Notes: a model not told the origin generated them from the sequence alone. A DNA stretch of 64,000 nt from Dongia sp. (GCF_041910485.1 NZ_JAYRQR010000034.1:9113-73112); one strand, 5' to 3'; positions 1 through 64,000 are shown, counted from the stretch's first letter. A program made the numbers and translations.

Positions 1-15
1 GCGACCTCGGGCTGA

Positions 16-534
16 TCAGGTTTCCCTGCCGTAGCCGCGTCCGGCATCGGCGTCTGCGATATCGTCCGGCCGCGAGCCTTCGTAATCCTCGACGGCAATG
101 CATCGATCCACCGTCTCGCCATCGCTCGAAAGCGGGAAGATGGAGCCGAAGAACGTGACCGTGTGATTGAATTTGCTCGTCAGAACGTCTTTGGAAAAGG
201 TCGGCCTCTTCTCGCGGCAGACCAGCTGATATTCCTTCGCTAAATCCTCGCGGACGTCTGCTGGAAGCTCGCTGACCTGATCCAGGTAGCGGCCCGTCAG
301 TTCATGGCGGAAACTCGCCACCTGGGTGCCGACCAATCGATAATAGATTCGAAACGGCTCATGCTCGATCGACGTCACGATCATGTTGGGCAGGATCCCG
401 CGCATTTCGGCCGGATCGAAGTCCTGCCACGACGGCATGGCGCGGGTGCCGCGCTTTGCGTCCCATATCTGATGAAACGCGCGAACCAGGGGAGACGTGA
501 CCTTGTCGAACGCTATATCGAGCTCGACGATCAC
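16..534 (-). CDS. small PAS-fold protein (PAS_5/PF07310-like), paralog 1 of 3
   Basis: ORF 16..624 trimmed to the GTG at 534, 8 nt after the trpE stop at 543. The pattern WQDFDP, FRIYYRLVGT, FPLSSDGETVD is shared with the ORFs at 57031 and 57648. Confidence 0.6.
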   Translation of the reverse strand: MIVELDIAFDKVTSPLVRAFHQIWDAKRGTRAMPSWQDFDPAEMRGILPNMIVTSIEHEPFRIYYRLVGTQVASFRHELTGRYLDQVSELPADVREDLAKEYQLVCREKRPTFSKDVLTSKFNHTVTFFGSIFPLSSDGETVDRCIAVEDYEGSRPDDIADADAGRGYGRET

Positions 535-542
535 GGCCGGCC

Positions 543-2060
543 TCAGCGATTGCGGCTGCCGCTTTGCGCGAAGAGCACCGCCTCCTGGGCGGCACGGATC
601 AGCGCGCGGGCCTTGTGGTGGCACTCCTGGAACTCGCTTTCGGGTACGGAATCGTTGACGATGCCGGCACCGGCCTGGACGTACATGGTGCCGTCCTTGA
701 TGACCGTTGTGCGCAGCGCGATGCAGGTGTCCATCGATCCGTCCGCCGCGAAATAACCAACTGCGCCGCCATAGACGCCGCGCCGTTCCGGCTCCAACTC
801 CTCAATGATCTCCATCGCACGCACCTTCGGCGCACCTGAAACAGTGCCGGCGGGGAAGCCCGCCATCAGCGCCGACATGGCGTCATATTTCGGATCGATA
901 CGCCCCTCGACGTTCGACACGATGTGCATGACGTGGCTGTAATTCTCAATCGTGAACTTCTCGGTCACCTTGACTGAGCCGATGGCGGCAACGCGGCCCA
1001 CATCGTTGCGGCCGAGGTCGAGCAGCATCAGATGCTCGGCCAGTTCCTTCTCGTCGGCGAGCAGGCTCGCCGCATTCGCCTTGTCCTCTTCGGCGTTCTT
1101 GCCACGCGGGCGCGTGCCGGCGATGGGCCGGATCGTCACCTTCTCATCGCGCAGGCGCACCAGGATTTCGGGGCTTGAACCGATGATGGTGAAGCCGCCG
1201 AGATCGAGGAAGAACAGGAAAGGAGACGGATTGAGGCGCCGCAGGGAGCGATAAAGGGCGAAGGGCGGCAGCTTGAACGGCAGCGAGAAGCGCTGCGACA
1301 GGACCACCTGGAAGATATCGCCGGCCAGGATGTACTCCTTGGCCTTGGCGACCATCTCGCCGAAATAGTCCCGCGTCATGTTGGACGTCGGCTCGGGCAG
1401 GTTGGCGATGTCGACGGCGCCGCCCTGCTGTGGCAAGCCGCGGTCGAGGTCGGCGACGATATCGTTGAGCCGCTCCAGCGCCTGATTGTAGGCCGCGCGG
1501 GCGTTCAGCGGGCTGTTTTGGGTCCAAACCGGGGTAACAATGGTGAGGCTATCTTCTACATTGTCGAATATGACGATGAGGGTCGGCCGCAAAAAGATGC
1601 TGTCATGCAGCCCCAATTTGTCCGACTTCAGCTCCGGCAGGCGCTCGACCTGGCGGATCATGTCATAGCCGAGGTAACCGAACAGGCCGGATGCCATCGG
1701 CGGCAGGCCGGCCGGCACGTCGATCCGGCTTTCGGCGATGAGGGCGCGCAAGGAATCGAGCGATGGCGCCGCTTCGGGTTCGAACTTCTCTGGTTCGAAA
1801 CGGGCGTTGCGGTTGATTTCGGCCTTCGGACCCCGGCAGCGCCAGATGATGTCGGGTTTGAGGCCGATGATCGAATAGCGGCCACGTACCGCGCCGCCTT
1901 CGACGGATTCGAGGAGGATCGAGTTGGGGCGACCGTCCGCCAGCTTGAGCATCACCGAGATGGTCGTCTCGAGATCGGCGATGAGGCGCGTCCAGACGAG
2001 CTGCGGCTTGCCTGCTTCGTGACCGCTCGCAAATCGCTCGAAATCCGGTTCCACTTTCAT
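543..2060 (-). CDS. trpE: anthranilate synthase component I
   Basis: 505 aa with chorismate-binding signatures IAGTRPRGK, GVYGGAVGYF and YVQAGAGIVNDS. Confidence 0.93.
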   Translation of the reverse strand: MKVEPDFERFASGHEAGKPQLVWTRLIADLETTISVMLKLADGRPNSILLESVEGGAVRGRYSIIGLKPDIIWRCRGPKAEINRNARFEPEKFEPEAAPSLDSLRALIAESRIDVPAGLPPMASGLFGYLGYDMIRQVERLPELKSDKLGLHDSIFLRPTLIVIFDNVEDSLTIVTPVWTQNSPLNARAAYNQALERLNDIVADLDRGLPQQGGAVDIANLPEPTSNMTRDYFGEMVAKAKEYILAGDIFQVVLSQRFSLPFKLPPFALYRSLRRLNPSPFLFFLDLGGFTIIGSSPEILVRLRDEKVTIRPIAGTRPRGKNAEEDKANAASLLADEKELAEHLMLLDLGRNDVGRVAAIGSVKVTEKFTIENYSHVMHIVSNVEGRIDPKYDAMSALMAGFPAGTVSGAPKVRAMEIIEELEPERRGVYGGAVGYFAADGSMDTCIALRTTVIKDGTMYVQAGAGIVNDSVPESEFQECHHKARALIRAAQEAVLFAQSGSRNR

Positions 2061-2086
2061 GATCGATTACCCCGCAAGAATGGCAC

Positions 2087-3973
2087 TTATTGATCGGACT
2101 GGTCGATCAAGCTTTGCCACTGCGCATCATTGCGTTCGACGGGGATCTCGGCCTTCAGGGCATCGTAGAAGGCCTGCTGCAGATCACCACCCAAGGATTG
2201 GGAGACGCGCTGCTCCAGTTGCTTCAAATCATCGGCATGCTCTTCGGGCTTGGCCGCCGTCACCTCGATCAGGCGGGCGACGACCGGGCCTTCGGCCGAC
2301 TGGCCCAGGGTCAGTTCCTGGGGCTTCAACTTGAAGATGGCCTGCGCCAGGACGGGGTCGACCCCGTTTTCCGGATCGCCGTCACCACGGTTGAACGGCT
2401 TGCTTATCTTCAGCGTGAGACCCAGCGCGGTCGCCTCGGCATTGAGGTCGCCACCGCCCTTCAACTTTTCGATCAAGGCCTTGGCCTTCTCGGTCGCTTT
2501 CTCGGATTGCTGAGCGGCAATCCAATCCTGGGTTGCCTGGTCCTTGACCTGGTCGAGCGGCTTCACGGCCGGGGCGGTGACGCCGGTGACCTGGGCTACG
2601 GCATAGGAACCGTCATTGAGTGCCGTGATGTCGCTGGGGTCGCCTGCGTCGGTGCCGAAAATGAGCCCCACCGCGTCCGACGACAGAGCAAGGTCGGTGC
2701 CGGCCGCATCCTTGCCGGAGGCGTCGATCGCCTCGATCTTCTGGATGTGAAGCTGCAGTTTCTTGGCGGCATCGTCCAAGGTGGCACCGCCCGCCAACTC
2801 GTCCTGCAGCTGCTCCCGCACGGATTCCATCGCATCGGCGGCACGGCCCAGGGCCAGCGTGTTGCGGAGTTCGGCCTTTACGTCCTCAAGGCTCTTGGTG
2901 CTGCCGGGCGTGATGGCGCGGACATGGGCGATGTGGATGCCGAAGGGGCTCTTCAGCGCATCGGAAACGCCGTCGGCGGCCAGAGCGAAGACGGCATCGG
3001 CGATATCGGCCGGCAGCTTGTCCTTGGTCACTTGGCCAAGCGATACGGGATCGCCTTGGGTCTCGGCCTTGACGGCATCGGCGAAGGCCTTGCCGCCCTT
3101 GATGTCGGCCAGGATCTTGTCGGCGACGGCCTGGTCCTGAACGACCACCTGTTCGACATCGCGGGTTTCGGGCGTGGTGAATTCCGCCTGGCGGGAATCA
3201 TATTCCTGCTGGATTTCATCGTCGCTGACCGAAACGTCCTGCACGAAATCCGCCGGCGCCATCTGCACCAGGGTCGCGGCGCGATATTCCGGGGCCTTGT
3301 AGCGGTCGGCATGGTCTTCATGCCATTTCTTGAGGGCCGCCTCGTCGGGTGTTCCCGCATCCGTGATGGATGCGTTGGGAATGGTCAGGACCGAGGCGGT
3401 GCGCAGTTCCTGCGTGTAGCCATAGACCGAATTGACCAGCGGCGACGGCGAGTGAATGACACCCAGCATGGCCACCAGCACTTCGTTGGCGCGCAACTGG
3501 CTGCGGATCATTTCGACATACTGCGCTTCGGTCTGGCCCATCTGGCGCAGGAAATACTCGAAGCGCGGGCGATCGAACTGGCCGGTGGCGCCGGCAAAAT
3601 TCGGGTCGGCCTGGATGGCCTGGATGGCTGCCGATTGCGGCATGTCGATGCCGAGCTTTTCGGCATAGGCCTGCAGGAGGCCCTTGTTTTCTGCCTGATC
3701 GACCAGACGCTGGGCGCCGCCGAAGGCCGCGAACATCTGCGGCGTCACCTGGACGCCCTGCATCTGCGAAACGCGCTGCAGGGCCAGCTTCAACTCACGG
3801 TCGAAATCGCCCTGGGTGTATTCGAAATTCTTGCCGATCTTCAGGATCGGCTTCGCGGTCTTGGCGCCACGGAAGACATCGCCGATCCCCCAAATGGCAA
3901 ACGCCGCGATGAGAAGGCCGAACAGAGCCTTGACGACCCAGGAGCGAGCATGTTTGCGAATGGAGCTGAGCAT
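2087..3973 (-). CDS. PpiD/SurA-like periplasmic peptidyl-prolyl isomerase chaperone
   Basis: ORF 2087..4273 trimmed to the ATG at 3973. MLSSIRKHARSWVVKALFGLLIAAFAIWGI is a PpiD-type N-terminal anchor, and SPFGIHIAHV is parvulin-like. The upstream 100 codons are low-complexity. Confidence 0.8.
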   Translation of the reverse strand: MLSSIRKHARSWVVKALFGLLIAAFAIWGIGDVFRGAKTAKPILKIGKNFEYTQGDFDRELKLALQRVSQMQGVQVTPQMFAAFGGAQRLVDQAENKGLLQAYAEKLGIDMPQSAAIQAIQADPNFAGATGQFDRPRFEYFLRQMGQTEAQYVEMIRSQLRANEVLVAMLGVIHSPSPLVNSVYGYTQELRTASVLTIPNASITDAGTPDEAALKKWHEDHADRYKAPEYRAATLVQMAPADFVQDVSVSDDEIQQEYDSRQAEFTTPETRDVEQVVVQDQAVADKILADIKGGKAFADAVKAETQGDPVSLGQVTKDKLPADIADAVFALAADGVSDALKSPFGIHIAHVRAITPGSTKSLEDVKAELRNTLALGRAADAMESVREQLQDELAGGATLDDAAKKLQLHIQKIEAIDASGKDAAGTDLALSSDAVGLIFGTDAGDPSDITALNDGSYAVAQVTGVTAPAVKPLDQVKDQATQDWIAAQQSEKATEKAKALIEKLKGGGDLNAEATALGLTLKISKPFNRGDGDPENGVDPVLAQAIFKLKPQELTLGQSAEGPVVARLIEVTAAKPEEHADDLKQLEQRVSQSLGGDLQQAFYDALKAEIPVERNDAQWQSLIDQSDQ

Positions 3974-4181
3974 AGTCCCCGATAAACCTGTTATTGCGCC
4001 GGAAAAGCCTTGCCGGCCTTGAAGATGGGCCCCATTCGGGGCGGCGCGCATCATAGGGAGGGGGCAGGGGGTGGGCAAGGCCCGGAATCCGCCGCATTGG
4101 CACCCTGTTTGGGAGCATGATATAGGGCCTGCCGGTCCCACCGGGGCCAGGTGATTCATCGAGCGAAGGGATCGAGCGCGC

Positions 4182-4952
4182 ATGACGACGCCGGGGATTC
4201 GGCCGTTGGTGGCCGGCAACTGGAAAATGAACGGCAGCCTCGGCATGGCCGGCACACTGATCGGCGACCTCAAGGCCCGGCTGGGGCAGGGAGCTCTGCC
4301 GGTCGATCTGCTGGTCTGCCCGCCATTCCCCTATCTCGGGGCCGTGGCCGCCGCTTTGGGCGGAAGCGCGATTTCCTTGGGGGCGCAGGATTGCCATGCT
4401 GCCAACAGCGGCGCCCATACCGGCGATGTCGCAGCCCCCATGCTGGCCGATCTCGGCTGTGGCTACGTCATCCTGGGCCATTCCGAGCGTCGGACCGACC
4501 ACGGCGAAAGCTCGGCGACCGTTGCCGCCAAGGCGAAGGCCGCCCTTGCGGCCGGTCTGACCGCGATCGTCTGCGTGGGCGAGACGGAGGCCCAGCGGAA
4601 TGCGGGCGAAGAGTTAAAAGTGGTGGAAAAACAGATAGTTGAATCTGTTCCTGCAGAGGCGAACGCCGGCAATACCGTCATCGCCTACGAGCCGGTCTGG
4701 GCAATCGGTACGGGAAAGACCCCGACCAGTGCCGATGTCGAGGCAATGCACCGGCATATCCGGGCGCTGCTCAAGCAGCGGGTCACTGGCGGAGCTGAGA
4801 TTCGCATCCTATATGGTGGGTCGGTGAAACCCGGAAACGCGGCCGAGCTGATGGCTGTGGCCGAGGTCAACGGGGCGCTGGTCGGTGGAGCCAGTCTCAA
4901 GGCCGAGGATTTCTGGGGAATTGCCGAGGGTGCCGCCAGGAGTGCCGGGTAG
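4182..4952 (+). CDS. tpiA: triosephosphate isomerase
   Basis: Motifs [28 protein letters not shown] and LYGGSV. Confidence 0.95.
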
Positions 4953-5040
4953 CCCCTTCAAATTGGCGCTGGCCATTCCGGGTGAAAACCGGTAGAACCC
5001 GCGCCGAATTTCGACTTTTCAAGAACTTGCGAGCGCGTCC

Positions 5041-5439
5041 ATGCTGGGAGCCCTGTTCCCGATCGTCCTGGCGATTCACGTCATCATTACGGTCTTCCTT
5101 ATCGGCATCATTCTCACCCAAAAGAATGAGGGTGGCATGGGCGGCCTCGGTGGCGGCGCATCGGGCGGCATGGCGGGCTTTCTGTCCGGCCGGCAGCAGG
5201 CGAATCTGCTGACCAAGGCGACCCGCTGGCTCGCCGTCGGTTTTTTCTGCACCAGCCTGTTCCTCGCCTATTCGGACAGCCATCGCGCGGCCAAGTCGAC
5301 CCTGGTCGGCAACAGCCCGGCTGCGACCGAGCCGGCCGCCCCGGCGGGCGATGCCCCGGCCGGCGACTCGGGTGCTGCCAACAGCGTGCCGACTGAGCCC
5401 ACCCAACCGGCCCAACCGGCCGCGCCCTCCGGCCAATAA
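5041..5439 (+). CDS. secG: preprotein translocase subunit SecG
   Basis: 132 aa with an N-terminal TM helix, LTQKNEGGMGGLGGG, a second TM helix and an Ala/Pro-rich tail. It sits in the conserved tpiA-secG-pyrG order. Confidence 0.88.
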   Translation: MLGALFPIVLAIHVIITVFLIGIILTQKNEGGMGGLGGGASGGMAGFLSGRQQANLLTKATRWLAVGFFCTSLFLAYSDSHRAAKSTLVGNSPAATEPAAPAGDAPAGDSGAANSVPTEPTQPAQPAAPSGQ

Positions 5440-5511
5440 ACCGTGATCCATCAGGACCTTCCGACCGGCAAGCACAGAGCGCTTGCCGGACTACCCCGAC
5501 TCGTTCCATAA

Positions 5512-8026
<2,515 letters not shown>

Positions 8027-8047
8027 AGACGCGCGGAAATTTTACAT

Positions 8048-8126
8048 CGTCATCCCCGGGCGAAGTCCCGGGGATCCACTGTTGCAGCGGATAGACTGGA
8101 TCCCCGGGTCAAGCCCGGGGATGACG
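8048..8126. repeat. 79-bp two-hairpin REP-like element, full copy A
   Basis: Left module cgtcatccccgggcgaagtcccggggatcca (8048-8078). Right module tggatccccgggtcaagcccggggatgacg (8097-8126). The modules are inverted relative to each other and each is itself a hairpin. Copy A is near-identical to the copy at 63281-63359. Confidence 0.85.
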
Positions 8127-8212
8127 CATTGGCAGCTGCATACAGCCCGTTGCCCCGTTAAAAGCGGCCCTCTATGATCTTATTAAACAAATGATCAAGG
8201 GGAGCATGCGTC

Positions 8213-9382
8213 ATGGATTTCAAGCTGAGTGCCGCCGAGCTCGAGGTACAGGCCCGGGCGCGCGCCTTTACCGAAAATCACCTCTTTCCGAATGAGATCG
8301 CCTGCGACGAGCGCAAGCTCAGCAAGGGGAAGCTCGGCGAAATCCGCGAACAGGTGATTGCGCACAAGCTCAACGGCTATATCCACAGCAAGGCGGATGG
8401 CGGACAGGGCTACACGCCCATGCAGCAGATCCTGGTCGCCGAGGAGATCGGCAAATCGACCTGCGGCATGTGGACCGTGGTCTGGAAGGCATCGACCCCT
8501 TTGCGGCGCGGCACGCCCTGGCAGCGCGAAACATTCCTGCTGCCCTTCAATGCCGGGAAGGGGCGTTCCTGCTTTGCGATCACGGAAGAGGGGGCGGGAT
8601 CGGACCCGTCGCTGGTGAAGACCAGTGCCGTGAAGCGGAACGGAAAATGGGTCATCAATGGCGAGAAATGGTTCGTGACCTCGGCCGATGCCTCGACCGT
8701 GGTCATCGTCCATGCCCATGTCGATGGTGACGCCTCGAAGCCGACGCTTTTCATCGTCGACATGGATGCGCCTGGCGTGAAGATCAAGCGCATCCCGCAA
8801 TTCATGCATTCCTACCTCTACGAGCACTATGAAATGGTGTTCGACAATGTCGAGGTGGAGGACAATCGCCGCCTCGGCGAGGTGGGTCAGGGTTTCGACC
8901 TGACCAAGGAATGGTTCACCGAAACGCGCGTCGAGATTGCGGCGCATTGCCTGGGTGCCGCCATTCGTGCGACCGAAATCGCCAACGACTATGCCGCTGG
9001 CCGCGTGCAGTTCGGCAAGCCGATCCGCGATTTCCAGGCGATCGAGTTCATGCTGGCCGACATGGCGGTCGAGATCATGGCAGCGAAATCGTTTCTCTAC
9101 CGTGTCGGCGCCGAACTCAACGAGGGCATGGACCCCAAGCTGATGCACGCCAAGGCCTCGGCCCTCAAACTCTACAATTCCGAGATGGCCGGCCGCGTCG
9201 TCGACAAGGCGCTGCAGATCTTAGGGGGCCGCGGCTATATGCGCGAGAACCCGGTCGAGCGCCTCTATCGCGACGTGCGCGTCGACCGCATCTGGGAAGG
9301 CACCTCCGAAATCCAGCGCGTCATCATCGCCGGACAGATCAAGAAGCGGGGCCTTGGGATTTATACGGGCTGGGCGGGGTAG
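8213..9382 (+). CDS. acyl-CoA dehydrogenase family protein
   Basis: 389 aa with EEGAGSDPS and RIWEGTSEIQR. An AAGGGGAG Shine-Dalgarno lies about 8 nt upstream. Confidence 0.88.
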   Translation: MDFKLSAAELEVQARARAFTENHLFPNEIACDERKLSKGKLGEIREQVIAHKLNGYIHSKADGGQGYTPMQQILVAEEIGKSTCGMWTVVWKASTPLRRGTPWQRETFLLPFNAGKGRSCFAITEEGAGSDPSLVKTSAVKRNGKWVINGEKWFVTSADASTVVIVHAHVDGDASKPTLFIVDMDAPGVKIKRIPQFMHSYLYEHYEMVFDNVEVEDNRRLGEVGQGFDLTKEWFTETRVEIAAHCLGAAIRATEIANDYAAGRVQFGKPIRDFQAIEFMLADMAVEIMAAKSFLYRVGAELNEGMDPKLMHAKASALKLYNSEMAGRVVDKALQILGGRGYMRENPVERLYRDVRVDRIWEGTSEIQRVIIAGQIKKRGLGIYTGWAG

Positions 9383-9394
9383 TTTACTTCTTCC

Positions 9395-9484
9395 TGTCAT
9401 CCCCCGCGAAGGCGGGGGATCCACGAGTTACTTTCTTCAGTCTCGCAGAAACTCGTGGATGGTCCGCCTGCGCGGACCATGACA
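9395..9484. repeat. 90-bp two-hairpin REP-like element, variant copy C
   Basis: tgtcatcccccgcgaaggcgggggatccacgagtt (9395-9429) and aactcgtggatggtccgcctgcgcggaccatgaca (9450-9484). It has the same gtcat-stem-loop-stem-atcca architecture as copies A and B. Confidence 0.8.
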
Positions 9485-9498
9485 GCTAAGATGCTGGA

Positions 9499-11817
9499 CT
9501 AAAGCCGCGCCAGTGCCCGGTCCAGTGCGGCGACGGCGATGTCGGCATGTTCTTTCTTGAACACGATCGGCGGGCGGATCTTCAGGATGTTGCCGAGGAT
9601 GCCTTCGCTGCCGATGAGGACGCCTTCATCGCGCATGAGGTTGGTGATCCGCTTGGTCTCGGCCGCAGCGGGCGCCAGGGTCTTGCGGTCGGTGACGAGC
9701 TCGACGCCGAGAGCAAGCCCGGTGCCGCGCACATCGCCGATGAGGCTGTGCTTGGCCATCAAGCCCTTGATCCCGGCTTTGAGATAGTCACCGACGACGC
9801 GTGCATTCTCGATCAGCCCCTCGCGCTCGATCACGTCGAGCACGGCGAGACCGGCGGCGCAGGAGACGTTGTTGCCGCCGAAAGTGGAGAAGAAGGAATA
9901 TTCCTTCAGGAACGCCTCCATGATCTCGGGCGTGGTAATGACAACGCCGAGCGGGTGACCGTTGCCGGCCGGCTTCCCTATGGTGACGATGTCGGGCACT
10001 ACGCCGTGATGCGTGTGGCCCCACATGTGGGTCCCCATGCGGCCGAAGCCGGACTGCACTTCGTCGCCGATGCACAGGCCGCCGGCAGCGCGGACGCGTT
10101 TGAAGACCTCCGCCACATAGTTCGGAACCGGCTCCAGCACGCCGTTGGTCATCAGGGCGGAATCGATCATGAAGGCAGCCGTCTTGAGCCCGGCCGCGTC
10201 GAGCGAGGCGATCGCCTTGTCGGCATCCGCCGCGTAAAGGCGGCCCATATCATTGGTGCCGTGGCGGTATTGGCCGCGATAGCCGTCGGGCGGCGTCAGC
10301 GTCCGCATGTGCGGCGGCACCTTGTTGGCGTGATTGCCGCTGGGCGAGAAGGCGTCGATCGCCTCGGTGATACCGTGATAGGCGAAATCCATCGTGATAC
10401 CGCCGGCATGGCCGGTATAGGTCTTCGCCATGCGCCAGGCGATGTCGTTCGCCTCCGAACCTGAATTGACGAAGGCGCAGACCTTGAGCTTGCCGGGAAG
10501 GGTCGCCGTCAGACGCTCGCTATAGTCCAGTACCTGTTCGCCGAGATAGCGGGTGTTGGTGTTGAGGGTACGGATCTGGCGGGTGAGGGCCGCGACCACA
10601 TGCGGGTGGCAATGACCGACATGCGGCACATTGTTGTAGCAATCGAGGAAGCGCCGGCCCGTCGCATCGGTGAGCCAGACACCTTCGCCCTTCACCATAT
10701 GGAGCGGCGGATCGTAGAAGACATAGAGCTTCGAGCCCATCGTCGCCTTGCGCCGGGCGATGAGCGTGGCGACATCGGCGCCGGGCTGGGCGACGGGGAA
10801 GCCGCAGGCACGGCGCAAGCGATCGGTGAATGCGGCGCGGCCGATCTTTTCGAGTGCCAGGCAATTGTCGATCGCATGCTCGCCATACTCGGCCATGTAA
10901 TTGGGCTCGTCTGGCGTCTCATGGGCGCGGATCGCGTTGGTGAGCGGCGTTATCAGCAGGCGCGCACTGATGAGATCGAAAAGGAGCGCGATCTCGTCTT
11001 CCTCAAGCGGCGTCACCTGATGATAGGCCTCGACGATGGCTTCCGGCACGATGGCAAGGCGCGCGGGGTCGAGGGCGAAATCGGCAATGGCGTTGGCGAC
11101 ATCGAAGACGAGCGGGCCGTGAATCATGTCGCCGAAATCGATGATGCCGGCGATGCCAGCATCGTCGAGGATGAGGTTATGTTCATGAACGTCGGCATGG
11201 ACCAATTGCGCCCGCATCCCTTCAAGGCGCGACAGTACATCATCTTGCAGATGATTGAGGATGTCGGCAGCGATGCGGCGGTGTTCCGGCCTTTGCAACA
11301 GACCGACATGCGGCAGCAGGCGCGGTGCCATCCGCACATCCCACAGCAATTCGCGGTTTCCCGCTGCAGGATGGAAGTAACCGCGCATGGCGCGACCGAG
11401 CCGCGCCACCACCCCGCCGATGTCGCGATAGAGGGCGGCGGTCTGATCGCCGGTGCCGGCGATGCGGCCGTCGAGATAGGAGAGGACATAGAAGATGTGC
11501 GAGGCGCCATCTTCTGCCGTGATGCGCACAGTGGTGGCACCGTCGCGGGTGAGGCGGACCCGTGGCACCGGCAGGGTGGGATCGACACGCGAGATGTGCC
11601 GCAAGGTCTCGATCTGGCAATCGATGATGGCGGGATCTTCGGCGACGTTGGCGACCTTCAGAACCCAGGCCGCGCCACCCGCTTCACGCAGGCGCAAATT
11701 CTGGTCGCGCTCGCTGTAAAGCGGCGTTACCTCGCCTTCGAGATTGAAATGTTGTCGGGCAAGTCGCTCCACCAGTGACGTATCAAGGCGTGGTGCGTTG
11801 GTGCGCAGGAACTTCAT
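9499..11817 (-). CDS. fusion protein: N-terminal APH/hydroxylysine-kinase-like phosphotransferase plus C-terminal class-III PLP enzyme of the AGXT2L (phospho-lyase) type
   Basis: 772 aa. The kinase part has HADVHEHNLIL and IIDFGD. The PLP part has SGSEAND, GDEVQSGFGRMG and TIGKPAGNGHP, the last resembling the GKPMGNGHP signature of ETNPPL/PHYKPL. Confidence 0.8.
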   Translation of the reverse strand: MKFLRTNAPRLDTSLVERLARQHFNLEGEVTPLYSERDQNLRLREAGGAAWVLKVANVAEDPAIIDCQIETLRHISRVDPTLPVPRVRLTRDGATTVRITAEDGASHIFYVLSYLDGRIAGTGDQTAALYRDIGGVVARLGRAMRGYFHPAAGNRELLWDVRMAPRLLPHVGLLQRPEHRRIAADILNHLQDDVLSRLEGMRAQLVHADVHEHNLILDDAGIAGIIDFGDMIHGPLVFDVANAIADFALDPARLAIVPEAIVEAYHQVTPLEEDEIALLFDLISARLLITPLTNAIRAHETPDEPNYMAEYGEHAIDNCLALEKIGRAAFTDRLRRACGFPVAQPGADVATLIARRKATMGSKLYVFYDPPLHMVKGEGVWLTDATGRRFLDCYNNVPHVGHCHPHVVAALTRQIRTLNTNTRYLGEQVLDYSERLTATLPGKLKVCAFVNSGSEANDIAWRMAKTYTGHAGGITMDFAYHGITEAIDAFSPSGNHANKVPPHMRTLTPPDGYRGQYRHGTNDMGRLYAADADKAIASLDAAGLKTAAFMIDSALMTNGVLEPVPNYVAEVFKRVRAAGGLCIGDEVQSGFGRMGTHMWGHTHHGVVPDIVTIGKPAGNGHPLGVVITTPEIMEAFLKEYSFFSTFGGNNVSCAAGLAVLDVIEREGLIENARVVGDYLKAGIKGLMAKHSLIGDVRGTGLALGVELVTDRKTLAPAAAETKRITNLMRDEGVLIGSEGILGNILKIRPPIVFKKEHADIAVAALDRALARL

Positions 11818-11926
11818 GGTGAGCTACTCCCCTTCTGGCGCCGCAAGGTAAGGGGTGGCGCTCGACCGCGTCAATCTGCGGCAATGGGGGAGGGGGTGGG
11901 ATCAAAGCGCATGGCGCACGGCGCGG

Positions 11927-12409
11927 TCAGAGACACTTGTCCATCAGGCCGGCCAATGCCTCGGCTGCGTTGTCGTAGGTGTAGCTCCCGCGCCAGTTGA
12001 TCGAGCTGATTCCCATTTCAAGCTGATGGCTGGCACTGATCTCGTCGAAGAGGCGGGCGAGCGTCAGCTGCTGGCTGAGATCGTTCGCCTCGAACCACAA
12101 TTCCACATCCTTGGCGCGGAGAGTCAGGCTGTCCCGCGCCCCGTCGATGACGATGTTGAGCGAGTAGCGCTGCTCGTCGCGCACCAGCGTGTGGAAGATG
12201 GGCATCTTCATGGCGATGCCGCCGACATATTTGTTGTCGACCTTGCGGCAGAAGAAGCCGAAGAGATCGGCGACGCCGGATTGCATGTTGGCATAGTCGA
12301 TATTTCTGGCCGAACCGCGCACCCACTCGCCGGCCTGCTGGGCAGAGGCCGGTGTCGCGAGGCAGAGACAGACCAAGGCGGCGAGGCTAAGGCTGCGCGC
12401 GCGGATCAT
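11927..12409 (-). CDS. hypothetical secreted protein
   Basis: 160 aa with a signal peptide MIRARSLSLAALVCLCLATPASA/QQ. No recognisable domain. It overlaps the upstream LysR stop by 23 nt. Confidence 0.5.
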   Translation of the reverse strand: MIRARSLSLAALVCLCLATPASAQQAGEWVRGSARNIDYANMQSGVADLFGFFCRKVDNKYVGGIAMKMPIFHTLVRDEQRYSLNIVIDGARDSLTLRAKDVELWFEANDLSQQLTLARLFDEISASHQLEMGISSINWRGSYTYDNAAEALAGLMDKCL

Positions 12410-13280
12410 GGGCGGTCTCCTTGGCGACGTCGAGAAAGGCTTTCACCAGCGGCGTGCCGCGCCGGTCGGCAAGGCAAGCCACGAACTCGGTCGATTTGAT
12501 GCGCGGGCCCTCGAACTCAAGCGCCTTCAGCCGCATATCGTCACCGAATTCCGACCGGGCGACGATGCCGATGCCAAGGCCCGCTGCGACACCCTCGCGG
12601 ATCGCTTCGCGGCTGCCGATTTCGAGGATCTCGCCGGTCTGGATGCCGGCCTTGGCGATGGCGGCGTCGAAGGCGCGGCGCGTGGTGGAGGCAGGCTCGC
12701 GCAGGACCAGGCGACGGCCGGCCAGTTCCTCGAGTTTGATCTTCCGTTTCCGCGCCCAAGGATGGGCCCGGTCGACGAAGGCGATGAGGTAATCCTCCTG
12801 GAACGGGAAGGCGTGGAGCTTGGAATCGCCGCCGATATCGGCCGCGATCACGACGTCGAAGCGCTGGTCGATGAGATCGGCCTTGAGGCCCAGCGAATTG
12901 CCGATCGACATGGACAGGCGCACATTGGGATAGCGCCGGTTGAAGGCGGCGAGGAACGGGATCGAATGATAGGGCGCATCGGCGCCGATGCGGAGATGGC
13001 CGCGTTTCAGCCCCTTGGCGGCGGTGAGAACCTGCTCGGCCTCTGCCTCCAGCCCGAAGAGCCGCCAGGTGATGTCGAGGAGGTTCCGGCCGATATCGGT
13101 AAGCTCGATCTTGCGCTTGCGTCGATCGAACAGGCGAACCCCGAATTGCTCCTCTAACCCTTTGACCTGGCCCGATAAAGTCGGTTGGGTAACATTGAGG
13201 GTGCGGGCCGCTTTGGTGAAGCTGCCTTCGGTCGCCACGGCATGAAAGGCCCTGAGGGCCGAGTGACTTATCGATGTCAT
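12387..13280 (-). CDS. LysR-family transcriptional regulator (divergent from phnW)
   Basis: 297 aa with the HTH FTKAARTLNVTQPTLSGQVKGLE and a LysR substrate-binding C-terminus. Confidence 0.9.
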   Translation of the reverse strand: MTSISHSALRAFHAVATEGSFTKAARTLNVTQPTLSGQVKGLEEQFGVRLFDRRKRKIELTDIGRNLLDITWRLFGLEAEAEQVLTAAKGLKRGHLRIGADAPYHSIPFLAAFNRRYPNVRLSMSIGNSLGLKADLIDQRFDVVIAADIGGDSKLHAFPFQEDYLIAFVDRAHPWARKRKIKLEELAGRRLVLREPASTTRRAFDAAIAKAGIQTGEILEIGSREAIREGVAAGLGIGIVARSEFGDDMRLKALEFEGPRIKSTEFVACLADRRGTPLVKAFLDVAKETAHDPRAQP

Positions 13281-13380
13281 CTATAGATCGGATCGTATAT
13301 AGCGATTGGACTTATGGTAGGGGCCAGCGCATGTTCCTGCAACATGAATCGGCGATGCTCTCGCCCACCGTTCCTCAAGG

Positions 13381-15776
<2,396 letters not shown>

Positions 15777-15787
15777 GGAAACGTGTC

Positions 15788-17215
15788 ATGGGTATCCTGC
15801 GCAAAGAGAAGATGCGGACGGTCAATTCGTCGACGGCCGGCGACCGCCATTTCGAAGTCTTCAATCCTTATACAAATGAAGTGATCGGCACCTGTCCGAA
15901 GGCTAGCCTGGATGACATCGCCAGCGCGTTCCGGACCGCGAAGAATTACAAGGCAACCTTGAGCCGCGCCGACCGCAGCCAGATCCTGCGCAAGACGGCG
16001 GAAATCCTGGTCAGCCGCCGCCAAGAAATTGCCGAGCTCATCACGGCGGAATCAGGTCTTTGCCTCAAGGATACGCTCTACGAAGTCGGCCGCGCCTATG
16101 ACGTCTTTCATCTGGCATCGACCATCGTCATCAAGGATGACGGGGAAATCTTCTCTTGCGATATCACCCCGCACGGCAAGAAGCGCCGCATCTACACGCA
16201 GCGCGACCCGCTCCTCAATGCCATTTCCGCCATCACGCCGTTCAATCATCCGCTCAACCAGGTGGCCCACAAGGTGGCGCCCTCGATTGCCACGAACAAT
16301 CGCATGGTTCTGAAGCCCAGCGAAAAGACGCCGCTCACCGCCCTGGTGCTGGCCGATGTGCTTTACGAGGCCGGTCTGCCAAAGGAAATGTTTCAGGTCG
16401 TCACGGGCGACCCGCGCGAAATCGCGGACTCGTTGCTGACAGATCCCAATGTCGATCTCATCACCTTCACGGGTGGTGTCTCGGTCGGCAAGTACATCTC
16501 GGCCCATATGGGCTATCGCCGAGCGGTGCTGGAACTCGGCGGCAACGATCCGCTGATCGTGATGGAAGACGCCGATATCGAAGAAGCGGCGACGCTTGCC
16601 GTTGCCGGCTCCTACAAGAATTCCGGCCAGCGCTGCACCGCTGTGAAGCGCATGATCGTGGTCGAGAGCGTCGCCGACCGCTTCGTCGAGCTGCTGCTCG
16701 AGAAGACGAAGAAGATCAAATATGGCGATCCGATGGATCCGGAGACGGACATGGGCACCGTCATCGACGAGGCCTCGGCCCGTTATTGCGAGGACAAGGT
16801 CAACGATGCCGTCGCTCACGGCGCCAAGCTGCTCTATGGCAACATCCGCAAAGGCGCGCTCTATTCGCCGACCGTCGTCGATCACGTGCCGTTCGATTGC
16901 GATCTCGTGCGCGTCGAAACCTTCGGGCCGGTGTCGCCGGTTATCCGCGTGAAGAATATCGACGAGGCTATCCGCGTTTCCAATTCGACCGCCTATGGCC
17001 TGTCATCCGGCGTCTGCACCAATCGCCTCGATTACATCACGCGCTTCGTGAAGGATCTTGAGGTCGGCACGGTCAATGTGCGCGAGGTGCCGGGCTATCG
17101 CATCGAAATGTCGCCCTTCGGCGGCATCAAGGATTCCGGCCTCGGCTACAAAGAAGGCGTCATTGAGGCAATGAAGTGCTTCACGAACGTGAAGACTTAT
17201 TCCTTGCCTTGGTAA
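15788..17215 (+). CDS. phnY: phosphonoacetaldehyde dehydrogenase (ALDH superfamily)
   Basis: ORF trimmed to the ATG at 15788. ALDH motifs ELGGNDP, GQRCTA and ETFGPV, and the position directly after phnW-phnA. Confidence 0.8.
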
Positions 17216-18116
17216 GTCCGATGGCGGGCGTGTTGGCCTCCGAGACCAGCCAGTTCTTGAAGGCCAGCACTTTCCGCTGTTCGCTGCTGCGCCGGCGATG
17301 GACCACCCAGTAGCCGGCCTTCGTGTCGAGCTTCAAGGTGAAGGGGGCGACCAGTCTGCCGTCGGCCAGTTCCCGCTGGATGAGGGGTGAGCGGCCGAGG
17401 GCGACGCCTTTCCCCGCGAGCGCCAGTTGAATGGCCATGATCGACTGGTCGACGGCGATGCGATGTTTCATCCAATCAACCGAGACCTTGGCGGCGCGCA
17501 ACCAGTCGGACCAACCTTGCGGATATCCGGGAACGTCGATGAGGTCGTAGCGGTGCAGATCCTTGGCGCTTTTGAGGGGCGGCTTCCGGCGCAGCAATTT
17601 CGGATGGCAGACGGGAAAGATGAACTCGTCTACCAATTTCTCTGCGGCGACATCGGGCCAGTCACCCGTGCCGTAGCGGATCTCGATCTCGGCCGTCGAC
17701 CGGGTGCTTTCAATGGGTTCGGCGGTTGCCGAGACCTGCACGGCGAGACCGGGATGAAGCTGGCGAAAGCCGTCGAGGCGGTTCATCAGCCACTGGCTGC
17801 CGAACGAGGTCGTCACCTTGACCTGCAGCGATTGCTGCCGTCGTGCGGGGAGGGAATCGTCGATCGCCTCATGCAGCAGGTTGAGAGCATTGCCGAGCTT
17901 CGGGGCCATCAAGGCGCCGCCCGGCGTCAATGCCAGGCGGCGGTTGGCGCGGGTGAAGAGCGGCCGTCCGAGATAGGCCTCAAGTGCCGCGATCTGCTGG
18001 CTGACGGCCGAGGCGCTGACGTTGAGCTCGGCAGCGGCGCGGGTCATGCTGAGATGTCGTGCGGTCGCCTCGAAAGCGCGCAGCCAAGGAAAGGGGGGAG
18101 GTGCCGGTCTTGTCAC
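17181..18116 (-). CDS. LysR-family transcriptional regulator (GcvA-like), divergent from the tmpA-like gene
   Basis: 311 aa with the [28 protein letters not shown]. Its 3' end overlaps the phnY 3' end by 35 nt in a convergent arrangement. Confidence 0.88.
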
Positions 18117-18225
18117 GATATCTTAATCTTAAGTGGCACTTAACGATACGCCAAGCTAGGCTCATTTGTCGCAGGTCGCAAGCTCGGTCATCATCACCGG
18201 GATCCATTGGTTCCGAGAGGCAGAC

Positions 18226-19368
18226 ATGATCGCCAATATCACGCACACGGCCACCAGCTTGACGGTTTCGTGGAAAACCGGTGGCGCCGCCACTTTTCCG
18301 GCCATCTGGCTGCGCGACAATTGCCGCTGCGCCAAGTGCCGCCATCCCGGCAACGGGCAGCGCCTCTATGAGATCACCGATCTGCCGAGCGACCTCAAGA
18401 TCGCTTCGGTCGAGACGCGTGGCGACGGCGCGCTGATCGTCAGCTGGGCGCCGGAGGGGCATTCGTCCACCTTCACGGCCGACTGGCTGCAGGCGCACAA
18501 TCTCTCGCCGTCCGCGCGAAAGGCACGAAAGCCAAAGCCCACACTTTGGGACAAGACGCTCGGCGCAGATATGCCGGTGGGCGATTGGCGTCAGATGATT
18601 GCCAACCCGGCCGCTGAGCTAGCGTTTATCGACGCCTATCACGCGCATGGCTTCGGCCTGATCCGTCATTCGCCGGTGGAAGCGGAGACGGTGCTGAAGA
18701 TCGGCAATCGGCTGGGCTTTGTGCGCGTGACCAATTACGGCGCCTTCTTCGACGTCGTTTCCGTGCCCAATCCCACCAACCTTGCCTATACGCCGATCGG
18801 GCTCGGGGTTCATTCCGACAATCCCTATCGCGATCCGACACCGGGTGTGCAGCTTCTCCATTGCCTGATTTCGGATGCGCCGGGTGGCGACACCTTGCTG
18901 GTGGACGGGTTCAAGGCCGCGACGATCTTGCGCGATGAGGACCCGGCCGCCTTCGATCTGCTGACCCGCGTCCCGGTCAATTTCCGCTTCCGTTCCGACA
19001 ATGCGGACCTCAATGCCCGGCAGACACTGATCACGGTCGATGAAGATGGCGACATCGTGGGCGTCCATTTCAACAACCGCTCGCTCGATTGGCTGGATGC
19101 GCCGGCCGACATTGTGGAACCTTGGTTTGCGGCCTATCGCAAATTTGCCGACGTTCTGCATCGGGCGGAAGGCGAGTTGATTTTCAAGCTGGAGCCGGGC
19201 GACTGTGTCGTGATGCAGAATGACCGGGCGCTGCATGGTCGGACTGCCTTCGATCCGTCACGCGGCCGTCGCCATTTGCAGGGATGCTACGTAGACAGAG
19301 ATGGCATCGACAGCCGGGCGCGCGTCCTGCGCCGGCAACTCGCGGACAACAAGGGAGCAGCAGCATGA
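18226..19368 (+). CDS. tmpA: gamma-butyrobetaine-hydroxylase-family Fe(II)/2-oxoglutarate dioxygenase, TmpA-like
   Basis: ORF 18166.. trimmed to the ATG at 18226, with GAGAGG 5 nt upstream. N-terminal Zn-Cys motif WLRDNCRCAKCRH, an HxD facial triad in GVHSDNPY, and a distal ALHGR. Confidence 0.7.
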   Translation: MIANITHTATSLTVSWKTGGAATFPAIWLRDNCRCAKCRHPGNGQRLYEITDLPSDLKIASVETRGDGALIVSWAPEGHSSTFTADWLQAHNLSPSARKARKPKPTLWDKTLGADMPVGDWRQMIANPAAELAFIDAYHAHGFGLIRHSPVEAETVLKIGNRLGFVRVTNYGAFFDVVSVPNPTNLAYTPIGLGVHSDNPYRDPTPGVQLLHCLISDAPGGDTLLVDGFKAATILRDEDPAAFDLLTRVPVNFRFRSDNADLNARQTLITVDEDGDIVGVHFNNRSLDWLDAPADIVEPWFAAYRKFADVLHRAEGELIFKLEPGDCVVMQNDRALHGRTAFDPSRGRRHLQGCYVDRDGIDSRARVLRRQLADNKGAAA

Positions 19369-19907
19369 ACACGATGCGCGCCATTCGCGCAGCCTTCGAC
19401 AAGCGTGGGCAACAGAGCTATGGGGAAGGCGTCAACCAGCTCGATCATGCGCTGCAATGCGGCTATTGCGCCGAGCGGGACGGGGCGCCGGCGTCACAGA
19501 TCGTGGCCTCTCTGCTCCACGATATCGGGCATATGCTGCATGATCTGCCGGAAGACATTGCCGACCAAGGTGTCGACACGGTGCATGAAAGCCTGGGTTC
19601 GGCCTGGCTGTCACAGCATTTCGGGCCGGAAGTATCCGAACCGGTGCGCCTCCATGTTGCCGCCAAGCGCTATCTCGCGACCAAGGAGAAGGGCTATTAC
19701 GACCTTCTTTCCGAAGCGTCGATCCAGTCGCTGAAACTCCAGGGCGGCCTGATGTCAGAGGATGAGGTGAAGGCTTTCGAAAACGAGCCTTACTTCAAGG
19801 AAGGCATCCAGCTGCGCCGCTGGGACGATGAAGGAAAGATCGCCGGCTGGGAGGTGCCCGATCTGGGGCATTTCGAGCCGTTCATAGATGGATGCAGACG
19901 CGACTAA
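19365..19907 (+). CDS. tmpB: HD-domain diiron oxygenase, PhnZ/TmpB-like
   Basis: The ATG at 19365 overlaps the tmpA-like TGA (ATGA). Motifs HALQCG, LLHDIGH and LHVAAKRYL; about 180 aa. Confidence 0.7.
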   Translation: MNTMRAIRAAFDKRGQQSYGEGVNQLDHALQCGYCAERDGAPASQIVASLLHDIGHMLHDLPEDIADQGVDTVHESLGSAWLSQHFGPEVSEPVRLHVAAKRYLATKEKGYYDLLSEASIQSLKLQGGLMSEDEVKAFENEPYFKEGIQLRRWDDEGKIAGWEVPDLGHFEPFIDGCRRD

Positions 19908-19914
19908 GGCGCTC

Positions 19915-20403
19915 TCAGGCAGCGGCCCTGCCGCAATTGGGGCAGAGGCCCTGAAGCTCGATGGTGAGGCGGCTGACGGTGAAGCCCGCAGCCGCTGCAC
20001 TTTTGCTGACGGCACTTGAGATGCCGGAATCCTGAATTTCCACTGCCGACCCGCATTTGGTGCAGATCAGGAACTGGCTGACATGCCGGTCTTCCGGGTG
20101 ATCGCAGCCGATGAAGGCATTGAGGCTCTCCAGCTTGTGGATGAGGCCTTGCTCCATCAGAAAATCGAGGGCGCGGTAGACCGTGGGCGGGGCGGCACCA
20201 CGATCGCCCTCCCGCAGATGGTCGAGGATCGCATAGGCGCCGACCGGCTGGTGGCTGTTCCAGACCAATTCGAGGACTTTGCGGCGGAGCGGCGTCAAGC
20301 GCACGCCGCGTTCCTGGCACAGGAGTTCAGCGCGAGACAGAGCCTCGGTCTGGCAATGCGCGTGATCATGGGGCGCGGTCGCGCGGTTGGCGGATTTGTC
20401 CAT
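19915..20403 (-). CDS. zur: Fur-family metalloregulator, Zur-like
   Basis: Trimmed to the ATG at 20403. Winged helix PPTVYRALDFL and the Cys pairs CTKCG and CPNCG. Confidence 0.75.
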   Translation of the reverse strand: MDKSANRATAPHDHAHCQTEALSRAELLCQERGVRLTPLRRKVLELVWNSHQPVGAYAILDHLREGDRGAAPPTVYRALDFLMEQGLIHKLESLNAFIGCDHPEDRHVSQFLICTKCGSAVEIQDSGISSAVSKSAAAAGFTVSRLTIELQGLCPNCGRAAA

Positions 20404-20486
20404 TGATTCAAAGCCCAAGCAGCGATTCCGAGCTATTATAGCGACTTTGGCTGCTTCGGTCCTCCTGTTAAAATATCTCATGCTAG

Positions 20487-20505
20487 TGTGAATAATAATT
20501 TCACA
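20487..20505. promoter_or_regulatory. 19-bp perfect palindrome TGTGAATAATAATTTCACA in the zur/cysG-like intergenic region
   Basis: Arms TGTGAA/TTCACA with a 7-nt AT spacer. It lies just upstream of the putative -35 at 20519. Confidence 0.35.
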
Positions 20506-20518
20506 GTGTAAAAACCCA

Positions 20519-20546
20519 TTGACGGTCCGGCGAGACGCTATATATC
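20519..20546 (+). promoter_or_regulatory. putative sigma70-type promoter for the cysG-like operon
   Basis: TTGACG (20519-20524), 16 nt, then TATATC (20541-20546), in an AT-rich patch. Confidence 0.35.
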
Positions 20547-20611
20547 GAGGTGAAAGGCGCGCAGATTAAGACCTGTGCAAAACCCATTGTATTTGTGTGA
20601 ATAGGCCGGCG

Positions 20612-21442
20612 ATGCAGGCGTTCCCCATCTTCATGCGTCTGGAAAATCGACGGGTTCTTGTCGTTGGAGCGGGTGCTGCAGCGGAAGCCAAGCGCCGCTT
20701 GCTGCAGGCCGCGGGTGCTGTTGTGACGCTGGTCGCGTGGGCCGATTTTTCGGCGGACCGCGTTGGTGAGAATGTGCTGGTGATCGGCGCCACGGGTGAG
20801 GCTGATGCGGATGCAGCCATCTCGGCGGTGGCGCGATCGGCTGGTGTTCCCGTCAACGTGGTCGACCGGCCGGATCTTTCCGATTTCATCATGCCGGCGA
20901 TCGTGGACCGTGGCGACATCGTCGTGGCGATTTCGACCAACGGCGCTTCGCCGGTTCTGGCGCAACGCGTGCGTGCCGCCGTCGAGGCTGCCTTGCCGCA
21001 TGGTATCGAGAAGCTGGTGCGCTTTGCCGCGCGCTTCCGCAGCGCCGTCCATGCACGCATCGCCGACCATGACGGAAGGCGCCACTTCTGGGCCGGCTTC
21101 TTCGAGGGCCCGATCGCCAAGGCGCTGCTCGCAGGTCGCGAGCGCGATGCCGCCCGTGAAGTGATCCGCGCCATCAACGGCGACATGCGCCGCGAACCAG
21201 CGCGGTTTGTGGAACTGGTCATCGATGCCACCGACCCGGATCTGCTGACGCTCGGTGCCCTGCGGGCGCTGCAGCAGGCGGACCTCGTTCTATTCGATCA
21301 GAGCGTCGCCTCCGAGATCGTCGACCTCGCGCGCCGCGATGCCGAACGGGCGCCGTGGATCGGTCAGGAAATTCCAACGGATAGGCATGTCGTGCGTCTC
21401 AGGGCGCAGCGGCCGGCCGCTTTTGCAAAGGTGAGCCAATGA
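20612..21442 (+). CDS. siroheme synthase N-terminal module (precorrin-2 dehydrogenase/ferrochelatase) with a vestigial methyltransferase remnant
   Basis: MQAFPIFMRLENRRVLVVGAGAAAEAKRRLL is a Rossmann fold of CysG-N type. The C-terminal approximately 70 aa (FVELVIDATDPDLLTLGALRALQQADLVLFD...) match only the start of the SUMT domain, and the GAGPGD motif is lost. The stop overlaps the next ATG (ATGA). Confidence 0.75.
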   Translation: MQAFPIFMRLENRRVLVVGAGAAAEAKRRLLQAAGAVVTLVAWADFSADRVGENVLVIGATGEADADAAISAVARSAGVPVNVVDRPDLSDFIMPAIVDRGDIVVAISTNGASPVLAQRVRAAVEAALPHGIEKLVRFAARFRSAVHARIADHDGRRHFWAGFFEGPIAKALLAGRERDAAREVIRAINGDMRREPARFVELVIDATDPDLLTLGALRALQQADLVLFDQSVASEIVDLARRDAERAPWIGQEIPTDRHVVRLRAQRPAAFAKVSQ

Positions 21443-21768
21443 CCCAGCCAACCAACCAGATGGTGACGGCGCAGTGGCTGTTGGGTGGCGAGTCCATCTA
21501 TTGGACGGTCGCTGAAGCCTGGTCGGAATCCTTTGCCGACGGAGCTGTGTTCGCGACACAGGCGGAAGCTGATGCGGCACTCGCCAAGGCGCAGGCTTAT
21601 GTCGCGCAGCGGATCGTCGTTGGCCCGTACCTGATCGAGGTTGAGGTTGATACCGCGGGCCCGCGCCCGACCTCGGCGCGCGAGCGCATTCGTGCCGCGC
21701 ACAATGCGACATTCCCCATCGATCACGGGTCGTGGACGGCCCGCATTTCAGCTAGCCATTCCGACTGA
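21439..21768 (+). CDS. DUF2849-like protein
   Basis: 109 aa. It occupies the position between cysG and cysI typical of alphaproteobacteria, and its start overlaps the preceding stop by 4 nt. Confidence 0.65.
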   Translation: MTQPTNQMVTAQWLLGGESIYWTVAEAWSESFADGAVFATQAEADAALAKAQAYVAQRIVVGPYLIEVEVDTAGPRPTSARERIRAAHNATFPIDHGSWTARISASHSD

Positions 21769-21777
21769 GGGGAAGCG

Positions 21778-23460
21778 ATGTATCGCTACGACCAATTCGA
21801 CGCCACTTTCGTTCGCGAACGCACCGAGCAGTTCCGCGGCCAGGTGGCACGCCGCCTTGCAGGCGAGCTCACCGAAGAAGAATTTCGGCCGCTGCGCCTC
21901 AAGAACGGCCTCTATCTGCAACTTCACGCCTATATGCTGCGCGTCGCCATTCCCTATGGCGAACTGTCCTCGAAGCAGATGCGCAAGCTCGCCTTCATTG
22001 CGCGCCGCTATGACAAGGGGTATGGCCATTTCACCACGCGCCAGAACATCCAGTACAATTGGCCGCGCCTCGATGACGTACCTGAGGTGCTGAAGCACCT
22101 CGCTGAGGTCGAGATGCATGCCATCCAGACCAGCGGCAACTGTATCCGCAACGTGACCGCCGATCATCTGGCCGGCGTTGCCGCCGACGAGATCGAGGAC
22201 CCGCGCGTCTGGGGCGAGATCATCCGCCAATGGTCGACGCTGCATCCGGAATTCAGCTATCTGCCGCGCAAATTCAAGATCGCGGTGATTGCCTCCGAGC
22301 ATGACCGCGCCGCACTCCGCACCCATGATATCGGCCTGAAGATCGTCAAGAACGACAAGGGTGAGGTCGGTTTCGCCTTCTATACCGGCGGCGGACAGGG
22401 GCGTACCCCGATCATCGGTCCGCTCGCCAAGGCCTTCGTCGCGAAGGAGGATCTGCTCTCCTATCTCGATGCGACCTTGCGCGTCTACAACATGCACGGC
22501 CGTCGCGACAATATTTACAAGGCCCGCATCAAGATCCTGGTCCAGGCGCTTGGCGTCGAGGAATTCACTCGTCAGGTCGACGAGGAATGGCTGCGCATCA
22601 AGGACAGCGTCCTGAAGCTCCCCGATGCGGAGGTGGCGCGCATCCGCGCCTATTTCGCAGCGCCCGCTTATGAGAAGCTGCCGGCCTTCGTGCCGGAGCT
22701 CGAGGCTCAGAAGAAGAGCGATCCTGAATTTGCCCGCTGGGTCCGCGCCAACACCGACCCGCACAAGGTCGACGGCTATGCTGCCGTGACGGTGTCGCTG
22801 AAGCCGGTCGGTGCAGCGCCGGGGGACATCACCGCCGACCAGATGGATGTGGTGGCGGACCTTGCCGACGATTACAGCTTCGGCGAGGTGCGTGCGACCC
22901 ATCGGCAGAATCTGGTGCTGCCACATGTGCGCAAGCAGGATCTCCATGCGCTCTGGCAGCGCCTTGCGGCAGTGAAGCTTGCCGAGCCCAATATCGGTTT
23001 CGTCAGCGATATCATCGCCTGCCCGGGCCTCGACTATTGCAATCTCGCCAATGCGCGCTCGGTGCCGGTGGCGCAGCGCATTTCGCGCCGCTTCAGCGAC
23101 CCGCAGCGTTTGGCCGATATCGGCGAACTGCGCCTCAATATCTCGGGCTGCATCAATGCCTGCGGGCATCACCATGTCGGCCATATCGGCATCCTCGGCG
23201 TCGACAAGAAGGGCGAGGAGTTCTACCAGGTGACGCTGGGTGGCTCGTCGGCCGAGGACATTTCCATCGGCAAGATCCTTGGCCCGGCTTTCTCGTATGA
23301 CCAGATCACCGATGCGATCGAGACGGTGATCGATATCTATATCGATCTGCGCACCGACAAATCGGAACGCTTCATCGATACCTATCGCCGTGTCGGCATC
23401 GAACCCTTCAAGGAGAAGGTCTATGACAGTCTTAAAGAACGGCGTAGCGCAGCCGAATGA
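21778..23460 (+). CDS. cysI: sulfite reductase hemoprotein (nitrite/sulfite reductase family)
   Basis: 560 aa with siroheme/4Fe-4S cysteines in ACPGLDYCNLA and SGCINACGHHH. Confidence 0.88.
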   Translation: MYRYDQFDATFVRERTEQFRGQVARRLAGELTEEEFRPLRLKNGLYLQLHAYMLRVAIPYGELSSKQMRKLAFIARRYDKGYGHFTTRQNIQYNWPRLDDVPEVLKHLAEVEMHAIQTSGNCIRNVTADHLAGVAADEIEDPRVWGEIIRQWSTLHPEFSYLPRKFKIAVIASEHDRAALRTHDIGLKIVKNDKGEVGFAFYTGGGQGRTPIIGPLAKAFVAKEDLLSYLDATLRVYNMHGRRDNIYKARIKILVQALGVEEFTRQVDEEWLRIKDSVLKLPDAEVARIRAYFAAPAYEKLPAFVPELEAQKKSDPEFARWVRANTDPHKVDGYAAVTVSLKPVGAAPGDITADQMDVVADLADDYSFGEVRATHRQNLVLPHVRKQDLHALWQRLAAVKLAEPNIGFVSDIIACPGLDYCNLANARSVPVAQRISRRFSDPQRLADIGELRLNISGCINACGHHHVGHIGILGVDKKGEEFYQVTLGGSSAEDISIGKILGPAFSYDQITDAIETVIDIYIDLRTDKSERFIDTYRRVGIEPFKEKVYDSLKERRSAAE

Positions 23461-23929
23461 GTGGGTTCGGGTCGCCGACGACGCGGCCCTGCCGGACGGC
23501 GCCAAGGTGATCGTATCGCTTGAGCGCTGGCAGAACGAGCGCGACGCCTTGCGTGGCCGCAACGCAGCGATCGGCGTCAGCCTGAAGAGCGACCAGTCGC
23601 CGCTGCTCATCGCCGACGACCTCGATCAATTGTCGTTGGTGGCGCTTGAATTTCCGAAATTCACCGATGGCCGCGCTTTTTCCTATGCGCGCGTTCTGCG
23701 GGACCGGTTGAAGTACCGCGGTGAAATCCGCGCCTTCGGTCAGGTCCTGCGCGACCAGTATCTCTTCATGCTTCGCTGCGGCATCGACACAATCGAACCG
23801 CCGGCCGAGAAGCGCGTCGAAGGCTATGCCGAAGCCTTGAGAGAATTCTCGGTCTTCTACCAGCCGACGGGCGACCAACGCCGGACGGCGATCAGCTTGC
23901 GGCATTCTCCGGAATCAGCCGCCGCCTAA
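23423..23929 (+). CDS. DUF934-like protein
   Basis: ATG at 23423 with GGAGAAGG upstream, giving a 38-nt overlap with cysI. The stretch EFPKFTDGRAFSYARVLRDRLKYRGEIRAFGQVLRDQ matches the DUF934 pattern. Confidence 0.7.
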   Translation: MTVLKNGVAQPNEWVRVADDAALPDGAKVIVSLERWQNERDALRGRNAAIGVSLKSDQSPLLIADDLDQLSLVALEFPKFTDGRAFSYARVLRDRLKYRGEIRAFGQVLRDQYLFMLRCGIDTIEPPAEKRVEGYAEALREFSVFYQPTGDQRRTAISLRHSPESAAA

Positions 23930-23943
23930 GATGCACAAAAAAG

Positions 23944-23974
23944 AGGCCCGCGTTTCCAGGAGGAACGCGGGCCT
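23944..23974 (-). terminator. intrinsic terminator between the convergent DUF934 and ompW genes (U-tract on the minus strand)
   Basis: Stem aggcccgcgtt / aacgcgggcct with a 9-nt loop. The minus strand is followed by TCTTTTTTG and the plus strand by tcttcattc. Confidence 0.75.
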
Positions 23975-23992
23975 TCTTCATTCGCCGGAAAT

Positions 23993-24658
23993 TTAGAACT
24001 TGTAGCCGATACCCATACCGAAGATCCAGGGATCGACATCGACATCCGCCTTGACGCCGCCATTGTTGATGTTGACATCGGTATCCAGGAACAGGCGCTT
24101 CACGTCGGCGTTGACGTACCAATGATCGTCCAGCCGATAATCGGCGCCGATCTGCAGGGCCCAGCCGATGCTGTTCTCGTAATCGACATCCTTGGCGATG
24201 CTGTTCTTGGCTTCATCGACGGCATAGAAGATCGTGTAGTTGATGCCGGCGCCGACATAGGGGCTGAAGCGCGACTTGGGGAAGAAGTGATACTGCGCCA
24301 ACAGGGTCGGCGGCAGCAGCCAGACGTCACCGAGATCGACATCGCCCGCAGAGGTGCCCTTCGCTGACACGTTGTGGTGCGTCGTCGAGGCAATCAGTTC
24401 GACCGCGATGTTGTCGGTGAAGAAGTAGGTGAAATCCACTTCCGGCATGCCGGTGTTGCTGAGCTCGGTATCGCCACCGATCGGGTCGATATCGGCATTG
24501 TCGCGCGGAATGACACCGATGCCACGCAAGCGGATCATAAAGTCGCCGGCGCTCTTGCCGGGCTCAGGGGCGATTTCCTCCTGGGCGGCGGCAATATCGG
24601 CGAAGAAGAGGCTACCCGCGACGGCGAGGCCAGCGAGCAAGAGGTTTTTCTTTTTCAT
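23993..24658 (-). CDS. ompW: OmpW-family outer-membrane protein
   Basis: 221 aa with a signal peptide MKKKNLLLAGLAVAGSLFFADIAAA and a C-terminal GMGIGYKF beta-barrel terminus. Confidence 0.85.
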   Translation of the reverse strand: MKKKNLLLAGLAVAGSLFFADIAAAQEEIAPEPGKSAGDFMIRLRGIGVIPRDNADIDPIGGDTELSNTGMPEVDFTYFFTDNIAVELIASTTHHNVSAKGTSAGDVDLGDVWLLPPTLLAQYHFFPKSRFSPYVGAGINYTIFYAVDEAKNSIAKDVDYENSIGWALQIGADYRLDDHWYVNADVKRLFLDTDVNINNGGVKADVDVDPWIFGMGIGYKF

Positions 24659-24729
24659 CTTTCATCATCCCCATGAAGTCGAAGTGAGCGCGGTAGACTC
24701 ACTACCAAGCTCATGGAGAAAATGCCCGA

Positions 24730-24749
24730 TATGTCAGCCATATGTCAGC
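24730..24749. promoter_or_regulatory. direct repeat TATGTCAGC x2 with 11-bp period upstream of ompW
   Basis: Copies at 24730-24738 and 24741-24749 are identical 9-mers. They lie 72-91 nt upstream of the ompW ATG at 24658. Confidence 0.4.
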
Positions 24750-24796
24750 TTGGCAGAATGCCGCGTGACAGGTTGGCACATTCGTATTTCTACGTA

Positions 24797-26236
24797 TTAG
24801 GGGAAGAGATTTCCGGTGCCGGCATCGCCTGTTTGGCCGCCGCCGAGAGTCTTATAGAGCGCTAGGGCACGCGCGCGGGCCTTGGCGTGATCGACGATCG
24901 GCAATGGATAGGTTTTTCCAAGGATAATGCCGGCTTTGGACAGTTCGGTCGACGGTGCGGTCGCTGGCGCGTGGATGAGAGTGCTTGGCAATTGCGCCAG
25001 TTCCGGCAGCCACTTCCGTACATAGGTTCCTTGCGGATCGAACTTTTCGCTCTGCGTCGTCGGGTTGAAGATTCTGAAATAGGGGGCGGCGTCCGCACCG
25101 CATCCTGCGACCCATTGCCAGTTGCCGGCATTCTGCGCGAGATCGGCATCGACCAACGTATCCCAGAACCATTTTTCGCCTTCACGCCAGTCGATCAGGA
25201 GGTCCTTGATCAGGAACGAAGCCGTGATCATGCGCACGCGGTTATGCATCCATCCCGTGGCAAAAAGCTCGCGCATTCCGGCGTCGACGATCGGGAACCC
25301 GGTCTGCCCGCGACACCAGGCCGTGAAGTCCGCCCCGGGGTTTTGGAAAGGGAAGCCATCGAACTGCCGGTTCCAATTGTCGACCGGCAGGCGCGGATAG
25401 TGATAGAGCAGATGGGAATTGAAATCGCGCCAGCCGAGTTCGCGTAGAAAGGCGTTTTGCGCCGTATCGCTGCCGCCGAGGCGCCGCCAGATCTCATGGA
25501 CGCTGATTTCGCCCCAGGCAAGATGCGGGCTGAGGCGCGACGTGCCATCGATTCCGGGCAGGTCGCGCTGTGCCGCGTAGGTCGCGACCTTCTGGGGCAA
25601 TGCGTCAAGGCGCACCAGCGCAGACGCTTCGCCCGGCTTCCAGTTGTCGTTCATGCCGGCGGCCCAAGTGGCAGCGACGGCAAAATCGGTGAGGTCGGCA
25701 GAAGAGGGCCAAGTCGCAGGTGCCGGCAATTTCGACGGCGTCGCGACGGGCTGGGGAGGGCGATAGCTTTCAGCCAGTCGCCGCCAGAAGGGTGTGAACA
25801 CCCGGAACGGGTCGCCTTTCAGCGTCTTCAGGGCCCAGGGCTCATGGAGACGATTGCCATTGCTTTCGATCACCTCGAGCCCGACCGACCGGAAATGGGT
25901 CACGATCTCGGCATCTGCGTTGAGACCGCGCGGCTCAAAGCGGCGATTGAAGCTCAGCCTCACCGCACCTGTCTCCCGCACGAGGTCAGTCAGCGCTGGC
26001 AAGGCCGGTCCCTGGCGCAGGATCAGGCGCGAGCCGATCCGTTGGAGCGATCGACCCAAGGCCTCAAGACTGCGCCCGCGCCACCAGCGCGCGGCACCGC
26101 CCAGCTTCGGCTCATCGTCGATGTAGATGGGAATGACCGGGCTGCCGGCAGCGATGGCCGCGCCAAGCGCCGGATTGTCGTGCAGGCGCAGGTCCCGGCG
26201 CAGCCAGAGGAGGGTGGGGGCGGTGGATTTGGGCAT
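24797..26236 (-). CDS. phrB: deoxyribodipyrimidine photolyase
   Basis: 479 aa with LLWLRRDLRLHDNPAL and the FAD-binding TGFPIVDAGMRELFATGWMHNRVRMI. Confidence 0.92.
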   Translation of the reverse strand: MPKSTAPTLLWLRRDLRLHDNPALGAAIAAGSPVIPIYIDDEPKLGGAARWWRGRSLEALGRSLQRIGSRLILRQGPALPALTDLVRETGAVRLSFNRRFEPRGLNADAEIVTHFRSVGLEVIESNGNRLHEPWALKTLKGDPFRVFTPFWRRLAESYRPPQPVATPSKLPAPATWPSSADLTDFAVAATWAAGMNDNWKPGEASALVRLDALPQKVATYAAQRDLPGIDGTSRLSPHLAWGEISVHEIWRRLGGSDTAQNAFLRELGWRDFNSHLLYHYPRLPVDNWNRQFDGFPFQNPGADFTAWCRGQTGFPIVDAGMRELFATGWMHNRVRMITASFLIKDLLIDWREGEKWFWDTLVDADLAQNAGNWQWVAGCGADAAPYFRIFNPTTQSEKFDPQGTYVRKWLPELAQLPSTLIHAPATAPSTELSKAGIILGKTYPLPIVDHAKARARALALYKTLGGGQTGDAGTGNLFP

Positions 26237-26355
26237 CGGTCTGCGCGTATATCTTGCTCTTGCCGGTACAAGCGGCCGATCCTGGAATCCTGGACCGGAA
26301 GCAAGGTCGAGATTAGGGTGCCGGAATCCGTTTTGCCATAGGTCAAAGGTCCACC

Positions 26356-27153
26356 ATGCCCAACGCGAATGCTCCGCTGGCCGTTATCTGCGCCATGGCG
26401 GAGGAAAAGGCCGCCTTGCGGGAGCATATGACCGCTATCGAGACACGCGATCTGCTCGGCCGGTCGGTGACGCTGGGGGCGCTCGAAGGTCACGACGTCG
26501 TCGTTGCCGAAAGCGGCGTGGGAAAGGTTGCCTCCGCTGTGACGGCAGCGTTGCTGGCGCGGGAATTCGGTTGCCGTGGCCTGGTGGTCAGTGGGGTAGC
26601 CGGGGGTCTCGACCCAAGTTTGCACATCGGCGATACCATCATCGCTCATTCCCTGGTGCAGCATGATTACGGTCATCTGCACGATGCGGCGCTGACGCCC
26701 TTCCGGCCGGGTGTGCCGCCGCTCGGCCCCAATCGAAAGGATATCGCCTTTGACCTTTCGCCCGAGATGGTCGAGCGGTTGCGCCGCGTGGCGGCAGCGA
26801 TCCAATTGCCGGACTTGCCGGGCGATATCGTGGCGCCAGAATCCCAAAGCGCGCATGACAGGCCGGAAGGATTGCCGCGCCGTGTGCTGATGGGGCGCAT
26901 TCTCTCCGGCGACCAGTTCATCAACAGCGAGGCGGCGCGGCGCCGGCTGCACCAGGAGTTCGAGGCCCAGGCGGTCGAGATGGAAGGTGCGGCGGTGGCG
27001 CAGGTCGGTGCCCTGCTGGGGTTGCCGGTCGTCGTGGTCCGTTGTCTCAGCGATCTGGCGGGCGCCGAGAGTCATCTGGATTTCCCGCGCTTTGTCGATG
27101 CGGTGGCCCCCGGCGCCGCCCTGGTGCTGCGCCACATTATCCGCGAGCTTTGA
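26356..27153 (+). CDS. mtnN: 5'-methylthioadenosine/S-adenosylhomocysteine nucleosidase-like (PNP/UDP family)
   Basis: 265 aa with AESGVGKVASA and EMEGAAVAQV. Confidence 0.8.
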   Translation: MPNANAPLAVICAMAEEKAALREHMTAIETRDLLGRSVTLGALEGHDVVVAESGVGKVASAVTAALLAREFGCRGLVVSGVAGGLDPSLHIGDTIIAHSLVQHDYGHLHDAALTPFRPGVPPLGPNRKDIAFDLSPEMVERLRRVAAAIQLPDLPGDIVAPESQSAHDRPEGLPRRVLMGRILSGDQFINSEAARRRLHQEFEAQAVEMEGAAVAQVGALLGLPVVVVRCLSDLAGAESHLDFPRFVDAVAPGAALVLRHIIREL

Positions 27154-27154
27154 C

Positions 27155-27379
27155 GTGCCTGGTGGGCCCGGACTTTTCGCCAGTGCGGCCATCTTTCTGA
27201 CGGCTTTGGCCTGCGGAATTGTCGCCAATCTGCAGATGCGCCGGCCCTATGAGCGCCGCATTCACGGTGTCCCGTGGTTTGCCATTCAGTTCGTTGCCGT
27301 CGTGATCTGTTTCACCTTGATCCTGCACATGGCCAGCCTCATCACCGGCCATGAGTTCAAGGGACGCGCGCCTTACTGA
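27155..27379 (+). CDS. possible small two-TM membrane protein
   Basis: A GTG at 27155 follows the mtnN TGA directly. Two hydrophobic spans: LFASAAIFLTALACGIV and FAIQFVAVVICFTLILHMASL. No family was recognised. Confidence 0.3.
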   Translation: MPGGPGLFASAAIFLTALACGIVANLQMRRPYERRIHGVPWFAIQFVAVVICFTLILHMASLITGHEFKGRAPY

Positions 27380-27834
27380 CCCAAGGCGGCACGCAGGCGT
27401 TCTGCCTCGGCACGGGCGGATGCTTCGTCGAACGGCTTTGGCGGGTTCACGCCCCAGATCGGCCGCGGCCAGGCCGGATCGCCGGTAAAGCGGGCTATGA
27501 TATGGATGTGCAGTTGCGGGACGGCATTGCCGAGTGCCGCGACGTTCAGCTTGTGGGCACTGGTCAGGTCGCGCAAGGCCGTGCTGGTGCGGGAAATCTC
27601 ACGCATCAAGGTCAGTTGGTCATCTTCGGACAGATCGATGATCTCCCGCAAGGCGTTCCGTCGCGGCACCAGAATCAGCCAGGGATAGGTTTGGTCGTTC
27701 ATCCGCAGGATGCGGCACAGCGGCCAATCCGCGACCAGGAAAGTGTCTGCTGACAATTGGGGGTGCAGCGTGAATGTGGCGTCGCTCACATTTGGTCTCC
27801 TCGGGCGGCGGATGATCAGTCTCGGCCTTGTCAC
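27373..27834 (-). CDS. HIT-family hydrolase
   Basis: 153 aa with the histidine triad PQLHIHIIAR. Confidence 0.8.
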   Translation of the reverse strand: MTRPRLIIRRPRRPNVSDATFTLHPQLSADTFLVADWPLCRILRMNDQTYPWLILVPRRNALREIIDLSEDDQLTLMREISRTSTALRDLTSAHKLNVAALGNAVPQLHIHIIARFTGDPAWPRPIWGVNPPKPFDEASARAEAERLRAALGQ

Positions 27835-27890
27835 CGAATCCGGAACTGGGGCAAGTTATCACGGATTTGGAGCCCGCAGGTGAAGCGCTC

Positions 27891-28781
27891 ATGAAACCCG
27901 TCCACATTGCCCTGGCGCTGCTGGTGGCAGCCCTCTGGGGCATCAATTTCGTTGCCATCAAGATCGGCCTCAAGGACTTCCCGCCTTTCTTGCTGTCCGC
28001 GCTGCGCTTCGTCGCCGTGGCCCTGCCCATGCTGTTCGTGGTCGGTCGCCCCTGTGTCAGCTGGAAGTGGATTCTGTCGATCGGCCTTGTCTTCGGAATC
28101 GTCAAATTCGGTCTGCTGTTTCTGGGCATGGATCTCGGCATGCCGGCCGGCCTCTCGTCGCTGGCGCTGCAGGCGCAGGCTTTGTTCACCGTGGTATTTG
28201 CGGCACTCCTGCTGGGTGAGCGGCTGCGCCCGACCCAGATGTTCGGCATCGGCCTCGCCGCCCTTGGTCTGGTGCTGATTGGCGTCGAGCGCGCCCAGGA
28301 AACGACATTGGTCGGTCTGGTGTTGGTTCTCGCCGCGGCCTGCGCCTGGGGCTATGCGAACATTCTGATGAAGCAGGCCAAGGCTCCCAACATGCTCAAC
28401 CTCATCGTCTGGGTGGCCGTCGTCCCGCCGCTGCCGATGCTGGCCTTGTCCTGGGCCTTCGAAGGATCCGATCGCATCGTTGCCACAATCGCCGGCCTCA
28501 ATTGGAGCGGCATTTTGGCGGTTCTCTACATCGCCTGGGCGTCGACGATCGTCGGTTTCTCGCTCTGGGTCTATCTGCTGCGGCTCTATTCCGCCAGTGT
28601 CGTGGCGCCATTCTCGCTGATGGTGCCGGTCTTCGGCATTGCCGCCTCGGCGCTCATTCTGGGTGAGGGGCTCTCTGTGCTGGAGATCGTTGCCGGAGCG
28701 CTGACTTTGGCCGGTCTGCTTTGCGTCGTGAAGGCGCCCAAACCATTGTCACAGGTTGCCAGCAATGCTGCTCGCTCTTAG
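27891..28781 (+). CDS. EamA/DMT-family transporter
   Basis: Trimmed to the ATG at 27891. Ten hydrophobic spans and two EamA-like halves. Confidence 0.8.
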   Translation: MKPVHIALALLVAALWGINFVAIKIGLKDFPPFLLSALRFVAVALPMLFVVGRPCVSWKWILSIGLVFGIVKFGLLFLGMDLGMPAGLSSLALQAQALFTVVFAALLLGERLRPTQMFGIGLAALGLVLIGVERAQETTLVGLVLVLAAACAWGYANILMKQAKAPNMLNLIVWVAVVPPLPMLALSWAFEGSDRIVATIAGLNWSGILAVLYIAWASTIVGFSLWVYLLRLYSASVVAPFSLMVPVFGIAASALILGEGLSVLEIVAGALTLAGLLCVVKAPKPLSQVASNAARS

Positions 28782-30039
28782 ACCCGTCGCCTCGCTTCTT
28801 TTCGGTGCCGGCCTCCTCGTTCTGGGGACCGGTCTCATCGGCATCCTGCTGCCGGTCCGGATGGGGATCGAGAAAGTCTCGGCCGATATTTCCGGCCTGG
28901 TCATGTCGGCCTATTACCTGGGGTTCATGCTGGGCAGCGTGCTGGGGCAAGGCATCATCCGGCGGGTCGGGCATATCCGCGCCTTCGCTGCTTTTGCCGC
29001 CTTGGCGACAGCGACCTCGCTGGTGCATGCGCTTTTCTTCGATGTGGCCCTTTGGGGTATCATGCGCGCGCTGACGGGCTTCTGTCTCGCCGCCCTCTAC
29101 GCCACGATCGAAAGCTGGCTGAACGTCAAGACCAGCAATGAGGGACGCGGGCAGGTTCTCTCGATCTATCTGGTGACGACCTATCTCGCGACCCTGGTCG
29201 GCCAGTTGCTGATCAACGCGCTCGAAATTGAAGGGCTCGGTCTTTTCTGCCTTGGCGCGCTGTTGATGTCGCTGTCGCTGGTTCCGGTGGTCCTCACCCG
29301 GGTCGCCGGCCCGGAACTTGCCAACGTCAAGCGCTTGGGGCTGCGCGTGCTCTATAAGGCGTCGCCCTTGGGCGTCGTGGCGACCTGGGGTGCCGGCATG
29401 CTGTCCGGTGCCTTCTACGCGCTCGGTGCCATCTATGCCGGCAGCCTCAATCTCGACGTCTTTCAGATATCGCTGTTCATGGGCGTGCCGATTTTCGGCG
29501 GCTTCGTCCTGCAATGGCCGATCGGCCGGCTGTCGGACCGGTACGACCGCCGTACCGTGCTGCTGGGCGTGCTGACCGTCTGTGTCGTCTCCAGCATGGT
29601 CCTCAGCTATTTCAGCTTCAGCGGCGCTGCGTTGACGCCCTTGCTGGTGGCCGTCGTTTTTCTGGGTGGTGCCTTGGCGACCATCTATCCGATCGCCGTC
29701 GCTCAGGCCTATGACTATGTCGACCGCGCCGACATGGTGAGCGCCTCTGGTGGGCTGCTGCTGGTCTGGGCCATTGGCGGTACGGTGGGGCCGTTGGTTG
29801 CGTCTTTCTTCATGGGACGGTTCGGGCCTTCGGCCCTGTTTGTCTATCTGACGGTGGTTGCCGGCGCGATTGCAGCCTTCACCCTCTACCGCATGCTGGC
29901 GCGCCAAGCGCGGCCGTCTGCCGAACAGACGAACTTCGTTTCCATGCAGACGACCTCGGCAATTGCCAACGCACTCGATCCGCGAACCGATCCGCTGCCG
30001 GAATTCTATTACAATGACGAGGATCCGGGCGACCGCTGA
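28765..30039 (+). CDS. MFS transporter
   Basis: About 424 aa with 12 predicted TM spans and RLSDRYDRR in the loop 2-3 position. Confidence 0.8.
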   Translation: MLLALRPVASLLFGAGLLVLGTGLIGILLPVRMGIEKVSADISGLVMSAYYLGFMLGSVLGQGIIRRVGHIRAFAAFAALATATSLVHALFFDVALWGIMRALTGFCLAALYATIESWLNVKTSNEGRGQVLSIYLVTTYLATLVGQLLINALEIEGLGLFCLGALLMSLSLVPVVLTRVAGPELANVKRLGLRVLYKASPLGVVATWGAGMLSGAFYALGAIYAGSLNLDVFQISLFMGVPIFGGFVLQWPIGRLSDRYDRRTVLLGVLTVCVVSSMVLSYFSFSGAALTPLLVAVVFLGGALATIYPIAVAQAYDYVDRADMVSASGGLLLVWAIGGTVGPLVASFFMGRFGPSALFVYLTVVAGAIAAFTLYRMLARQARPSAEQTNFVSMQTTSAIANALDPRTDPLPEFYYNDEDPGDR

Positions 30040-30058
30040 CGGCCGCCCGGATTTGATT

Positions 30059-31726
30059 TTACCGCTGCTGGGTCTGCCAGTTCGGATGCACCCAGACCGG
30101 CGCATTGGCGGGCGGCAGAGGCTCCTTGCCCAGGATCATGTCGCTGCACTTTTCCGCCATCATGATGGTCGGCGCGTTGAGATTGCCGCTGACGATCGAC
30201 GGCATGATCGAGGCATCGACCACGCGAAGGCCTTCAAGGCCATGCACACGCGCCTGAGGATCGACCACGGCCATTTCGTCCGTCCCCATCTTGCACGAAC
30301 ATGACGGATGATAGGCGCTGTCGCCGCGCCGCCGGATGAAGGCGTCGATTTCAGCATCCGTTTTCACCGCGTCGCCGGGATTGATTTCCGGGCCGCGGAA
30401 TTGATCGAAAGCCTTCTGCGCGAAGATCTCGCGCGTCAGCTTCACCGCATCGCGGAACTCGCGCCGGTCGTTCTCGGTTTGCAGATAGAAGGGCTGGATG
30501 CGCGGATGATCCTTCGGATTGCTCGATTTCAATTTGATCCAGCCACGCGCTTCCTGGCGCATATTGCCGATATGGACCTGATAGGCATGTGTCGTGCCGT
30601 TGACGCGGCCATGGTCGTTGACCGTCGACGGCAGGAAGTGGAATTGCAGGTTCGGATGTTCGATACCGGCCTTCGAGCGGATGAAGCCACCGGCCTCCAG
30701 CTGTGCTGAGGCGCAGACGCCCTGATGGTCCATGAACCAGCGCATGCCAGCGAGCGCCATCGGCACCGGCTTGGTATAGGTATAGAGGGTGATCGGCTTG
30801 GTGCATTGCTGCTGGATGTACATCTCCAGATGTTCCTGCAGGTTCTCGCCGACGCCCGGCAGATGGTGCTTCACCGAAACGCCCACCTCGCGCAGATGAT
30901 CAGCCGGCCCGATGCCGGACAGCATCAGCAATTGTGGGGAGTTGATGGCACCGCCCGCGCAGATGACTTCGCGTTCGGCCCGGTAGCGCTTGATCTGACC
31001 GTTCTGCTCGAACTCCACACCGACCGCGCGCTGGCCTTCCAGAATGATGCGGCTGGTGAGGGCGCGGGTTTCAACCGTGACATTCGTGCGCTTCTCGGCC
31101 GGTCGCAGGAAGGCTTGTGCTGCCGACCAGCGGCGGCCTTTCTTGATCGTCATGTCCATCCGGCCAAAGCCTTCCTGGCGATAGCCGTTCATATCCTCAG
31201 TATAGGCATAGCCGGCCTGCTGCGCCGCCTCGATGAATGCCTCGAACAAAGGGTTCTGCTGGTTGCCGGTATGGACGTTCAAGGGACCGTGGTCGCCATG
31301 ATAGGCGTCGCCGCCCTTTTCGCGGCTTTCGGCGCGTTTGAAATAGGGCAGGATCTCTTGGTACGACCAGCCGGGGCAGTTCTCCTTGAACGCCCAGCGG
31401 TCGTAATCGAGCGCATGGCCGCGGATATAGACCATCGCATTCAGTGACGAGGATCCACCCAGCACGCGCCCGCGCGGCCAGTACATGACGCGGTTGTCCA
31501 TATAGGGCTGCGGTTCGGTATGGTAGTACCAATTGTACCGGTCGTGGCACAGATTATACATCAGCGCCGCCGGCATATGAATCTGCCAGTTCCACCAATG
31601 GTCCTTGGGACCGGCTTCCAGCACGCAGACCTTGATGCTGCTGTCTGCGCTGAGGCGGTTGGTCAGCACGCAACCGGCCGAACCGGCGCCGACAATGACA
31701 TAATCGAAGGTCGCATCGAATTTCAT
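30059..31726 (-). CDS. betA: choline dehydrogenase (GMC oxidoreductase)
   Basis: 555 aa with DYVIVGAGSAGCVLTNRLS and GGSSSLNAMVYIRG. It sits next to betI. Confidence 0.88.
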   Translation of the reverse strand: MKFDATFDYVIVGAGSAGCVLTNRLSADSSIKVCVLEAGPKDHWWNWQIHMPAALMYNLCHDRYNWYYHTEPQPYMDNRVMYWPRGRVLGGSSSLNAMVYIRGHALDYDRWAFKENCPGWSYQEILPYFKRAESREKGGDAYHGDHGPLNVHTGNQQNPLFEAFIEAAQQAGYAYTEDMNGYRQEGFGRMDMTIKKGRRWSAAQAFLRPAEKRTNVTVETRALTSRIILEGQRAVGVEFEQNGQIKRYRAEREVICAGGAINSPQLLMLSGIGPADHLREVGVSVKHHLPGVGENLQEHLEMYIQQQCTKPITLYTYTKPVPMALAGMRWFMDHQGVCASAQLEAGGFIRSKAGIEHPNLQFHFLPSTVNDHGRVNGTTHAYQVHIGNMRQEARGWIKLKSSNPKDHPRIQPFYLQTENDRREFRDAVKLTREIFAQKAFDQFRGPEINPGDAVKTDAEIDAFIRRRGDSAYHPSCSCKMGTDEMAVVDPQARVHGLEGLRVVDASIMPSIVSGNLNAPTIMMAEKCSDMILGKEPLPPANAPVWVHPNWQTQQR

Positions 31727-31733
31727 GGGGCAA

Positions 31734-32318
31734 TCATCCGAGTTTCAAATCGAGTTTTGCATTGAGATAGTCGAGCACCATCTGCCGCGCGGTACGCGGG
31801 TCCGGTCCTTCTTTGGAAAGAGCGGCGCGCAGCCACAAGCCATCGATGAGGGCAGCGGTCACGCGAGCAATGCCGTCGGCGTCCCGGCGTCCCATCATCT
31901 TCAGGGCATGCACCAGATTGTCGTGAAGACGCGAGATGATGATCTTCTGGACCCGGGCCAGCCGGTCGTTCTTCGGCACCTGCGCCCAGAATGCGAGCCA
32001 GGCGGAAACGCCTTCCGGCGAAAACTGATCGGGCGCGAGGTTGCCGTCGATGATCGCCAGCAGCCGTTCGACCGGCGAACTAGCCTGCTCCAGCCGCATG
32101 ACCACGGCGTCCCGCAAGCGGTCGCCGAGCTGGCGCAGTGTCGCCTCCAAGAGGTCGGCCTTGTTGCTGAAATAGTGATGCACGATGCCGGTCGAGACGC
32201 CGGCGCGGGCGGAAATGCGGGAGAGGCTGGAATCGGCAAAGCCGAGCTCGTGGATCGACGCGATGGTCGCATCGATCAACTGCCGGCGCCTGATTTCCTC
32301 CATGCCGACTTTCGGCAT
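31734..32318 (-). CDS. betI: TetR-family repressor BetI
   Basis: Trimmed to the ATG at 32318 (MPKVGMEEIRRRQLIDAT...). HTH ISARAGVSTGIVHHYFSNK. Confidence 0.85.
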   Translation of the reverse strand: MPKVGMEEIRRRQLIDATIASIHELGFADSSLSRISARAGVSTGIVHHYFSNKADLLEATLRQLGDRLRDAVVMRLEQASSPVERLLAIIDGNLAPDQFSPEGVSAWLAFWAQVPKNDRLARVQKIIISRLHDNLVHALKMMGRRDADGIARVTAALIDGLWLRAALSKEGPDPRTARQMVLDYLNAKLDLKLG

Positions 32319-32474
32319 CCTTACTCCTCGCGGAACTTTGATCTGGCTCCCACTTGCCGCCGGGAGCGGCCCGCCGCACACTTCCCGCAGCCTTTCCGGG
32401 GCCGAAAAGGGTGAAGATTGGAGCCTTTTCGGGTCGGATCCGGCAGGGTGGGCGAGGCATCCTGATGGTTTTAT

Positions 32475-32488
32475 ATTGGACGATCAAT
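32475..32488. promoter_or_regulatory. candidate BetI operator ATTGGACGATCAAT
   Basis: An imperfect palindrome (ATTGgaC/GatCAAT) in the betI-choX divergent region. It resembles the TTGAACGTCCAA-type BetI boxes I remember, but this is unverified. Confidence 0.4.
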
Positions 32489-32641
32489 CAAAAAAAACCG
32501 TGGGATTTGCCGCCGCTCGACGATAATATGGCGTCCTGGCGAAACTTTTTTGCCAATTTGCCCCTAACTTTGAAGTCGCCCACAAGCAATCGACAACAAG
32601 CGGGGCAGCACGGGATGGCAACGGAAATGGGAGATAAATCA

Positions 32642-33580
32642 ATGTTGATGCGTAAACTGCTCGCCGCTTCGGCGATGTCGCTGGTTCTCGGCGTCGCGGC
32701 CAATGCGGCGGTGGCGGCCGAGCCGGATTCCTGCAAGACCATCCGCATGGCGGATGTGGGCTGGACCGACAACACCGCGCAGAACGGCCTGCTGAAGAAC
32801 GTCGTGAAGCCGCTCGGCTACGAAGTCAAAGAAGACGTCCTTGGCCTGCCGATCATCCTGGAAGGTCTGAAGAACAAGGATCTCGACTTCTTCCTCGACA
32901 ATTGGATGCCGTCGAACGCCGCCAACGTGCAGCCCTATCTCGACGAGAAGTCGATCGATTCACTGCAGCCGAACCTGGTCGGCGCCGGCTATGGCCCGGT
33001 TGTCCCGCAATACGTCGCTGATGCCGGCGTGAAGAGCCTCGCGGACCTCGCCGCCAACACCGACAAGTTCGAAGGCAAGTTCTACGGCATCGAGCCGGGC
33101 AATGACGGCAACAAGATCGTCCAGGCCAAGATCGACGATCCGGCCAACAAGCTCGACGGTTGGGAACTGGTGGAATCCTCGGAACAGGGCATGCTCGTTC
33201 AGGCCGAAAAGGCCATCAAGAACAACGAGTGGATTGTGTTCCTGGGCTGGGCTCCGCACCCGGTCATGGGCAAGATGCCGCTTTACTACCTCTCGGGCTT
33301 CGAGGCTGACGGTTTCGGCGAAGCCAAGATCAACGCGCTGACGCGTCCGGGTTACACCACGGATTGCGCCAACATGGGCAAGCTGCTGGCGAACCTGAAG
33401 TTCGAGCTCAACATGGAATCGGCCGTTATGGAAACGATCCTGGCGGGCAAGGACGGTGAGACGGCAGCGGCCGAATGGCTGAAGGCCAACCCGGCCGTGC
33501 TCGATACCTGGCTCGCCGGTGTCACGACCTTCGACGGTCAGGACGGCGCTGCGGCGGTGAAGAAGGCCCTCGGCCTCTAA
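32642..33580 (+). CDS. choX: choline/glycine-betaine ABC transporter substrate-binding protein
   Basis: Trimmed to the ATG at 32642 with a signal peptide MLMRKLLAASAMSLVLGVAANAAVA. OpuAC-type fold with ADVGWTDN. Confidence 0.82.
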   Translation: MLMRKLLAASAMSLVLGVAANAAVAAEPDSCKTIRMADVGWTDNTAQNGLLKNVVKPLGYEVKEDVLGLPIILEGLKNKDLDFFLDNWMPSNAANVQPYLDEKSIDSLQPNLVGAGYGPVVPQYVADAGVKSLADLAANTDKFEGKFYGIEPGNDGNKIVQAKIDDPANKLDGWELVESSEQGMLVQAEKAIKNNEWIVFLGWAPHPVMGKMPLYYLSGFEADGFGEAKINALTRPGYTTDCANMGKLLANLKFELNMESAVMETILAGKDGETAAAEWLKANPAVLDTWLAGVTTFDGQDGAAAVKKALGL

Positions 33581-33599
33581 TCCGACCACTGTGATATGA

Positions 33600-33641
33600 G
33601 CGGCCTTGGCCAAGGTGAGCCTTGCCAAGGCCGCTTTTCTT
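33600..33641 (+). terminator. strong hairpin plus T-tract between choX and choW (intra-operon attenuator/terminator)
   Basis: gcggccttggc (33600-33610) pairs with gccaaggccgc (33624-33634) over 11 bp. Four more bp form inside the loop, and TTTTCTTC follows. Confidence 0.65.
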
Positions 33642-33685
33642 CATAAAGCTCGACATTCATCGCCGCACATCGCTGGGGGCAGGGC

Positions 33686-34564
33686 ATGGAATGGCTGAAC
33701 GAGATCGCTAAGTGGATTTCCGCGCGCGAGCACCGACTTCCGATCGGCGACTATGTGAAAAGCATCGTCGAATACCTGACGACGAACTACGATTCTGTCT
33801 TCGATTCATTCACCAAGATTTTCGAGGCCATCATTGAAGGGACATCCGACCTTCTGATCGGCATCCCGGCCCTGCTGCTGATCGCCCTGATCGCCGGGCT
33901 GGCCTACTATCTGCAGCGCAGCTGGAAGCTGGTGATCTTCGCCGTACTCGGCCTGCTGCTGACCCTCAACTTCAATCTGTGGAACCTCACCGTCCAGACC
34001 TTCGTCCTGGTGATCTATTCCACGGTCGTCTCGCTGATGATCGGTGTGCCGATCGGCATCATCGCCGCGCGTAGGCCTGCCTTCTATCAATTCATCAGCC
34101 CGATCCTCGATCTGATGCAGACGTTGCCGACCTTCGTCTATCTCGTGCCGGTGTTGAGCTTCTTCGGCCTCGGTGTCGTGCCGGCGCTCGTCGCCACGGT
34201 GATTTTCGTCGTCCCGTCGCCCATCCGCTTGACCTACCTCGGCATCAGTCAGGTTTCCAAACCGCTGGTCGAAGCAGGCGAGAGCTTCGGCTGCACGCGC
34301 TGGCAGCTTCTCACCAAGGTCAAGCTGCCGGCCGCCATGCCGACCATCATGGCGGGCGTAAACCAGACCATCATGCTGTCGCTCTCGATGGTCGTCATCG
34401 CGGCCCTGGTCGGTGCGTCGAGCCTCGGCAAGCCGGTGGTCCTTGCGCTTAACCAGCGCAACGTGCCTTTGAGCGTCGAATCCGGTCTTGGCATCGTCAT
34501 CGTTGCGATCCTGCTCGACCGCATCATGAAGCAGCGGCGCCAGACGCCGCAGCGGAAGTCGTGA
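33686..34564 (+). CDS. choW: choline/betaine ABC transporter permease
   Basis: 292 aa, multi-TM, with an EAA-type loop VEAGESFGCTRWQLL. Confidence 0.85.
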   Translation: MEWLNEIAKWISAREHRLPIGDYVKSIVEYLTTNYDSVFDSFTKIFEAIIEGTSDLLIGIPALLLIALIAGLAYYLQRSWKLVIFAVLGLLLTLNFNLWNLTVQTFVLVIYSTVVSLMIGVPIGIIAARRPAFYQFISPILDLMQTLPTFVYLVPVLSFFGLGVVPALVATVIFVVPSPIRLTYLGISQVSKPLVEAGESFGCTRWQLLTKVKLPAAMPTIMAGVNQTIMLSLSMVVIAALVGASSLGKPVVLALNQRNVPLSVESGLGIVIVAILLDRIMKQRRQTPQRKS

Positions 34565-34577
34565 GCGGGGGCCTAGT

Positions 34578-35819
34578 ATGAGCAATATCAACGCCGTCCG
34601 CTTTGAAAACGTCGACGTCATCTTCGGCGACCGCAGCAAGGAAGCGCTCCAGCTTCTCGATCAGGGCGAGGGGCGCGACAGCATCCTCGACAAGACCGGT
34701 TCGCTCGTTGCCGTCCATGATGCCTCGCTCTTCGTGAATGAGGGCGAGATTCTGGTGATGATGGGCCTGTCCGGCTCCGGCAAATCGTCACTCCTGCGCT
34801 GCGTCAACGGCCTCAACCAGGTCACGCGTGGCAAGGTCATGGTGCACACCGAGAAAGGCGAGGTGGATGTCGCCTCCTGTTCGGAGGAGACCTTGCGCCA
34901 GATCCGCCGCAAGCGGGTCTCGATGGTGTTCCAGCAATTCGCGCTGATGCCGTGGCTGACGGTCCGCGACAATGTCGGCTTCGGCCTGGATATCCGCGGC
35001 ATGTCGAAGGCCGAGCGCGACCGGATCGTCGACGAGAAGATCGCCCTGGTGCGCCTCGATAAGTTTGCCGACAAATTCCCGCACGAGCTTTCCGGCGGCA
35101 TGCAGCAGCGCGTGGGCCTTGCGCGGTCGTTTGCGACCGAGGCCGACATTCTGCTGATGGACGAGCCGTTCTCGGCACTCGATCCGCTCATTCGCGAGCA
35201 TCTGCAGGACGAACTCATCGAACTGCAGCGAAAGCTCAAGAAGACCATCGTCTTCGTCAGCCACGATCTTGACGAGGCGCTGAAGATCGGCACCCGCATC
35301 GCCATCATGGAAGCGGGCAGGGTGGTGCAGTTCGCCGTGCCGGAGGAGATCATCCTCAACCCGGTCAACGATTGTGTCCGACAGTTCGTGGCGTCGATGA
35401 ATCCGCTGACCGTCCTCAAAGGCGGCACGTTGATGCGGCCGGCGGGCGAGCTGGTGCGCGAGCCGGGGTCGAGCTTCATTCAACTGGATCGGGCCGGTCG
35501 CTGCCGCTGCCAACTCGACGAGGCGGGGAAGCCCACCAATCTCATCGTCAACGGACGGCCGGGCCAGTTCGTGGAATATTCCAGCGATCTTGATCTTGCC
35601 GCGATTGCCGAGAGCAACGTCATGGTGACGGGTCTCGACCGCACGCCGATGCGTGCGGCTGTGACGGTGCGCCAGCAGACCAAGCGCCCAATGGTGCTCC
35701 TTGGCGACGACGGGGCGCTGCTCGGCGTCGTCGGCGAGCACGAGATTTATCGTGGTATGCTCCGGCAGACGGAATATGCCAAGATAGGCGGGTCTCCACC
35801 CGACAAGGCCGTCGTCTAA
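34578..35819 (+). CDS. choV: choline/betaine ABC transporter ATPase with a C-terminal CBS-like region
   Basis: Walker A GLSGSGKSS, signature LSGGMQQRVGLAR and Walker B ILLMDEPFSALD. Confidence 0.9.
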   Translation: MSNINAVRFENVDVIFGDRSKEALQLLDQGEGRDSILDKTGSLVAVHDASLFVNEGEILVMMGLSGSGKSSLLRCVNGLNQVTRGKVMVHTEKGEVDVASCSEETLRQIRRKRVSMVFQQFALMPWLTVRDNVGFGLDIRGMSKAERDRIVDEKIALVRLDKFADKFPHELSGGMQQRVGLARSFATEADILLMDEPFSALDPLIREHLQDELIELQRKLKKTIVFVSHDLDEALKIGTRIAIMEAGRVVQFAVPEEIILNPVNDCVRQFVASMNPLTVLKGGTLMRPAGELVREPGSSFIQLDRAGRCRCQLDEAGKPTNLIVNGRPGQFVEYSSDLDLAAIAESNVMVTGLDRTPMRAAVTVRQQTKRPMVLLGDDGALLGVVGEHEIYRGMLRQTEYAKIGGSPPDKAVV

Positions 35820-35822
35820 ATC

Positions 35823-36536
35823 ATGCCCGAAATTTCCGATGCCATTCACGCCATCCTGTTCGACAAGGATGGGACTTTGTTCGACTTCTACAAGACGTGG
35901 GGGCCGGTCACGGAAGAGGCGGCCCTGCTCGTCGCCAAGGGCGATCCGGCGAAGGCGCGGCATATTCTCAAGGGCAGCGGCAAAGATCTCGATACGGGCA
36001 AGTACATTCCCGGCTCGCCGATCGCCTCGGGCAGCAACCGCGAGATTTCGGATCTCTGGGCGGATCTTGCCGGCCGCACCGACTATGACGTCGTCTATGA
36101 GGAAGTGCACAAGCTCTTCCTGAAGCGGCAGGCGACGGCGGCAACGCCGGTGACCGATCTCGATCTGCTGTTCGGGCGGCTCCGCGCGCGCGGCTTGTCG
36201 CTCGGTGTGGCGACGATGGACAGCGAAGAGTCCGCCCGCGCCTCAATGGCCCGCTTCGGCGTTCACGGCTCGCTCGATTTCATCTGCGGCTTTGATACCG
36301 GCCACGGCGTGAAGCCTGGTGGTGGCATGGTTGAGGCTTTCGCGCGGCACGTCAATCTGCGTCCGGCGATGGTCGCCGTGGTGGGTGACAGCCCGCACGA
36401 CATGGCGATGGCACGGGCCGGTGGTGCGGGGAAGGCGATCGGTGTCTTGACCGGTGTCAGCCACCGCGAGCATCTGATGGATCACGGCGCCCATATCGTG
36501 ATCGAGAGCATCGCTGAACTGGAAGCGATCCTCTAG
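35823..36536 (+). CDS. HAD-IA family phosphatase
   Basis: 237 aa with ILFDKDGTL and VGDSPHDMAM. It starts 3 nt after the choV stop. Confidence 0.8.
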   Translation: MPEISDAIHAILFDKDGTLFDFYKTWGPVTEEAALLVAKGDPAKARHILKGSGKDLDTGKYIPGSPIASGSNREISDLWADLAGRTDYDVVYEEVHKLFLKRQATAATPVTDLDLLFGRLRARGLSLGVATMDSEESARASMARFGVHGSLDFICGFDTGHGVKPGGGMVEAFARHVNLRPAMVAVVGDSPHDMAMARAGGAGKAIGVLTGVSHREHLMDHGAHIVIESIAELEAIL

Positions 36537-36546
36537 CCCACGCCCC

Positions 36547-37728
36547 TCAGTCGAGGGTGATGACCTTGATCTTCTTGCCGGCGGTGGTGAGCGCCAGCTT
36601 GCCGTGCTTCAGCTTCAGGGCCTCTTCGCCGAAGATTTCGCGCCGCCAGCCTTTCAAGGCCTGGATGTCGGCGTGATCGTCGGCGGCGAGGGCCTCGAGA
36701 TCCCCTGAATTGGCGATGAGCTTCTGCGCGACCTCGTTCTCGTCGCAATGGAACTTCAATAGCACGCGCAGCAATTCGATGATGGGGCCGAGGCCCGGGG
36801 GAATGTCGGGTCTTGGATCGAGGCGCGGCGCCTCGCTTTCGGGGATTTCGAGCCCGCGCTTCACGGCGGCGAGTACCCCGTCGCCGAGCTTCCCCTCGGC
36901 GAAGCTGCGCGAAAGACCGCGGCAGCGGGAAAGCGCGTCGACATCCTTGGGCGGATGGGCTGCGATCTCCAGCAGCGTCTCGTCCTTCACCAGCCGGTTG
37001 CGGGGCAGGTCGCGGGCCTGGGCCTCGCGCTCGCGCCAGGCGGCCACTTCCTTGAGGACGGCCAGGAACCGCGGCTTGTCGCTGCGGGTCTTCAGGCGCA
37101 TCCAGGCGTTTTCCGGATTGGCCCGATAGGTATTGGGGTCGGTGAGGATCGCCATCTCATCCGCAACCCAATGCGCCCGGCCCGATTTCTCGACCTTGGC
37201 GTGGAGCTTTTCATAGACGGTCCGAAGATAGGTCACGTCCGAAAGCGCGTAGGAGAGCTGCTTCTCGGTCAGCGGCCGGTGCGACCAGTCGGTAAAGCGG
37301 GAGGATTTGTCGATCCGGGCGCCGGCGAGCTTGGTGGCCAGCGTCTCGTAGCTCGCCGCATCGCCGAAGCCGCAGACCATCGCGACCACCTGGGTATCGA
37401 CGATTGGGGTCGGGACTTTCCCCGTCATGCGGACAAAGATTTCCACATCCTGCCTCGCCGCGTGGAAGACCTTGGTCACCTTCTCATTGGCCAGAAGCTC
37501 AAAAAGAGAAGATAAATCAATGCCATCGGCCAAGGCATCGATGGCGGCGGCCTCATTGGGACCAGCCAACTGCACCAGGCACAGGACCGGCCAATAGGTC
37601 TTGTCCCGCAGAAACTCGGTGTCGATGGTGATATAGGGCGCCGACGACAACCGTTGGCAAAAAGCGGCCAAAGTGGCGGTATCGGCAATGACGGTGGGGA
37701 GTGGCTTCGCTGTGACCATGTTCATCAA
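36547..37728 (-). CDS. rnd: ribonuclease D
   Basis: 393 aa with the DEDD exonuclease motif ITIDTEFLRD, FHAARQD, ALSDVTYL and an HRDC-like C-terminus. Confidence 0.88.
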   Translation of the reverse strand: MMNMVTAKPLPTVIADTATLAAFCQRLSSAPYITIDTEFLRDKTYWPVLCLVQLAGPNEAAAIDALADGIDLSSLFELLANEKVTKVFHAARQDVEIFVRMTGKVPTPIVDTQVVAMVCGFGDAASYETLATKLAGARIDKSSRFTDWSHRPLTEKQLSYALSDVTYLRTVYEKLHAKVEKSGRAHWVADEMAILTDPNTYRANPENAWMRLKTRSDKPRFLAVLKEVAAWREREAQARDLPRNRLVKDETLLEIAAHPPKDVDALSRCRGLSRSFAEGKLGDGVLAAVKRGLEIPESEAPRLDPRPDIPPGLGPIIELLRVLLKFHCDENEVAQKLIANSGDLEALAADDHADIQALKGWRREIFGEEALKLKHGKLALTTAGKKIKVITLD

Positions 37729-37902
37729 GGTAAGCTATAGCGAGGCCACCCGAGTCAAGGGAAGCGCCTCGTTTGCAATGCGGGAATGCTCGACGAGAAC
37801 CTGCTGAAACCCTTGACAATCCGCCGCTTTCCGCGTCTTTTGCGGCCCTGATCCGAAGACCCAACCTCGCTAAAACGCGTCTGTTTTCAAGGACTTCCCA
37901 AG

Positions 37903-39684
37903 ATGCATGCCTATCGCTCCCATACCTGCGGCCAATTGCGTGCCAAAGACACGGGTGAGACCGTCCGCCTGTCCGGCTGGATCCACCGCAAGCGCGACCA
38001 TGGGAACCTGGTCTTCATCGATCTCCGCGACCATTACGGCCTGACCCAGTGCGTGCTGGATATCTCGAACCCGATCTTCAAGCAGGTCGAACAGACGCGC
38101 CTCGAGAGCGTCGTCACCGTGACCGGCAAGGTTGTGGCGCGCACGGCTGAGACGAAGAACCCGCGCATGCCGACGGGCGAGATCGAAGTCGTGATCCAGG
38201 ATTACGCCGTCCAGGGTACCGCCGAGGTGCTGCCGCTGCAGGTCAACAGCGACGAGGATTACAGCGAGGAAATCCGCCTCACCAACCGCTTCCTGGATCT
38301 CCGCCGCGACAAGGTCCACCGCAACATCGTGCTGCGCGCCAACGTCATCGCGAGCCTCCGCCGCCGCATGATCGCGCAAGGCTTCACCGAGTTCCAGACG
38401 CCGATCCTCACCTCGTCCTCGCCGGAAGGGGCGCGCGACTTCCTGGTGCCGTCGCGCCTGCATCCCGGCAAGTTCTACGCGCTGCCGCAGGCGCCGCAGC
38501 AGTTCAAGCAGCTCCTCATGGTGGCGGGCTTCGACCGCTATTTCCAGATCGCGCCCTGCTTCCGCGACGAGGACAGCCGCGCCGACCGTAGCCCTGGCGA
38601 GTTCTACCAGCTCGATTTCGAAATGTCGTTCGTGACCCAGGAAGACGTCTTCCAGGCGATCGAACCGGTGCTGCATGGCGTGTTCGAGGAATTCGCCGAG
38701 GACCGCGTCGTTTCGGCGATGCCGTTCCCGCAGATTCCCTATGAGGAATCCATGCTGCGCTACGGCTCCGACAAGCCGGATTTGCGCAACCCAATCCGCA
38801 TCACCGATGTAACGGAAGTTTTCCGCGGTTCCGGCTTCGGCATCTTCGCGAAGGCCGTCGAGGGCGGCTCGGTCGTCCGCGCCATTCCGGCGCCGGGTGC
38901 GGCTGCAAAGCCCCGCTCGTTCTTCGACAAGCTCAACGATTGGGCGAAGGCGGGCGGTGCTGCCGGTCTCGGCTACGTCATCTTCGAAGCGGCCGGCGCC
39001 AAGGGCCCGATCGCCAAGAACCTCGACGAAGCGCGTTTGGCACAGTTGAAGGAACAGGCGGGTCTGAAGGATGGCGACGCTGTCTTCTTCTCCTGCGACA
39101 AGAAGCTCGCCGCTGCGAAGTTTGCGGGTTCGGTGCGCACGCGCCTGGGCGAGGAACTCGGCCTCATCGATCCGAAGAAGTTCGAATTCTGCTGGATCGT
39201 CGACTTCCCGATGTACGAGCTCAACGAAGACACCGGCCAGATCGAATTCAGCCACAACCCGTTCTCGATGCCGCAGGGTGGCTTGGAAGCGCTCCTCACC
39301 AAGGATCCGCTCACCATCAACGCCTTCCAGTACGACATCGTTTGCAACGGCATCGAATTGTCGTCGGGCGCCATCCGTAACCACCGCCCGGACATCATGT
39401 ACAAGGCGTTCGAGATCGCCGGCTATCCGGCCTCGGTGGTCGAGGAAAAATTCGGCGGCATGCTCAACGCATTCAAGTTCGGCGCGCCGCCGCACGGTGG
39501 CTCGGCACCGGGCATCGATCGTATCGTTATGTTGCTCGCCGAAGAGAAGAATATCCGCGAAGTCATTGCTTTCCCGCTCAATCAGCGCGCCGAGGATCTG
39601 CTGATGCAGGCACCGACCGAAGTGCCGGTGGCGCGGTTGAAGGAATTGAGCATTCGCCTCGATTTGCCTTTGACCAAAAAGTAG
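37903..39684 (+). CDS. aspS: aspartate--tRNA ligase
   Basis: 593 aa with class-II motifs [10 protein letters not shown] and [12 protein letters not shown]. Confidence 0.96.
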
Positions 39685-39805
39685 GTCAGTATCCGGCCAA
39701 ATCCCGCGCTGCGGAGGCCCCACCGGACCCAAACCGGTGGGAAAAAGGGCCGGCAAATCAAACGCTGGCGGGCGCCGGTGATCGGACCAATATCCAGGGG
39801 AGCGG

Positions 39806-40843
39806 ATGTCCTTACCCTTCGATGACGGCTTCACCGTTCCGGCCGAATGGGCTGATCATGCCCGTTGCTGGATGGCGTGGCCGACCCGCGCGGAAAGCTG
39901 GGGCGAGCATCTGGACGCGGCGCGCGACTGCGTCGCGGAACTCGCCAATGCGGTGGCCGAGTTCGAGCCGGTTTCGATGATCGCCAAACCCAAGAATGTT
40001 GCCGAGGTTTCCTTGGTGACCGGCTCCGGCGTCAGCCAGGTCTCGATGAACCACGACGATTGCTGGATCCGCGACATGGGGCCAAGCTTCATTGCTGGCA
40101 AGGGCGGCGAGCTGGCCGGCGTTTACTGGCGATGGAATGCCTGGGGCCATCGGTTCGAGGAATTCGAGCGCGACGCGGCCGTCGCCGAAGCGATGCTCGA
40201 TCAACTCGGCATGCGCCGCTATCAGGGTGATCTGGTGCTCGAAGGCGGCGCCATCGGCACCGATGGCGAAGGCACGCTCATCACCAGCGAGAGCGTTCTG
40301 CTCAATCCCAACCGCAATCCGAACCTCACCAAGGAACAGGTCGAGGAACAGCTGATCCAGATGTTGGGCGTGCGGCACATCATCTGGCTGGGCGAAGGCT
40401 TGCAGGATGACATGCGCGGCGGCCAGGTCGAAAATTTGGCGCGCTTCATCCGCCCCGGTGTCGTGGTGGCGAACGCCTGCAGCGATCCGGCCGACCCGAA
40501 CCACAAGGTCTGCACCGACAATCTGCAGCGCCTGCGCCAGACGCGCGACGCCGCGGGTCGTGAGCTGGAGATCATCGAGATTGAGCAGCCCCGGCCACGC
40601 TTCGACACCGAAGGGCGTCGTCTGGCTCTTTCCTACGTCAATTTCTACATGGCCAACGGCGCGGTCATCATGCCGGCTTTCGAAGATGGGCCTGCCGACA
40701 AGCGCGCCTATGATATCGCCTCGCGCATCTTCCCCAAGCGCGAGATCGTGCAGCTGCCCTCCATCGAGCTCGCCTTCGGTGGCGGCGGCATCCATTCCAT
40801 CTGCCTGCCGCAACCGGCCGGCACCATCGCGAAACCGCTCTGA
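39806..40843 (+). CDS. aguA: agmatine deiminase family protein
   Basis: 345 aa with FTVPAEWADH, CWIRDMGP and the C-terminal catalytic motif GGGGIHSICL. Confidence 0.85.
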   Translation: MSLPFDDGFTVPAEWADHARCWMAWPTRAESWGEHLDAARDCVAELANAVAEFEPVSMIAKPKNVAEVSLVTGSGVSQVSMNHDDCWIRDMGPSFIAGKGGELAGVYWRWNAWGHRFEEFERDAAVAEAMLDQLGMRRYQGDLVLEGGAIGTDGEGTLITSESVLLNPNRNPNLTKEQVEEQLIQMLGVRHIIWLGEGLQDDMRGGQVENLARFIRPGVVVANACSDPADPNHKVCTDNLQRLRQTRDAAGRELEIIEIEQPRPRFDTEGRRLALSYVNFYMANGAVIMPAFEDGPADKRAYDIASRIFPKREIVQLPSIELAFGGGGIHSICLPQPAGTIAKPL

Positions 40844-40881
40844 CCGAGCCACGGAATATAGACGCGCAAGACCTCGTTGCG

Positions 40882-41481
40882 TTGATCGCCGCGCGGGTCG
40901 CGACCGTTCCACGCCTCATGGTCGGGATTGCCGGTCCACCCGGCGCCGGCAAGAGCACCCTTGCCGAAAGCCTCTGCACGCGTCTCAATGCCGATCTCGC
41001 CACGACGCCCGCCGCCATCGTGCCGATGGACGGTTTTCATTTCGATGATGCCGTCCTTGAGGCGCGCGGGCACCGCCCCCGCAAGGGCGCACCCCACACA
41101 TTCGATGTTGCGGGCTTCCATCATCTGCTGACGCGGCTGCGCGGGAATGAGCCGGAGGTGGCGCTGCCGGTCTTCGACCGCAGCCAAGAACTCGCCCGCG
41201 CTGGTGCCCGCATCGTAACGCCGGCACAGCGCATCCTGCTGGTCGAAGGAAATTACCTGCTGCTGAAACAGGATCCTTGGGCGAAGCTGAAGCCGCTCTT
41301 TGACCTCACGGTCTTCCTGCCCGTGCCGATTGGCGAACTGGAGCGCCGACACATCCAGCGCTGGCTCGGCTACGGCTTTACCCCAGAGGCCGCCGAAACG
41401 AAGGCCCGCAGCAACGACATCCCCAATGCCGAACTGGTCGTGCGGGACAGCGCGCCGGCGGATTTCAATCTGATCTACTGA
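40882..41481 (+). CDS. P-loop nucleoside/sugar kinase-like protein (uridine kinase/FrcK-like)
   Basis: Walker A GIAGPPGAGKST. The TTG start at 40882 is uncertain. Confidence 0.65.
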   Translation: MIAARVATVPRLMVGIAGPPGAGKSTLAESLCTRLNADLATTPAAIVPMDGFHFDDAVLEARGHRPRKGAPHTFDVAGFHHLLTRLRGNEPEVALPVFDRSQELARAGARIVTPAQRILLVEGNYLLLKQDPWAKLKPLFDLTVFLPVPIGELERRHIQRWLGYGFTPEAAETKARSNDIPNAELVVRDSAPADFNLIY

Positions 41482-42608
41482 TTACTGCGCAGGAAGGCCC
41501 GCATCGCAGCCAAGCCTTCCGGGACATAAGTGCGCCCGAAGCCGATGCGGAAGCGGTCGCTCGGTGTTGATGTCAGGTCCGAGGCGTAGAGGCTCGGTGG
41601 CAGCAGGACAATGCCGGCTTCCTCGACCAGCCGGCGGCAGAAGGTCTCGACACCGTCCTTGCCCAGATAGCGCGGGTAGGCGATGCAGCCGCCATCCGGG
41701 TGGCGCCAGTCGAAGAGATCCGGAAACTCGCCAAAGAAGGCATCGACCGCAACGAGGTTGCGCGCGATGAGGTCGCGGTTGCGGCCGATGATCTTGTCCG
41801 ATGCCTTGAGGGCGATGACGGCCAGATGCTCGCTGGGCCCGGCATTGCAGATGGAGAGGTAATGCTTCACGCGCTCCATTTTGTAGAGCAGGGCATGGTC
41901 CTTCGACGCGATCCAGCCCACGCGCAGGCCGGGCAGACCATAGGCCTTCGACATAACGCCGAGCGTCAGACCCTTCTCATAGGCTTCGATGGCGGAGGGA
42001 AGGCGGATCTCCGCAGACCGCTCAAGGCCGCGATAGACTTCATCCGAGAACAGCCAGATGCCGTGCTGGCGGCACAAGGCCACCAGTCCGTCGAAGGTTG
42101 CGCGGTCGATCACCTTGCCGGTCGGGTTGTGCGGGAAGTTGACGGCGATGAGCTTGGTGTTTGGGCGGATGGCGGCCTTCACCTTGTCCAAGTCGAGCGA
42201 CCAGTTGTTGTCGGGATCGAGGGCGACACCGCTCGTCGCGCACAGCGCCTTCGGCAGCTCCTCGCTCGATTGATAGTTGGGCGTCACCACGATGGCATGA
42301 TCGCTTTTGTCGAGCAGCGCATGCATCGCGCAGAAGATGCCTTCCTCGGCGCCGGCAAAGGCCAGGATGTCTTCCGGAACCACGCCCTGATAGGTGGCGG
42401 CGACCGCCGCGCGAAGGGCAGGGGTGCCGGTCGGCTCGATATAGTGGAGCGGCAGCTCGTCCCAGGCGGCGCGGTCTTCGGGCGTCGCCATCGCCAGCAA
42501 TTCCTGGAGGCTCAGGGTTTGCATGTCCGATGCCGTCATATGATAGCGGCAGGCGAACTCCCACTTGCCGAGATAGGTCTCCAGGCGGAAATCGGGCAGC
42601 ATGGTCAT
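41475..42608 (-). CDS. class I/II PLP-dependent aminotransferase
   Basis: Trimmed to the ATG at 42608 (MTMLPDFRLETYLGKWEF...). SKAYGLPGLRVGW contains the PLP lysine. The start overlaps the upstream stop (ATGA). Confidence 0.8.
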   Translation of the reverse strand: MTMLPDFRLETYLGKWEFACRYHMTASDMQTLSLQELLAMATPEDRAAWDELPLHYIEPTGTPALRAAVAATYQGVVPEDILAFAGAEEGIFCAMHALLDKSDHAIVVTPNYQSSEELPKALCATSGVALDPDNNWSLDLDKVKAAIRPNTKLIAVNFPHNPTGKVIDRATFDGLVALCRQHGIWLFSDEVYRGLERSAEIRLPSAIEAYEKGLTLGVMSKAYGLPGLRVGWIASKDHALLYKMERVKHYLSICNAGPSEHLAVIALKASDKIIGRNRDLIARNLVAVDAFFGEFPDLFDWRHPDGGCIAYPRYLGKDGVETFCRRLVEEAGIVLLPPSLYASDLTSTPSDRFRIGFGRTYVPEGLAAMRAFLRSNQ

Positions 42609-43249
42609 GGTGTTGTTTCCTTGAGACGGCGGGCATCGCCCAGCAAATTGTAGATAGTGGCGCGCGACACGCCCAGCGCATCGGCCACATGGAGCGCCGC
42701 GTTGCGGGTCGCAAAAAGATTCTGCGCATCGAGCGACGCCATCAACGCCACACGGTCGCTGCGATCGAGCGCCTTCAAAGTCAGCTGCTTCTCCTGCAGA
42801 AAGGCTCGGATGCCCAGATTGATCTGCTCGCGCCAATCCTGCGCGAAGATCGGCTCGGGGCGGGGCTGCTGGCTCTCGGTGAAGGCGCCGATCAGCGCCA
42901 TCGCTTTGTCGAACATGGCGAGATCGAAATTGATGCAGAGCAGCCCGACACGGCGGCCGGCCTCATCCTTCAGGATGGCGCTCACGGATTTCAGCCGGCC
43001 GCCATCGGGTGCCGCCTTTTCATAGGGGCCATAAACATCCCTCTCGCCGATCAATTCCGGATCGTCGCCGAGATGCGATGGATCGCCGATCTTGCGCTTG
43101 GAAAACGCATTCCAGATTCCCGCCACCCGGTCCGACCGCAGATCATGCACCACCACCTCCGCCTGGGGCGCCAGCAAGGCGGCAATGGCAGCGGCGGTTG
43201 GAAAATGCACGGCCAGACTGCCGGGCGCTTTGGGAAGGGTGCGGCTCAT
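42605..43249 (-). CDS. YheO/DauR-like regulator (PAS-like N-domain plus C-terminal HTH)
   Basis: 214 aa. The C-terminal HVADALGVSRATIYNLL is an HTH. It is coupled by an ATGA overlap to the aminotransferase. Confidence 0.65.
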   Translation of the reverse strand: MSRTLPKAPGSLAVHFPTAAAIAALLAPQAEVVVHDLRSDRVAGIWNAFSKRKIGDPSHLGDDPELIGERDVYGPYEKAAPDGGRLKSVSAILKDEAGRRVGLLCINFDLAMFDKAMALIGAFTESQQPRPEPIFAQDWREQINLGIRAFLQEKQLTLKALDRSDRVALMASLDAQNLFATRNAALHVADALGVSRATIYNLLGDARRLKETTP

Positions 43250-43330
43250 CTGGAGACATATGATCTAAAATAGACGAAGTGTCAAATTTGGATCTGGAGT
43301 GTTCTGCGTGCTGTCGTTCCGTAAATGTTC

Positions 43331-43360
43331 TTGACAAAACACTAGGAATGTTGTACTAAT
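43331..43360 (+). promoter_or_regulatory. orphan sigma70-like promoter facing the gene-free region
   Basis: TTGACA (43331-43336), 17 nt, then TACTAAT (43354-43360), in the only AT-rich patch of the gap. Confidence 0.45.
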
Positions 43361-43366
43361 AGAGCT

Positions 43367-43696
43367 GTGCACACATCACCCGCTCCCCATCCGGAGCCGC
43401 TCGGTTGTCCCTCGGCGCAAGTCCAGCGATGGACGCAGGCCGAAAGCATCCGCCCCTGGTTGAGAGGGGCAGGCCTGGTCGGCGGCCACAAGGCCCGACC
43501 CCCCGGATCAGCGGGTGAGCGATCCTCCGCGAGTCCCGGGTCACAGGACGCTCCCCCAGGGTTGCGGCGGTTAAGCCAGCCCCCGCCGGACCCGATGCGG
43601 TGACCGGGTTCCCCTCCTGGAGGGCAGGAAGCCATCCACGTCACAGCCGGCAACGAAACGGCTGCCATAGCTGCCCGAGCGGGTCCGGATGGGGAG
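43367..43696 (+). ncRNA. candidate structured non-coding RNA of unknown family (alternative: TIR-bounded MITE)
   Basis: 43383-43404 pairs with 43675-43696, giving 21 Watson-Crick pairs out of 22 positions. The helix encloses 270 nt with at least 5 compact GC hairpins, including a GCGA (GNRA) tetraloop. There is no credible ORF, and no hallmark motif of RNase P RNA, tmRNA, SRP RNA or cobalamin riboswitch was seen. Confidence 0.4.
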
Positions 43697-43736
43697 ACGT
43701 GGATCATCGAATGAATTTGGCGAGAGCTTTCAGTCC

Positions 43737-43853
43737 CACCCCCACCCAACCCTCCCCCTGAAGGGAGAGGGGATCTCATCGAGTTTGCTGCAGCGCGCGT
43801 GCGAATTCCGCACCAAAGCCCTCTCCCTTTAGGGGGAGGGTTGGGTGGGGGTG
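43737..43853. repeat. large inverted repeat (35-bp stem, 47-nt loop)
   Basis: 43737-43771 pairs with 43819-43853 at 35 consecutive positions: 34 Watson-Crick pairs plus one G-T. Each arm is also self-complementary. Confidence 0.85.
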
Positions 43854-43922
43854 TGGGCGCAAGCCGAATGCGGGTGCGCGCAAGCGCGCACAAGCCGCCG
43901 CGCGACGGACCTCGCCGACGAT

Positions 43923-44459
43923 CTACCCGCGCCGCATCCGATAGAGAACATGCCGCAGCAAGGGGTGATCCGCCGCCAGCATCGGGTGATCGAAATCGTC
44001 GCGCGCATCATGCGTCAGTCCCAGCCGTTCCATCACGGCGCAGGAGCGAACATTGCTGACCGTGGTGAAGGAAACAATCTCAGGAAGTTTCAACGTCCCG
44101 AAACCGAAATCGAGCACAGCGCGCGCTGCCTCGGTGGCATAGCCCTTGCCCCAATGCGCGAAAGCCAGCCGCCAGCCGATTTCGACGCAGGGCGTGAAAG
44201 GCGCCTCGAAGCGCGGGCGCGACAGGCCGACATAGCCGATGAAATCGGCAATGCCAGGAACCTCGACGGCCCAGAGGCCCCAGCCATGCTCGGCGATATG
44301 CGCCGCGATGCGATCGGCGAATGCGTCACTTTCCGCACGCGTCATCGGACCTGCCAGCGTCGCATAGACGCGCGGATCGTTGTTGAGCGCGGCGAAGGGC
44401 GCCTTGTCCGTTTCCCGCCACGGGCGCAGCAGCAGCCGCTCCGTGACGAGAGTTGCCAT
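43923..44459 (-). CDS. GNAT N-acetyltransferase (RimJ/RimL-type, Acetyltransf_3-like)
   Basis: 178 aa with ERLLLRPW and HWGKGYATEA. The ATG shares one nucleotide with the argS TAA (TAATG). Confidence 0.82.
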   Translation of the reverse strand: MATLVTERLLLRPWRETDKAPFAALNNDPRVYATLAGPMTRAESDAFADRIAAHIAEHGWGLWAVEVPGIADFIGYVGLSRPRFEAPFTPCVEIGWRLAFAHWGKGYATEAARAVLDFGFGTLKLPEIVSFTTVSNVRSCAVMERLGLTHDARDDFDHPMLAADHPLLRHVLYRMRRG

Positions 44460-46222
44460 TACATCCGGTCCGGGACGCTGATGCCCAGAAGCTCCAGGCA
44501 GAGTTCCAGTTCCTTCAGCACCAATTCCGCCAAGGCGAGGCGCGAGCGGCGGCGGGCCACATCCTGTTCGGAGAGGATATGGAACGCGCTGTAATAGGAG
44601 CTGAAAGTCTGCGCCAGGTTGAAGGCGAAATCGGCGATGCGGTTCGGGGCCAATTCGGCATAGGCCGAGGTGATGGCATCCGGCATGTGCCCCAGCATCA
44701 GCACCAGATCGCGCTCACCTTCCTCCGGAGGCAGGATGGCGGCGGGCTTGTCGCCCTGGGCCTCCGCCTTCTTCAGCAGCGATTTCACGCGGACGGCGGC
44801 GTAGAGCAGATAGGGGCCGGTCTTCCCCTCGAAGCGCGAGAAGCGATCGATGTCGAAGACGTAATTGGCGATCGGGTTGTTGCTCAGATCAGCGAATTTC
44901 AACGCCGACACGCCGACCTTCTTCGCGATGTCGTCGCGTTCCGCTTCCGAATAATCGGCGCCGAGCCCATGCTCGTTGAGCTTCTTCAGCGCTTCGCCCG
45001 ACATCATCTGGATGAGGTCGTCGAGGCGCATGACGCCGCCGGCCCGCGTTTTGAACGGCTTGCCGTCGGTGCCGTTCATCGTGCCGTAGCCCAAGTGGAA
45101 CAGGCTGCCTTTGCCGTTGATGCCGGCCTTGATCGCGGCGCGGAACACCTGCACGAAATGCAGGCCCTGGCGATGGTCGACGACATAGATCGACCGGTCC
45201 GGGTTCTGGCAATTGACGCGGTCGATGATGGTGGCAAGGTCGGTCGTGCCGTACATGGCGGCGCCGTCGGATTTAATGAGGATCAGCGGCGGAATGTCCT
45301 GCTTGTCCGTCTCTTCCTTCACCGGAATGATCAGCGCGCCCTTGTCCTCGATGGCGACGCCCTTTTTCTTCATCTCCTCGACCATCGGCGGGATGAGGTC
45401 GTTGACGCAGGCCTCGCCCTTCCACAAATCGAAATAGACGCCGAGATTGCCATAGTCGCGCTTCATCGCGTCGACCGAGATGTCGAAGAAATGCTGCCAC
45501 ACGGCGCGGTAGCCGGGGCGGCCTTCCTGCAGTTCAGCGGTCGCCTGGCGCGCGCGCTCAAGCCGCGCCGGGTCCGCTTTGCAATCGCCGGAGGCCTTCG
45601 GATACATCTCCTCGAGCTGTGCCAAGGTGACGGGGCTTTCCTTCGGATAGGGGCCGGTGAACTTGGCATCGAAATAGGGGAGGTCGGGCTGACGGATTTC
45701 CAATTCGGAAATCAGCATGCCCATCTGCAGGCCCCAATCGCCCATATGCACATCGCCGATCGTCTCGTCGCCGACGAACTTGAAGATGCGGCGCAGGGAA
45801 TCGCCGATGATGGCGGCGCGCAGATGGCCGACATGCATGGGCTTGGCGATATTCGGTCCGCCGTAATCGAGCACCACCACTTCCGGCTTTGCTTTGACCG
45901 GCTGCCCGAGGCGCGGGTCAGTGGCGACACGGTTCATCGCCTGGCCGAGATAATCGTCGGTGACGCTGAGATTGATGAAACCGGGACCGGCCAGCGACAC
46001 GTCGCGGAAGATCGGGTTGGCCTTCAAGGCCTCCGCCACCTTCTCGGCAATCGCGCGCGGGTTCTGCTTCGCGGCCTTGGCGGCGGCGAGCGCCCCGTTG
46101 CACTGGAACTGGCCAAGGTCGGGACGGCCGGACACGATCACCTGGCCGAAGGCTGGGTCGAGGCCTTGGCCCTTGAAGATGGCGCCGGCAATGTCGCTGA
46201 GCTGGGCGGTAAAGGAAGTCAT
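44459..46222 (-). CDS. argS: arginine--tRNA ligase
   Basis: 587 aa with the HIGH-type motif PMHVGHLR and a DALR anticodon-binding C-terminus. Confidence 0.95.
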   Translation of the reverse strand: MTSFTAQLSDIAGAIFKGQGLDPAFGQVIVSGRPDLGQFQCNGALAAAKAAKQNPRAIAEKVAEALKANPIFRDVSLAGPGFINLSVTDDYLGQAMNRVATDPRLGQPVKAKPEVVVLDYGGPNIAKPMHVGHLRAAIIGDSLRRIFKFVGDETIGDVHMGDWGLQMGMLISELEIRQPDLPYFDAKFTGPYPKESPVTLAQLEEMYPKASGDCKADPARLERARQATAELQEGRPGYRAVWQHFFDISVDAMKRDYGNLGVYFDLWKGEACVNDLIPPMVEEMKKKGVAIEDKGALIIPVKEETDKQDIPPLILIKSDGAAMYGTTDLATIIDRVNCQNPDRSIYVVDHRQGLHFVQVFRAAIKAGINGKGSLFHLGYGTMNGTDGKPFKTRAGGVMRLDDLIQMMSGEALKKLNEHGLGADYSEAERDDIAKKVGVSALKFADLSNNPIANYVFDIDRFSRFEGKTGPYLLYAAVRVKSLLKKAEAQGDKPAAILPPEEGERDLVLMLGHMPDAITSAYAELAPNRIADFAFNLAQTFSSYYSAFHILSEQDVARRRSRLALAELVLKELELCLELLGISVPDRM

Positions 46223-46291
46223 CTCATCAATCCAACGAAAAGGGGCCCGCGCACCGGCAAGCGGCGGCGGGCGATGACGGTTTATAGCGGA

Positions 46292-47338
46292 TCAGAACGC
46301 GACGTCGCCAGTCGATGTGCGGTCGCGGCGGCGGGCGCGTTTGGTGGCCTGGACCGGGTCCTCGCCGGACAATTGGGCGGTGGCGCCTGCCGTGACCGGA
46401 CCCAGGCGGGCGACGATGGTCTCGATGGTGGGTTTTTCACCCGGCGTATAGGAATTGAGGGCACTGCGCATATGGACCAGATGCTCGGCCGAGGTGCCGC
46501 AGCAGCCGCCCACGATCCGCGCCCCGGAATCCCGCGCCAAGCGGCTGTAATCCGCCATCAGGTCCGGGGTGCCGTTATACTTGATCTTGCCGTTCTCGAA
46601 GAACGGGATGCCGGCATTTCCTTTGGCGATGATGACATCGCCCGGCCGCGCCGCCGCCGACAGCTGCACGATGGTAGCGGTCAAATCCGAGGCGCCGACG
46701 CCGCAATTGGCGCCATAGGCCACCGGCTTCGGGTCCAGCGTGTGGACGAAATCGACGAAATCGGCGGGGCTCAGGCCCATCATGGTGCGCCCGTTGGTGT
46801 CGAAGCTCATGGTCGTGACGATGGGGAGGCCCGTCGCGGCGGCGCCCTTTACGGCAGCACTGACTTCTTCCTTGGCGGACATGGTCTCGATCCAGATGAC
46901 GTCGGCACCGCCGGCTTTGAGAGCCTCCGCCTGCTCGCGGAAGGCGGCAATGGCGTCTTCTTCGGTGAGGGCGCCGAGCGGCTGCAGCAGCTCGCCCGTC
47001 GGGCCCATCGAGCCAGCGACCACCACGTCTCGACCGCTGCGGTCGGCAACCTTGCGGGCCAGCTCGGCCGCGCGCTTGTTGATCTCCAGGACCCGGTCTT
47101 GGGCGTTGTGCAGCTTCAGCCGATAGCGCGTTCCGCCGAAGCTGTTGGTCAGAATGATGTCCGACCCGGCCTTCACGAAGTTCTCGTGCAGCGCCTCGAT
47201 CCGCTCCGGATGGTCGAAGTTCCACAATTCCGGCGCGTCGCCCGCCTGCAGGCCGACCTGGAACAGGTTGGTCCCCGTGGCGCCATCGGCCATCAGGAAG
47301 GGCTTTTCCGCCAGCAGGCGCAGGAAACGGTTGGTCAT
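46292..47338 (-). CDS. homocysteine S-methyltransferase family protein, betaine--homocysteine methyltransferase-like
   Basis: 348 aa with LMADGATGTNL and the zinc ligands in GGCCGTSAEH. No B12-binding or cap domains, so it is not MetH. Confidence 0.78.
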   Translation of the reverse strand: MTNRFLRLLAEKPFLMADGATGTNLFQVGLQAGDAPELWNFDHPERIEALHENFVKAGSDIILTNSFGGTRYRLKLHNAQDRVLEINKRAAELARKVADRSGRDVVVAGSMGPTGELLQPLGALTEEDAIAAFREQAEALKAGGADVIWIETMSAKEEVSAAVKGAAATGLPIVTTMSFDTNGRTMMGLSPADFVDFVHTLDPKPVAYGANCGVGASDLTATIVQLSAAARPGDVIIAKGNAGIPFFENGKIKYNGTPDLMADYSRLARDSGARIVGGCCGTSAEHLVHMRSALNSYTPGEKPTIETIVARLGPVTAGATAQLSGEDPVQATKRARRRDRTSTGDVAF

Positions 47339-47384
47339 CGGGCAGATCCTAACTCGCGGCGCCTTTGTTCACGCCATGTTCATC

Positions 47385-47404
47385 ATATAACGAGATTGTT
47401 ATAT
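47385..47404. promoter_or_regulatory. palindrome ATATAAC-N6-GTTATAT between the BHMT-like gene and chaC
   Basis: Perfect 7-bp arms at 47385-47391 and 47398-47404, lying 47-66 nt upstream of the BHMT-like ATG. Confidence 0.35.
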
Positions 47405-47467
47405 AGCTCGCAACCTAAGGCTTTCCGCCCTCTGGTTCAAGGCAAGAGATTGGTTAAACTGCGCCTC

Positions 47468-48121
47468 ATGGCCGCCGACCAAATCCCCTCCGACCCAGCC
47501 CAGTATTGGCCCGACACGCCGGCCCCCGGCTGGCTCACGGACGAGGAGCGGCAGGCCTCGCTCGACGGCATTCTCGCTGAGCGGGACGGGCCGATCTGGA
47601 TCTTCGGCTATGGCTCTCTGCTGTGGCGCCCGGCCTTTCAATCGGTTGAGAGCCGGCTTGCGACCCTCACCGGTTATCACCGCCGCTTCTGCCTGGTGAT
47701 GCGCCGCTTCCGCGGGACCGAGGAATGTCCGGGCCTGATGCTGGGCCTCGATCGTGGCGGCCTCTGCCGCGGCATGGCCTTCCGCCTCGACGACGTGACG
47801 GTCGATGAGGACCTGAAAGGTTTGTGGCGGCGCGAGATGGTGACCGGCGGCTATCGCCCACGCTGGGTCAAGCTGAAGACACCCTTGGGACCCTTGCGCG
47901 GCATCACCTTCGTCGCCAACCGTGCCAATGAGCGCTACCTGAAACCGCATTCCCTCGACTATGCCGCCGAGATGATTGCCGGCGCCTGCGGTCCCGTCGG
48001 CAGCAACGCCGAATATCTGCACGCCACGCACGAGCATCTGCTCGGCCTCGGCATCAACGACCGCGGCCTCGCCAGCCTCGACAAGCTGGTGCGCGAGAAG
48101 TGCGCCGCGATCAAGCGCTGA
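47468..48121 (+). CDS. chaC: ChaC-family gamma-glutamylcyclotransferase
   Basis: Only the last 217 codons of the 1222-codon ORF 44453..48121 are used, from the ATG at 47468. Motifs WIFGYGSLLW and GLMLGLD. Confidence 0.82.
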   Translation: MAADQIPSDPAQYWPDTPAPGWLTDEERQASLDGILAERDGPIWIFGYGSLLWRPAFQSVESRLATLTGYHRRFCLVMRRFRGTEECPGLMLGLDRGGLCRGMAFRLDDVTVDEDLKGLWRREMVTGGYRPRWVKLKTPLGPLRGITFVANRANERYLKPHSLDYAAEMIAGACGPVGSNAEYLHATHEHLLGLGINDRGLASLDKLVREKCAAIKR

Positions 48122-48142
48122 TCGGCAGAGCCGCGCCGCGAC

Positions 48143-48916
48143 TTACTGTTCGGCGAAGGCCTTTTCGATGACGTAGTGGCCGGGCTGGGCGACGCTGCCT
48201 TCGGTGAAGCCACGGGCCTCGAAGATCGGGCGGAGGTCGGCGAGCATCGCGGGCGAGCCGCACAGCATGATGCGGTCGTCCGCCGAGTTGAGCTGCGGCA
48301 GGCCGATATCGTTGCAGAGCTTGCCGTTCTCGATGAGATGCGTGATGCGGCCGTTATGCTTGAAAGGCTCGCGCGTCACCGTCGGATAGTAGATGAGCTT
48401 CTCGCGCACCAGCTCGCCGATGAGTTCATGCGCCGGCAGTTCCTTTTCCAGGAAGTCGGCATAGGCGAGTTCGTTGATGTGGCGGACACCGTGGACGAGC
48501 ACGATCTTCTCGTACTGGTCATAGACTTCCGGGTCCTTGATCAGGCTGAGGAACGGCGCGAGGCCGGTGCCGGTGCCGAGCAGATAGAGATGCTTGCCGG
48601 GCAGCAGATTGGTGGGCAGCAGCGTGCCGGTCGCCTTGCGGCCGACCAGGATCTTGTCGCCGGCCTTCAGATGCTGAAGGCGCGAGGTGAGGGGACCGTC
48701 CGGCACCTTGATGGAGAGGAACTCGAGCATGTCCTCATAGGCGGCACTGGCGATCGAATAGGCGCGCAGCAGCGGCTTGCCGTTGACCTCGAGGCCGATC
48801 ATCGTGAACTGGCCGCTGGCGAAGCGGAACGCGGGATCGCGGGTGGTCTTGAAGGTGAACAGGCGATCGGTCCAATGGTGGACGTCGGTCACTTCCGCCT
48901 GCAGCAGATTGCTCAT
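48143..48916 (-). CDS. fpr: ferredoxin--NADP+ reductase
   Basis: 257 aa with RAYSIAS, LLGTGTGLAPF and the C-terminal YVIEKAF. Confidence 0.9.
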   Translation of the reverse strand: MSNLLQAEVTDVHHWTDRLFTFKTTRDPAFRFASGQFTMIGLEVNGKPLLRAYSIASAAYEDMLEFLSIKVPDGPLTSRLQHLKAGDKILVGRKATGTLLPTNLLPGKHLYLLGTGTGLAPFLSLIKDPEVYDQYEKIVLVHGVRHINELAYADFLEKELPAHELIGELVREKLIYYPTVTREPFKHNGRITHLIENGKLCNDIGLPQLNSADDRIMLCGSPAMLADLRPIFEARGFTEGSVAQPGHYVIEKAFAEQ

Positions 48917-49084
48917 GATCTCTTCTCTTCACCAAATCAGCGCAGCCGCCGGGTGGGGTAGCTGTTGTTGCGTTGCAGCATTGAATAGTTGATGCGCGCT
49001 GTCTAACCGGAAAACGACAGAATATCAATCGCCGGCAATGGCTTAACCCGCACCGATGAGTGTGAATTCCTCACATCGAGGCCC

Positions 49085-49123
49085 GATCATATATGCGATT
49101 GCAACTGATTTGCAAATATGATC
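49085..49123. promoter_or_regulatory. 39-bp composite site: GATCATAT...ATATGATC arms enclosing TTGCAA-N5-TTGCAA
   Basis: Outer 8-bp perfect inverted arms at 49085-49092 and 49116-49123. Inner direct TTGCAA copies at 49099 and 49110 have an 11-bp period. Confidence 0.35.
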
Positions 49124-49372
49124 CGCGACTGCCTGTCGGTAACGTCCTGACAAGACGCGATTATCGCGACGGAGCTGCCGGCAACCGGCAGGCAAGCCAC
49201 GCCAGGAGCGCCGCCACCGATGCGGAGCTATGCATGCCTGCATTGGCGCAGCGTCAATTTCTCATCTCTCCAAGCGGCAGCGATGTCAGATAGCCTTAAG
49301 CATCCTGTGGCTAAGTCGCCGCGGGAATGCACAATAAGCCCAGCTGATTCGGCAGTGAAAGGGGATGGTGTC

Positions 49373-49861
49373 ATGAGCGTGTCGCGGCAAGGTTATTCGG
49401 GTCTGCAGATCCTGTTGCATTGGCTGATCGCGGCTTTGGTCCTGTTCCAACTCATCTTCGGCGAGAGCATGGGCGAGGTGAAGGACGCGCTCGAGCAAGG
49501 GCTGGTGCCCGATCCGGCTGAGCAGACGATGGCTGATGCGCATTACTGGGTTGGCATCGCGATCCTCGTTCTGGTCGCCCTCCGCATCATCGTCCGCGTC
49601 GCGCAAGGGGCGCCGGCACCAATCGGCAGCGGCCCGCAGCTCCTCGTTGCCAAGGCCATTCATGGCATCTTCTATCTGCTGCTCATTGCCGTGCCGGTGA
49701 CGGGCCTCCTCGCTGTCTATGTGAATGAGGAGATCGGCGAGGTGCATGAGATCGGCAAGCCGCTCTTCATCGCTTTCATCGTGCTCCATGCGCTGGGTGC
49801 CTTGTTCCATCACTTCAAGCTGAAGGACGAGACGCTGCGCCGGATGTTCGTGCCGCGCTGA
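49373..49861 (+). CDS. cytochrome b561 family protein
   Basis: Trimmed to the ATG at 49373. GLQILLHWLIAALVLFQ carries the haem His, and there are four TM spans. Confidence 0.78.
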   Translation: MSVSRQGYSGLQILLHWLIAALVLFQLIFGESMGEVKDALEQGLVPDPAEQTMADAHYWVGIAILVLVALRIIVRVAQGAPAPIGSGPQLLVAKAIHGIFYLLLIAVPVTGLLAVYVNEEIGEVHEIGKPLFIAFIVLHALGALFHHFKLKDETLRRMFVPR

Positions 49862-49873
49862 GCTGAGGCCCGC

Positions 49874-50782
49874 TCAGCCGCGAATGAAGGCGGCGATTTC
49901 AGCGAGCGACTGATCCGCCTCGGGGAGATCAGCCTCGAATTCGAACACGTGCCACATCCCTTCAAAGACGCGGAGTTCACAATCGATGCAGGCAGCGCGC
50001 AGCTTGGTCGAGAGGCGTGCGCAATCGGAGAGGAAGAGATCGCGCGTGCCGGTGGTGATGAGCGTCTTGGGGAAATCGGCGGGGAAGTCGGCGTAGATCG
50101 GCGAGAGCTCCGGCGCGTTGAGCGCGCGCCCGTTGGCGTAGGCCGTGGCGGCGGGTTCGAGCGTCAGTTCGTAATGCAGCCACGGATCGTTGCCGACCAG
50201 GGTCGTGAGCGTATCGCCGGTCTTGGTGAGGTCTGACCAGGGCGACATCAACGCCGCCTTCGCCGGCTTCTCCTCGACCTTGAGCATCAGGGCCAGGGCG
50301 AGCCCACCGCCCGCCGATTCACCCGAGACCGTCAGCGCCGCCGCGCCATAACGCGCGGCGAGGGTCGCATAGACCGCTAGACCATCCTCCAACCCCCGTG
50401 GAAACGGATGCTCGGGCGCCAGCGCGTAATAGGGCGCATAGACCCTGCGCTGTGTCAGATGCGCCAGCCGCGCCGTGATGGCGAGGTCCTCATCGGGCGA
50501 CCCCTGCACATAGCCGCCGCCGAAGAAATAGAGGATGGCAGCGTTGCCGGTGACGGTTACCGGCGTCACCACCTGCGTGCGCACGCCGCCGATCGTTTCC
50601 TCGGTGAGTGTGACACCGAGACCATCCGCCAGCGCCTTTGCGACCGGCCCGAACATCTCTGCACTCGCCTTGCGCCGCTCGCGGATGGCGTTGAGCTCCA
50701 TCGAGCGGGCGGCGATCGCGGGGGAGTCGCTGAGCAGCGCTCGGGCTTGGGGGCTGATGGTGGTGGTCGGTGGCACGCGCAT
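49874..50782 (-). CDS. alpha/beta hydrolase (hormone-sensitive-lipase-type esterase)
   Basis: 302 aa with the oxyanion motif FFGGGY and the nucleophile elbow GESAGG. Confidence 0.82.
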   Translation of the reverse strand: MRVPPTTTISPQARALLSDSPAIAARSMELNAIRERRKASAEMFGPVAKALADGLGVTLTEETIGGVRTQVVTPVTVTGNAAILYFFGGGYVQGSPDEDLAITARLAHLTQRRVYAPYYALAPEHPFPRGLEDGLAVYATLAARYGAAALTVSGESAGGGLALALMLKVEEKPAKAALMSPWSDLTKTGDTLTTLVGNDPWLHYELTLEPAATAYANGRALNAPELSPIYADFPADFPKTLITTGTRDLFLSDCARLSTKLRAACIDCELRVFEGMWHVFEFEADLPEADQSLAEIAAFIRG

Positions 50783-50814
50783 GGAAGACCTCTATTTTAG
50801 ACGCGGGCGCAGCT

Positions 50815-50845
50815 TGTCATGGCCTGCGCAGATCGGCCATGCACA
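50815..50845. repeat. half-copy (single module) of the REP family
   Basis: tgtcatggcctgcgcagatcggccatgcaca has the same gtcat-stem-loop-stem architecture. Confidence 0.6.
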
Positions 50846-50847
50846 TG

Positions 50848-51378
50848 TTAGATATTCCAAAGCCCCGTGGTTTCCAATGTCGGAATATCATCTTTCATTG
50901 TGATTTTATAAAATGCGCCACCGCCGGCCAGCAATCCCCAAACCGAGCCAGCAAACCATGTCACTTCTCTGGTCTGAGCATCCTCGTCTCTCTCTCCGAA
51001 AAATGTGATCGCGCGCGACCCATCAGATGTCAAAGTCTCTCCCATATTGTTCTCGTGGCAATTTGCTCCATCAACAAACGTCAGCTTGGCAACTCCAGCT
51101 ACCGCTTTGCTCAGTGAGTCGAGCAAAGCTGCACTTACTGGCAGCGGCTTATTCTCCGATTGAATTGATGTGCACAGTATCAGCGGCATATCATTCTTGT
51201 CGCGATGGAGAGTTTTGATTTGATCCATGAAGACAATGTAGGCCTCTTTCTCAATCGGTGAAAGATCGTCGCCAGGTGATGAAGTTGGGGATGTGCTAGC
51301 ACAAGCGCTGCAGACCATCGCAATCAAGCACCATGCACGGCAGTAGCCGAGTGTTGTCATTGGTGTTCTGTGAAGCAT
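50848..51378 (-). CDS. hypothetical secreted protein or lipoprotein (low-GC islet)
   Basis: The ATG at 51378 is preceded by AAAGGA. N-terminus MLHRTPMTTLGYCRAWCLIAMVCSACAS. No family was recognised, and local G+C is about 47-53% by hand count. Confidence 0.45.
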   Translation of the reverse strand: MLHRTPMTTLGYCRAWCLIAMVCSACASTSPTSSPGDDLSPIEKEAYIVFMDQIKTLHRDKNDMPLILCTSIQSENKPLPVSAALLDSLSKAVAGVAKLTFVDGANCHENNMGETLTSDGSRAITFFGERDEDAQTREVTWFAGSVWGLLAGGGAFYKITMKDDIPTLETTGLWNI

Positions 51379-51498
51379 TGTTGTCCTTTTCGATCTCAAT
51401 AAATAGGCGGATGGGACTCCACACTAAATGCTGCGGTCCTGCGGCCGACTTGGGTATGGGACCAGGAGAGGGAAGCGAATACGATACTCGTACCATCT

Positions 51499-51533
51499 TG
51501 TCATGGCCCGCGCAGGCGGGCCATCCACGAGTT
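51499..51533. repeat. half-copy (single module) of the REP family
   Basis: tgtcatggcccgcgcaggcgggccatccacgagtt has the same 35-nt layout and ccacgagtt tail as the left module at 9395-9429. Confidence 0.7.
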
Positions 51534-51788
51534 GCTTCCTTCATGCCACCAGTAACACGCGGGTCCCTTGCCTGTGCGGTCGATGACGAATGGAAATTGG
51601 CTGGCGTTGGGAGCATTGAAGAGTTTGTGCGCATTGCTGGATGCAAGGGATAAACAGGAGGCAGTTACCACGTCAGTGTGCTGCGCGCTGCCAGAAATGG
51701 TTGATTATCTTGTTTCAACTGTAGTTCACTGCAGCAGCAGCGGCGAGCGGGGGGCGTCTGTGCTGTGGCCGACAAGTGGAGTGATTCT

Positions 51789-52199
51789 ATGGACGATTGG
51801 ACGATGAGCGATGAACGAGAGTTTATGGAGAACTTGCTGAACGAGCGATTTAACTTCTATCTCGTCGTTTATGGCGCAGTCGTCGTGAGTGCAGGTACAG
51901 TGGAGTCTTGGTTCGCAAAGATGATAATTCTTATCGTAGGCGCAATACTACTGGCGCTACTCCTACTCACCATTGGTCGTGCACAGGTGAAGTTGGACTA
52001 TATTATTGGAGAACTGTGCGCAACAAAGACAGCTGTGCGGCTGGGACACTGCCATCCGGTTGCCGTGATCGACGAGAGGGCGAGACACTCAAAGACCTTC
52101 CCTCGGGGTAGGAGGCGGCTGGTTGGATTCTATATTCCTGCCTTCTGCTTTGTAACAGTCTATTTGGCCGCAGCATTCGCCTCCTGCTTTGTGATTTGA
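51789..52199 (+). CDS. hypothetical three-TM membrane protein (low-GC islet)
   Basis: ATG at 51789 with GGAG 7 nt upstream; 136 aa. TM spans FYLVVYGAVVVSAG, MIILIVGAILLALLLLTI and YIPAFCFVTVYLAAAFASCFVI. Confidence 0.45.
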   Translation: MDDWTMSDEREFMENLLNERFNFYLVVYGAVVVSAGTVESWFAKMIILIVGAILLALLLLTIGRAQVKLDYIIGELCATKTAVRLGHCHPVAVIDERARHSKTFPRGRRRLVGFYIPAFCFVTVYLAAAFASCFVI

Positions 52200-52398
52200 A
52201 CTCGCGCAGGAGATATTCAATACAGATGCCTGTGTCTTGGCGGTTTAGGAAGTTAATGTCTCGCCTTGTGCTGGCTTCGCTTGGCGTTGCAATTCTTCTC
52301 TATTTTGTTGTGTGGTTGGCTGCTGGCGTCTAACGTCAAATGTCGGTCCATGAAACCGCGTGCCGGTGCGCCGAAAACAATCGTATAGAGCAAAAAAA

Positions 52399-52422
52399 CG
52401 CCCCGGTCTTTCGGCCGGGGCG
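52399..52422 (-). terminator. bidirectional intrinsic terminator (strong on the minus strand after the DMGDH-like gene)
   Basis: cgccccgg (52399-52406) pairs with ccggggcg (52415-52422). The minus strand is followed by TTTTTTT and the plus strand by tttcgttt. Confidence 0.8.
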
Positions 52423-52451
52423 TTTCGTTTGGTCTCCGCTGAATCCCTCGC

Positions 52452-55013
52452 TCAGGTGCGCGGCTTCAGGTTCTCTGGGTCGTAGAGGGGCTTGTAGCCG
52501 ACACCGGCGACTTCGACCGGATACTGCTCGCCGAAATACTCGACGATGAGTTTGCGGCCCACCTGGCAGTAGGACCAGGGGAGGTAGGCGAGAGCGATGT
52601 TCTTGCCGATGGTGGGACCGTAAGCGACCGAGGTGGTGAAGGAGTGGCGGCCGAGGCTGTCGACCAACGTTTCCTTCGTCTCGGGGTCCATCACCGGCAT
52701 GATGCCGACCGGGTAACGGGCCACACCCTTGCTGTCCTTGTTGTCGGTCATCACCAGCGTGCAGAGCATCGCGACCTGGTTCGGCAGCGCGCGGTGGCGG
52801 ATGTTCGCCGCCTTGCCGCGGAAGTCGGATTCCTTGACCTTCGGTCGCTGCAGATCGCTCTCGATGAGGTTGTACTCAGTGAGGAGATCCGCGTTCTGCA
52901 GCCGGAGGCTCTTTTCCATGCGGCGGCTGTTGGCGTAGGTCTCGACGCCGAAAGCCATGACACCGGTCGAGCGCAGGGCATCCCAGACGGCGAGGCCGTC
53001 CTCGTACTTCATGTGCAGTTCCCAGCCCTGTTCGCCGACATAGGAGATGCGGAAGGCGGTGACGGGCTTGCCGCCGATCTTGATCTGCTTGATGGCGGCG
53101 AAGGGGAAGGCGGCGGGTTCGAGACCGGCCGGATCCTCGACGACCTTCTGTAGCGTCGTGCGGGCATTGGGACCCCAGATGCCGATGGTCACGTACTGCG
53201 CCGCGACGTCGGTCACCTTGACGTTCATCCCCTTGTCCTCGGCCATGCGGCGGACATAGTGAAAGTCGCGGGGGCCGGCATCGGCGCCGTCGATGACGCG
53301 GATGCGGTCGGCCATGCGGATGACGGTCAAGTCGGCGCGCACCATGCCCTCGTCATCGAGGAAGTGGGTGTAGATGCCCTTGCCGATATTGGCATCGCCA
53401 CCGATCTTGGCGGCGCAGATCCATTCCATCAGTTCCACATGGTCCGGACCTTCGACGTCGAACATGTAGAAGTGGGAGAGGTTGACGATGCCGCAATCCT
53501 CGCTCATGGCGAGATGTTCGGCGTTCGAGACGCGCCAGAAATGGCGATTGTCCCACTCGTCGGCGCGCACCGGCACGCGGTCGCCGTACTTTTCCAGGAG
53601 ATGCTCGTTGGCCTTGTAGCCATGCGCGCGTTCCCAGCCGCCGAGTTCCATGAAATAGCCGCCGAGTTCGACTTCGCGCGCGTAGAAGGGCGAGCGCTTG
53701 ACGTTGCGGCCGGTGTCATAGGGTTCGCGCGGATGGACCGCCGGGTTGTAGATCTTGCGCGCCGCTTCGCCGCAACGGCCTTCGATGAATTTCTCTTCCA
53801 GCATGTGCGGATAGAAGCGCGAGAAGTCGATGCGGTTATGGTCGATCGCGGTGCGGCCGTCGGTCATCCAATCGGCCACCAGCTTGCCCATGCCGGGCGC
53901 GTCCTTGACCCAGATGCCGACGGCATACCACAGGCCGCGCGCCTTCTGGCTTTCGCCGATCGAGGGGCCGCCATCGGTCGTGACCTGCAGCAGGCCATTG
54001 AACGAGCGCTTTTCCTCATAGCCGAGGTCGGCGAGGATCGGCGTCAGCTCGATGGCGCGCTCCAGCGGCTCGAGGATCTGGTCCATGTCGAGATCGCGCT
54101 GCGAGGGCGACAGACGGGCCTGTTCCTTTTCGAGGAGATCGCGCGGGTGGACGAGGCGCGGGTTCTTTTCCTCGTAATAGCCCCATTCGATCATGCCGCC
54201 TTCCGAGGTCTTCGGATCGCCGGTATCGCGCATATAGGCGGAGTTGCCCTGGTCGCGCAGCAGCGGCCAGCCGATTTCCTTGCCGGTGCCCTTGAATTCG
54301 TCATAGGGGCCGAAGAAGCACAGCGGATGGTCGACCGGCATGACGGGAAGATCTTCGCCCGCCATCTCGGCGATGAGACGGCCCCAGAGGCCGGCGCAGA
54401 CGACGACATAGTCGGCCATGATCGTGCCGCGCTCGGTCACGACGCCCTTGATGCGGCCGTTTTCGATCACCAGCGACTTCGCCGGCGTGTTGGTGAAGAT
54501 CTTGAGCTTACCCGAGGCTTCGGCCTGGTTGACGAGCTTGCCGGCAACGGTCTGCGAGCGCGGGATGACGAGGCCGGCATCCGGGTCCCAGAGGCCGCCC
54601 TGGACCTTGTCTTCCTCGATGAGCGGGAACTTCTTCTTGATCTCGGCTGGGCCGACGAGGCGCGCGCGGGTCCCGAACGCCTTGGCGGAGGCGACCTTGC
54701 GCTTGATCTCGTTCATGCGGCCTTCGTCGCCAACGCGCGCGATTTCAAGACCGCCGATGCGCTCGTAATGGCCGAGCTTGCTGTAGAAATCGACCGAGTA
54801 GATCGAGGTCCAGCAGGACAGGTAATCGTGGCTGGTCATATAGCAGAAGTCGGACGCGTGCGCGGTCGACCCGATGTCGGTGGGGACACCGGACTTGTCG
54901 ATGCCGACGATATCGTCCCAGCCGCGTTCGATCAGGTGATGGGCGACGGACGCGCCCACGATGCCGCCCAAGCCGACGATGACGACCCTGGCCTTTGCCG
55001 GAAACTCTGCCAT
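52452..55013 (-). CDS. dimethylglycine/sarcosine dehydrogenase-family flavoenzyme with a GcvT-like folate-binding C-terminus
   Basis: 853 aa from the ATG at 55013, with GGAG upstream. VVIVGLGGIVGASVAHHL is an FAD fold, and the C-terminal aminomethyltransferase-like domain ends ...YKPLYDPENLKPR. Confidence 0.85.
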   Translation of the reverse strand: MAEFPAKARVVIVGLGGIVGASVAHHLIERGWDDIVGIDKSGVPTDIGSTAHASDFCYMTSHDYLSCWTSIYSVDFYSKLGHYERIGGLEIARVGDEGRMNEIKRKVASAKAFGTRARLVGPAEIKKKFPLIEEDKVQGGLWDPDAGLVIPRSQTVAGKLVNQAEASGKLKIFTNTPAKSLVIENGRIKGVVTERGTIMADYVVVCAGLWGRLIAEMAGEDLPVMPVDHPLCFFGPYDEFKGTGKEIGWPLLRDQGNSAYMRDTGDPKTSEGGMIEWGYYEEKNPRLVHPRDLLEKEQARLSPSQRDLDMDQILEPLERAIELTPILADLGYEEKRSFNGLLQVTTDGGPSIGESQKARGLWYAVGIWVKDAPGMGKLVADWMTDGRTAIDHNRIDFSRFYPHMLEEKFIEGRCGEAARKIYNPAVHPREPYDTGRNVKRSPFYAREVELGGYFMELGGWERAHGYKANEHLLEKYGDRVPVRADEWDNRHFWRVSNAEHLAMSEDCGIVNLSHFYMFDVEGPDHVELMEWICAAKIGGDANIGKGIYTHFLDDEGMVRADLTVIRMADRIRVIDGADAGPRDFHYVRRMAEDKGMNVKVTDVAAQYVTIGIWGPNARTTLQKVVEDPAGLEPAAFPFAAIKQIKIGGKPVTAFRISYVGEQGWELHMKYEDGLAVWDALRSTGVMAFGVETYANSRRMEKSLRLQNADLLTEYNLIESDLQRPKVKESDFRGKAANIRHRALPNQVAMLCTLVMTDNKDSKGVARYPVGIMPVMDPETKETLVDSLGRHSFTTSVAYGPTIGKNIALAYLPWSYCQVGRKLIVEYFGEQYPVEVAGVGYKPLYDPENLKPRT

Positions 55014-55333
55014 TTCCCGAGACTCCAATGTGGTAATTCCGGCCGACTATATGGCGGCGGCCGGGCGATTGCTGCCTGTTTGCGACATTAGCAAAATGGG
55101 GCGCGACAAGGGCTGGGCTAATTTGGCCTAAGCGGCGGTTTTCCTGTCGGAAATCGGGGCGGGTGCGGCAATCCGACCCCAGGCGGGGGGCGGGTTCGGC
55201 CCCATGACGCAAATAGGACAAGTTGCGCGCCTTTGCCCCAGAATCCAGATTTATCAAGCTTTTCCGGAATGGCGCGTTTGGCGCGTTCTGGAAAGCGTCT
55301 GTCGCGCATCCGCTAGAGCAAGAGGGCGTCCGG

Positions 55334-55350
55334 TGACGATATGATCGTCA
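55334..55350. promoter_or_regulatory. 17-bp palindrome TGACGAT-ATG-ATCGTCA upstream of the MttB-family gene
   Basis: Perfect 7-bp arms, 48 nt upstream of the ATG at 55398. Confidence 0.35.
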
Positions 55351-55397
55351 AATAATCATCACCCTATTAGTTTGATTCACGGGAAAGGCCCTCAAAC

Positions 55398-56957
55398 ATG
55401 TCCACAGCGGAACAGACAGCGGAAGCCGGTGGCCGTCGCGCGCGCGGCGGTGCCGATGCGCGCCGGGCGCAGCGCCAGAAGCCCAAGCTGGTGCAGAACC
55501 CCTATATCGTCCGCAAGATCCCGCTGGTGACGGTGCTGGACGAGGAAGGCCTTGCTTTGATGGAGCGGAACGCCGACACGATCCTGCAGGAAGTCGGTAT
55601 CGAATTCCGCGACGAGCCGGAGGCGCTTGAGCTCTGGAAAAAGGCCGGTGCCGATGTGAAGGGCACCCGCATCAAATTCCCGCGCGGCCTCTGCCGCTCG
55701 ATCGTCCAGAAGTCGGCGCCCAGCCAGTATATCCAGTACGCCCGCAACCCTGAGCGCAATGTGCAGATCGGCGGCAACGCCACGGTCTTCGCGCCGGTCT
55801 ATGGCCCGCCCTTCGTGCGCGACCTCGACCAGGGCCGCCGTTATGCGACCATCGCCGACTTCCAGAATTTCGTGAAGCTCGCCTACATGTCGCCCTCGAT
55901 CCATCATTCGGGCGGCACGGTGTGCGAGCCGGTCGATCTGCCGGTCAACAAGCGGCACCTCGACATGGTCTACAGCCACATCAAATATTCGGACAAGCCG
56001 TTCATGGGCTCGGTCACGGCGCCGGAACGCGCCGAAGACACGGTCGAGATGGCGAAGATCCTGTTCGGCGCCGATTTCGTCGCCAAGAACACGGTGCTGA
56101 CCAGCCTCATCAACGCCAACTCGCCGATGGTGTGGGACGGCACGATGCTGGGCGCCATGAAGGTTTACGCCCGCAACAACCAGGCCTGCATCACCACGCC
56201 GTTCATCCTGGCGGGTGCCATGAGCCCGGTGACGGCCGCCGGCACCATCGCCCAGGTTCTGGCCGAGGTTCTGGCCGGTGCCGCGACGGCGCAGCTCTAC
56301 AACCCGGGCGCCCCGGTGATCTTCGGCGTGTTCGCGTCCTCGATCTCGATGCAGTCCGGTGCGCCGACCTTCGGCACGCCGGAGCCGACGCTGGTCTCAC
56401 TCGCCTGCGCACAGCTTGCCCGTCGCCTGGGCTTGCCGTTCCGTACCGGCGGCTCGCTGTGCGGTTCCAAGATCGCCGATGCGCAGGCCGCCTATGAAAG
56501 CGCCCAGACCTTGCTGCCGACCCTCCAGGCCGGCACCAACTTCGTGCTGCATGGCGCGGGCTGGCTCGAAGGTGGCCTCTCGGCAGGTTACGAGAAGTTC
56601 ATCATGGACGCCGATCAGCTCGGCATGATGCAGACGCTCGCCAAGGGCATCGATCTCTCGGAGAACGGCCAGGCGCTCGACGCCATCCGCGAAGTGGGTC
56701 CGGGCAGCCATTTCCTCGGCTGCGCCCATACCCAGGCCAATTTCGAGACGGCCTTCTATCGCTCCAACATCGCCGACAACAATTCGTTCGAGCAGTGGGA
56801 AGCCGAAGGCGCCCAGGACGCGGCCCAGCGCGCCAACAAGATCTTCAAGCGCATGCTGGCCGATTACGAAGCCCCGGCGCTCGACCCGGCCATCGACGAG
56901 GCGCTGAAGGAATTCATCGCCAAGAAGAAGGCGGCGGTTCCGGACAGCAACGTCTGA
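55398..56957 (+). CDS. trimethylamine-methyltransferase (MttB) superfamily protein, non-pyrrolysine type
   Basis: 519 aa in a continuous ORF with no in-frame UAG. The family was recognised from overall sequence character (e.g. ...NSPMVWDG..., ...GAGWLEGGL...). Confidence 0.75.
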   Translation: MSTAEQTAEAGGRRARGGADARRAQRQKPKLVQNPYIVRKIPLVTVLDEEGLALMERNADTILQEVGIEFRDEPEALELWKKAGADVKGTRIKFPRGLCRSIVQKSAPSQYIQYARNPERNVQIGGNATVFAPVYGPPFVRDLDQGRRYATIADFQNFVKLAYMSPSIHHSGGTVCEPVDLPVNKRHLDMVYSHIKYSDKPFMGSVTAPERAEDTVEMAKILFGADFVAKNTVLTSLINANSPMVWDGTMLGAMKVYARNNQACITTPFILAGAMSPVTAAGTIAQVLAEVLAGAATAQLYNPGAPVIFGVFASSISMQSGAPTFGTPEPTLVSLACAQLARRLGLPFRTGGSLCGSKIADAQAAYESAQTLLPTLQAGTNFVLHGAGWLEGGLSAGYEKFIMDADQLGMMQTLAKGIDLSENGQALDAIREVGPGSHFLGCAHTQANFETAFYRSNIADNNSFEQWEAEGAQDAAQRANKIFKRMLADYEAPALDPAIDEALKEFIAKKKAAVPDSNV

Positions 56958-56972
56958 GCCAAGGCAAGAAAA

Positions 56973-57003
56973 GGGGCGTCCCGCGAGGGGCGCCCTTTTT
57001 TTT
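56973..57003 (+). terminator. intrinsic terminator after the MttB-family gene
   Basis: Stem GGGGCGUCCC / GGGGCGCCCU with a GCGA tetraloop, followed by eight T residues. Confidence 0.85.
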
Positions 57004-57030
57004 GTTTGTGGCGGCAGCGGATGTGGCGGC

Positions 57031-57471
57031 TCACTTCTCGATATAATGGCCGTAGACCAGGACGTGCGTCGGTGACTTGCCGTTGGCGGAGAGAGGGAGG
57101 AACAGCGTCTCCAGTTCGACATGGCGGTCGTCGGGAATGATATCGACCGAGAAATCGACAATGCCGCACGGATGCGCGATGGCCAGATCGTAATTCTCGA
57201 GGACGAAAGCCAAGGCATCGCCGGCATAGATGTCGCGGACCGATTTGCCGGTCGGGTTGTAGCCGCGCATCTCGGCGGCGCGGCGGCCGACGCGCAGATA
57301 GCGGTAATCGTGCGTCTCAGGAAGGATCTCGGTGACGAGAAGGCTCTCCGCCAGATCGGCGACGGCGGTGCCGCCATCCCATGTCGCGAGGCTTGGCGCG
57401 ATACCCTCGGCGCCGCGGAGGGCGAACCAGGCATCGTAGATTCGCCGCGTGGCGTTGCTGGCGCGTGCCAT
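57031..57471 (-). CDS. small PAS-fold protein (PAS_5-like), paralog 2
   Basis: Trimmed to the ATG at 57471; 57510 is an alternative. YRYLRVGRRAAEMRG and LFLPLSANGKSPTHVL parallel the other two paralogs. Confidence 0.6.
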   Translation of the reverse strand: MARASNATRRIYDAWFALRGAEGIAPSLATWDGGTAVADLAESLLVTEILPETHDYRYLRVGRRAAEMRGYNPTGKSVRDIYAGDALAFVLENYDLAIAHPCGIVDFSVDIIPDDRHVELETLFLPLSANGKSPTHVLVYGHYIEK

Positions 57472-57647
57472 GGCAAGCTCGCACGGGATTTTGTCGCTCG
57501 GCCCCAGCATGGTGCCGCCCGGCCCGATGATCGTGCGACCGCGCCCAGTCACTGATCCTTGCCCAGTCACTGTCCCTCGCCCTGTTGCCACCGAAAAACG
57601 CTAGCAACTAAAGCGGTCAGCGTCCAGCAGCGAGGGAAGGCGGTGCC

Positions 57648-58175
57648 TCAGAGCGCGCGCGCACGCGGCGGTTCGATCATGGTGAAATCGTCGACGCCGA
57701 GGCAATGTGTCACCATTTCGCCATCTTCCGAGATCGGAAAGCGGGCGAATTCGAAGACATGATCCTTGCGCCCCTGCCATTCGATCAGCGACAGGCCGAA
57801 ATTGGGCACTTTGTCGTAGTGAATGCGGCGATAGGTATCCATCGTGTCGATGATGTCCTGCGGCGGCCAGATCGTGATCTCGTCGACCCATTTCCCGCGC
57901 ATTTCGGCGCCGTAGAAACGCACCACCTCGCTACCGGCCAGGCGGTATTGGACGCGGAACGGCGCTGGCTGGAAAATGGTGAGGGACAGATAGGGCAGTA
58001 CCTTGCCGAGCTGCAGCGGATCGATGTCGGCCCGCGTCGGATAGGTGCGGCCGAAGCATTTCTGCTGCCAGTAATCCTGGACGATGCCGATCAGTTCCGA
58101 GCGGCCGGTGGGAGCGGGGAGGTAGAGGACCTCGCCATCCCAGGTGGTCGGATCGTCGAGTTTGGGGTCGCTCAT
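57648..58175 (-). CDS. small PAS-fold protein (PAS_5-like), paralog 3
   Basis: 175 aa with FRVQYRLAGSEVVRFYG and ARFPISEDGEMVTH. Confidence 0.65.
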   Translation of the reverse strand: MSDPKLDDPTTWDGEVLYLPAPTGRSELIGIVQDYWQQKCFGRTYPTRADIDPLQLGKVLPYLSLTIFQPAPFRVQYRLAGSEVVRFYGAEMRGKWVDEITIWPPQDIIDTMDTYRRIHYDKVPNFGLSLIEWQGRKDHVFEFARFPISEDGEMVTHCLGVDDFTMIEPPRARAL

Positions 58176-58278
58176 ACTGGAATTTGGGCCACGCGGGTCG
58201 TCAGAAGGGTCTCGCGACCGACCCTAAAGTCTTTGGAATCATAAGACAATAGACCTAAATCTCCGGCTGTGCCTGGGG

Positions 58279-59046
58279 TCATGGCATGATCGCCCGGGCG
58301 ATGGCGAGGATGGCGATCAGCATCAGGAAGCCGAGCGCCACCCGCTGATAGGTGGCGGCCTTGGTCCGGTTGAAGAGGCGGTCGCCGATGAGATTGCCGA
58401 CCGCCATGACCGGGATCATGAGCAGCGCCAGCACCACGGTTTTGGGATCAACGAGACCCATCACCGATTGGGTGACGATGCTCCAGGCCGAGATGAAGAA
58501 GAAATAGACCAGCAGCGAGGCGCGGCCGATCGCGACACCTTCCGGCGAGGCGAGGAAGAAGAGAATGACCGGTGGCCCGCCCATCGCCGTTGCCCCGTTG
58601 AGGATGCCGGAGGCAAGGCCGATGCCGATTTGGGCGCCGGTCGGGGGGCGCTGTTTGAAGCGGTAGCCACGCCACAACGCCAGGACCGCGAGCAGCAGCA
58701 CGAGGCCGATCAGCGCCCGCATGATGTTGGCCGGGAGATAGGTAAGGGCCACCGTGCCGAAGGGTGCCCCCAAGGTGGCGCCGACGAGAAGCCGGCCGAT
58801 CGCATGCCAATTGGCGGTGCGCCACGCCCGGCGGAGCTGTTCGGCACCGGCCACCATCGCGACGATGGGAATGGCGGGAATGACGGCGGCGGGCTCGACG
58901 AAGAGGGTGATTACCGGCACGGCGGCCAGCGCGAAGCCGAAGCCGGTAAAGCCACGCAAGAGCCCGGCCATGAACACGGTTGCGAAGACGAGGATGGTCG
59001 GACCGGTGCCGAGATGTGGGGCAAGATCGCGCAGGTAATCGGGCAT
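58279..59046 (-). CDS. TauE/SafE-family anion exporter
   Basis: Trimmed to the ATG at 59046; 255 aa, multi-TM, with GFTGFGFALAAVP. Confidence 0.75.
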   Translation of the reverse strand: MPDYLRDLAPHLGTGPTILVFATVFMAGLLRGFTGFGFALAAVPVITLFVEPAAVIPAIPIVAMVAGAEQLRRAWRTANWHAIGRLLVGATLGAPFGTVALTYLPANIMRALIGLVLLLAVLALWRGYRFKQRPPTGAQIGIGLASGILNGATAMGGPPVILFFLASPEGVAIGRASLLVYFFFISAWSIVTQSVMGLVDPKTVVLALLMIPVMAVGNLIGDRLFNRTKAATYQRVALGFLMLIAILAIARAIMP

Positions 59047-59060
59047 GGAGCTGGTGCGCG

Positions 59061-59627
59061 TCAGCCCTGGTCGGCGGGTTCGATCATATGCCGCTTCATC
59101 AGCGGCATCTGGCTGAGAGTAAAGAGGATGGTGAGGCCGAATATGCCGAACACCTTGAAGTCGATCCAGAGATCCTCTGAGACGTTGCGCCAGACGATCT
59201 CGTTCAAGACGGCCATGAAGGTGAAGAAGAGGGCGAACCGCAGGGTGAGTTGCCGCCAGCCTGTATCGGTCAGCTTGAGCGCGTCGCTCATGACATATTG
59301 CAGGGTCGGGCGCTTGAACAGCAGGCCGCCGAAGAGGATGAGTGCGAAGATTCCTTGAACGATGGTGGGCTTCATCTTGATGAAGGTCTTGTCCTGGAGC
59401 CACAGGGTCAGGCCGCCGAAGATGACGACCACCACGGCCGTGATCAGCGGCATCAAGGCAACGCGCCGCGTGGCGGCATAGCCGATGCCGAGAGCCAGGA
59501 CCGTTGCGATGATCAGGGCCAATGTGGCGCTCATCAGCCCGGCCATCTTGTAGGCAACAAAGAAGACGATCAGTGGACCGAAATCCACAATAAATTTCAG
59601 TGGTTTATTGGCGGCGTGATCACTCAT
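59061..59627 (-). CDS. yciB: inner-membrane protein YciB (septation protein A)
   Basis: Trimmed to the ATG at 59627. Sequence MSDHAANKPLKFIVDFGPLIVFFVAYK... with five TM spans. Confidence 0.8.
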   Translation of the reverse strand: MSDHAANKPLKFIVDFGPLIVFFVAYKMAGLMSATLALIIATVLALGIGYAATRRVALMPLITAVVVVIFGGLTLWLQDKTFIKMKPTIVQGIFALILFGGLLFKRPTLQYVMSDALKLTDTGWRQLTLRFALFFTFMAVLNEIVWRNVSEDLWIDFKVFGIFGLTILFTLSQMPLMKRHMIEPADQG

Positions 59628-59744
59628 GGGCAGGGCTCGGGCGCTATTGTTTTGGTGCGTCGCGGCATGGTATGCGAGGGCGATCCATCTGCCTAGCCCC
59701 GGGCAATATTCACCCCGGGCAATCGCAGCCAGCCGAGCGAGCGC

Positions 59745-60404
59745 ATGAGCCAAAAGACCCACGCCGAGATCTTCCAGCGCAACCGGAAATGGGCGGAACG
59801 CCAAGTTGCCGCCGATCCCGACTATTTCAACCGCCTGGCCGAGCAGCAGGCGCCGAGATATTTCTGGATCGGCTGTTCCGATGCGCGTGTGCCGGCGAAC
59901 CAGATTCTCGACCTGCCGCCGGGCGAGATCTTCGTTCACCGCAACATTGCCAACCTCGTCTACCACATCGACACCAATTGCCTCTCTGTTCTGGAGTTCG
60001 CAGTCAACGTGCTGAAGGTCGAGCACATCATCGTCTGCGGCCATTACGGCTGCGGCGGCGTGCGCGCGGCGATGGGCAATACGGAACTGGGCCTCATCGA
60101 CAATTGGCTGAGGCAGATCAAGGACATCTACGCCGCCAATGCGGACCTTCTTGAAACCGAGAAGAACATCGAAAAGCGGCTCAACATGCTGTGCGAGATG
60201 AACGTGCGGCAGCAGGTGCGCAACATCTGCCACACGACGATTGTGCAGAATGCATGGAAATCCGGCCAGCCTTTGAGCGTGCATGGCTGGGCCTATTCGG
60301 TCCGCGACGGTCGCCTGCGCGATCTCGATTTCTGGGCCGACGGCGTCCATGACCTCGATCCCATCTATCAGATGCTCTCGTTCGAAGAGACGCCGAGCTT
60401 CTGA
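59745..60404 (+). CDS. can: beta-class carbonic anhydrase
   Basis: 219 aa with WIGCSDARVP and VCGHYGCGGV. Confidence 0.9.
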   Translation: MSQKTHAEIFQRNRKWAERQVAADPDYFNRLAEQQAPRYFWIGCSDARVPANQILDLPPGEIFVHRNIANLVYHIDTNCLSVLEFAVNVLKVEHIIVCGHYGCGGVRAAMGNTELGLIDNWLRQIKDIYAANADLLETEKNIEKRLNMLCEMNVRQQVRNICHTTIVQNAWKSGQPLSVHGWAYSVRDGRLRDLDFWADGVHDLDPIYQMLSFEETPSF

Positions 60405-60407
60405 CGA

Positions 60408-60896
60408 TCAGTTCGGATTTGCCGGGCAGGGAAAGCGACTGGCGATGGCATTGCTGATGACGTCCGAACCTGGCAAGTCCAATTGCTCGGGATGAGACTG
60501 CATCCACTCGACGGCCATCACCGTGACCTGCTCGTAATCGATCATGTCGGCAAAACGCGGGTCGATTGTGGTGCGATCGGTCTTGAAGAATGCGACATCA
60601 TAGACGCATCGACCGTCCTTCTGGCCACTTGGCACAAGGTTGGTCCAAATCTCGGCAATACAAGTTGCTGAATAGGTGCCGTCCTCGTACCTATTGGCAT
60701 CGCAGGTTGCGAGAATCTCGCGCGCCGTAGGAGGTCTGGAACTCAAATAGTCGAGTCCCATCCAGGTACCTTCGAGCGCAACACCCATGAGTGCGAAAGC
60801 ACAAGCATACCGCCAGCTCTTCGCCAGTGCAGCCATCAGGGCGAATAGTAGCAGGAAGAAGCTAAAGACATTCATCGGTGCGACCGCGTGCATCAA
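60408..60896 (-). CDS. hypothetical membrane-anchored protein with a Rap1a/Tai-like C-terminal pattern
   Basis: 162 aa with an N-terminal hydrophobic anchor. The C-terminus ...YEQVTVMAVEWMQSHPEQLDLPGSDVISNAIASRFPC fits the pattern ..hPe.l....a......fPC, which I recall from memory only. Confidence 0.35.
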   Translation of the reverse strand: MMHAVAPMNVFSFFLLLFALMAALAKSWRYACAFALMGVALEGTWMGLDYLSSRPPTAREILATCDANRYEDGTYSATCIAEIWTNLVPSGQKDGRCVYDVAFFKTDRTTIDPRFADMIDYEQVTVMAVEWMQSHPEQLDLPGSDVISNAIASRFPCPANPN

Positions 60897-60939
60897 GGAC
60901 GGCGCATGCTATCCGAGGTTGCAGCGAAGTAGAAGTGGC

Positions 60940-61341
60940 TCAATCGTGTGGCGTCTGGTTTCCCTGCAGCAGGGCCGAGGTGTAGTGGTTGCCGTCGCGG
61001 GTGACCCAGATGAGAGTCCAGCCGTCGCGGAGGATGTCGTAGCAGGCCTGCGGTGCCTCGCCCCAGATCGAGCAATATTGCGTCGCGTTGGTACTCCAGC
61101 GGCCGGTCTGTAACTCGGCACCCTTGGTCTTGTAGGTGGTCCAGCCATCGGCGCCGAAATAGCTCCAATATTCGGTGCCGGCCCACTCGCCGTGAACGGT
61201 ATTGCCTTTGAATAGGTCGTAGATCTCCTTGCCGCTCATTCGCGCCGGTTCGGCGGCGGCGGGCAGGCAGAGGCAGGCGAGCAGGGCAATGCTATTCAGG
61301 CAGAACCGGATTCTCCGGGACCATGTCTTTCTTGCGGGCAT
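60940..61341 (-). CDS. small secreted protein, DUF995-like
   Basis: 133 aa with a signal peptide ...ALLACLCLPAAAEP. The pattern LFKGNTVHGEW...DGW...GRW...YCSIW...CYDI fits my memory of DUF995. Confidence 0.4.
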   Translation of the reverse strand: MPARKTWSRRIRFCLNSIALLACLCLPAAAEPARMSGKEIYDLFKGNTVHGEWAGTEYWSYFGADGWTTYKTKGAELQTGRWSTNATQYCSIWGEAPQACYDILRDGWTLIWVTRDGNHYTSALLQGNQTPHD

Positions 61342-62230
61342 GATGCACCTCGCGCTGGGCGATGTAGAGGTTGGCGGCGATGATGATGGCGGCGCCGCCG
61401 AGCGTCTGGATAGTCGGAATCTCGTTCCAGATCGACCAGCCGAAGAAGGCGGCCCAGATCAGGGCCGTGTATTCGATCGGCGCCAGCATCGATGCCTCGC
61501 CGCTGCGGAAGGCCCTGATCATGCAGAGTTGCGCCAAGGCGGCACTGCTGCCCTGGAGCAGGAGGATCGCCCAATCGGTGCCGGTGGGCCAGCTCCAATC
61601 CATCGCCGCCAAGGGGCAGACGATGACGAGCGTCGCGGTCGAGGTGTGGAAGAGGATGTTGTGCGAACTGTCCTTGCCGGAAATGCGGCGGAGCGTGATG
61701 AGAGTGAGTGCGTAGAAGAAGGCCGAGACTAGCACCAGGATGGCGCCGATATTGAGGTGGCTGAAGAAATCACCATCAGGTCGCGGGGCGGCGACAAGGG
61801 CGATGATCACGCCGACGAAACCGACGCCGACGGCGGCCCAGCGGCGGGCACCAACCTTCTCGCCGATCAAGGGACCTGACAGGGCCGTGACGAACAAGGG
61901 TGCCGCGAAGGCGATGGCGATGGCATCGGCGAGCGGCAGGTCGCGCAGGCCCTCGAAGAAGGTATAGCCGGTCAGCATGATCAGCACGCTGCGCATGGCA
62001 TGAAAGCGGAAGAACGAAGTCTTCACGCGGAAGGGGTTGCCGGTGGCGCGCCAGGTGAGGCCGATGGCGACGATAAGGGCCGGCACGCGACCGACGGCGA
62101 GGATCTGCCAGGTGCTGTAGCCGCTGGTGAGCCATTTGACGCTGGCATCGGCGACACCGAAGAGCAGGACGCCCATTGCCATGAAGAACATGGCGCCGGC
62201 GGGCGACAACTTCGCGCCCGCGGCACTCAT
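61292..62230 (-). CDS. EamA/DMT-family transporter (tandem paralog 2)
   Basis: Trimmed to the ATG at 62230, which overlaps the upstream stop (ATGA). Ten TM spans. Confidence 0.78.
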   Translation of the reverse strand: MSAAGAKLSPAGAMFFMAMGVLLFGVADASVKWLTSGYSTWQILAVGRVPALIVAIGLTWRATGNPFRVKTSFFRFHAMRSVLIMLTGYTFFEGLRDLPLADAIAIAFAAPLFVTALSGPLIGEKVGARRWAAVGVGFVGVIIALVAAPRPDGDFFSHLNIGAILVLVSAFFYALTLITLRRISGKDSSHNILFHTSTATLVIVCPLAAMDWSWPTGTDWAILLLQGSSAALAQLCMIRAFRSGEASMLAPIEYTALIWAAFFGWSIWNEIPTIQTLGGAAIIIAANLYIAQREVHHARKKDMVPENPVLPE

Positions 62231-63114
62231 GCAGCGGCGCCCCGCTTCACCGCCTCGCGATGCGCGATATAGAGGCTGGCGCCGATGATGATGGCGGCAC
62301 CGACGAGTACCTGGATCGTCGGCAGATCGCCCCAGAAGAGGTAGCCGAAGAGCCCCGCCCAAACGAGGGCGGTATATTCGAAGGGTGCCAGCAGCGACGC
62401 CTCGCCGACGCGGAAGGCGCGCACCATGCACATCTGCCCCAGGGTGCTGCAGCTGCCCTGGACGAGGAACAATCCCCAGTCGAAGGCATTCACTGGCCAT
62501 TTCCATTCGTGGATGGCCGGTCCCAGCACGATAAGGAGGCTGAACAAGGTCGCATAGAAGATGATGTTGTGTCCCTGTTCACGCCCGGCGAGCGGCCGCA
62601 GCCACAATTGGCCGATGGCATAGGTGATGGCGGCGATGAGGGCGAGGAGGGCGCCCCAACTGACGCCATGACGGCCTGGCTCTAAGGCAACGACGACGCC
62701 AACGAAGCCGATCACGACCGCGCTCCAGCGCCGCCAGCCCACTTTCTCACCCAGGATCGGTCCTGACATCGCAGTGATGAAGAGAGGAGCGGCAAAGGCG
62801 ATAGCAATGGCGTCCGCGAGTTCCAGGTAACGCAGACATTCGAAGAAGGTCCAGGTCGTCGCCACCACGAAGAGCGAGCGGACCATATGCGTCACCAGGA
62901 ACGAGGTACGCAGGACATGGACGCCGCGATGCTGATAGAGGATCATGGTCAGCACGACGGTCAGCGTGATCATGCGCGACGTGGCGCTGATCTGCCAGGT
63001 GCCGTACCCTTCCGTCAATTTCTTGGTGACGGCATCCAGTACGGAGAACCAGAACACGCCCAACGCCATCAGGAACATGGCGCGATAGAGAGCTTTGGTG
63101 GTGGGCGCGGTCAT
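62227..63114 (-). CDS. EamA/DMT-family transporter (tandem paralog 1)
   Basis: Trimmed to the ATG at 63114. It is collinear with the downstream paralog, for example FFECLRYLELADAIAIAFAAPLFITAMSGPILGEKVGWRRW against FFEGLRDLPLADAIAIAFAAPLFVTALSGPLIGEKVGARRW. Confidence 0.78.
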   Translation of the reverse strand: MTAPTTKALYRAMFLMALGVFWFSVLDAVTKKLTEGYGTWQISATSRMITLTVVLTMILYQHRGVHVLRTSFLVTHMVRSLFVVATTWTFFECLRYLELADAIAIAFAAPLFITAMSGPILGEKVGWRRWSAVVIGFVGVVVALEPGRHGVSWGALLALIAAITYAIGQLWLRPLAGREQGHNIIFYATLFSLLIVLGPAIHEWKWPVNAFDWGLFLVQGSCSTLGQMCMVRAFRVGEASLLAPFEYTALVWAGLFGYLFWGDLPTIQVLVGAAIIIGASLYIAHREAVKRGAAA

Positions 63115-63240
63115 GAAAGGGGGGGGCACGCGATGGTTGCTGGCGAGAATAACTATCCAATTGGATAGCACGCCATTTCCCGGGCGAGGCCATCTATAAA
63201 CGCGGAGCCCTCATGCGAGCGGCATCTTCGCGTTTGCAGC

Positions 63241-63269
63241 AAAAGAAAAGGCCGCCCCGAAGAGCGGCC
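63241..63269 (-). terminator. intrinsic terminator downstream of soxG
   Basis: ggccgc (63250-63255) pairs with gcggcc (63264-63269) around an 8-nt loop. The minus strand is followed by TTTTCTTTT. Confidence 0.6.
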
Positions 63270-63280
63270 CGTTCTGATGT

Positions 63281-63359
63281 CGTCGTCCCCGGGCGAAGAC
63301 CCGGGGATCCACTGGCGCAGTTGATAGACTGGATGCCCGGGTCAAGCCCGGGCATGACG
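63281..63359. repeat. 79-bp two-hairpin REP-like element, full copy B
   Basis: cgtcgtccccgggcgaagacccggggatcca ... tggatgcccgggtcaagcccgggcatgacg. It has the same length and layout as copy A at 8048-8126. Confidence 0.85.
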
Positions 63360-63368
63360 GAAGCTAGG

Positions 63369-63980
63369 TTAGTGCGCGCGGACGGCGAACTTGAAATCGC
63401 GGCCGACCAGCCAGAACCATTGCCACAGATAGTCCGAGAAGCTCTTCAACACATAGATGTCGAAGGTCGGGTTGGTGTCGATCTGGTCCAGCAGGATGTT
63501 GGCCTTGGTGAGGCCGGTCTGGGCGCATTGGCCGGGCTGGAACACACGGGGGTGCAGATCGAGGCTGCAGCCGCGGGCCAGAACATCGCGCGCCGATGGG
63601 CCCGAGATGGTGATCACCGTCCGGCTTTCCGAGACGTCGATGACGGCAGCGTGCTGGCCGTTGAAGGCCTGGCGGAGATCATCCACCAGCTTCGCCGGTT
63701 CGGCATTGGTGCTGACGACCCACCATTCGGTCGGGCCCAGCCACAGGATGCGGAAGTCGCCGGCACGGGCGGTCGTGTTGGGCGTCACCGGCAGGTCGAC
63801 ACCGGTCACCGACTTCACGGCGGATTTGAAGGCATCGCCGCCATCGCCACGGATGTTGACGATGGTGCGGTGCGCGGACTCACCGATCAGGAGATCGGCG
63901 CCGGCGGAATCGCCACGGGCGGCAGCGGCGGTGAGGCCAAAATGCTGCAGCGCGCTGCGGCGGGTGTAGGTATCAGCCAT
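63369..63980 (-). CDS. soxG: sarcosine oxidase gamma subunit
   Basis: 203 aa of SoxG-family character (RSALQH..., ILWLGPTEWWVV). The rest of the sox operon would lie beyond the window end. Confidence 0.75.
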   Translation of the reverse strand: MADTYTRRSALQHFGLTAAAARGDSAGADLLIGESAHRTIVNIRGDGGDAFKSAVKSVTGVDLPVTPNTTARAGDFRILWLGPTEWWVVSTNAEPAKLVDDLRQAFNGQHAAVIDVSESRTVITISGPSARDVLARGCSLDLHPRVFQPGQCAQTGLTKANILLDQIDTNPTFDIYVLKSFSDYLWQWFWLVGRDFKFAVRAH

Positions 63981-64000
63981 TGGCTTTTTCTCCCTCTTCA

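Follow-up and report, generated by a model that had tools for sequence, protein, structure and literature searches.

A lineage-restricted, multi-copy family of candidate structured non-coding RNA genes in Dongia

Results

The argS–yheO locus and the limits of the repeated unit

The window, the whole 64-kb stretch of DNA that was analysed, comes from a species of Dongia (Alphaproteobacteria), a bacterium of soil and sludge. The genes on either side of the feature of interest encode a YheO-like PAS/HTH regulator (42605–43249), whose closest homologues are from Dongia species, and a GNAT acetyltransferase (43923–44459), together with argS; the minus strand carries both the regulator and the acetyltransferase gene, as recorded in an earlier note on this DNA. 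The 673-bp gap between them is composite. Its right-hand part, some 140 nt at 43726–43864, forms a REP-like palindrome of its own, with arms of 46 nt, and lies outside the element described here. The claim that the gap is the longest non-coding stretch in the window is also doubtful, since the segment 50783–52451 (1.67 kb, GC content 48–55%) contains only short ORFs, none with a Pfam match above threshold.

Comparison with homologues places the repeated unit at approximately 43316 to 43697. It begins some 15 nt upstream of a −35 hexamer and about 67 nt to the left of the left arm of a long closing helix, and family similarity ends with that helix. The promoter block therefore belongs to the repeated unit. 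The ends of the unit are not complementary to each other, and there are no terminal inverted repeats at these ends; with the promoter outside the left arm and nothing beyond the right arm, the layout is that of a gene and not of an element bounded by inverted repeats. The helix is followed by a variable tail (43697–43725, plus strand). Most paralogues have a tail rich in purines (GA), the window copy a tail with fewer of them, and a REP-like palindrome comes next in roughly 17 of 22 copies. The yheO gene has a conserved promoter of its own, situated between the element and the yheO start codon.

Searches of Rfam 15 with the whole window gave no match at the gathering threshold. When the window copy and two divergent copies were searched at E<10, nothing was returned over the element, whether for RNase P, tmRNA, 6S or SRP RNA, HEARO, group II introns, alphaproteobacterial sRNAs or cobalamin and other riboswitches, and the sole matches were spurious miRNA hits on the neighbouring REP palindrome. 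ARAGORN predicted neither a tRNA nor a tmRNA. The view that the region belongs to no recognised RNA family thus holds for three different family members in the Rfam comparison that the earlier note had proposed. In our search of the literature, we found no described Dongia RNA motif and no LexA-controlled multi-copy RNA in Alphaproteobacteria.

The element is one member of a family

A scan of GTDB, covering one genome per species and using a pattern built on the best-conserved block, revealed nine copies in Dongia sp. NJASGE2bin.4, seven in Dongia sp. szas3bin.16 and nine in 'Proteobacteria bacterium NC_groundwater_310'. Another Dongia MAG has two copies, one of them 94% identical to the window copy; the remaining GTDB matches to the pattern are due to chance. 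A scan of metagenomes yielded nine true members, each on a contig, among 84 pattern matches, and family profile searches were carried out with nhmmer. Several MAG contigs, and the Logan contig matching the window, break off within the element or at its edge, as is expected of a near-identical repeat, so that the copy numbers are lower bounds. We conclude that there are at least seven to nine copies per genome in three related genomes. The element was absent from plasmid and phage sequences searched by blastn and from viral contigs scanned with the pattern. There is no second copy in the window itself, where nhmmer did not bear out the tiny matches at 28851–28972.

Dispersed copies with target-site duplications had been put forward in the earlier note as the mark of a MITE. 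The copies exist, but the duplications are not evident: no shared direct repeats were seen in the flanks of 22 copies, and the empty site in L050, a more distant relative, is too diverged to serve as a matched pair.

The syntenic loci of D. rigui, a Dongia MAG and two JGI MAGs contain a homologous element in the same place and orientation, in a shortened form in two of them. Several sites are shared between genomes, namely those at argS (six genomes), mutS (two), LysE (two) and Aminotran_3/M23 (two). More widely, the copies adjoin unrelated housekeeping genes, among them argS, mutS, acrB, cobT, gatCA and iolB and those for LysE, an aminotransferase and an MCP. No transposase, reverse transcriptase, IscB or TnpB gene is present among the Pfam-scanned neighbours of some 14 copies.

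Copies in one genome are 94–99% identical, whereas orthologous copies at the argS locus are only 70–80% identical to one another. That genome-mates are more alike than orthologues points to concerted evolution, and the simplest reading of these sequences is that gene conversion has homogenised old paralogues. One genome can hold three subfamilies or more side by side. The argS–yheO site is empty in more distant relatives, D. mobilis among them (L050, with a 133-bp spacer, L049 and L051), which indicates that the family was gained or lost within Dongiaceae.

A nearly invariant promoter block

All of the promoter features lie on the plus strand. At the left edge of the unit, a GTTC-N7-GTTC direct repeat, GTTCCGTAAATGTTC (43316–43330), constitutes a putative LexA box and abuts the −35 hexamer TTGACA (43331–43336), which is kept in all family copies but one, where it is TTGACG. 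A 17-nt spacer separates this hexamer from the −10 region TACTAAT (43354–43360), of which TACTA is kept in nearly all copies; in most paralogues the −10 element is TG-extended (TGATACTA). Each unit thus carries a block of the form GTTC-N7-GTTCTTGACA-N17-TACTAa, and the consensus GTTCC-tatTT-GTTCTTGACAAg-N4-C-TAGGAATTTGATACTAnT combines a perfect −35 hexamer, a 17-nt spacer and a −10 element that is mostly TG-extended. Across about 39 unique promoter copies, the information content climbs sharply at GTTCC. The block points into the structured region in every homologue and is nearly invariant, and in the alignment of the elements from the syntenic argS–yheO loci, the promoter hexamers are invariant.

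This arrangement of TTGACA, 17 nt and TACTAAT is as it had been described from the window alone, where it was taken for an orphan promoter. A simple sigma-70 consensus scan nevertheless fails to call it, because TACTAA lacks a T at position 6 of the hexamer. The call rests instead on near-invariance across the 39 or so unique copies, with a non-canonical −10 element that the scan misses.

Within the spacer, the motif TAGGAAT (43343–43349) is nearly invariant across all copies as T(A/G)GGAAT and, in many of them, forms an inverted repeat with an upstream TTCCTA. It may be a second operator. A perfect 8-nt palindrome, TGTGCACA (43366–43373), is situated at the predicted transcript start and stays self-complementary as its sequence changes between subfamilies (TGTGCACA, GTGCGCAC, TGCATGCA and TGCGCGCA), a pattern behind which there are only three or four independent events. 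Symmetric change of this kind suggests either intermolecular RNA pairing, that is, dimerisation, or a symmetric operator in the DNA.

A conserved fold closed by a 22-position helix

The two arms of the closing helix, at 43383–43404 and 43675–43696 on the plus strand, are complementary at 21 of their 22 positions and stand 270 nt apart, exactly as the earlier note had proposed; the 3′ arm forms the right edge of the conserved unit. A search of the 64-kb window for the arms at three mismatches returned these two sites only, against 0.00 expected by chance. Among the homologues, the helix covaries, with C-G and U-A pairs in ratios of 13:10 and 18:4 at two positions and U-A and C-G pairs in a ratio of 17:5 at a third. 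On either strand, the region gave a better fold than shuffled sequences did, with z scores of −4.1 for the plus strand and −3.7 for the minus strand.

RNAalifold, applied to 20 and then to 24 copies, returned the closing helix and a set of hairpins. From these we curated 67 base pairs, replacing one RNAalifold helix and adding a possible pseudoknot. The helix dropped, at alignment columns 234–240/289–294, gave way to a hairpin at columns 288–294/305–312, in which there is a true C-G to U-A switch. In the curated set, 97.4% of cells are paired.

The five internal hairpins that had been reported from the window sequence lie where they were placed, and all recur in the 24 homologues; four of them have compensatory changes, and the fifth has one A-U/G-C switch, seen by eye. 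Moving from left to right along the plus strand, the module CGGC-GCAA-[variable hairpin]-GCAG-GCCG (43413–43442) comes first. It includes the hairpin GUCCA-GCGA-UGGAC; conservation of its flanks is 100% throughout the family, even in the divergent L043 and in the short forms L002 and L004, and its distal stem (helix 4) covaries. The hairpin GCCCCU/AGGGGC (43452–43470; helix 5) has a pair that is U-A in 17 copies, C-G in 4 and U-G in 3, GGUCG...CGACC (43477–43500; helix 6) has three pairs with changes on both sides, and GGAUC...GAUCC (43505–43525; helix 7) has a U-A pair in 19 copies and C-G in 5. Next to it lies a central block (43526–43557), which reads CCCGCGAGUCCCGGGUCACAGGACGCUCCCC in most copies and UCCGCGAG... 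in the window and is near-invariant in 18 of the 24 copies. Two alternative pairings may be drawn here, where the alignment is out of register; the central-block variants in L006, L069 and L122 suggest alternative helices.

To the right of the central block, the hairpin GGGUUG...CAGCCC (43559–43582; helix 8) has a variable loop and four pairs with changes on both sides, one pair being U-A in 12 copies and C-G in 11. It is followed by GGACCCG-AUGCGGUGAC-CGGGUUCC (43588–43612; helix 9; C-G in 14 copies, U-A in 10), the loop of which, GUGAC at 43600–43604, may pair with GUCAC at 43640–43644 as a pseudoknot; this possible helix 10 is 99% paired, with variation on one side only. The hairpin UGGAGGGC...CCAUCCA (43618–43638; helix 11) has five pairs with changes on both sides. 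The last, CAGCCG-GCAACGAAA-CGGCUG (43644–43664), has the form GGCCG-AAACGAA-CGGCC across the copies, and the window copy shows a change between A-U and G-C, read as A-U to G-C; the hairpin falls outside the formal count because the alignment is out of register at this point.

The earlier note had suggested looking for compensatory changes in the closing helix and the hairpins. Changes on both sides occur at 24 of the 67 pairs, compared with 15.0±1.8 in shuffled alignments, none of 500 of which reaches 24, a significance that is overstated because the paralogues are related to one another. Controls in which the partners were slid by one to three columns gave only two to eight both-side changes. 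Even so, given the result of the slid controls and how many independent types of pair there are, a conserved fold is hard to avoid.

Strand, coding capacity and predicted transcript

Either strand yields alternative helices of its own, so the strand cannot be read from the full set of predicted pairs, and the count was therefore limited to the closing helix, which is supported by covariation. Here there are 34 G:U cells against 3 A:C, favouring the plus strand, and the only conserved promoter points along the same strand. For hairpins common to the predictions for both strands, the counts (21 G:U and 15 A:C) are not decisive.

No reading frame is conserved among the copies, several of which have stop codons in all six frames. 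The cores, 300–326 nt in length, occupy every residue modulo 3, and gaps between them are mostly of 1–2 nt, in keeping with the claim, made from the window alone, that the region is not coding. We predict a non-coding transcript of about 330 nt from 43367 to 43697 on the plus strand, its 5′ end placed from the −10 element and its 3′ end from the limit of conservation. No intrinsic terminator was found after the element. In about 14 of the 17 copies that are informative, the next gene downstream is convergent with the element, and there is no same-strand downstream gene of a recurrent functional class, as a riboswitch or 5′ leader would have.

Discussion

A probable family of stand-alone RNA genes

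The locus is probably a single member of a family of structured non-coding RNA genes that stand alone, occur in multiple copies and are restricted to one lineage. The family is previously undescribed, being absent from Rfam and resembling no RNA that we found in the literature. The reading of the region as a structured RNA gene, put forward from a single copy, is thereby supported and extended to a multi-copy family, with the transcript itself a prediction. About 7 nt after the promoter block there follows a region of some 330 nt in which a 22-bp helix closes around approximately nine hairpins. RNA polymerase with the housekeeping sigma factor would start near 43366–43367 and transcribe rightwards, and the RNA would remain untranslated. 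The long helix would join the ends of the RNA and, by analogy with the processing stems of rRNA precursors, could be a site for RNase III. Alternatively, the transcript may continue as far as the REP-like hairpin found after most copies.

Several properties of the family could also be those of a non-autonomous mobile DNA element of the MITE or REP kind, the arms and hairpins of which would serve a transposase, possibly as single-stranded DNA, with the promoter a passenger and the RNA incidental. Multiple copies with 94–99% identity inside a genome, gene-end intergenic positions alongside REP-like palindromes and a very narrow taxonomic range would all suit such an element, as would an argS–yheO site occupied in some relatives and empty in others and MAG and Logan contigs that end inside the element or at its edge. 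However, the same four loci are filled in different species, each with its genome's own sequence type, the flanks have no evident direct repeats, and no transposase gene is among the neighbours that were scanned. Arms that change jointly could be produced by co-evolving terminal repeats too, but here the limits of the unit are not those of the inverted repeat, conservation reaching 67 nt beyond the left arm and stopping at the right arm. Moreover, the closing helix tolerates G:U and not A:C (34 versus 3), the nine internal hairpins covary, and the promoter and distal GTTC are under constraint of their own. We therefore regard a mobile element as unlikely. Were the family a selfish repeat, it would be an unusual one, with an inward promoter, a conserved RNA-like fold and persistence at orthologous loci.

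Three further readings take the RNA or its complement to be part of some other known kind of system. An SOS-induced type I toxin–antitoxin or small-protein locus, in which the helix keeps a toxic ORF untranslated as in the tisB, dinQ and hok mRNAs, would account for a multi-copy locus with a LexA-box-like promoter motif, for a long-range 5′–3′ helix whose CUCC/GGAG extension could mask a ribosome-binding site and for the purine-rich, Shine–Dalgarno-like tail after it. Yet no start codon consistently follows that tail, no ORF is kept in position or frame, the indels being mostly of 1–2 nt, the best-conserved block shows no variation at any of the codon positions, and no antisense promoter is conserved, all of which makes a toxin locus very improbable. 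We give a similarly low rating to a guide or scaffold RNA of the IscB/TnpB omega-RNA or HEARO-like type, or the template RNA of a reverse transcriptase whose gene is at another place in the genome, in the manner of a retron or DRT ncRNA. At about 300 nt, structured and multi-copy, with variable sequence directly after a conserved scaffold, the element has the outward form of such an RNA; the 5′ leader, however, is conserved and not guide-like, the 3′ tails share a purine-rich composition that real guides do not have, and the element has its own upstream promoter and fixed orthologous loci. Nor is there an Rfam match to HEARO or any other family even at E<10, or an IscB, TnpB or reverse transcriptase gene within 2.5 kb of any copy. 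Finally, the element might belong to the minus strand, as a cis-regulatory leader or riboswitch of the yheO-like regulator and aminotransferase operon or as a 3′ UTR element of the GNAT/argS transcript. The flanking genes are both on that strand, which folds nearly as well as the plus strand and contains a faintly cobalamin-like GGGAAYCCGGU. Against this, the conserved promoter of yheO itself lies between that gene's start codon and the element, the right-hand side of the element has no conserved promoter, other copies adjoin unrelated genes, no cobalamin or other riboswitch model matches at E<10, and the closing helix would hold A:C mismatches on the minus strand. This reading we find scarcely credible.

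Comparison with known systems

The stand-alone RNA genes that we propose resemble several established systems in part. HEARO RNAs are multi-copy and often lack an ORF. HEARO, the IscB omega-RNA and other IS-associated RNAs are, like the Dongia element, about 300 nt long and highly structured, with many copies that are often without an adjacent ORF, but the element has no Rfam HEARO match, no IscB or TnpB near any copy, its own promoter, a conserved 5′ end in place of a variable guide and orthologous loci. Gene families of the rRNA type likewise combine strong promoters with dispersed copies that are kept alike within a genome, and the element's helix of about 22 bp joins its ends in the manner of the RNase III processing stems of 16S and 23S rRNA precursors; the element, however, is far smaller, is confined to one genus-level lineage and has no sequence or structural homology to rRNA. 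Its processing stem is proposed by analogy.

The tisB/istR-1, dinQ/agrB and symE/symR systems share with the element a LexA-box-like operator, a structured RNA and long-range 5′–3′ pairing; the element differs from them in having neither a conserved ORF nor an antisense partner. Promoter-bearing MITEs such as Correia/NEMIS and ERIC are also dispersed intergenic repeats with inverted arms, whereas in Dongia the arms do not mark the two ends of the unit, the fold between them is conserved and covaries, and the positions are orthologous. The HEARO-type, rRNA-like, SOS type I toxin mRNA and MITE analogies each fail in at least one defining feature that was tested. The cuckoo/CcsR RNAs (PMC4615179) similarly occur as paralogous copies in unrelated 'nests' and carry CCUCC-type motifs, but they are only some 70–150 nt long with two hairpins, in contrast to about 330 nt, a closing helix and approximately nine hairpins here, and the element has no Rfam similarity to sRNAs of this type.

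Possible control by LexA

The GTTC-N7-GTTC repeat beside the −35 hexamer has the form of the LexA box described for Caulobacter and other Alphaproteobacteria (PMC12700426). It is exact in the window copy and in about two-thirds of the copies; in the remaining third or so, the first half-site is ATTC or GTTT. The distal GTTC keeps its position even in near-identical paralogues with differing spacers, which suggests a constraint on this half-site beyond simple homology. From these sequence features, the repeat is possibly, though on balance not probably, a LexA operator, at which LexA would repress transcription so that the RNAs would be induced by DNA damage. In the sequences gathered for this analysis, tblastn with E. 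coli RecA and LexA found no Dongia recA or lexA locus. The only other conserved GTTC-N7-GTTC in the material, at 47367, was considered as a validation of the SOS box and set aside, as it precedes a ChaC-like gene and has a methyltransferase gene on its other side, neither of which is a classical SOS gene.

If the repeat is a real LexA operator, Dongia would be an alphaproteobacterium with SOS-controlled non-coding RNAs; a study of Caulobacter found no SOS box at the genes of DNA-damage-induced sRNAs (PMC6237742). A bolder proposal, which we think distinctly improbable, is that the family is a new class of RNA in which at least seven to nine concertedly evolving, LexA-repressed genes per genome would make up an RNA arm of the SOS response, with the octamer at the transcript start acting as a dimerisation code for RNA self-assembly. 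If true, this would be a dedicated SOS RNA arm, of which none has been reported so far in Alphaproteobacteria.

Prospects for function

Large structured bacterial RNAs without an assigned family are rare, and for OLE, GOLLD, ROOL and HEARO the function tended to prove unexpected once characterised. The present family offers a tractable case, with a covariation-supported fold of some 330 nt, many like copies, a strongly conserved and apparently regulated promoter and cultured members of the lineage. Speculatively, the RNA may act in trans, either as a protein-binding scaffold or as a base-pairing RNA, and the self-complementary octamer at its 5′ end might, equally speculatively, mediate dimerisation. 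As further speculation, C/U-rich single strands resembling an anti-Shine–Dalgarno sequence, such as AUCACCUCC near the 5′ end, are candidate functional elements. This stretch, identical to the 3′ end of 16S rRNA, is found in the 5′ leader of most copies and occurs twice in two subfamily members; at the same place, the window copy has CACCCGCUCCCC.

Variant copies of the proposed RNA gene and the palindromes around them

The proposed RNA gene family includes members that depart from the common form both in length and in internal sequence. Among the sequences from relatives compared with the window, the 5′ leader of two paralogues (L018, 4860–4899; L038, 7880–7917) is extended by an insertion of 28 nt that duplicates the CAUCACCUC motif. 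At the argS locus of L002 and L004, the element is shortened to about 225 nt. A divergent and longer paralogue of about 450 nt lies at positions 1459–1960 of L043, with a same-strand MCP gene downstream; it has the promoter, the 5′ palindrome and the CGGCGCAAG...CGCAGGCCG module in common with the family, but its interior is different.

Inspection of the window beyond the RNA gene revealed a REP/REPIN-like palindrome at 43726–43864, whose 46-nt arms are 87% complementary and whose core reads CCCCCTGAAGGGAGAGGG...CCCTCTCCCTTTAGGGGGAGGG. The only Rfam matches to this palindrome were to miRNA, and these were judged spurious. In other genomes, the RNA gene has a related palindrome on its 3′ side in most copies, and some copies have one upstream as well. 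A second short dispersed palindromic repeat, GGATCCCCGCGAAAGCGGGGATGACA, is sited between the RNA gene and the adjoining genes in several genomes (L006, 2800–3000; L004, 2810–3000; L041, 4090–4130; L045, 2040–2080). This repeat constitutes another REP-type family in those genomes.

In Dongia mobilis, the position held by the RNA element in other Dongia species, between the GNAT gene and yheO, is taken by a called ORF of 372 aa (L049, 1793–2911), for which no Pfam match was found. The minus-strand promoter-like block AATTTGACAnTTCGTCTAATTTAGACTAT immediately upstream of the yheO-like regulator (window 43262–43290) does not vary among Dongia relatives, whether or not they have the RNA element.

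Other features of the window

It is doubtful that the 673-bp gap at 43250–43922 is the longest non-coding stretch of the window, as the earlier note had it, because it is exceeded by a 1.67-kb stretch at 50783–52451, in which the only ORFs are short (≤183 aa) and give no Pfam match above threshold. The GC content here is 48–55%, compared with 62% for the window, and the stretch could represent foreign DNA or unannotated small genes.

A second GTTC-N7-GTTC repeat, followed immediately by the palindrome TATAAC-N6-GTTATA, occupies positions 47367–47405, in the intergenic space between two divergent genes, one for an S-methyltransferase (46292–47338, minus strand) and the other ChaC-like (47468–48121, plus strand). 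This block, which may be an operator, is kept in its entirety at the orthologous site of L014 and L025.
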